DNA from: Candidatus Saccharimonadota bacterium
GTDB lineage: Bacteria > Patescibacteriota > Gracilibacteria > UBA1369 > 2-02-FULL-48-14
Direction: 5' to 3'
Assembly (NCBI GenBank): GCA_016699145.1
Contig: CP064962.1
Span: forward strand, 870,001 to 902,000
Length of the DNA stretch: 32,000 nucleotides
Below, piece by piece: positions 1 to 32,000 of the stretch (its first letter is position 1; every line of letters starts with the position of its first letter). Position numbers and translations under genes: made by a program. Under the pieces are notes generated by a model. It searched no databases, was not told where the DNA came from, and saw nothing but the letters and a program-made list of their open reading frames with translations.

Positions 1-1212
1 GAAGCCATCTTGAAACACGTCCGCCTCGCCCAAGCGACCGGCGAAAAACTCACCCCCGACTACCGTGAATTCGCGGTGCTCTACCGCACCAACGCCCAAT
101 CCCGCGTGCTCGAAGAAGCCTTCATGCGTTTTGGCATCCCTTACAAAATTGTAGGTGGGGTCAAATTTTACCTGCGCAAAGAGATCAAAGACCTCATCGC
201 CTACCTGCGTGTCATTCAAAATCCAAACGACAGCGTGAGCCTGCTGCGCATCATCAACACCCCCGCTCGCAAAATCGGACCCAAAGCCATCGAACAGATT
301 CAAAACGAAGCAACCCTCGCGGATGTGTCCTTCTTCACCGCCCTCGAAAAGCAGACCGACTCCAAGGCCATGACTGCCTTCTCGACGCTCATCCACCACT
401 TCCGCAATTTGTCAGAAGAATTCGCCGTTGCCGGCCTCATCAAACACGTCATAGCCGAATCCGGTTACCGCGACATGCTCCTCGCCGACCAATCGCCCGA
501 AGGTGAGGCGCGCCTCCAAAACATCCAAGAACTCATCTCCGTGGCCGACAAATACGAAGCCCTCGAACCCCGCATTTCCCTCGCTACTTTCCTCGAAGAG
601 ATCAGTCTCGTCTCCGACCTCGACGACCTCGACGATGTGCCCAACTCCGTCACCCTCATGACCCTGCACAGCGCCAAGGGTCTGGAATACCCCGTCGTCT
701 TCATCACGGGCCTGGAGGAAGGCATTTTCCCCCACTCACGCGCCCTCTTTGAACCCCACGAACTCGAGGAAGAGCGTCGCCTCATGTACGTGGGCATCAC
801 CCGAGCCATGGACCATCTTTACCTTCTTTACGCCAAGCAGCGCATGCTTTTTGGTGAGTTCAAACAAAACGCACCCTCGCAGTTTTTACTCGATCTGCCC
901 GAAGATTCGGTGGAGGGGAATACGCCCACCCCTGCCGTGCCCGGCTTTGGCGGAAAAATCTTCGGCGACCCCGATTCCAACTTCGTTCCCGAAGTTTCTT
1001 TCACCCCCGATGATCCCGAAAACCGCCCCATCCCTATGGAAGATGACGCCGGCTTCGACATTCCCCAGCTCCAAGACGGCGACCGTGTCTTTCACAAAAC
1101 CTTCGGCGAAGGCGTCGTGATCCAAGTGGCAGGCAGCATGGTAACGGTGGCCTTCAAAATGGCTGGCCTCCGAAAACTCTCGCTGAGCATTGCGCCTTTA
1201 CGAAAAATATAA
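1..1212 (+). CDS. pcrA: UvrD/PcrA-family ATP-dependent DNA helicase, C-terminal part (5' end outside window)
   Basis: The frame is open from base 1. It contains the helicase motif V/VI region VTLMTLHSAKGLEYPVVFITGLEEGIFPH ... ERRLMYVGITRAMDHLYLLY and the C-terminal GDRVFHKTFGEGVVIQV tail typical of PcrA/UvrD. Confidence 0.9.
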   Translation, partial: EAILKHVRLAQATGEKLTPDYREFAVLYRTNAQSRVLEEAFMRFGIPYKIVGGVKFYLRKEIKDLIAYLRVIQNPNDSVSLLRIINTPARKIGPKAIEQIQNEATLADVSFFTALEKQTDSKAMTAFSTLIHHFRNLSEEFAVAGLIKHVIAESGYRDMLLADQSPEGEARLQNIQELISVADKYEALEPRISLATFLEEISLVSDLDDLDDVPNSVTLMTLHSAKGLEYPVVFITGLEEGIFPHSRALFEPHELEEERRLMYVGITRAMDHLYLLYAKQRMLFGEFKQNAPSQFLLDLPEDSVEGNTPTPAVPGFGGKIFGDPDSNFVPEVSFTPDDPENRPIPMEDDAGFDIPQLQDGDRVFHKTFGEGVVIQVAGSMVTVAFKMAGLRKLSLSIAPLRKI

Positions 1213-1268
1213 ATCTTGCAAAATAATACAAAATAGGGTTCTATTGAGATCTACCCATAATTTCAAAC

Positions 1269-1601
1269 ATGAACAGAATAGAAGGTGCTTTCGTTACCCT
1301 TGCTATCGCTGCTGCTGCTGCAGTCACTTATGAAAAGTGCAGTGAAGGCGAAGTAGAAATGGTGATAAGAACAGAAGGAGGCGATATACTCAGAACGGTA
1401 GAGGGTGGAGGGACCGCCTTTTATGAAAGAGGGCAAAATCCTTGTGTTTGGGTAATGCCAGGGCAACACGAACCTGCAGGTGAAATAATTCCTTTACCAC
1501 CCCACCTGGAAGGTGAACCCAAGTGTAAACTAATACTGGCAATTGACGAGCCTGGAGGAACAAAGACAGACGAGCAAATACTCTCGACGCCCAAATCTTG
1601 A
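1269..1601 (+). CDS. hypothetical small protein with hydrophobic N-terminus
   Basis: 110-aa ORF in an AT-richer spacer between the helicase and peptidase genes. N-terminal AFVTLAIAAAAAV segment. No recognisable motif. Confidence 0.3.
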   Translation: MNRIEGAFVTLAIAAAAAVTYEKCSEGEVEMVIRTEGGDILRTVEGGGTAFYERGQNPCVWVMPGQHEPAGEIIPLPPHLEGEPKCKLILAIDEPGGTKTDEQILSTPKS

Positions 1602-1611
1602 AAAAACTCCA

Positions 1612-1630
1612 ATTGTTACATTGTAACAAT
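1612..1630. promoter_or_regulatory. 19-bp perfect palindrome ATTGTTACA-T-TGTAACAAT (possible operator)
   Basis: Read directly from the sequence. It lies between the stop of ORF 1269-1601 and the start of ORF 1716-1988. Confidence 0.3.
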
Positions 1631-1715
1631 GAGCCGCTTTTCACTTTTTCCACCCTAAGCCCCTTTCCAATCGCAAGAAAAAATGCTAGAATAAAAGGAA
1701 ATTAAAAAACAAAAA

Positions 1716-1988
1716 ATGGAAAACTCATCACAGCAGTTACAAGATTTTACAGTCGATGCAAACGTCGTAAAACCGCCAGAAACAAACCTTGCACCGTTAG
1801 AAGAAAATCCTTGGGAAGTCAACAATTTAAGAGACGGTTTCGGAACCGACATCATGCAGGCTTTCAACGTTTCTGAAGGAGGGGATTCCGTCGCCACCTA
1901 CGAAGACCATGACCACCTCGCCCTTGCACCCGCCAACGACGCCTTCGCAAGCAATGAAGGCGAACTCGACTCAAGACTCGCCTCCTAA
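1716..1988 (+). CDS. hypothetical acidic small protein
   Basis: 90-aa ORF with no overlapping better ORF and no recognisable motif. Confidence 0.3.
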   Translation: MENSSQQLQDFTVDANVVKPPETNLAPLEENPWEVNNLRDGFGTDIMQAFNVSEGGDSVATYEDHDHLALAPANDAFASNEGELDSRLAS

Positions 1989-2242
1989 AACCCAAAATTT
2001 CTAGAGGTCCTCTCAAAAAACAGCGCCCTCACCGCTCTGGCCTTTTTGCGAGCGAGCCTCTATAGTGACCGGGCTTAAAATCCATCCATTTCCTCCATGA
2101 GAAATCAAAACTCCATTGCGCGCGCACTTGCCTTTTTGCTGCTCGGTTCGGTGCTCGGCTGGCAAGCCCACGTTTACGACACAGCTCAACCTCAAAAGAG
2201 CCCACCCCCGACCCCACCGCCGAAAACAACGAAGAAATCGAT

Positions 2243-3295
2243 TTGGATCTGTTTTGGAATGTGGACGAACTCATCGATGAGAGCTATGTGGACGTCGAAA
2301 AAATAGACAATCACGCCCAACTTTACGGAGCCATTTCCGGCCTCGTAGAATCCTTAGGTGACCCGTATTCCGTGTTCATGAGCCCTGAAGAAACCGAAAC
2401 GTTCAATAAAAGTCTCAGTGGAGAATTGGAGGGCATTGGGGCCGAGCTCACTGAAAATGAAGCGGGCGAACTCATGATTTTAGCACCACTTAAAAACTCT
2501 CCTGCCGAAAAAGCCGGCATTCTGCCTGGCGATTATATTTACATGGTGAACGGACAACTCACCACGGGCATGAGCCTCTTCGAAGCCATCATGAATATTC
2601 GTGGGGAACCCGGAACCGAAGTGCAACTCACGCTGCTTCGCGAAGGGATGGATGAAGCCATCGAAGTCTCCATCACACGCCAAGCCATCATCGTGCCCAG
2701 CGTGGAATTGAGCACTTTAGAAGAAGAGGGGAAATCCATCGCGCATCTGACCATCAATCAATTCGGCACCGACACCTACAATGAATTCGAAGAAGCCGTG
2801 CGGCAAATCACCCTCGACAATCCCGACGGACTCATTTTGGATCTACGCATGAACGGAGGGGGCTACTTGGACGCCGCTGTCCAAATCACCAGCGAATTTT
2901 TTGAGGATGAAAAAACAGCTGTCATCGTCAAATACCGCGACCGCGACAATCAAGTCATCAAAACCACCGGGGACGGGCAGCTCACCACCATTCCAATGGT
3001 CGTGCTCATCGATGGATACTCGGCTTCTGCTTCTGAAATTTTAGCAGGCACCTTGCAAGATTATGAACGCGCCACCCTCATTGGGGAGCAAAGTTTTGGA
3101 AAAGGCAGCGTGCAAGAACTGGATGAACTCAGCGACGGATCCACCTTACTCCTCACTGTGGCAAAGTGGTACACCCCCCTAGATCGCAGCATCGATGAAA
3201 CCGGCATCACTCCCGACATTGAGGTGAAAAATGAAGCGCAAAACCCCTCGGACTTGCAATTGGATGCGGCCTTGAATTACCTTGTGCAACAATGA
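2243..3295 (+). CDS. S41-family C-terminal processing peptidase (Ctp/Prc-like); N-terminal signal anchor appears to lie in another frame (2097-2215)
   Basis: PDZ segment GIGAELTENEAGELMILAPLKNSPAEKAGILPGDYIYMVNG. S41 catalytic region LDLRMNGGGYL ... VLIDGYSASASEILAG ... GEQSFGKGSVQ (Ser/Lys dyad context). The first canonical start in this frame is TTG at 2243. Confidence 0.85.
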   Translation: MDLFWNVDELIDESYVDVEKIDNHAQLYGAISGLVESLGDPYSVFMSPEETETFNKSLSGELEGIGAELTENEAGELMILAPLKNSPAEKAGILPGDYIYMVNGQLTTGMSLFEAIMNIRGEPGTEVQLTLLREGMDEAIEVSITRQAIIVPSVELSTLEEEGKSIAHLTINQFGTDTYNEFEEAVRQITLDNPDGLILDLRMNGGGYLDAAVQITSEFFEDEKTAVIVKYRDRDNQVIKTTGDGQLTTIPMVVLIDGYSASASEILAGTLQDYERATLIGEQSFGKGSVQELDELSDGSTLLLTVAKWYTPLDRSIDETGITPDIEVKNEAQNPSDLQLDAALNYLVQQ

Positions 3296-4872
3296 AAGTC
3301 CTCCTTTGCGTCCTCGACGGATTTGGCCACGGCAAGCCCTATGCAGGCAATGCCCTAGCGAATGCAAACGCACCTTTTTTAGGCGAACTTTATGCCAAAT
3401 ATCCTTGGACTCTTTTGAACGCCTCCGGTGAAGAGGTGGGCATCCCCGCTGGCACCCAAGGCGGCTCCGAAGTCGGCCACCTGACCATGGGCGCTGGACG
3501 CATCGTGCTGCAACCCCTTCAAGAAATAGATCATTCCATTGCCGACGGCAGCTTTTTTCAAAAACCCGCCTTGCTCGAAGCCGCTGCCCACGCCAAAATG
3601 CACAACTCTGCTTTTCACATTCTGGGAATGATCTCGGACCAAGGCATTCATGCAGATCTGGATCATTGCCTGGCTCTGCTCAACTTCGCCAAACAGCAAG
3701 GCCTCACTAAAGTCTACGTGCACGGCATCACCGATGGTCGCGACGTCCCTCCAAAATCCGTGGACGCTTTCCTTGCCCGCCTGCAGGCTCATATACACGA
3801 ACTCGGCACTGGCAAACTCGCTACGCTCGTGGGGCGCTACTTTGCCATGGATCGCGATAAAAACGAGGATCGCACCGAAGTGGCTTACCAGCTCTACACC
3901 CAGGGCATCGATAAAAACGGCCAGCCCCTCGTCCCTGCTATAGACGCCCTCACGGCCGTCCAAGCGGCCTATGCCTCCGGCCTCGAAAGCGACTATTACC
4001 TCGAACCCGTGCTCCTCGACCGCGAAGGCCTCATCCGCCCGAGCGACGCCGTAGTCTTCTTCAACTTCCGCACCGACCGCGCCGCCCAACTCACCGAGCG
4101 CTTCCTCACACCGACGGCAGCAGACGCTTCCGCTGGTTTTTCCAAACCCCACTTTGTCGCCTTCGATCCTTACACAACCCAAGCCCCCGTCGTCTTCCCG
4201 GAACCCAAAGTCGTGAACAACCTGGGCTCGATGCTCGATCAAGCCGGACTCAAACAACTGCGCATCGCCGAGACCGAAAAATACGCCCACGTCACCTTCT
4301 TCTTCAACAGCCAAGCCAAAGAACCTTTCGCTTCCGAAACTCGCATCATGATCGACTCGCCCAAGTGCGCCTCCTACGCCGAGCAGCCCGAAATGAGCGC
4401 CCTCGGCATCACCAATGCCCTGCTCAAAGAGCTGCAAACTCCTCAAGATGGAAAACCCTACGACTTCATCGCGCTCAATTTTGCCAACCTAGATCTCGTG
4501 GGCCATTCCGGTTCGTACGCCGCCACCGTTAAAGCTGTCGAAACCATCGACGCCTGTCTTGCTCGCCTCGTGCCCGCCGCCCTCGCCGCCGACTATGCTG
4601 TACTCATCACCGGCGACCATGGCAACGCCGAATACATGATTTATGACTCTGCCGTGAACCCCCTCGATGACCCCAAACTCGATGGCACCGAGTGCCCCTC
4701 TCACACTCGCAACCCCGTGCCCTTCATCGTGGCCAGCAAAATGCCCCTAATGCTCCGCCAAAGCTCTCATGACGAAGCCACCGGCGGTCTCAAAGACGTG
4801 GCCCCCACCGTGCTCAAACTGCTTCAGCTTGAAAAACCCGCCGAAATGACCGGCCAGAGTTTAGTGGCTTGA
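3292..4872 (+). CDS. gpmI: 2,3-bisphosphoglycerate-independent phosphoglycerate mutase
   Basis: N-terminal VLLCVLDGFG ... GGSEVGHLTMGAGRIV, and C-terminal metal-site context NFANLDLVGHSG ... ITGDHGNAE, typical of iPGM. 4-bp ATGA overlap with the upstream peptidase gene. Confidence 0.92.
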   Translation: MKVLLCVLDGFGHGKPYAGNALANANAPFLGELYAKYPWTLLNASGEEVGIPAGTQGGSEVGHLTMGAGRIVLQPLQEIDHSIADGSFFQKPALLEAAAHAKMHNSAFHILGMISDQGIHADLDHCLALLNFAKQQGLTKVYVHGITDGRDVPPKSVDAFLARLQAHIHELGTGKLATLVGRYFAMDRDKNEDRTEVAYQLYTQGIDKNGQPLVPAIDALTAVQAAYASGLESDYYLEPVLLDREGLIRPSDAVVFFNFRTDRAAQLTERFLTPTAADASAGFSKPHFVAFDPYTTQAPVVFPEPKVVNNLGSMLDQAGLKQLRIAETEKYAHVTFFFNSQAKEPFASETRIMIDSPKCASYAEQPEMSALGITNALLKELQTPQDGKPYDFIALNFANLDLVGHSGSYAATVKAVETIDACLARLVPAALAADYAVLITGDHGNAEYMIYDSAVNPLDDPKLDGTECPSHTRNPVPFIVASKMPLMLRQSSHDEATGGLKDVAPTVLKLLQLEKPAEMTGQSLVA

Positions 4873-4885
4873 GTAAGTCTCGTAT

Positions 4886-5710
4886 TCAATGCTCCATGTG
4901 CGAAGAATCCTCTTCCGAACCCCTTGCATTCTCCGTCACTTCAAACGCAAAAGGGAAGGTATAGATTTGTCCCCCCACTTGGAACTGGGTGAAACTTTGA
5001 TAAAGGCCCGGTTCTTCAAAAAGCACCTCAAATTGAAGCCCGTCTTCCACCGGGTGACTGTGCAAATAATCTAAACTTTCGCTACGCAAAATGACGCAGT
5101 GCCCCTCAGCCCCCAAATAAGGTTCAAGTTCCACTTCTTCACCGTCTTTTTCCACTTCAAACGAAAGCTTCATTTCAGTGCCAGTGAAAAGAGTTTCCGG
5201 AAAAATTGGACTTACGGTAAAAGATCCCACAGGGAAAGGCTCAAGCACACCCGCAATCAAAGGCTCAGCCACAAACTGAGGCTCCTCCCCCACTTGCACC
5301 GAACTTTGTAAAACCGTTTGGGTCAAATGTTCAGGAGTGAAATCCGCATAAATTTTATAAGGCCCATTTTTTGGGAAAGCCAAATCCACACTGAATTCGC
5401 CCGTCTCTTTATCAAAATCGGGATGAAGGTGTTGAAATTCCGTCAAATCTTCACGCACCACAACCAGATGCAAAAGTTTTTCATGCACCCGCGCAAAATC
5501 CTTCAGCACTTCCCCATTGATGTCCCGGATCACAAAACGCAACTCCACCCGTTCCTCTGGTGTCAGGTTTTCCATATTGGAGGTGAGCTCCAAATGCATG
5601 CCAGCAGGGGCATGAACCAGGTTTAAAACACTCCAGACCAGGGCTGCAAAGAGCGCGAGATTAAAAATGAAAAACAAAAATTTCCAGGGTTTTTTCGCAA
5701 AAGTTTTCAT
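4886..5710 (-). CDS. membrane-anchored/secreted hypothetical protein with two HxHP-containing repeats
   Basis: N-terminal anchor KFLFFIFNLALFAALVWSVL. Two related segments, LLHLVVVREDLTEFQHLHP ... FPKNGPYKIYADF and GHCVILRSESLDYLHSHP ... FEEPGLYQSFTQF. Confidence 0.6.
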   Translation of the reverse strand: MKTFAKKPWKFLFFIFNLALFAALVWSVLNLVHAPAGMHLELTSNMENLTPEERVELRFVIRDINGEVLKDFARVHEKLLHLVVVREDLTEFQHLHPDFDKETGEFSVDLAFPKNGPYKIYADFTPEHLTQTVLQSSVQVGEEPQFVAEPLIAGVLEPFPVGSFTVSPIFPETLFTGTEMKLSFEVEKDGEEVELEPYLGAEGHCVILRSESLDYLHSHPVEDGLQFEVLFEEPGLYQSFTQFQVGGQIYTFPFAFEVTENARGSEEDSSHMEH

Positions 5711-5720
5711 GCGCCCAGTC

Positions 5721-5927
5721 TAGAGGTTAAGTCAAAAAAAGGGAAGGACAAGAACGCAGAGAATTTTAAGCTGAAAAAGTTGAAGACGAAAGAGACCTAG
5801 CTGGCTAAGTCGACTGAGGATGAAGCTTTTGTAAGCAAAATAATCCAGTTCTTGCCTTTAAGAGTGGAAGGATAGGCACGAAGTCAGTGCCGTCCTAAAC
5901 ACTCTGATCTTTTTTTGACTTAGCCTC
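5721..5927. repeat. structured intergenic repeat, copy 1 (carries a 55-nt internal insertion at 5772-5826)
   Basis: Near-identical interior to 31437-31591. Terminal inverted arms GAGGTTAAGTCAAAAAAA / TTTTTTTGACTTAGCCTC. Internal hairpins AGAGTG..CACTCT and GGATAGGCAC..GTGCCGTCC. Confidence 0.75.
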
Positions 5928-5932
5928 CGGCA

Positions 5933-6433
5933 TCACAAATGGCAAGACCCAAGCCCTCGTTTTGCCAAGTACTTTTGGTGAGCCTCTTCCGCCCGCCAAA
6001 ATTTTGCTTCGGGCACAATCTGAGTCACAATTTTCCGCTGATGCTGTCCGCTTGCTTCCAAGGCCGCCAAAGAAGCTTCCGCCTCCGCCTTCTGCTCCGG
6101 CGTGCTGTAAAAAATCACACTGCGGTATTGGCTACCATAATCCGGCCCCTGACGATTCCACTGAGTCGGGTTGTGATTGTTCCAAAACACCTCCAGCAAC
6201 TTTTCGTAACTCACTTCACCCGGATCATATTGCACCTGCACCACCTCGGCATGCCCTGTTTGATCGGTGCATACATCTTGGTAACTCGGATTCTCCAAAG
6301 CCCCACCCATGTAACCCACAGCCGTTTCTTTCACTCCGGGCACAGCACGAAAAGCCTCCTCAACTCCCCAGAAACATCCGGCTCCAAACGTGGCGATTTG
6401 TGTGGTCATTTTCAACTGAATATGCATAAGCAA
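5933..6433 (-). CDS. msrA: peptide-methionine (S)-S-oxide reductase
   Basis: Active-site motif FGAGCFWGVEEAF plus GYMGG ... HAEVVQV ... QGPDYGSQYRS. The true start may be the internal Met at 6409 (MTTQIATFGAGCFWG). Confidence 0.92.
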   Translation of the reverse strand: MLMHIQLKMTTQIATFGAGCFWGVEEAFRAVPGVKETAVGYMGGALENPSYQDVCTDQTGHAEVVQVQYDPGEVSYEKLLEVFWNNHNPTQWNRQGPDYGSQYRSVIFYSTPEQKAEAEASLAALEASGQHQRKIVTQIVPEAKFWRAEEAHQKYLAKRGLGSCHL

Positions 6434-6485
6434 TGTTGATAAATTTCAATGAATTTGTAAAGGTGAAGACCACAGTTTGCTAAGC

Positions 6486-7244
6486 CTACACCATCAATTG
6501 ACGAACAAAATTCGCCTTAAAAACCATGCCTTGAGGCACCCAACGTCCATGCACAATAAGGGGGTCTTCATCTGGGACAAAGCGTCCATCAATGAAAAAT
6601 AAACTTCCATTGGCATTTTCTGGAAGGCTCCAATTCTGTATTAATAATTGCCCATTTTCGTGCAAATGGGAATAGATAAGATCGAGTATCGTCTCAGACA
6701 AAGCAAGCCAAATAGGATATCTTCGAAAGCCTAAATCTTTTTCACACTTTGTTATGGTCACGATTGCATCGCGCATGCCCATGACAAAAGAACAATTCGA
6801 CTCAGGCCGAAAAACCTCCTCAATCATAATACGGACATGCTCCAAAAGGGCTGAAAGCTCGCCTTCCAAGTGAGCCTCAATGCGCCCCGATTCCATGAGC
6901 TGAACATGCTGCACCATGTCGTGCATGGCCATCTTTGCATCTTCAGTAGAAGCAGCAACGGTAAATCCCTGACGTGGATAGCTCGTTTTGGGCTGCCAGA
7001 GCACAGTTATCCCATTCCACCACGATGCATCCTTCTTATTGAGGTCCACATGAAGGGGGAGGTTCCGCATGAGATCTGGAAGTTTACTGGTGGGCAAATC
7101 AGCCAGGCCCCTGCTTACGCCAATATTTCTTACAGACAGCACTCGCTCTCCACAACCTCTCCTTCCAGGGTCTCTCGAAAGGAATTCAAGCACACTTGCT
7201 TTTGCTTCTTCATCCTCCGACAATGCTCGATAAATCGAATCCAT
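6486..7244 (-). CDS. hypothetical protein
   Basis: 252-aa ORF in an AT-richer block between msrA and tRNA-Ser(CGA). No motif recognised. Confidence 0.5.
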   Translation of the reverse strand: MDSIYRALSEDEEAKASVLEFLSRDPGRRGCGERVLSVRNIGVSRGLADLPTSKLPDLMRNLPLHVDLNKKDASWWNGITVLWQPKTSYPRQGFTVAASTEDAKMAMHDMVQHVQLMESGRIEAHLEGELSALLEHVRIMIEEVFRPESNCSFVMGMRDAIVTITKCEKDLGFRRYPIWLALSETILDLIYSHLHENGQLLIQNWSLPENANGSLFFIDGRFVPDEDPLIVHGRWVPQGMVFKANFVRQLMV

Positions 7245-7401
7245 AGCCTAAAAATTTGGATAAACTTAAATAGGACCCATTGTATCACTCCCGTCAAGCG
7301 TTGCGCTCGAGTCATTCCTCATTTTGGGCAATTACCAATTCAGGATGTTTGCAAAAATATTTCTAACCTTGTAACGTACGGGAAAAGAGGAAGCATGAAT
7401 T

Positions 7402-7866
7402 ATGCAGAAACGAAGTTACTTACTGTCACTTGAAGAAAATAAAGGAATTCTAAAACAGAAACTCAATAATTTAATTAAGAAATATCAAGGCCAACCCGTT
7501 GGGAATGGATATATTGATATTATTTTATCTTTTGAACAAGCCTCACATTTTATCAAAGATTTAACAAAGCTAGGGATCGCAGTGGAGACCATAAGCTGGT
7601 GGTGTCATTGCCTTGCAGGAAACGAAAAGAAATCAACGTGCCCACATGGGTATGGTGGACCTCGAGCGAAATACAGAGAAGGCTGGTTCAGTGAATTGAG
7701 TCAATACTCAGATATAATGGAAGAAAAAGAGTTAAACGAATCTGTGGAGAAAATAAACGAGAAAGCTCAATTAAAATTGAATACGCCAGAACCTTTTTTG
7801 AAAAAACTTGCATGCTTAACGCCTGGCCTTTGGCTATATGTGCCTGAAGACTGGCAAAGAGAGTGA
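7402..7866 (+). CDS. hypothetical protein
   Basis: 154-aa ORF in the same AT-richer block, ending 24 nt before the tRNA 3' end. No motif recognised. Confidence 0.45.
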   Translation: MQKRSYLLSLEENKGILKQKLNNLIKKYQGQPVGNGYIDIILSFEQASHFIKDLTKLGIAVETISWWCHCLAGNEKKSTCPHGYGGPRAKYREGWFSELSQYSDIMEEKELNESVEKINEKAQLKLNTPEPFLKKLACLTPGLWLYVPEDWQRE

Positions 7867-7889
7867 AAATGCAATCCTCTCAAATGTTT

Positions 7890-7979
7890 TGGCGGAGAGG
7901 GCGGGATTCGAACCCGCGATACGGTTACCCGTATGCCGCTTTTCGAGAGCGGTGCCTTCAACCACTCGGCCACCTCTCC
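7890..7979 (-). tRNA. tRNA-Ser (anticodon CGA), CCA encoded
   Basis: The reverse complement folds as GGAGAGG/CCTCTCC acceptor, anticodon stem CCGCT/AGCGG with loop CTCGAAA, a long variable arm, T arm GCGGG-TTCGAAT-CCCGC, discriminator G and CCA. Confidence 0.9.
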
Positions 7980-7981
7980 TA

Positions 7982-8893
7982 TCAGTTTTCTACTCCCTCG
8001 TAAGCTTCCTTCAACGTCGCAATATCAAACTTCTTCATTTTCAAAAAGGCTTCCGTCACACGTGCCACTTGCTCAGGGGCGCCTTTTAGCAGCATTTCAT
8101 CCATAATCGTGGGAACAATTTGCCACGAAACGCCAAATTTATCCTTCAGCCACCCACACTGCTCCGCTTCGGGAACCGCCGATAATTTTTCCCAGTACGC
8201 ATCCAGCTCTTCTTGAGTTTCACAATTCACCACAAAAGAAACGGCTTCATTGAAACCGAAATCATGCACCCGCGCACTGTCCATGGCCGCAAAAGGCTGG
8301 CCTTCCAAGGTGAAACCGAGGTGCTTCACGGTTCCCTCTTTGTCAGGCTCTTCTCCTGATTCATAGCGCAAAATATGATCCACCTCCACCCCACGAAACA
8401 CCAATGCATAAGAATGAACCGCTTCTTCGGCCTTACCACACTGTTCTCCCACAAACATCAGCGTAGGCACAATGCGCTTTTGCACCGATGCATCAGTCGT
8501 AAACATCACTTGCCATGAAAGCCCGTATTGATCCTGTAGCCATCCATAGCGCTCGCTGAAAGGGTAAGCACCCAATTCCATCAGCACCTTGCCTCCTTGC
8601 CCCAATTTTTCCCACAGCGCGTCGACGGCCTCTTTGCTTTCACAGGTCACCAAAAAAGAAATCGCCGGCGTGAATTGAAAGTACGGACCCGCACTGATCA
8701 GGCTAAAATCCATCCCCCACAATTCGATGGTGAGCAGATCCACTGAACCCGAAGGTGTGCCGCTGAGCGTCGTGGAGCTTTTGATGCGTGAATTTTGAAA
8801 GGCGTCCACATAAAACGCTGCCGCTTCTTTGGCTTCTTTGTCGAACCATAAATGAGGAGTGATTTTTTGCATGGATTCAAATGAGATGCCCAC
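7982..8893 (-). CDS. VOC-superfamily PhnB-like protein (two tandem 3-demethylubiquinone-9 3-methyltransferase-type domains)
   Basis: Two repeats of the PhnB-like pattern: ITPHLWFDKEAKEAAAFY ... YGWLQDQYGLSWQV and IVPTLMFVGEQCGKAEEA ... CGWLKDKFGVSWQI. An alternative start is the ATG at 8872. Confidence 0.8.
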   Translation of the reverse strand: MGISFESMQKITPHLWFDKEAKEAAAFYVDAFQNSRIKSSTTLSGTPSGSVDLLTIELWGMDFSLISAGPYFQFTPAISFLVTCESKEAVDALWEKLGQGGKVLMELGAYPFSERYGWLQDQYGLSWQVMFTTDASVQKRIVPTLMFVGEQCGKAEEAVHSYALVFRGVEVDHILRYESGEEPDKEGTVKHLGFTLEGQPFAAMDSARVHDFGFNEAVSFVVNCETQEELDAYWEKLSAVPEAEQCGWLKDKFGVSWQIVPTIMDEMLLKGAPEQVARVTEAFLKMKKFDIATLKEAYEGVEN

Positions 8894-8999
8894 AGTTTAC
8901 ACGCCCTCAGCTGCTTTTGAAAATTTGAAAAAGCTGCAATTTGGACATTGTCTAAATTGGAGTTTTTTAGCTTTCCCACGCCGAAAACGGGCAAAACTA

Positions 9000-9028
9000 T
9001 TGACAAAATTAAAACAATGTCATAATAT
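9000..9028 (+). promoter_or_regulatory. sigma70-type promoter (TTGACA-17 nt-TAATAT)
   Basis: Consensus -35 with a 17-nt spacer and a near-consensus -10, about 25 nt upstream of the start at 9051. Confidence 0.45.
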
Positions 9029-9050
9029 CACACCGCAATAATTTTAATGT

Positions 9051-9689
9051 ATGGCAAATCAGTTAGAAGACGATGCAAATGGCGGGTCAAGGCTAGAAGA
9101 CCTCGTAGGTTCTATTGATCAAAAGGAGCAGAAGCCGGGCAGTTTAGTGGTTAGAAATACAGAAGATTCAGAGCTAGACCGGGGAGATTTAGAATTAAAT
9201 CGAGAAGACTTAGAGATAGAACTTCTTCTATTACGTGAGAAACAAAGAAAGGCTTTAGTAGCCGCTCAATCAGCAGGAAAAGATACTGAAATCAAACAGG
9301 AGGCACTTCCTTTAGAGGCAGAAATGAAACCATTCTTAGCACGCATCAAAAAAATTAACCTCCAACTCTTTAATCCAGAACGTTTGCTAGCACTTTCGCC
9401 AGAAGAATTGAAAAAATCTTTAAGCCTTTTCTTGGATGTTTCTGATCTTACACAATGTAGAGAGCAATTTATGGACACTATTTTGAATCCTTTCGTGGCT
9501 CATATTGTGCCATTATTAAACAGTGAAATGGAGGATTCAAAGCGGGCAGCCTTACTTCAGACATGTGCACTGCTAGATTCAACGCACAGTACAATCATGG
9601 CCGATCGAAGGCTTCCACGGCCGGCCATCATCTTTCAACCCTTAAAAGGCATTCTTAAAAGCTTGAAAGACTCCACCTCTAAGCCGTAA
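9051..9689 (+). CDS. hypothetical acidic protein
   Basis: 212-aa ORF preceded by a consensus-like promoter. No motif recognised. Confidence 0.5.
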   Translation: MANQLEDDANGGSRLEDLVGSIDQKEQKPGSLVVRNTEDSELDRGDLELNREDLEIELLLLREKQRKALVAAQSAGKDTEIKQEALPLEAEMKPFLARIKKINLQLFNPERLLALSPEELKKSLSLFLDVSDLTQCREQFMDTILNPFVAHIVPLLNSEMEDSKRAALLQTCALLDSTHSTIMADRRLPRPAIIFQPLKGILKSLKDSTSKP

Positions 9690-9820
9690 TAAACTCCAAG
9701 ACTTTTTCCGCTCCCGAAGCAGGCAAAAAACTATAATCGAAATTGAAGAGGCTAAAGTGCCTCCGGGAGAAGTTTCAAAACACCCTTGAAAACAAAGGCT
9801 CACTGATTTAGCGTGACGGC

Positions 9821-10135
9821 ATGAAAGCTTTTTTGATGCTGTGTGCGGTATTCCTCTTGGTGGCGTGCCAACCCGTGAGTTTTAATGTGCGCTGCTACGA
9901 GATCGTTGGAGACCCAGATGGAACCCGCTTGATTATTGATGAGAGCCCTTCAGCACCCATGCTCACCATTACCGATCCTGTGGGTGGGCAGCCGGTTGAA
10001 GTCCCAGGCCGTTTAGAGGAAGGGATCTTCGTTTATCCCGACGGGTCTCATTTGAACTACAATGAAGAAAGGGCTTGGTACGACGAAGACGCCCCCTTTA
10101 GTAGGGGGGATCGAGGCGCTGGCTGTGGCTTGTGA
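9821..10135 (+). CDS. small predicted lipoprotein
   Basis: Signal peptide with canonical lipobox MKAFLMLCAVFLLVAC. Confidence 0.55.
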   Translation: MKAFLMLCAVFLLVACQPVSFNVRCYEIVGDPDGTRLIIDESPSAPMLTITDPVGGQPVEVPGRLEEGIFVYPDGSHLNYNEERAWYDEDAPFSRGDRGAGCGL

Positions 10136-10177
10136 ATAAAGCCACGTTTGCTTGATCCACAGGAGGGATGCTCGGGT

Positions 10178-10306
10178 GGATTGGCTTTTGAGCGTACATC
10201 CGTTATTTTGTAAGTGTATGCCCAAGAAATTCAGGCGACCGTCGAGCTTGACAAAATTAGCAAAAAGACAGATAATACTATCTTAAACAATAAAACACAG
10301 GACAGT
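10178..10306 (+). promoter_or_regulatory. conserved block + sigma70-type promoter (TTGACA 10248-10253, GATAAT 10271-10276) + leader; paralogous to 17401-17526
   Basis: Identity blocks shared with the second copy: GATTGGCTTTTGA, GTTATTTTG, TTGACA, TCTTAAAC, AGGACAGTATG. Confidence 0.55.
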
Positions 10307-11023
10307 ATGGATACCCCAAAACCTCTTGAATCTGGTCCGGACGGAAGATTGGTTATGCGTATAACTGAGCGTACAGGATTTGAGGCCATGCTAGAGAGAG
10401 TGCAAGACGATGCTTGGGCTCGAATGAGCTCTACGATTCCGAAGGCAGAAGAACCTGCTGCTAAAGCCGGAGAATCAGAAAATTCTACTAAAGAGCGCGT
10501 CATTTTTATGGGAAAACTTAAAGAACGATATGAAACAAATAAACACGGTATTGCTTGCCACAGTGATGTAACATGGGGAAAAATTGAAGCCAAATTGAGT
10601 GCCAATCCAGCAAAGCTAGATGCCTTGAAAAAAATGGATGATTCAGGGGGTGAACCAGATGTGACTGAGGTCCAAGGAGAGAATTTCCTTTTTGATGAGC
10701 TAGCGGAAAAGCTGCCAGCCTCTCGTAAACAGGCAACCTATGGTGACGCCTTTTTGGCAGCAGAAAAAATGCGTGGTGATGCCAAATTGATGCACCCTGA
10801 CCGGTACAAGAAACTCGGAAATGAGATGAAAATTGTGATGGACAACACTGAAGGAGATTGGGTGTGGCTGGATACTTCAGACAGAGAAGGGTTACTAAGC
10901 CAAAATCAAGCGATCTGTGGCTGTCAACGTAAGGGGACTGTTCTCATGGGATTATGTAAAGATAACGATCAATTTCGCACCCTCGATGATTACCAAGCAT
11001 TCCGTTGCTCGATAACGATCTAA
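10307..11023 (+). CDS. DUF4256-like protein
   Basis: From memory of the family: central GGEPDV motif, a W..L.T segment and a C-terminal ..FRCSITI ending that resembles the DUF4256 ..GFRGSLRV terminus. The start is set at the ATG at 10307 because the track ORF start (10214) would run through the predicted promoter. Confidence 0.55.
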   Translation: MDTPKPLESGPDGRLVMRITERTGFEAMLERVQDDAWARMSSTIPKAEEPAAKAGESENSTKERVIFMGKLKERYETNKHGIACHSDVTWGKIEAKLSANPAKLDALKKMDDSGGEPDVTEVQGENFLFDELAEKLPASRKQATYGDAFLAAEKMRGDAKLMHPDRYKKLGNEMKIVMDNTEGDWVWLDTSDREGLLSQNQAICGCQRKGTVLMGLCKDNDQFRTLDDYQAFRCSITI

Positions 11024-11052
11024 ATTGAACTTTAAACCTTTTTTCCCTCAAA

Positions 11053-12408
11053 ATGCCTTTACCTAAATTACCGCAAATACCTGAAGTAGGGATGATCTTA
11101 TATCGTGGTTGGGATAGAGAAGAAATTACATCTGTCACCCCAGTGAAGGATGGGTGCTGCAGGGTGACTTTTAAAAGTGCAGATGGACTACGGGAGGTAG
11201 AATATTCAGTCAAAGGTACAAGAGAGGGGATTATGGCCCTGTTTACCCCTGAGTGGTCGAATGAAGCAAAAGACCTTCCTATTCATGATGATATTGCACG
11301 AGAGTTGGCAAGAGAACTGGGAGTTGAAGATGTCACAGAAAGAATAATTGGTATTGTTCGCGGGGACCTTTCAAAACTATACAAAAATATTTCGATCGGT
11401 GCTCAAGAGGGTGATTGGCATCTTCTGTTGGAAAAGTTGAAAGAGGTTAAGCAACAATTCGGAATTGAAAGAATTGAGCGTTGGGGGCAGGTCTCTAGTC
11501 AAATTGATCGTTTTAGAAAAGAAACGAAATGTGTTGAACTTGGTTTACCAGTAGATGCTAGCGATGCTGACTTGAGACGAAGAGAAAACATTCTGTCAAT
11601 GGCTGAAGGGCTTGTAAGGTGCGGTTTTGCTAATGGTCAACAGGATTTGTCTCTTCCCCAAGCACATGCTGGATTTCAAGAATTAGCTGCCTTTCTAGAT
11701 GCTCAAGAGCCACTTTTTGAGTCTATTCAAGAGTATTCTGCCTTATTAGATGAGTATGCTTGGAGATGTAATATGCTTTCTTACGGTATCGCTGATCATG
11801 ATGGAAAGATAATATCTCTTGGTACATCTTTTGACAGAAAGGAAGTATCTCAAAGGTTACATAATCTTAAAGCTAAACTCGGACTGTCAGAGGGTATCCC
11901 TTTTGAAGAAATCGAAAAAATCATCTTCAAAGATGCTTTTGAAGTTGAGAAATCTAAAAGACCAGAGACATTTGAAGGGATTGATCCCAAAATGTCAATG
12001 AAAAAGCAGTTGCAAATTCTTGACGATCGAAAACGTAAAGCTGTTGGAATATCAAGACTTCCTGACGTTGAAAATCCAAGTTGGCATCAGATAGCAGGTA
12101 CATACAGTGAAGGATACTCTGGAGTAAAAGGCAATCCGCTGAATAAAAATGGAGGATGGTCTAATGAGGTGCGGCATTTTTTTACCTCGTATCATGAAGA
12201 AGTGCCTGCTGTTCCACAAGTCGGCATGTTGGTAAAGAAGCTCTGTGGAGTTATCATAGATATCAACTGGTGTGTTTCTGGTGGATTCTTTTATTTAACT
12301 TGGCTATTGCCCGATGGGACTTGTAAACGTGCCCTCTTCACACCGACAGATGGTCATGACAAGAATTGGTCTACGGTGGCTCCAATCAGCTCCACAAGCC
12401 AAAGTTAA
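11053..12408 (+). CDS. hypothetical protein with related N- and C-terminal modules
   Basis: 451-aa ORF. Both ends share VGM(I/L) ... DGxC(R/K) ... ALFTP. Confidence 0.55.
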   Translation: MPLPKLPQIPEVGMILYRGWDREEITSVTPVKDGCCRVTFKSADGLREVEYSVKGTREGIMALFTPEWSNEAKDLPIHDDIARELARELGVEDVTERIIGIVRGDLSKLYKNISIGAQEGDWHLLLEKLKEVKQQFGIERIERWGQVSSQIDRFRKETKCVELGLPVDASDADLRRRENILSMAEGLVRCGFANGQQDLSLPQAHAGFQELAAFLDAQEPLFESIQEYSALLDEYAWRCNMLSYGIADHDGKIISLGTSFDRKEVSQRLHNLKAKLGLSEGIPFEEIEKIIFKDAFEVEKSKRPETFEGIDPKMSMKKQLQILDDRKRKAVGISRLPDVENPSWHQIAGTYSEGYSGVKGNPLNKNGGWSNEVRHFFTSYHEEVPAVPQVGMLVKKLCGVIIDINWCVSGGFFYLTWLLPDGTCKRALFTPTDGHDKNWSTVAPISSTSQS

Positions 12409-12490
12409 GTCCTCACAGGCCTCAAAATGACTACGCTGCCTCGCTACAATCCACTATAGCGTTGAGGAATGAACAATCTTCTTTAAAAAT

Positions 12491-12811
12491 TTGATCATAG
12501 AATCAAGCAAATTGAACCCCACATCGTTACTCTCTTAGGAGAAATAGATGGCATTCGAGGCGAGTTCAAATCCGGTTTACGAATGAGTCCTCATGCGATT
12601 ACCAGCTTGCGCCGATCAGTGCTAGTGACTTCAGCTGGAGCATCCACTCGTATTGAAGGGGGCAAGCTTCAAGACAGATCACGATACCATCGCTCCCTGG
12701 CTTAATTTCTTTCTTTCCATTGTTCAAGAACAGGCAACGAATGTTGTACTGCCTACGGTCCGTCAGTCTCTTGAGCGCTTAGTTAAACTAGTCTCGATCA
12801 CTTATTCTTGA
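12491..12811 (+). pseudogene. Fic/DOC-family gene remnant (N-terminal and C-terminal pieces, catalytic core deleted)
   Basis: Frame a reads IEPHIVTLLGEIDGIRGEFKSGLRMSPHAITSLRRSVLVTSAGASTRIEGGKL then a stop. Frame b reads APWLNFFLSIVQEQA ... LERLVKLV. Both are typical Fic flanking regions, and no HPFxxGNGR core lies between them. Confidence 0.5.
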
Positions 12812-13065
12812 TATGCTGGAAACATCCTTTCCACGCGTTATGGAGAAGAAGCAAACTTTTTGGGTGAAATTCAAACCAGAATATTTCATTTGGCTTGGGT
12901 TGCTTTGGGGGCTGATCTCCTTGGGGTTTACGCTTTTGTTTATTTTTGAAATCTTCACATTGTATGACTATCTACCAGACTTTCTTACTCCAATAATCGG
13001 ATTGAGCTTTTTTGTCTTTTTCCTTTCCAACGATGGTTTCAATGGTTTAGCGATGACTGAAGCAT

Positions 13066-13912
13066 CTAGGAGCTGTTAACATAAGACTTTGAGTAAAAGT
13101 GCCACAAGGCAGAGGGAGATAAAGGAGGCATACATCAGGTCTAATTTGTCATAGCGAGTTGAAATTCTTCTGTAATTTTTCATTCGGTGAAATAGGCGTT
13201 CAATCTCGTTGCGGTAGGCATAAATGTTCTTGTTGTATTCCCACGGAAATTTCATTTTTGCCTTTGGAGGAACGACTGGAGTTATGCCTTTTCTTTGCAC
13301 AGCTCCAGAACTTTGTAGCATGAATAACCTTTGTCCATAGCCAAATGATCTACTGTTTTTGGAAACGAATAATCTCTCAAAATTTGTTTTCCAACTTTCA
13401 CATCGCTCACTTCACCACCTGTTAAAACAAAGTGCATCCCATGATCTGGATCTCCAGCAATCATGTGAATTTTTGTAGTGTACCCACCTCTACTTCGGCC
13501 TAACGCTTGTGGCCCTTTTTTTCATGGCTCCCGCTGCACTGTGGTGCGCTCTATTTGTTGTACTGTCCAGGAAAGCTATTCGCACTTGAAGTACATCTGC
13601 TACTTCAAGTGCTCTAAGCATTTGTCCAAAAGTCCAGATTCGCTCCACCGTTTGTATCTTGTATAAATCGTGTGCCAGTCATTCTCTTTTCTCTGTAATC
13701 GTAGGGCATTTGTCTCCATGCGCACCCTGTTTTAAGTACATAACAAATGGCATCCATGCAACGTTTCAGTGGAATCTTTTCAGGCTTTCTGGGCTTTGGA
13801 AAATAAGGCTGGATCAGTTTGAACTGTTCATCCGTTAGCATCTGGTACATGGCGTTAGGGTTAGAGTAACTTCACTCTACACCACTCCTCTATTTATGTT
13901 AACAGCTCCTAG
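13066..13912 (-). mobile_element. IS5-family insertion sequence (IS427/IS1031-like size), decayed
   Basis: Perfect 19-bp terminal inverted repeats CTAGGAGCTGTTAACATAA (13066-13084) and TTATGTTAACAGCTCCTAG (13894-13912). The outer CTAG may be a palindromic 4-bp target duplication. Confidence 0.8.
13076..13850 (-). pseudogene. IS5-family DDE transposase, broken into at least 3 frames
   Basis: N-terminal MLTDEQFKLIQPYFPKPRKP ... LKTGCAWRQMP. Other frames give IAFLDSTTNRAHHSAAGA, MIAGDPDHGMHFVLTGGEVSD and NEIERLFHRMKNYRRISTRYDK. These pieces lie in different frames and are separated by stops. Confidence 0.8.
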
Positions 13913-14118
13913 TGTGGTCAAGATAGTTTTTATTTATGTTTTAGTGCCAACTGGGTTTGGGTTATTTCTCTCAAAAAGAAAGACAAAATGGGCAGTTATT
14001 ACAAGTATTTTTATTTATTTGCTCCTAGACAGAGGTTTGAGCTTTCTTTTCTTTCTAGCATCTAGTGCCTTCTAAATACGAAAGAATTATCTTCGAGCTC
14101 AGTAAAAAACTCTTAAAT

Positions 14119-14682
14119 ATGAAAAATTCAATAGTGCATTTTATACCATTTGCGCTGACGTCGGCTTTCTTGCTTTGTGGGTGCAACTCAATACTCTACA
14201 CAGAAGTGAAAGATTACCACAAAGCACATGTAGTCGATAGAACGGAAGAAGAATGGCAAGAATATTGGGAAGCGGGCCGATGGGAAGACGAGGAGGTACT
14301 GGTGAATGGTGTGATCGTGAGCTCGTACATCCATAGTCGTGCAGACTATAAAGTAGATATATGGAAGATCGAGCAGAGTTTTATCACTAAAGAAGATGGG
14401 ATTATTGTAAAAGTGAATGACATATTTGTAAGAACAGAATCGGGCACGGATCTAGAAGTAGCGTACCAACCCTCCGAGATCCTAATGAAGTGGGATGAAA
14501 ATTTGGGATATTACAACTGGTTCGAAAATGAATTTGCACAATTCGAACTGGATTTTGAAAATGACGAAGCCTTGACCCTTGGAATAAATGTGACTGTCAC
14601 CAATCAAGGTAAAACAATCACTGAAACACGTGAATATACTTTCTATCCCAAATGGAGAGAGCATTTTAACCTCTCAAACTAA
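14119..14682 (+). CDS. predicted lipoprotein
   Basis: MKNSIVHFIPFALTSAFLLCGC signal/lipobox. The start is set at the ATG at 14119 rather than the track start at 14065. Confidence 0.55.
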   Translation: MKNSIVHFIPFALTSAFLLCGCNSILYTEVKDYHKAHVVDRTEEEWQEYWEAGRWEDEEVLVNGVIVSSYIHSRADYKVDIWKIEQSFITKEDGIIVKVNDIFVRTESGTDLEVAYQPSEILMKWDENLGYYNWFENEFAQFELDFENDEALTLGINVTVTNQGKTITETREYTFYPKWREHFNLSN

Positions 14683-14695
14683 CCGCGCTATGTAG

Positions 14696-14749
14696 TGGCG
14701 GAGAGTCAATCATACACAGTTTAGGGTGTTTGCTAAGCAGTGTTTATAA
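14696..14749 (+). repeat. att-like core TGGCGGAGAG + shortened recombinase-tail remnant (copy A)
   Basis: The 10-mer is identical to the tRNA-Ser 3' end. The following sequence matches copies B-D apart from a 33-nt in-frame deletion. Confidence 0.7.
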
Positions 14750-14763
14750 AGTATTTTAACCCC

Positions 14764-15210
14764 ATGCAACTGTTCAAAAAATTATTTACATCGATATTCA
14801 TTTTATTATTTACAGGATGTTCCTCCGAAGTAGAGCTCCCTTCCTATGTAACGACTTATGAGTTGTCCATGGAAACAGCCCAGGAGCTCTCAGAAGGTTT
14901 TTTACTGGCTTTGGACGAGGATCCAGAAAGCACCAAGAAGTTTGTATACGACACATTAGAGAATGGTGAGGACGTACTACAACTCATTGTCGAACACAGA
15001 AGGTTCCAAACTCCACACAGTATAACGGTCACTCAGCTTGAGCATGGGGAAGGAACCCTTCCTACAGGGGAGATTTTCTTCAGAACGAATGCTATCGGTA
15101 CTTTCACCTGCGAAGGGAGTGATCATGCTTCAGATTTTGACCTCATGTGGATGTACAACGAAAAAGACAATCGTTGGGAACTTCTCAGTTTCAATCTTGA
15201 GGCGTGTTAA
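14764..15210 (+). CDS. predicted lipoprotein
   Basis: MQLFKKLFTSIFILLFTGC signal/lipobox. It is the only gene between core copies A and B. Confidence 0.6.
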   Translation: MQLFKKLFTSIFILLFTGCSSEVELPSYVTTYELSMETAQELSEGFLLALDEDPESTKKFVYDTLENGEDVLQLIVEHRRFQTPHSITVTQLEHGEGTLPTGEIFFRTNAIGTFTCEGSDHASDFDLMWMYNEKDNRWELLSFNLEAC

Positions 15211-15223
15211 TTCAAACCTAATC

Positions 15224-15359
15224 TGGCGGAGAGTTGTAGACGACGTTAGAACCGCCATCGAGGCTAATCATACCCAGTTCAATGTCTTTACGAAAACGGT
15301 ATTGGCGAATGGCTTTGGTGGGACTAAATGAGGTGACTTTTAGCGATTTGTCTTTTCAC
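15224..15359 (+). repeat. att-like core + recombinase C-terminal tail (copy B) + conserved block
   Basis: The core is followed by WRRVVDDVRTAIEANHTQFNVFTKTVLANGF-coding sequence. The downstream ACTTTTAGCGATTTGTCTTTTCAC is related to 17401-17425. Confidence 0.75.
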
Positions 15360-15427
15360 TTTACAAGGCCTTTATTGTAGCAGATTTTTCTGCAATAATC
15401 GGGGCACAGTTATTTTCTATTCCATTT

Positions 15428-15820
15428 ATGAAACACTTTTCCTTGTCACTCCTACTGTTAAGCCTTTTACTTAGCGCCTGTGGCGGACCTCAAGTAGCCG
15501 ACTACGCCAATGGCTCCCTGACGTATGATTCCTCTATATGGAACTATAACGCAGAAAGAATGCTTTTGGTCGCGAAAAAGGATGAAACCTGTTGGGTGAA
15601 TTTAACAGGAGGAAACCCTTCTGATATTCTTCCTGGCAGCCTTACAGATAAAGATGCAGTCGTAAATGAGGGAGTGACACTTTACAAAACAAGCACGGGC
15701 GATGTTCCCTTTGCCTCTTTTGAGAAAGATGGAAACACTTTCTACGCTCTCACTGGAGGGATGGATCTTAGCCAAGACCTCTGCATAGGTTACGTTAGCG
15801 CATTGGCTAACGCGAACTAA
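15428..15820 (+). CDS. predicted lipoprotein
   Basis: MKHFSLSLLLLSLLLSAC with a canonical lipobox. It is the only gene between core copies B and C. Confidence 0.65.
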   Translation: MKHFSLSLLLLSLLLSACGGPQVADYANGSLTYDSSIWNYNAERMLLVAKKDETCWVNLTGGNPSDILPGSLTDKDAVVNEGVTLYKTSTGDVPFASFEKDGNTFYALTGGMDLSQDLCIGYVSALANAN

Positions 15821-15921
15821 TGAGTCCGAGAAAAGTCGAACGCCCTTCCTACTTTAGGTAGTGGATTTATACGCTCGTAGCGCATGCTTTGTCATATGTT
15901 TTGTGTTCTCAATAAGTTCTA

Positions 15922-16074
15922 CAAAGCGGTGAAAGTGCTGCTTTGGACTCCATTCGTCTACGGTGGCGGAGAGTTGTAGATGACGTTAGAACCGCGATCG
16001 AGGCTAATCATACACAGTTCAAGGTGTTTACGGAAAGGGTTTTGATAAAAACATGCCCACTGAAAACCAAATAA
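15922..16074 (+). repeat. recombinase 3'-end remnant (42 bp) + core + tail (copy C), continuous reading frame
   Basis: 15922-15973 is identical over 52 bp to 20742-20793. It reads [17 protein letters not shown] then VVDDVRTAIEANHTQFKVFTERVLIKTCPLKTK and a stop. Confidence 0.8.
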
Positions 16075-16086
16075 ACACAGCGTCTT

Positions 16087-16608
16087 TTATACTGGGATTG
16101 GCATTTTGTTGTATCGGTAAAGATAGCTTTCGCGGAAATCGCGGATAATACCTTCAATCAATTCAATATGATATTCAGGGGCTTGGATACCATAAAGCGC
16201 AATTTCTCGTTCCAAGGTGGGACCTTTCAATTTAATAGTGCCAAAATCGAATAGGCGACCAAAGAGTCCTTGCTCCAGTTCTATCTTTTCGATATTGCGG
16301 ATAGAAACGATTTCTTTTCGAATGAATAAAATACCTCTCTTGTGGATAACGTGAAGGGTATTGATTTCGTAATATTCAAATCCCCAACTCATAACGATAT
16401 ACACACTAAAAAAGATCTGAACCACCAAAATGAAAAGGCCAGTCCAAAAGTTATTGATTTGAATGGCAACAGTCAGAAGGAAAGCCAGAAGTGCAAGAAG
16501 GCCTCCAAGCAAGAGTTTTACGAGAAGGAGCACGATAGTCTCTCGCAAAACCTCCTGCCTGGAGAAAGAGCCTCCCCCTAAACGATGTTGTCTTTCCAGA
16601 TCTTCCAT
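16087..16608 (-). CDS. bPH_2 (YdbS/YdbT-like, DUF304) membrane protein
   Basis: Two TM segments are followed by HKRGILFIRKEIVSIRNIEKIELEQGLFGRLFDFGTIKL, which fits the bacterial PH-domain pattern. Confidence 0.6.
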   Translation of the reverse strand: MEDLERQHRLGGGSFSRQEVLRETIVLLLVKLLLGGLLALLAFLLTVAIQINNFWTGLFILVVQIFFSVYIVMSWGFEYYEINTLHVIHKRGILFIRKEIVSIRNIEKIELEQGLFGRLFDFGTIKLKGPTLEREIALYGIQAPEYHIELIEGIIRDFRESYLYRYNKMPIPV

Positions 16609-16633
16609 CGCGATAAGAGTTTAAGGATATACC

Positions 16634-17086
16634 TTACTCTGCTTCTATCGAAAGGAGCTTTTTTTCCTTTTGCTTCTTAGGAAGACGAACAGTCAAAGTC
16701 CCATTTTTAAACTTGCAGCTTGCGTCGGCAGCATCTACATAACTTGGGATCCCAATTTCTTGGTAGATGGAGCCATAGCTGCGTTGCTTTCGGAAGTAAT
16801 GCCGATCTTTGTCCTCCTTACTCTCCTCTGTTTTCCCTTGTATCACGATTCTTCCATTTTCCACATTCACCTCTAGATCTTTGGGGTCATAACCTGGTAC
16901 CTCAATTTCGGCTACAAATTCCTTGTTCGTTTCGTAAACGTCAGACTTTGGCATACCAATAGAGCTGAAAGAACTCACCAGAGAGGGGAAGTTTTGGAAA
17001 GGGTCCCAAAACGATTCTTCAAAAAGACTATTCATAACGTCTCGAACCGTTGGGAGATTGCGTTCCTGAAGTTGCGTATTTTTCAT
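16634..17086 (-). CDS. Hsp20/alpha-crystallin family small heat-shock protein
   Basis: Alpha-crystallin domain PKSDVYETNKEFVAEIEVPGYDPKDLEVNVENGRIVIQGK ... GSIYQEIGIP ... ASCKFKNGTLTVRLPK. Confidence 0.88.
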   Translation of the reverse strand: MKNTQLQERNLPTVRDVMNSLFEESFWDPFQNFPSLVSSFSSIGMPKSDVYETNKEFVAEIEVPGYDPKDLEVNVENGRIVIQGKTEESKEDKDRHYFRKQRSYGSIYQEIGIPSYVDAADASCKFKNGTLTVRLPKKQKEKKLLSIEAE

Positions 17087-17110
17087 GGTTAAAGAGGTTA
17101 AAGAATAAAA

Positions 17111-17151
17111 TTAGCACTCAACATTTTAGAGTGCCAAGAGCCAGTCGTCAA
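17111..17151 (-). promoter_or_regulatory. CIRCE (HrcA operator) overlapping a sigma70-type promoter of hsp20
   Basis: TTAGCACTC-N9-GAGTGCCAA at 17111-17137, one mismatch to the consensus TTAGCACTC-N9-GAGTGCTAA. On the minus strand there is TTGACG (17146-17151), a 17-nt spacer and TAAAAT (17123-17128). Confidence 0.7.
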
Positions 17152-17287
17152 GATTTTTTAGTAAGACCTTGAAAATGGCTAGATTGAGAAATCTTTCTGA
17201 TTTTGATAAAAGTGTTAAAAAGTTCTTAAAAGAAGGATAGAACTCGACAATACCTTAAAGAAGCCAAGAATCTTGGTTCTAAGCAAC

Positions 17288-17448
17288 TGGCGGAGAGTCG
17301 TGGACGACGTTAGAACCGCCATCGAGGCTAATCATACACAGTTCAATGTCTTCGCGAAAACGGTTTTGGCTAACGGATTTTAATGGTAACAGAGGCGGGT
17401 ACTTTAGAGCGATTGGCTTTTGAACCTACATCTGTTATTTTGCATGGG
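17288..17448 (+). repeat. att-like core + recombinase C-terminal tail (copy D) + conserved block
   Basis: The core is followed by WRRVVDDVRTAIEANHTQFNVFAKTVLANGF and a stop (17288-17383), then the block ACTTTAGAGCGATTGGCTTTTGAACCTACATCTGTTATTTTG. Confidence 0.8.
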
Positions 17449-17470
17449 TAAAACCGAAAAACGCACGCAG

Positions 17471-17499
17471 TTGACAGAATCGCAGAAAAGGCGTATCAT
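17471..17499 (+). promoter_or_regulatory. sigma70-type promoter (TTGACA-17 nt-TATCAT), paralog of 10248-10276
   Basis: Read directly. It is followed by the conserved leader TCTTAAAC ... AGGACAGTATG and an ATG at 17527. Confidence 0.5.
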
Positions 17500-17562
17500 T
17501 CTCTCTTAAACTATAATAAGGACAGTATGAATTCACCCACACCTTCCGGGCACTGGACGGGC

Positions 17563-18600
17563 TGAATCCGAACACTTAATGGATTAGGATTTTTTGAGTT
17601 TTGTGATTTCGCGGTGCACCAAAAGAGCTTCTTTTGGGGTGAGATAATTCAAACACTTGAGCGGTCTACGATTGAGTTTTTCTTCAAGCCTTTGAATGAA
17701 AGCTTTACTGTATTTTGAAATATCACTGCCTTTAGGAATATCTTTCCGAATGATTTTATTCGTGTTTTCCACTGTGCCCTTTTCCCATGAATGATAAGGG
17801 TGGCAAAAGTAGATTTTAATGCCCAGCAGCTTCTCCAATTCCTTGTGTTTCTGGAAGAGAATATCATTGTCCGTAGTCATGCTTTGAAGCTCTGGAAAAC
17901 GTTTTGGATTCGCAAAAAGCCTCATGAACTTCTTCAATCGTCACTGGGAAGATCTTTTCAAGAAATGAAACTCTTAGTTTCCTGTCCACAGCAACCAAAA
18001 GTGAACCCTTTCCCGTTTTCCCTGAAACTATGAAATCTCCTTCAATGTCTCCCACATCTTCTCTCATTTCTATTCTGTTAGGACGCTCATTTATGAACGT
18101 TCTGTCCGAAAGTTTTGAAAGTACTTTGGGCCTCTTTCTTCGATGTTTTGTTTTCTGCTCACGTTCATACTCCAAAGCTCTTCCATAGGGGCTTTTTAGG
18201 AAGCGATAAATACTGTCTTTGGAGGCAAAAAGGAAGAGCTCCCTCTTGGCATTTGAGTCTCCCAGAAATAGCGGCTGGAGAAATATCATCTCTTAGTTTT
18301 TCTTCTACGAAATCTCTCAATTTCTTGTTCATTGCAACTTTCTTCCCTTGAAAGCGAGCGGAGCGCCTTCGTACATAGCTTTTCTGCTGTGCTTTCTTCG
18401 GGTTATAGCTGCCATTCACTTCATTACGTTTGAGTTCATCTGAAACAGTTGAAACACTTCTCTTCAGACTTTTAGCGATAGCTCTGAGCGAATATCCTTT
18501 CCCCTTCAGTATGAATATTTCATCCCTCTCACTTTTGGAAAGCTGTGAGAACTTCTTAGCGTTTTTTTCATGAACTCATCTTACCAAGTGTTCGGATTCA
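17563..18600 (-). mobile_element. IS30-family insertion sequence, decayed
   Basis: Terminal inverted repeats TGAATCCGAACACTT (17563-17577) and AAGTGTTCGGATTCA (18586-18600) enclose IS30-type transposase fragments. Confidence 0.8.
17584..18571 (-). pseudogene. IS30-family transposase, reading frame broken into at least 4 pieces
   Basis: HTH part KKFSQLSKSERDEIFILKGKGYSLRAIAKSL. Middle part GDIEGDFIVSGKTGKGSLLVAVDR. C-terminal part TTDNDILFQKHKELEKLLGIKIYFCHPYHSWEKGTVENTN. The pieces lie in different frames, and the ATG at 18571 is out of frame across a 7-A run. Confidence 0.8.
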
Positions 18601-18652
18601 AATGAGAATCTAGGCCGAAGTCCGTTCGGCAGAAGTAAAGCAAGCCGCTCAC

Positions 18653-19729
18653 ATGGGGCGCGTCGCCAACCGAGCAGCTGCAATTCCATTACTGGAAGCT
18701 CTCCTTGCCGAAACCGACAAGACGGCAGTGCTTAATGGATTGCGAGCAATAAGAATCGGAGGAAACCCTTTGGGCTTTGAAGCAGGGTTTGAAGCAAAAG
18801 ACCTTCCAGCTATTAAGGAAGCAATTGGTGAAGTTATCGCCCAGATGCGAGAACTGAACGGTGAAGTCGCTGGACTTTCAACTGCTATAAACAAAGGTCT
18901 CGTAGGAACTGCTAAGACTGGACTTGAACAGGAAGGCACTTATGAAACTCAACTCGAAGGTCCTCAAGTGGAATGGGTAAGAAAAGGAATCGAAGCTCGT
19001 TATGATCGTACCCGTCTTGTTAATGCTCCGCTCCTTGAAGAGGAAGGAGTACCTGCTTTCCCCGACAAAGAAGCAGCTCTAAAATCTGCTTTGAAGCAAC
19101 TTACTCGTGAGCAGGTTGCTTACATGATGGAGGAGGGTCGCTCCCCATTTATGTTCCAGATGAAATTGGTTGGACCTAGTAAAAAAGGAATTGATTTGCA
19201 AAGGACTCTTGTTAATGGGCAGCCAAAGAGGATGGGTACACCCAAGCAAGGGCAACAAGAAATGTATGTATGGGAGGGTGCTGAACGTCATTTAGCCAGC
19301 AAACCTGCTGGAAAAACAGAATGGAAATGGGAATTTGTTCAAGGAGAGCAAATCATCGAACCTCAAAAAGAAGATGACGTTAGCTTACTGGTAGAAGACC
19401 GAGTTAAACAGGTAAGACGTGCTAGACCCAAAGGAATGCGAGGTACAGACCGTTATACCTTAGCTACGCTTATGGCAGATGGCTTAGAGGCAGGAAAACC
19501 ACTCGACATTCGCTTCAAAGGAGATGCGATGAATACCGAAGAATATGAAGTGTGGAATGCTACCTTGATGGATGAAGAAGGTGAGTTGACAGAAGGTCAA
19601 TATCGTTGTCTGGTTGGCGGTGGTTTCGTTCCTAATGATCGGTACGCGTACTTGTATAGATTCAGCGTGCTTAATCGGAATGGTGGTGCGCGTTTCCGCT
19701 CCTCGGTTGATGGGTCAATAGAGGCTTAG
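18653..19729 (+). CDS. hypothetical protein (358 aa)
   Basis: Long ORF followed by a clear terminator. The C-terminal GGGFVPNDRYAYLYRF..GGARFRSSV faintly recalls the DUF4256-type ending. The N-terminus may have been severed by the IS30 insertion. Confidence 0.55.
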   Translation: MGRVANRAAAIPLLEALLAETDKTAVLNGLRAIRIGGNPLGFEAGFEAKDLPAIKEAIGEVIAQMRELNGEVAGLSTAINKGLVGTAKTGLEQEGTYETQLEGPQVEWVRKGIEARYDRTRLVNAPLLEEEGVPAFPDKEAALKSALKQLTREQVAYMMEEGRSPFMFQMKLVGPSKKGIDLQRTLVNGQPKRMGTPKQGQQEMYVWEGAERHLASKPAGKTEWKWEFVQGEQIIEPQKEDDVSLLVEDRVKQVRRARPKGMRGTDRYTLATLMADGLEAGKPLDIRFKGDAMNTEEYEVWNATLMDEEGELTEGQYRCLVGGGFVPNDRYAYLYRFSVLNRNGGARFRSSVDGSIEA

Positions 19730-19768
19730 TATTTGAACCTTTTTCTTCCTTAAAACTTTATCTTTTAT

Positions 19769-19796
19769 AGACCGCCGTAAGGCGGTCTTTCTTTTT
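19769..19796 (+). terminator. Rho-independent terminator
   Basis: AGACCGCC-GTAA-GGCGGTCT followed by TTCTTTTT. Confidence 0.7.
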
Positions 19797-19994
19797 CCAA
19801 TTTTACATTCTAAACTACCCGTGGTGGTGAATAGCCACTCTCGCTACTTTGGCGGGGGCTACCACAGGCTCAAGTCCATAAAACAGACCTCGTGTGCCAT
19901 GTGAAGCACAGTCTGGGATGAGAGAAAAAGCACATAACCCATCACGTTGAGCTGAATCTAACGTCACTAAGGACGTTGAAAAACAACTTCATGG

Positions 19995-20874
<880 letters not shown>

Positions 20875-20970
20875 GCGACGAGCAGAGCCTATACAAAGAA
20901 ATCAAAGAGTTCAAGTCTGGTTTCTTGCAAGTGCTTATGCTACACTCGTTGAGCATATTACTCCCCCACC

Positions 20971-21594
20971 ATGAAAAACAGTCTTCCTGCCAAAAAAATC
21001 CCTAGCTGGGTCATTATTCTAGGACTTTTACTCATCGCGGGCTGGTGGTTTGCGAGCACTTACAACAGCCTCATCACATCCAAAGGAATGACCGAAAAAT
21101 CCTGGGCACAAGTGGAAGCGGAATATCAGCGCCGTGCAGATCTTATTCCCAACCTGATCAGCACCGTGAAAGGAGCCGCCGATTTTGAACAAAGCACCCT
21201 AACAGAAGTAACGGAAGCCCGCACTCAATGGATGCAAACCGCAGATAGCCCTGATGCCACTTTGGAAGAGCAAATGGCAGCCACTCAAAACTTTGACTCC
21301 GCGCTCTCTCGCCTTCTGGTCACGGTGGAATCTTACCCCACCCTCACCGCAACCGAAGGATTTCAAATCTTTCAAGCTCAACTGGAGGGAACAGAAAATC
21401 GAGTGACCGTGGCTCGCATGGATTTCAATACAGCCGCAACAGCCTACAACATCAAAGTTCAACGCTTCCCCACTAAAATAGTGGCCAGTCTTTTTGGTTT
21501 CGATCCCACACCGCTCTTTGAAGCAGAAGCAGGCAGCCAAGAAGTCCCTGAAGTGGACTTTAACTTTGGTGATCCCGAAGCAGTCACTCAATAA
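20971..21594 (+). CDS. lemA: LemA family protein
   Basis: N-terminal TM followed by [43 protein letters not shown] ... [14 protein letters not shown], the typical LemA pattern. Confidence 0.88.
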
Positions 21595-21599
21595 GCTCC

Positions 21600-22484
21600 A
21601 TGAAATTTTTAACTTGCCGGCTCGGGGCTTTTTCTTTGATAGGGGCCCTGCTCTGGGCGTCACCCGCCTCCGCTGAACTTCAAATCCCAAATGCCCCTCA
21701 GGGGTACGTGCTCGATCAAGCAGAAGTGCTGGCTGAAGCCACCGAAAATCAACTGCAAAATGATCTAGCGGCTCTTGAGGCCACAAACAGCTCTCAATTG
21801 GTGGTGCTCACCGTCGACTCCTTGCAAGGCTATGAACCAGAGCAATACGCTCTGGCCGTGCTGCGCGGGTGGGGAGTGGGACAAAAAGAATTCAACAATG
21901 GACTCGTCTTCTTAATCGCGCCCAACGAACAAAAAGCCCGCATTGAAGTGGGTTACGGTTTAGAAGGAGCCATCACCGATGCGCAGTCATCGCTCATTTT
22001 GAGCAAAGTGGCCATCCCCTCTTTCAAAACAGGCAATTACGATGAAGGGGTGCTCGCCTCCATGGAAGTTTTGCAAACCCTGGCTCGAGGGGAAAGCTTC
22101 GATCTCAGCGCTTACGAAGACACGAACGTCGAAGAAGGGGCTTCCATAAACGGGATTGGACTATTTTTCCTCTTCTATTTTCTCCCTTTGATTTGGGCCT
22201 TTTTCAGTTTTTTGGCCGGCAGCAAATCGTGGTGGTTGGGGGGCATTTTTGGCGCCATTTTCGGAATCTTCATTGCCGGTCTCATCGGGGCTGGAATAGG
22301 AGCTTTGATCGGTCTTTTTGTAGACTACATTTTGTCCGTCTATTTCTTTAAAAAATTACTTCCCAAAAAAGGTCGTGGTTTTTGGTGGGGCGGAGGTTCC
22401 ACTGGTGGTAGTGGCGGGGGTCGAGGCTTTGGCGGTTTTGGAGGCGGCAGCGGCGGAGGTGGAGGAGCCACGGGCGGCTGGTGA
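21600..22484 (+). CDS. TPM-domain (YgcG-like) membrane protein with Gly-rich C-terminus
   Basis: Signal peptide, then the TPM pattern YVLDQAEVL ... QLVVLTVDSLQGYEPEQYA ... WGVGQKEFNNGLVFLIAPNEQKARIEVGYGLEGAITD, TM segments and a GGGSGGG tail. It lies directly downstream of lemA, a common pairing. Confidence 0.85.
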   Translation: MKFLTCRLGAFSLIGALLWASPASAELQIPNAPQGYVLDQAEVLAEATENQLQNDLAALEATNSSQLVVLTVDSLQGYEPEQYALAVLRGWGVGQKEFNNGLVFLIAPNEQKARIEVGYGLEGAITDAQSSLILSKVAIPSFKTGNYDEGVLASMEVLQTLARGESFDLSAYEDTNVEEGASINGIGLFFLFYFLPLIWAFFSFLAGSKSWWLGGIFGAIFGIFIAGLIGAGIGALIGLFVDYILSVYFFKKLLPKKGRGFWWGGGSTGGSGGGRGFGGFGGGSGGGGGATGGW

Positions 22485-22504
22485 TTTGAATTTGCCTTTG
22501 AAAT

Positions 22505-22540
22505 GCTTTTAAAAGGACTCCGAAGAGCCCTTTTAAAAGC
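22505..22540. terminator. 12-bp perfect AU-rich hairpin between convergent genes (possible bidirectional terminator)
   Basis: GCTTTTAAAAGG - 12-nt loop - CCTTTTAAAAGC. Confidence 0.4.
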
Positions 22541-22554
22541 CTCAATAGTAGAGG

Positions 22555-22785
22555 CTAACGTTTAGGATTGGACCAGCAATCCACCAAGCAGTACACCGCG
22601 CCCACTCCCACAATGAGGTAGACGACGGATTCCACTGTGGGCCATTGCCCAAGAAGCATATTGACCAGGTTCCAATTGGAATCACCGATCAGTGCTCCGA
22701 GACCAATGAGGCCCCAGTTGAGGGCTCCAATGAACATCAAAGCCCAGGCCACGGTACCCAAGGTACCAGAAGATCCTTTTTGCAT
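22555..22785 (-). CDS. DUF378 domain membrane protein
   Basis: FIGALNWGLIGLGALIGDSNWNLVNMLLG is the DUF378 signature. The start is set at the ATG at 22785 (MQKGSS..). The track ORF extends to a TTG at 22812. Confidence 0.75.
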   Translation of the reverse strand: MQKGSSGTLGTVAWALMFIGALNWGLIGLGALIGDSNWNLVNMLLGQWPTVESVVYLIVGVGAVYCLVDCWSNPKR

Positions 22786-22905
22786 AGAAAAGGGATTAAA
22801 AATTAAATTCAACCCCCATTATAGGTAAAAACAGCGCATCCCTCTAAGCAAATCTCTTTCCACACCCTCGCGTAGCAAAGAGAACTTCTGATCGAGACCA
22901 TCAAT

Positions 22906-23973
22906 TCATTGGATCAATCCCAGTTCGTAAGCGCCCATAAGAGCCATAACCGCATGCTGATTCCGGTCCACCTGCATCAGCCAATCCCCTTTGCTTCCAT
23001 AAAATCCGCCCCAGGCGGCGGCTTCAAAATCCTCTGCATTTTGGTCTTCCATGGGGAACTGCAACTCCATCACCTTTTCAGCACCGTTTCGAATGAAACG
23101 CGCATAACAGCGGGACCGTTCCTCATCCCCAACTCGTTCAGCCAATTCATACGCTTTATTCATACCCTCCGAAAACACCGCCGCAACAATCCCTGCAGAA
23201 TTCAAATTGGGATCGCACTGCCCTTCGCTGAACTTTTGCACCATGAAATCATTCATAGCAAAAATAAAATCAGCGGCCGCTTGCTCTTCTGTATTTTCAT
23301 AATATTTGAAAAAAGCTTGAGTTTGCCAAGGCACAAAAGCGGTATTGGGATTCTCCTTAAAATAAGCCTCATAATAAGGCAGGGCCTTACTCACTGCCTC
23401 CAAATAACGCGGCTCCCCCGTGTGCTCGTACAAAGACATGAGGGCCAAAAGGGCCTCGCCCGGGTAATAATCCACTCCTGTTGCACGATCGGAGTAAAAG
23501 AAAGTGTCCAATTCTCCATTTTCAGCCTGAGCATACAAAATGCCATCGGCCAACTCCCGCATCAATTCTTCTTTTTCAGGGTCCTCGGATTCTAAAAGAT
23601 TCAAAATCATAAAAGCGCTGTAGCCCAGTTTCACTTTTTCAGGAGTGATATTCACATAAGTGAAGCCATTTTCCTCATCCTGGACCAAGCTGCTTTTGAA
23701 GTAATGCAAGCCCCTTTCAGCCAAAACTTCATAACGTTCATCCTCTAAAAAATCCGCCAAATGGTAAATGGACCAAAGCGCGCCCATTTCTCGCATAGAA
23801 TGGCTTTTTTCAGGGTGAAAAAACGTTTTGGGTGAATACTGATAATGAATGAACGACTCGTTCTGATTGTTCAAAAACCACTCGCCTCCCGCTTGAATAG
23901 TGGCCACCGCTCCACTCGGAGCTCCACAGCTGCTGAAGAGTAAAAATCCAAAAAGAAGTGCTCTCAGCTTCAT
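22906..23973 (-). CDS. predicted lipoprotein, helical-repeat (alpha/alpha-toroid-like) hypothetical protein
   Basis: MKLRALLFGFLLFSSC lipobox. Repeated aromatic/acidic helical segments. The fold assignment is a guess only. Confidence 0.6.
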   Translation of the reverse strand: MKLRALLFGFLLFSSCGAPSGAVATIQAGGEWFLNNQNESFIHYQYSPKTFFHPEKSHSMREMGALWSIYHLADFLEDERYEVLAERGLHYFKSSLVQDEENGFTYVNITPEKVKLGYSAFMILNLLESEDPEKEELMRELADGILYAQAENGELDTFFYSDRATGVDYYPGEALLALMSLYEHTGEPRYLEAVSKALPYYEAYFKENPNTAFVPWQTQAFFKYYENTEEQAAADFIFAMNDFMVQKFSEGQCDPNLNSAGIVAAVFSEGMNKAYELAERVGDEERSRCYARFIRNGAEKVMELQFPMEDQNAEDFEAAAWGGFYGSKGDWLMQVDRNQHAVMALMGAYELGLIQ

Positions 23974-24428
23974 AGAATAGCTGTCAAAATCACAGCTGCG
24001 GTGATCAAGCTCACCAAGGTTTGACTGGCGTTGATCAGCGCAATCTTAAGCGAGCGACCTTCCCATAAGAAACTGGAAAAATTGAGGGGAAGACAAAATC
24101 CAGCCCAGATCCACAGCACCGTTTCCATGGCTTCACGGTACATGTGTTGCAAGTCACCATCGCTTGTCACAAACAAAAAGTGCGCAAGCACATAGGTAGA
24201 CAAAATTTGCAGCAAACCACCCACCACAATCCCTTTCGTCATTTGTTTTTTCTGCTCTTTGGTCATCGTCTTTGGAACAGTGCTGTGCCCCAACACTTCC
24301 TTCATCCACACAGGTCCAAATAAAAGAGGCGAATACCATAGCCATCCAACGGCAAATGCAGCCAAGGCGGCAAAAACAAGAGACAAGAGTTCAGCGGGTT
24401 CCATAGCGAGGGGGTTAGCCACACCCAC
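23970..24428 (-). CDS. DUF1761 domain membrane protein
   Basis: AVGWLWYSPLLFGPVWMKEV motif and 4 TM segments. 4-bp overlap with the downstream gene. Confidence 0.7.
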   Translation of the reverse strand: MGVANPLAMEPAELLSLVFAALAAFAVGWLWYSPLLFGPVWMKEVLGHSTVPKTMTKEQKKQMTKGIVVGGLLQILSTYVLAHFLFVTSDGDLQHMYREAMETVLWIWAGFCLPLNFSSFLWEGRSLKIALINASQTLVSLITAAVILTAIL

Positions 24429-24465
24429 TATACATGAACCCGCAAAACCCTTTCAAAATAAAGTA

Positions 24466-24494
24466 ACAAAAAAGAGGACCCTTTTGGAGTCCTC
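24466..24494 (-). terminator. Rho-independent terminator of the RRM gene
   Basis: On the minus strand, GAGGACTCCAAAAGGGTCCTC hairpin followed by TTTTTTGTT. Confidence 0.65.
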
Positions 24495-24513
24495 TTTCTC
24501 TAGTTCTAAAAAA

Positions 24514-24912
24514 TTAGAATTGGTTGTCTTGGTCGTAACCACCGTTGCCTCCACCAAAGGAGCCACGGTCTCCACCACGGAATCCTCCGCGGTCTCCAGA
24601 GCGGCCTCCGCCGAAACCTCCACGGCCTCCACCAAAGGAGCCACGAGGACGTTCTTCTTGAGGACGAGCTTCGTTTACGATCATAGGGCGACCATTGAGG
24701 TCGTAGTTGTGGAACTTAGCCACAGCTGCTTCTGCTTCTTCGAGGGTTGCCATTTCAACGAAACCGAAACCCTTGCTGCGTCCGCTCATGCGATCAGTGA
24801 TCACCATGGCAGATTCAACGGTTCCAACTTCAGCGAAAAGAGCGCGGAGATCGTCTCCGGTAGCCGAGTAAGGAAGATTCCCTACAAATAATTTTTTAAG
24901 TTGCATTGTCAT
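24514..24912 (-). CDS. RRM-type RNA-binding protein with Arg/Gly-rich tail
   Basis: RNP2 LFVGNL and RNP1 KGFGFVEM motifs. C-terminal GGGRGGFGGGRSGDRGGFRGGDRGSFGGG. Confidence 0.88.
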   Translation of the reverse strand: MTMQLKKLFVGNLPYSATGDDLRALFAEVGTVESAMVITDRMSGRSKGFGFVEMATLEEAEAAVAKFHNYDLNGRPMIVNEARPQEERPRGSFGGGRGGFGGGRSGDRGGFRGGDRGSFGGGNGGYDQDNQF

Positions 24913-25033
24913 ATACGTTTACGTTTAGTAGTTGATATTACGATGTGTCGACCTACCGAACGAAACGAATGAACTTCTACGAACGGCTTACTCATCACAG
25001 GTATTATACGCTCTTTCTTAGTGGAAGGGAAGC

Positions 25034-25660
25034 CTAAATGCGTACAATAATGTTTTCAGCCGCTTTACGCACCTTTTTTGCAGAAGCATATTTGTCATCC
25101 CCACGGTAACCCACGGCACAAATCACTACCGATTTGAGCCCCTTCGCCTCCAGATCAAGAATTTCATCATATTTGGCAGGATCAAAACCTTCCATAGGCC
25201 CCGCATCGATTCCTTCGAGAGCACAAGCCGATAAAAACACACCCAGTGCAAGGTAAACTTGCTTGGCCATCCAGGTCGCATTGCTCACTTCATCTCGGCC
25301 CGCAATGGAGCCGATCACCATTTGTTTGTAACCGTCGAGGGTCGCAGGGTCCACTCCGCGAGTCTCTGCCGTGAGGGCAATCATCGCTTCCCCGTCTTTC
25401 ACTGTCAGTTCTTTTTGTCGGCAAAACACCACTAGATGAGACGCATCCGTCACCTGAGCTTGTCCCCAAGACGCCTCGCGTAGCTTCGCGCGCAGTTCAG
25501 GATTCTCCACCACAACAAAGGCCCACGCATCGAGTCCAAATGAATTCGGAGCCAGCCGAGCGGCCTCCAAAAGCTCCTTCAATTTTTCTTCAAGAACTTT
25601 TTTAGCGGGATCAAAAACCTTGGTGGCGTAGCGCCATTTGAGAGCGTCGAGGAATTGCAT
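25034..25660 (-). CDS. nitroreductase-family NAD(P)H-dependent oxidoreductase
   Basis: MQFLDALKWRYATKVFD ... LLEAARLAPNSFGLDAWAFVVV ... and C-terminal GYRGDD are typical of the NfsB/NfnB-like fold. Confidence 0.82.
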   Translation of the reverse strand: MQFLDALKWRYATKVFDPAKKVLEEKLKELLEAARLAPNSFGLDAWAFVVVENPELRAKLREASWGQAQVTDASHLVVFCRQKELTVKDGEAMIALTAETRGVDPATLDGYKQMVIGSIAGRDEVSNATWMAKQVYLALGVFLSACALEGIDAGPMEGFDPAKYDEILDLEAKGLKSVVICAVGYRGDDKYASAKKVRKAAENIIVRI

Positions 25661-25686
25661 AAATTAAAAGTCAGAGGGATTCAATA

Positions 25687-26139
25687 CTATGCTTTCTTCC
25701 CGTGCAGAGCAAGAAACTGAGTGGGAGTGTAGGCATGAATCTTCTTGCTTGCAGTGCGATTGAGTTGTGTATCCCAAGAAATAAGAGGCACCTCTTCTGC
25801 TTCCGCCATCACTGCAATGATGCTATCCGCGGTTTTGAGGTCATAGTGAGCGTGAGAAGCAAAATAATGAGCCGAGAATTCCGCCTCAAGAGGGATCACT
25901 CGCAGCAATTGTCTCTGAGAGAGTTGCAGCAGATGCCCCAAAACACTCTGTTCAATATCCAAATTTCCACTTCTTCGAAAGCACGCATGAATGATTTCAA
26001 ACAAGGCAGAAATAGGTAGAGCGAGTCGATACTGTTCTTGGAAAATGCATCGGAAGAAATCTTTACTCTCATTGCAGTATCTCTCACTAAGGAAGAAGGA
26101 GGAAACGTAGACTGAAGAATCAACAAGAATTTCTTTCAT
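25687..26139 (-). CDS. PIN-domain toxin (VapC-like)
   Basis: Acidic residues in PIN positions: ILVDSSV, LFEI, KTADSIIA, ISWDTQL. It lies 2 nt downstream of an antitoxin-like gene. Confidence 0.7.
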   Translation of the reverse strand: MKEILVDSSVYVSSFFLSERYCNESKDFFRCIFQEQYRLALPISALFEIIHACFRRSGNLDIEQSVLGHLLQLSQRQLLRVIPLEAEFSAHYFASHAHYDLKTADSIIAVMAEAEEVPLISWDTQLNRTASKKIHAYTPTQFLALHGKKA

Positions 26140-26141
26140 AT

Positions 26142-26411
26142 TCAGCGAAGTGAGCGGATGAGATCTACGGCACTGAAGGGTTCACTCGGGAATCCTTTTT
26201 TTGGGTTGGTCAAGAAGTCAAAAGCATCAGCACGGACTTTTTTGGGAATAGCTTTAGCCCTAGCTTCTCGGGTTTCATAGTCCTCATAATTCATAAGCAC
26301 CGCCACCGGCTTGGCTCTCAAAAAAACAACGATGGGCTCTTTTGACATTTTCACTTTCTTCATAAGTCGGATTGTATTTTTACGCAGGTCTGAAACAGTA
26401 CAAGTAACCAT
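26142..26411 (-). CDS. Phd/YefM-family antitoxin
   Basis: VSDLRKNTIRLMKKVKMSKEPIVVFLRAKPVAVLMNYEDYE fits the Phd/YefM N-terminal pattern. The start is set at the internal ATG at 26411, because the track start at 26462 would overlap alaX. Confidence 0.65.
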   Translation of the reverse strand: MVTCTVSDLRKNTIRLMKKVKMSKEPIVVFLRAKPVAVLMNYEDYETREARAKAIPKKVRADAFDFLTNPKKGFPSEPFSAVDLIRSLR

Positions 26412-26458
26412 AGAGTAATAAAAAAGTAACTCTAAAGTAACACATCCCCACGCAAAAA

Positions 26459-27181
26459 TCAAAGCACTTCATACGCCACACGCACGTGATCTTTGTCTTG
26501 TTTGACCTTGCGAATCTTCACAGCGCCAATATCTGCGAGCTGCCTCACGTGGGTGCCTCCACAGGGCATTGCAAATTCTTCGCCATAGTGCACGAGCCTC
26601 AAGGGTTTTTCGGGCGCAATCGGTGGGACTTCGTAACCTCGTGCCACCAGCTCTCCGGCGGGCAAAAATTCAATCCAGGTCTGAGCATTGTCAAAAATCA
26701 CCTCGGCGCAGCTCGCTTCAATGCGGGCACGCAAGTCTTCTGCATCGCCTTCAATTGCACCCACGTATTCATCATAAGGCCCCTCTGGAAAGTGATAGCC
26801 CTTGAAGGGTTTCCACGTAAGCCCAAGCCGTTTTAAGGCCATGTCCACCACGTGCCCCGCCGAGTGCAAGCGACTGTGCAGAGCTCGTCGCGCAGGGTCC
26901 ACCCGCAATCGCACCCGTTCCCCCACCTCAAAACCACCCGATTCAAAGTGTCCACCATGGTTCACCACGCCTTCCGTAAAACGCACCTCTTCCACACGAA
27001 ACATGCCCCGCGCACTTTCCATCACACCTTGATCAAAGGGCTGGCCCCCGCCTTGCGCATAAAATAAAGTTTGATCCAAAATCACAATGGTTTTGTCTTC
27101 CAGCGGAATCACCGCTTCTACCGTGGCTTCCCCTTCGAGTTGCCACATCTGTTCCATGTAAAGGAGATGAGAGGTATTCAT
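26459..27181 (-). CDS. alaX: alanyl-tRNA editing protein AlaX (AlaX-M type)
   Basis: Zn-binding editing-site motifs HSAGHVV (HxxxH) and CGGTHV (CxxxH). About 240 aa. Confidence 0.85.
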   Translation of the reverse strand: MNTSHLLYMEQMWQLEGEATVEAVIPLEDKTIVILDQTLFYAQGGGQPFDQGVMESARGMFRVEEVRFTEGVVNHGGHFESGGFEVGERVRLRVDPARRALHSRLHSAGHVVDMALKRLGLTWKPFKGYHFPEGPYDEYVGAIEGDAEDLRARIEASCAEVIFDNAQTWIEFLPAGELVARGYEVPPIAPEKPLRLVHYGEEFAMPCGGTHVRQLADIGAVKIRKVKQDKDHVRVAYEVL

Positions 27182-27281
27182 AAATTTAAGTTAAAAATTT
27201 CTGACAAGCACTTGCAAATCATATTTACAAGAAAAAAGGATTTGTAAAATAAGTAATGTCAGTAAAAATTAACAACAAAGT

Positions 27282-28010
27282 ATGCGCGGCCAGCTTGAAA
27301 AACTCGGGTTCAATCCAAAGGAAGTGGAGGTCTATCTGGCTCTCCTCGAATTTGGCACTCAGCCCGCATCCGTCATCGCCAAGAAGACTAAAATCCCCCG
27401 CCCCACGGTGCTTTTTTTATTTGAAAACTTACTCAAAAAAGCCTACATCCGCAAAACTCAGCGCAGTCGCACACAGTACTTTTATGCCGATCCCGCCGAT
27501 CTCCAAACCGCCAAAACCCTTGAACTTGAAAAAGCCAAAGGAGCGCTCGAAGAAGCCATCCCGCTCCTTAAAGAATTCAAAAATCCCTTCACGTCTCAAC
27601 CCAAAGTCACCTTTTTTGAAGGCCTGGATGGCTGTCGCCGTGCCTATTCGCTGCTTTTAGAATCCACCACCGAAGTGCTCGAATTTGCGCCGCACGACGA
27701 CTTGCGCAAAATGGGCGACGATTTCATGGAAGCATTCATGACCGAGCGTGCCCGCCGCAAAATCCTCATCAAACCCATTTGCCCGCGCAACAAAACCCAC
27801 ATCCACTACAAAAAACTGGATAAAAAACACCACCGTAAAATCAAAATGTTCGATCCTAAAAAAGGCACCATTTACTCCTCCATCACCGTTTTTGAAGACA
27901 AAGTGCTCCTTTTAAATCTTTATCAAGACGCTTTCGCCATCCTCATTCAAAACAAACAAGTGGCCGAAACGCTCAAGACGCTCCACAACATGATTTGGGC
28001 TGCTTTGTAG
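27282..28010 (+). CDS. TrmB-family transcriptional regulator
   Basis: N-terminal wHTH LEKLGFNPKEVEVYLALLEFGTQPASVIAKKTKIPRPTVLFLFENLLKKAYI is typical of TrmB-like regulators. Confidence 0.75.
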   Translation: MRGQLEKLGFNPKEVEVYLALLEFGTQPASVIAKKTKIPRPTVLFLFENLLKKAYIRKTQRSRTQYFYADPADLQTAKTLELEKAKGALEEAIPLLKEFKNPFTSQPKVTFFEGLDGCRRAYSLLLESTTEVLEFAPHDDLRKMGDDFMEAFMTERARRKILIKPICPRNKTHIHYKKLDKKHHRKIKMFDPKKGTIYSSITVFEDKVLLLNLYQDAFAILIQNKQVAETLKTLHNMIWAAL

Positions 28011-28017
28011 GGCTAGC

Positions 28018-28914
28018 CTAAAAAGACCCCAGTTTTTTCAGTTGCCTGAATGAGAAGAGGGAGGGTTGGCGTTTTGGAGGGGCATGAAATTGGAGTGACT
28101 GTAGAGAATTCTGGAGAAAAGTTATGAAAGATTCCAGGTTAAAGGTGAGTGATTTCTTTGCAATGAACCCCTTGTAGTTGGAAACAACAGAAGTAACCAG
28201 ACTGTGAGTGAGAGCTTGGACTTTCCTAAACATAAGAACAGAGAGGTTCATTGCAAATTGAGTCAGAGCAATCAAATTGATAAACTTTTTCAGGCTAAGC
28301 ACACGGATTTTCTCCAACTGGAACTTTTGCTTCACTCTCTTAAAACTCTTTTCAATTCCCCATCTTTCCAGATACAAATTCACAATCTGCTCTGCAGTAT
28401 ATGAATCCTTGAGTGAGTAGATGAGCCTTATGGGTTCTTTCCCTTCCAGATGGTTCCGTATGAGCAGATTGTGGCAAAGATCCCCAAGCACTTTTCCATT
28501 TTTCATCAAAAACACTTCGTAGCTTCCTTCAGGCAACTCTTTCACAGAAATCAAGACCCCAGTTTCCTTAAGCACAACCGTTCTGTTTTCCCTTACTCTT
28601 GCGATAAATTGCACTTTTAAGACCTGACGAAGATCTCTAAAAAGTTTCTCATCGTCGTTGCCACGATCAAAGACAAAAATGCCTTTATGATCAAAAACCT
28701 GGGTGAGTTCCTCCAAAATAGCCTTCCTAACCTGTCCCAAGAACTCTTTATCATTGTGATGAAAACGCAGTTTTAGGAGCAGATTGTTCACGCCCACTCC
28801 ATGCAAAAGAAAACCAGGTTCAATGCTCCCTTCACTCGAATCATATACTTGTGACAATTTCTCCATCTTCTTTGCGGAAGGTTTGGAAAGATCTACGAGA
28901 TCATAAGCACTCAC
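28018..28914 (-). CDS. IS4-family DDE transposase, catalytic frame
   Basis: DDE context YDLVDLSK, FVFDRGNDD and the exact Y-2-R-3-E-6-K signature in YLERWGIEKSFKRVK. Confidence 0.82.
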   Translation of the reverse strand: MSAYDLVDLSKPSAKKMEKLSQVYDSSEGSIEPGFLLHGVGVNNLLLKLRFHHNDKEFLGQVRKAILEELTQVFDHKGIFVFDRGNDDEKLFRDLRQVLKVQFIARVRENRTVVLKETGVLISVKELPEGSYEVFLMKNGKVLGDLCHNLLIRNHLEGKEPIRLIYSLKDSYTAEQIVNLYLERWGIEKSFKRVKQKFQLEKIRVLSLKKFINLIALTQFAMNLSVLMFRKVQALTHSLVTSVVSNYKGFIAKKSLTFNLESFITFLQNSLQSLQFHAPPKRQPSLFSFRQLKKLGSF

Positions 28915-29295
28915 TGTGTTTTTTACGAATTTCAGAAGCTACAGCTCTTACTGAGAAATCCTCCACTTTCTTCTGTAAATCAACATTCCCAAGATGATGA
29001 GAGTACTTGTTCCCTTGCTTCTTTGCTGAAACCTCTTTGTTTTGGGCTAAATGCCGAAGTATAGGGGTGGCTTCTACGAAAAGTCCTCTAAGTACTTCAG
29101 CCAAGGCCTTCTTCTGTGGCAGGGTTAAACCTGTAAATATACTTCGGCATTTATTTGTAATGAAATCTTGGATATATTTGTTCATGGCTAAAATCTGTTA
29201 TTTTTTAAAGGTGGTTCTTCAAAATTTAACACCCATTTTAGCCTTACCCTAAAACAAAATCTCCAATTCACTCTCTTAAAACTGGGGTCTTTTTA
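28019..29295 (-). mobile_element. IS4-family insertion sequence, near intact
   Basis: Perfect 18-bp inverted repeats TAAAAAGACCCCAGTTTT (28019-28036) and AAAACTGGGGTCTTTTTA (29278-29295). 9-bp direct target duplication GGGCTAGCC (28010-28018 and 29296-29304). Confidence 0.88.
28901..29185 (-). CDS. IS4-family transposase, N-terminal frame
   Basis: It overlaps the downstream frame. The frames differ by one nucleotide at an A6 run (T6 on the plus strand, 28909-28914). Confidence 0.7.
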   Translation of the reverse strand: MNKYIQDFITNKCRSIFTGLTLPQKKALAEVLRGLFVEATPILRHLAQNKEVSAKKQGNKYSHHLGNVDLQKKVEDFSVRAVASEIRKKHSECL

Positions 29296-29360
29296 GGGCT
29301 AGCCTATTGACTGAAAGTTAAAATATATCTAGACTCCAGCCTTTAAAAAGCGAGCGCACC

Positions 29361-30428
29361 ATGGAAGGTATACCTGAAAGACAAGAAGATGCAAAGCAAG
29401 ATGGAGCTTTGTCACAGCTCTATCTGCCCAGCATTCCCAATTATTTGAGCGCTACAGTAGTCCACTTACTCGATCCCTTTGCAAAAGGTATTCCTGCAGA
29501 TGATGTGTTAGGAATGGGTCAAGTGTTAGGACCCACTCTCATCACAAGAATGAAAATTGAAGAACTAGGCATCTACCTTCAAAATGCTTTGAATATAGGC
29601 CCAAGTGACCTCCAGCCCAAAATAAAAAGTGTTGCAGATCTTTTGAGAAAAATAAGAAATCCTTATTTCGAACAAAGAGGTGGAAACTTTGTAGTCAACA
29701 CTAGGGAGTTGCCAGAATTTACTGAGGAAGATGTAAAAACCGTTGTACGCAGAGCTGGCCTCACATGGCTAAGAGACCAGTTTCAGGAAAGAGTCGCAGC
29801 GAGTGTAGCAGATATCCATGAAGAAATTCCCTTACGCAGAGCAGAACAAGCTATTTTGGAAAAACTCTTAATCGCAGGAGGTAAAAAAGTAAAATTTCAA
29901 AATCTCGAAAATCCAGACCATGATTTGGATGAAATCTTAACAAACTTGCGACGTAAGTTGGACACTCACTTTGGGATTAAAACACTCCCAGCCAGTGCAA
30001 AAAGTGTTAAGGCAGATGACTCACTGCTAGAACTATTAGACATTCCGAGTTTAGGAGAGATTTCAAGCGATCATCGGATTGCTTTTGGTGATGAATTGCC
30101 GGTTCCTGCGCTCATTCTTGCAGAAAAAATGCCTTTTGATAGAAATGTAGGCGTACCTAGAAATGGAAGAAAGCAGGTGGATTACATCAGTCTAACGGAA
30201 AGAGCAGACGCCATTGACGCCATTCTTCATCATCTTTTATCTTTGAGAAATCTGGGCATCGATAGCCTGAGCGGCACAATTAGAGCACTTAAAAGCGGGC
30301 AAAGGTTTCTGAGGCCAAAAGAAGTTTCTCCGCTCCAGTCAGTCACACAAAGCGTAGACGTTGTCCGGCCAGCCCTTCCTACCGTAGTTGTGGTTCGCAG
30401 AAATGCAGCAAATAATGCTGCAAAATAA
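29361..30428 (+). CDS. hypothetical protein with an OmpR/PhoB-like winged-helix-looking segment
   Basis: 355-aa ORF. The segment LRRAEQAILEKLLIAGGKKVKFQNL ... LDEILTNLRRKLDTHFG resembles trans_reg_C helices. Weak call. Confidence 0.5.
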   Translation: MEGIPERQEDAKQDGALSQLYLPSIPNYLSATVVHLLDPFAKGIPADDVLGMGQVLGPTLITRMKIEELGIYLQNALNIGPSDLQPKIKSVADLLRKIRNPYFEQRGGNFVVNTRELPEFTEEDVKTVVRRAGLTWLRDQFQERVAASVADIHEEIPLRRAEQAILEKLLIAGGKKVKFQNLENPDHDLDEILTNLRRKLDTHFGIKTLPASAKSVKADDSLLELLDIPSLGEISSDHRIAFGDELPVPALILAEKMPFDRNVGVPRNGRKQVDYISLTERADAIDAILHHLLSLRNLGIDSLSGTIRALKSGQRFLRPKEVSPLQSVTQSVDVVRPALPTVVVVRRNAANNAAK

Positions 30429-30558
30429 AAGCAGTCCTACTGAAAGGGGTGGATGAGGCCTACGTCTCTGATCAAACTTTCTACGAATTTGATTTTGCAA
30501 CGAGCAGTGAGTGGTAAATCGTGAAAGTAGATCCGCAGTTGTCCCATTTATTAATCCA

Positions 30559-30801
30559 TCATCTCATCCATTCCATCATGGGAGACATCATTTCGTCCAT
30601 ACCCCGATAAGCGATGGCCGACGTTAGGAGCAATCCAAGAATGCTCACAACCAAACTCACCCACAGGATGGTCTTAAGACTTTCCTTGTTGGCAAAACGG
30701 ATGAGCCAAACCACTCCTGCGGCAAAAGCAAAAAGAAATAAAAAGGCGAAGAAAAAGTGGATATGGATCCATACGGCGTAAGAAGAAGATGCGTACATCA
30801 T
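30559..30801 (-). CDS. small two-TM membrane protein
   Basis: 80-aa ORF with two hydrophobic helices. Confidence 0.4.
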   Translation of the reverse strand: MMYASSSYAVWIHIHFFFAFLFLFAFAAGVVWLIRFANKESLKTILWVSLVVSILGLLLTSAIAYRGMDEMMSPMMEWMR

Positions 30802-30825
30802 ATAAAAGGGGTTAAGAAATCAGTT

Positions 30826-31317
30826 TTAAGGTTGAAAGTACCACTCAGGCTCAAAACGAACCTCCTTAACTTCAGAAAACTGGCTCGCAGTTCTTTCAAT
30901 TTGCATCCACAGTACGCTCACTCTACAAGATCCACCACTCGTCTTATTCAGCGGATCGTCGAAGGTAAGAGTAAGCACTCCTCGTTTCAAATCTGTACCG
31001 ACGAGTTCCAAACCAGCCAAAGGATACTCTGTGCCAATCCCTCTATCTTGCTCCTCTTCCGTCAGTCCTCCTTGGATGAGAAGTTGGAGCGTATCTTCAA
31101 TAAGGGTTTCAGAATTTGGAATGATGCGCTCCACCGGCTCAAGTCCCTGCTCACTGCACATTAAATTCCCTTCCTCATCAGTGTCTTTCTCCTCATTATA
31201 GTAATAAAGTTCAACAGTTTGATTTTCCGCAACACAGTTAAAGCAAATAAAGAAGTGGAAGGCTAAAACAAGAACGGTAAGAGTAATAAGACCGATAAGA
31301 AAAATGGTTTTATTCAA
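30826..31317 (-). CDS. GerMN-domain-like secreted/anchored protein
   Basis: N-terminal anchor, then VELYYYNEE ... VERIIPNSETLIEDTLQLLIQGGLTEEE ... GVLTLTFDD ... GGSCRVSVLWMQIERTASQFSEVKEVRFEPE, matching the GerMN pattern. TTG start. Confidence 0.55.
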   Translation of the reverse strand: MNKTIFLIGLITLTVLVLAFHFFICFNCVAENQTVELYYYNEEKDTDEEGNLMCSEQGLEPVERIIPNSETLIEDTLQLLIQGGLTEEEQDRGIGTEYPLAGLELVGTDLKRGVLTLTFDDPLNKTSGGSCRVSVLWMQIERTASQFSEVKEVRFEPEWYFQP

Positions 31318-31436
31318 TGTGAATAGGTTTATTCATGCTTTCTTAAATCTCTATAAATACCTTACTCCCTAAAAGGTGCCTTGCATAATCCCAAAGGCAA
31401 ATCCAGCCACAAAGAGAAAATTTTGATGACACCTTC

Positions 31437-31591
31437 TAGAGGCTATCTCAAAAAAAAGGAAAGGACAAGAACGCAGAGGATTTTAAGCTTTTGTAAGCAA
31501 AATAATCCAGTTCTTGCCTTTAAGAGTGGAAGGATAGGCACGAAATCAGTGCCGTCCTAAGCACTCTGGTCTTTTTTTGAGATAGCCTCTA
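31437..31591. repeat. structured intergenic repeat, copy 2 (155 nt, no insertion)
   Basis: Arms TAGAGGCTATCTCAAAAAAAA / TTTTTTTGAGATAGCCTCTA. The interior is near-identical to 5721-5927. Confidence 0.75.
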
Positions 31592-31634
31592 AACTTGCAT
31601 GTGTTCTACTAAGATAGAGACTGAATAAAGAATC

Positions 31635-31868
31635 ATGCACCTTGCCATTTGGCTCATTTTCATTTTTCTAGGCCTAAGCTCTTTTTTAGGCTGGCTCCTT
31701 GTCGTGCACAATGTGAAAAAGTTCACAAGCTTCCAAAACGACACCTTTTTCAAAGTGAGAGCAGATCAAAGAACATCACTCCGAGCCATTCTTTTCTTGT
31801 ATGGCTTCGGCACGCTCGCCATTTTATTCCTTATTTTTGGATTTTTATATTTGAGATATGGCTTCTGA
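31635..31868 (+). CDS. small two-TM membrane protein
   Basis: 77-aa hydrophobic ORF. An alternative overlapping frame (31649-31891) looks less protein-like. Confidence 0.4.
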   Translation: MHLAIWLIFIFLGLSSFLGWLLVVHNVKKFTSFQNDTFFKVRADQRTSLRAILFLYGFGTLAILFLIFGFLYLRYGF

Positions 31869-32000
31869 AAATCAACAAGATGAAAAATTAGTAGAGCTTG
31901 TCAAAAAACATTGGATGTATTTATTCAGGCCGCTCTCTTTGTATTCATTAGGATGGGGCCTTTGCCTCACATTTTTTATTTTTGCAGACGCACTTTTCTT
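31858..32000 (+). CDS. hypothetical membrane protein, 5' part (continues beyond window)
   Basis: ATG at 31858 overlaps the previous stop. It reads MASENQQDEKLVELVKKHWMYLFRPLSLYSLGWGLCLTFFIF and is open to the window end. It may be YdbT/bPH-like, but that is not established. Confidence 0.3.
   Translation, partial: MASENQQDEKLVELVKKHWMYLFRPLSLYSLGWGLCLTFFIFADALF

Follow-up and report, generated by a model that had tools for sequence, protein, structure and literature searches.

Orphan recombinase tails beside a tRNA-Ser gene: probable traces of serine recombinase elements whose gene crosses its own attP in Patescibacteria

Organisation of the tRNA-Ser locus

The window considered here, i.e. 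the whole stretch of 32,000 nucleotides, contains at one end of an array an intact tRNA-Ser(tga) gene (20784..20874, minus strand), the integration target, while four direct copies of its last 10 nt are displaced from this tRNA. The copies of this 10-nt core (TGGCGGAGAG / TGGCGGAGAGT) start at 14696, 15224, 15964 and 17288, and with one mismatch the core is also present at 20784 and 7890, the 3' ends of two tRNA-Ser genes. Altogether, six core matches are found in the window compared with 0.46 expected by chance. At the target tRNA, the core (20784..20793) covers, in antisense, CCA together with the discriminator base and 6 acceptor-stem nucleotides. The second gene, tRNA-Ser(cga) (7890..7979, minus strand), carries the same 10-nt core with neither recombinase nor tail adjoining and looks like an unoccupied target site.

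Each displaced core copy continues, in the frame of its TGG, into a short coding tail of 17-36 codons ending in a stop. On the plus strand, these are copy A (14696..14749; core TGGCGGAGAG, tail coding for WRRVNHTQFRVFAKQCL), copy B (15224..15331; WRRVVDDVRTAIEANHTQFNVFTKTVLANGFGGTK), copy C (15964..16074; WRRVVDDVRTAIEANHTQFKVFTERVLIKTCPLKTK) and copy D (17288..17383; WRRVVDDVRTAIEANHTQFNVFAKTVLANGF), the last of which is the distal junction of the innermost element. Copy A has an in-frame deletion, as described previously, although its size is 30 nt rather than the 33 nt given then, removing the ten codons VDDVRTAIEA; the deleted codons include the putative recombinase-binding arm. Copy C is contiguous and in frame with an upstream relic of a recombinase 3' end (15919..15963, plus strand), which forms the left (P) arm of an attP-like junction. 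Here, positions 15922-15973 are 100% identical to 20742-20793, so that the 42 nt ahead of copy C match the recombinase 3' end, a feature absent from the preliminary description. Left of the core, junctions A, B and D have no such recombinase remnant, an absence not expected under simple tandem integration, and a search for a conserved host-side arm left of the cores gave no convincing consensus.

The DNA between the core copies differs from cassette to cassette. Cassette A carries a plus-strand ORF of 156 aa (14740..15210) and cassette B one of 130 aa (15428..15820, plus strand), both without Pfam match; judged by eye, a lipoprotein-like signal is seen in the former when read from an internal start at 14765 (MQLFKKLFTSIFILLFTGC) as well as in the latter (..LLLSAC). 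The cargo of cassette C (16087..17086, minus strand) consists of a bPH_2 membrane protein (16087-16608) and an Hsp20 protein (16634-17086). Cargo of cassettes A-C showed no similarity to any of the fetched loci. Cassette D comprises an IS-like insertion (17563..18600) with perfect 15-nt inverted repeats around ORFs that have a weak rve_3 match, and the same element holds a 358-aa ORF (18653..19729, plus strand) without Pfam match, to which related DNA is present in the elements of two other loci (L009, L021).

Adjacent to the tRNA lies the 5'-truncated gene of a large serine recombinase (LSR; 19995..20831, plus strand), of which only the zinc-ribbon/coiled-coil part remains (Zn_ribbon_recom PF13408, E=1.1e-8). 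It aligns only to residues ~270-531 of full-length relatives; the ~270 N-terminal residues with the catalytic domain are missing, and no N-terminal LSR part (resolvase-type catalytic domain) exists elsewhere in the 32,000-nt window. Because this part is absent, the ORF is classified as a pseudogene of the LSR family. Translation of the ORF end confirmed that TGG CGG AGA at 20784 is in frame with it, and the gene reads through the core into tRNA antisense, giving a C-terminus of tRNA-antisense residues instead of a tail. Only relics are thus present in the window: a defunct recombinase gene and the four orphan tails, which mark a succession of integrations.

Coding-type divergence of the tails

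The preliminary description had proposed that the tails evolved under purifying selection as the true 3' end of the recombinase gene. Its underlying comparisons were reproduced: tails B, C and D all code for WRRVVDDVRTAIEANHTQF, and the five differences within these 19 codons (GTT/GTC, GTA/GTG, GAC/GAT, GCC/GCG and ACC/ACA) are all synonymous third-position changes, while 9 of 31 codons differ between tails B and D, eight synonymously and one as Thr/Ala. Already for the window copies alone, changes in codons 4-27 distribute over the three codon positions as [2,1,9] (p=0.004). When the comparison is extended to 11 tails drawn from other genomes and metagenomes, substitutions are likewise unevenly spread ([10,6,27], i.e. 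27 of 43 at position 3; p=7e-5), also when only the part outside the stretch used for tail retrieval is counted ([7,6,20], p=0.0012). With a dN/dS of 0.05-0.2 for the tails and, as control, DNA past the tail stop codon showing no codon phase ([6,5,5]), the proposed selection is supported. The tails differ mainly synonymously presumably because they diverged while being coding sequence in free elements.

Intact recombinases with contiguous tail

A first protein search, using the reconstructed window protein as query, returned integrated or truncated forms only; tail-bearing homologues surfaced after a junction profile had been built and one of them, P0064, was used as query. Full-length P0250 (567 aa) is 63% identical to the window fragment. 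Its alignment with the reconstructed attP form of the window gene (20742-20793 linked to a tail) extends across the core and into the tail. Seven more recombinases (P0064, P0193, P0198, P0201, P0213, P0254 and P0299) end in W-x-x-[VI]V[DEN]DVRT..., so intact homologues do contain the tail peptide, and locus L031 provides a further intact recombinase with contiguous tail. Tail-bearing genes are followed by further element genes and no tRNA, with cI/Cro-like, ImmA-like and Rep_O genes adjoining.

The relatives match Resolvase, Recombinase and Zn_ribbon_recom domains; intact ones (the LSR of L032, P0004 and P0064) match PF00239 and keep the Y-x-R-K-S..Q motif. The AlphaFold model of P0064 (pLDDT 87) matches the solved LSR structures 9dxd, 9rah, 9iu2 and 4kis with probability 1.0 and has solved phiC31, Bxb1 and LI integrase structures among its matches. 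In this model, a helix at residues 517-543 is predicted to run through W530 into the tail (pLDDT 83-88).

The integrated counterpart of such a gene is provided by P0194 and P0195, which are 83-84% identical to P0064 and end in tRNA-Asp antisense (WRGRPDSNRR in P0194, the 84% identical one). Past the junction, the only DNA that P0064 shares with these two is TGGCGG. Together with the window gene, which ends in the same manner, this pair agrees with the earlier proposal that the gene spans attP and loses its C-terminus upon integration. All checks suggested in the preliminary description gave results favourable to that proposal. For L116, an integrated relative of P0064, a far-end tail was not present within the 10 kb examined.

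Junctions across Patescibacteria

The same anatomy recurs in Patescibacteria genome assemblies. The conserved LSR Trp codon falls exactly on the start of a tRNA 3' (CCA) end, at its first base, in about 70 of the 80 related loci, and the target tRNAs are of 11 types (Ser, Gln, His, Trp, Glu, Met, Ile, Asp, Pro, Leu and Asn). Of 80 homologues, at least 48 have a tRNA-antisense terminus, and the tail forms the terminus of at least 14. In-frame tails with the shared motif W-x-x-VV(D/E)DVRT lie at the opposite element end in seven loci (L002, L032, L042, L044, L047, L053 and L094). Successive insertion is indicated by a 30-nt flank that lies directly against the tRNA in L012 and, in L015, directly against core plus tail. 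The contig of P0005 / L103 stops a few bases past the junction and was therefore uninformative. A circular or excised form of the window's own element type was not recovered, including in two scans of IMG/VR (with the tail pattern and with a recombinase C-terminal profile), which gave no match. Altogether, the comparison supports a gene-across-attP design as a common property of a large recombinase family in Patescibacteria (CPR bacteria).

The LSR is the sole recombinase common to all these loci. A neighbouring tyrosine recombinase was considered as general integrase and rejected, since it is present upstream in 11 of 70 loci only and is absent from the other 59, which still have the LSR-tRNA junction. 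The 11 loci closest to the window do have a tyrosine recombinase adjoining the LSR, and in this subgroup it may contribute to integration.

Proposed mechanism of integration

The most probable explanation, to which we assign a probability of roughly 0.87, is that the core and tail copies are distal junctions left by integrations of LSR elements whose recombinase gene crosses its own attP. The last conserved LSR codons (..S-I-R-L-R) would constitute the left attP arm, and TGG (Trp) with the next two codons the 8-10-nt core in common with the tRNA, where it is complementary to CCA, discriminator and acceptor stem, while the following 27-33 codons (VV[D/E]DVRT...) would serve both as right attP arm and as genuine C-terminus of the enzyme. 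A crossover in the first ~6 core nucleotides would then place the tail at the distal end of the inserted element and at the same time fuse the LSR ORF to tRNA antisense, so that the last ~30 amino acids are swapped. Successive related elements entering the 3' end of tRNA-Ser(tga) would leave behind distal junctions of attL type (host flank-core-tail), and junction C would represent the 3' end of an older recombinase joined to the tail of the next element.

Several features of the DNA bear on the position of the crossover, for which 20784..20793 is the probable region. The shortest identity between attP form and tRNA is TGGCGG, a CGTCTAC / GTAGACG repeat occurs on both sides of the core in the window, and the dyad score summed over nine attP-form junctions reaches its maximum between 5 and 6 nt past the TGG start (75 compared with ~48 in the background) and peaks again at 10. 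The crossover itself would presumably be catalysed by the LSR.

Since the tail can be translated only when the element is excised, yet is under purifying selection, it would be expected to act at a step that only the free form undergoes, most probably integration, and excision would have to tolerate an arbitrary C-terminus. More tentatively, the C-terminal exchange may amount to a built-in switch of integration state, an idea we consider possible without favouring it: the tail would be needed for attP x attB recombination, and the tail-less integrated enzyme would be capable of excision only. Under such a scheme, only the excised element would make a tail-bearing LSR, the tail contributing its predicted helix continuation and a Y-I-x-I-P motif; part of the directionality would be fixed by the placement of the gene over attP, in a clade of serine integrases that extends across the CPR and whose target would be set by the last few tRNA bases.

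Alternative explanations

The best-surviving alternative, though improbable, is an integron-like cassette store, in which core and tail act as recombination site and single-gene cassettes lacking a recombinase of their own are moved one by one by an LSR in trans. The small size of cassettes A-C (0.5-1.3 kb, one or two genes each) fits this view, as do the unrelated DNA reaching right up to the core at A, B and D without recombinase remnant and similar short arrays beside tRNA-Ser in L008-L012 and L021. However, the right ends of the cassettes lack a conserved arm resembling the recombinase 3' end, and circular cassettes would therefore have an incomplete attP; moreover, neither a circular cassette nor an empty-site pair was found for any single cassette. 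Decay, as seen in the deletion of copy A, a frameshift in L015 and truncated recombinases, also speaks against a maintained store, and the tails are already explained by recombinase coding. In integron arrays, moreover, every cassette ends in a folded attC-like site and is captured by the tyrosine integrase IntI, whereas here there is no IntI, the tail alignment has no supported fold, and the repeat is recombinase coding sequence.

Even less probable is that the tails are conserved only as DNA, i.e. as the right-hand recombinase-binding arm, with ORF and 'peptide' being incidental. Such a role has some appeal: the stretch GTTAGAAC is found 21 nt from TGG in every subfamily, a weak dyad symmetry of the arms has its centre in the core, and copy A, being without the GTTAGAAC stretch, resembles a dead site. 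Because GTTAGAAC is nearly invariant as DNA, part of the conservation is probably not at protein level, and the first 25-30 nt of the tail probably double as a DNA-binding arm. As sole explanation, in contrast, a binding arm accounts neither for the period-3 variation in the TGG frame nor for conservation reaching 60-90 nt from the core, far past a ~25-bp half-site. Furthermore, distant subfamilies keep amino acids with different codons (TAI as ACC GCC ATC or ACT GCG ATT; Arg of the VRT motif as AGA in most tails and CGG in L031), and in full-length recombinases the reading frame passes uninterrupted through the tail and stops at a consistent distance.

Conservation of the tails as leaders, promoters or small structured RNA for cassette expression is the least likely option. 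In its favour, similarity in some pairs continues past the tail stop into the region upstream of the next gene (229 nt between D and L012; also between B and both L008 and L022), and in cassettes A and B a same-strand cargo ORF starts just past the tail. Against it, the cargo varies among cassettes and in C and D is encoded on the other strand, the post-stop DNA lacks the period-3 pattern of the tail, and the structured-RNA version was rejected because there is neither an Rfam match nor a supported fold (weak consensus, -12.8 kcal/mol; covariation term -0.43).

Relation to known integrases

Serine integrases are prized in genome engineering, and the unidirectionality of their reaction is usually attributed to coiled-coil interactions together with a separate directionality factor. 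Integration that rewrites the C-terminus of the enzyme itself has, to our knowledge, so far been described for tyrosine recombinases only (Mx8, SSV). In Mx8, attP lies inside the integrase gene (IntP/IntX), and integration generates a new 3' end and thereby an altered C-terminus and altered properties (PMC6070905). Likewise, in the full-length LSRs and in junction C of the window the attP core lies inside the integrase ORF, and as in the Mx8/SSV type, integration replaces the 3' end of the gene by host-derived sequence. Mx8 Int, however, is a tyrosine recombinase, whereas here an LSR is concerned and crossover falls into the last ~6 nt of a tRNA gene. For the 'suicidal' integrases of SSV-family archaeal viruses and plasmids, one account describes a site within the ORF, tRNA targets and disruption of the gene on integration (PMC7253208). 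These are tyrosine recombinases as well, and their gene is split into two inactive pieces, whereas in the present family the exchange is confined to the last 27-33 codons and the reading frame continues uninterrupted into tRNA antisense. Because the site-spanning gene encodes a serine recombinase, the present family is a mechanistic analogue and not a member of the Mx8/SSV type.

With the integrases of phiC31, Bxb1 and A118/LI, the family has the resolvase domain, the recombinase domain and the zinc ribbon with coiled coil in common, in agreement with the predicted fold, and like phage large serine integrases in general it appears to use a short attachment region with a small core. In contrast to these, the gene overlaps attP and the target is the CCA end of a tRNA; as of a 2015 database paper, serine integrases were not known to target tRNA genes (PMC4383910). 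Among 50,697 deposited phage genomes, the best match was ~26% identical, and none of the ten matches listed covered the C-terminal region. Literature searches likewise yielded no serine integrase spanning its own attP and no tRNA-targeting LSR from CPR bacteria, which is no proof of absence.

At the level of the locus, tandem accretion at a tRNA with relic integrases and cargo resembles tycheposon arrays, where new elements at the tRNA push older ones outward and leave partial tRNA repeats, degraded integrases and cargo (bioRxiv 10.1101/2020.12.28.424599). Most tycheposons, however, have tyrosine recombinases and longer tRNA fragments, as opposed to a 10-nt core plus recombinase coding tail. 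With Islander-type islands, too, the locus shares an intact tRNA gene at one end and displaced copies of its 3' fragment toward the other, whereas the integrase of such islands is a tyrosine recombinase.

Significance

If the proposed mechanism holds, a clade in which integration rewrites the C-terminus of the enzyme would add a second, genetic layer of control, and serine integrases would indeed target tRNA genes, namely at the CCA/acceptor end. With at least 11 tRNA species in use, the family would provide specificity variants in a naturally occurring series. In CPR/Patescibacteria, a common type of temperate element would thereby be recognised, which would also explain the short orphan ORFs and repeat arrays beside tRNA genes that are now annotated as hypothetical proteins.

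Core repeats and truncated recombinase

Two minus-strand tRNA genes were located by ARAGORN in the window, tRNA-Ser(tga) at 20784-20874 and tRNA-Ser(cga) at 7890-7979. The plus-strand sequence TGGCGGAGAG at 20784 is the antisense of the tRNA CCA, the discriminator base and six acceptor-stem bases, and this 10-nt core recurs as direct repeats at 14696 (copy A), 15224 (B), 15964 (C) and 17288 (D). Including both tRNA ends, six core matches are present versus 0.46 expected by chance. The tRNA-Ser(cga) carries the same core at its end with neither a neighbouring recombinase nor a tail (the codons following a core), and appears to be a possible target that no element occupies.

The reading frame of ORF 19995-20831 (plus strand) runs through the core into the tRNA antisense. 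Of the domains of large serine recombinases (LSRs), the ORF matches the zinc ribbon alone. Its alignment to full-length relatives covers their residues ~270-531, and the window contains no N-terminal recombinase half at all; hence, it is a dead, 5'-truncated gene. A protein identical to its product is recorded from a Candidatus Peregrinibacteria genome.

Coding-type divergence of the tails

After the core, copies B, C and D are 81-100% similar over about 94 nt. As stated in a preliminary description, their tails, read from TGG, encode one peptide, WRRVVDDVRTAIEANHTQF; all five nucleotide differences within 19 codons are synonymous third-position changes, and B and D differ in 9 of 31 codons, eight times synonymously. 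The deletion in copy A, given there as 33 nt, was found to span ten codons (30 nt). Tails extend over 17 (A), 35 (B), 36 (C) and 31 (D) codons to the stop. No consistent upstream ORF reads into them, a stop codon immediately preceding TGG in A and in locus L002. The 42 nt upstream of core C repeat the recombinase 3' end exactly (15922-15973 equals 20742-20793), so that recombinase end, core and tail are contiguous and in frame there. This 52-nt relic junction is 100% identical to the live junction, and tails C and D differ by ~14%; the identity could stem from one shared recombinase lineage or from a recent conversion.

A metagenome scan for IEANHTQF codons yielded 12 further tails, each after a tRNA-Ser-type core, and additional ones (L002, L032) came from loci found via the recombinase itself. 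Counted as the minimum number of changes over codons 4-27 of 11 gap-free tails, substitutions in this larger sample again concentrate at the third codon position (10, 6 and 27 by position; p=7e-5), a bias which persists outside the eight codons fixed by the search pattern (7, 6 and 20; p=0.0012). Nei-Gojobori dN/dS of the tails is 0.05-0.20, consistent with the purifying selection proposed earlier. In post-stop DNA (D versus L012, 136 nt), differences are spread evenly over the three phases (6, 5 and 5). The tails match no Rfam family and show no supported RNA fold.

Tails were also sought at the far end of elements in loci where the 10-kb flank reaches beyond the element. Such loci contain, upstream, a second copy of the core's first 7-10 nt, followed by a short in-frame ORF: WRRVVDDVRTLIETHHTEFSMFAKTVLNFQ up to the stop in L032 (tRNA-Ser), WLGVVEDVRKVF... 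in L042 (tRNA-Gln), WGAVVEDVRTIFERRNDATIYIPDM... in L044 and L047 (tRNA-His), WLHVVDDVRTRIVQNKGYLYIPDL... in L053 (tRNA-Gln) and WYRVVDDVGTAIRQFDGYIHIPQL... in L094 (tRNA-Leu). The corresponding recombinases are only ~40% identical to that of the window; nonetheless, the tails align without large gaps. The same residues are encoded by other codons, TAI being ACC GCC ATC in one tail and ACT GCG ATT in another, and L031 uses CGG for the tail Arg, where most use AGA. At +21 of the tails, the DNA of GTTAGAAC is nearly invariant, which fits a second role in the attachment site, as its right arm.

Intact recombinases carrying the tail

Intact homologous recombinases do contain the tail peptide, as reading the tails as the true 3' end of the gene had implied. 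In L031, a full-length 547-aa LSR continues past the core into WLAFYTEVRTHFKASGG and a stop. With a junction profile, short database ORFs spanning recombinase remnant, W and tail were retrieved in three subfamilies (P0009-P0016, P0021); in their contigs, these ORFs are chromosomal relics resembling junction C. Full-length tail-ending recombinases were retrieved by exhaustive HMMER search with this profile and subsequently with P0064, itself full-length with the C-terminus ..LCLEWRSIVEDVRTAIMNYKGLIYIPKLSIS before the stop. P0193, P0198, P0201, P0213, P0254 and P0299 are full-length with the same tail motif, and full-length P0250 (63% identity to the window fragment) has the end ..IRLKWRSIVNDVRTIIEENQEKFNAFSEILM.. 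The reconstructed attP form of the window gene (recombinase 3' end, core and tail) aligns with P0250 in BLASTP unbroken through core and tail, as the earlier reading required. Among 80 close P0064 homologues, at least 14 end in the tail and at least 48 in tRNA antisense; P0194 and P0195, 83-84% identical to P0064, end in WRGRPDSNRR and WRARPDLNRR, respectively, at tRNA-Asp. Past the junction, identity between L107 (tail form) and L116 (integrated form) is limited to TGGCGG.

Downstream of tail-bearing LSR genes, more element genes follow and not a tRNA; neighbours include cI/Cro-like HTH pairs, an ImmA-like peptidase and Rep_O. In L112 (7496-9395) and L114 (51-1899), the LSR genes adjoin a divergent cI/Cro-like HTH pair, an ImmA-like Peptidase_M78 and Phage_rep_O, a temperate-phage-style lysogeny module in presumed CPR elements. 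In L115, the LSR has as neighbours a DGR, a helicase and a methylase, which are related to the integrated element of L002. In the elements of this subgroup, a diversity-generating retroelement (RVT_1 + bAvd) lies beside an 858-aa ResIII helicase, as seen in L002 (1928-5788) and L115 (6423-10286); relative to the LSR, the block points one way in one locus and the opposite way in the other.

Recombinase family and tRNA targets

[quoted passage not shown] In ~70 of the 80, a conserved Trp codon near the LSR end falls exactly at the first base of the 3' end of an opposite-strand tRNA (Ser, Gln, His, Trp, Glu, Met, Ile, Asp, Pro, Leu or Asn); therefore, the C-termini of the proteins read ..W-x-x-(D/E)SNP.., which is T-loop sequence in antisense. 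Only L115 and the 11 loci most closely related to the window have a tyrosine recombinase just upstream, and the LSR is thus the common factor. In L023-L034 and L115, this 370-415-aa enzyme and a 125-aa HTH-like ORF always lie directly upstream of the LSR; the pair is missing from the other 59 loci.

In L001 (1400-1607), full-length LSR P0004 reads into a tRNA-Gln-like copy with a 21-nt insertion in the anticodon-loop region, and an intact tRNA-Gln (1536-1607) follows ~55 nt beyond. Partial tRNA-Ser 3' ends of 18 nt (core plus 8 nt), followed by unrelated DNA, occur in L011 (2684) and L034 (5193), the latter between LSR and real tRNA; they suggest that the same tRNA also receives insertions of a second type, whose crossover point differs.

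The array and its growth

The array opens with flank, copy A (bearing the shortened tail) and a lipoprotein-like ORF, then B and a further lipoprotein-like ORF. It continues with the 42-nt recombinase relic and C with bPH_2 and Hsp20 genes, and closes with D, an IS-like insert, a 358-aa ORF, the truncated LSR and the tRNA. Immediately to its left, an 81-aa ORF (13076-13321, minus strand) matching the C-terminal part of DDE_Tnp_1 transposases is a transposase fragment. Within cassette D, a perfect 15-nt inverted repeat (17563-17577 / 18586-18600; TGAATCCGAACACTT / AAGTGTTCGGATTCA) flanks ~1.04 kb with ORFs 17584-17937(-), a weak rve_3 match, and 17864-18289(-), and resembles a short insertion of IS type.

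The 30-nt flank tgtcgacaaaaattgtcaacagaatattct is found unchanged in two metagenome contigs, next to the tRNA in L012 (3302) and next to core plus tail in L015 (382), where the tail is out of frame by 4 extra nt. The two contigs are a natural occupied/unoccupied pair; the shared flank shows that new elements enter beside the tRNA and displace older material, as also described for tycheposons. At junctions A, B and D, unrelated DNA reaches up to the core without recombinase remnant, cassette mobilisation in trans being one idea for these bare junctions.

Relation to known systems and proposed mechanism

In phage Mx8, attP is established to lie inside the integrase gene, which acquires a new C-terminus upon integration (PMC6070905), and genes of SSV-type archaeal integrases are split by integration (PMC7253208). 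Both, however, are tyrosine recombinases, while the enzyme here is an LSR. Serine integrases targeting tRNA genes were not known according to the Islander paper (PMC4383910), and no description of this LSR arrangement was found in the literature searched. Hence, it is classified as an LSR variant of the Mx8-type overlap: by domain content and fold, this is an LSR clade with Mx8 Int-like gene-attP overlap, of which the window holds only fossils. In deposited phage genomes, no relative exceeds ~26% identity among the matches listed.

In the most likely mechanism, attP overlaps the recombinase gene at its 3' end and the tail is sent to the distal junction on integration. The ..SIRLR codons would form the left arm, the core would supply the W-x-x codons in a sequence dictated by the target tRNA, and the tail would be both right arm of attP and C-terminus of the recombinase; integration would move the tail to the distal junction and fuse the recombinase ORF to tRNA antisense. 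As weak evidence, the total dyad symmetry of nine attP-form junctions is highest 5|6 nt after the TGG start, within the shortest shared core. In the AlphaFold model of P0064 (pLDDT 87), helix 517-543 passes through W530 into the tail (pLDDT 83-88), and the exchange would therefore break up a region predicted to be structured. Since the tail is translatable only from the excised form and yet under purifying selection, it is inferred to act in a step confined to the free form, most likely integration, and the integrated enzyme, if functional at all, would have to cope with an arbitrary C-terminus.
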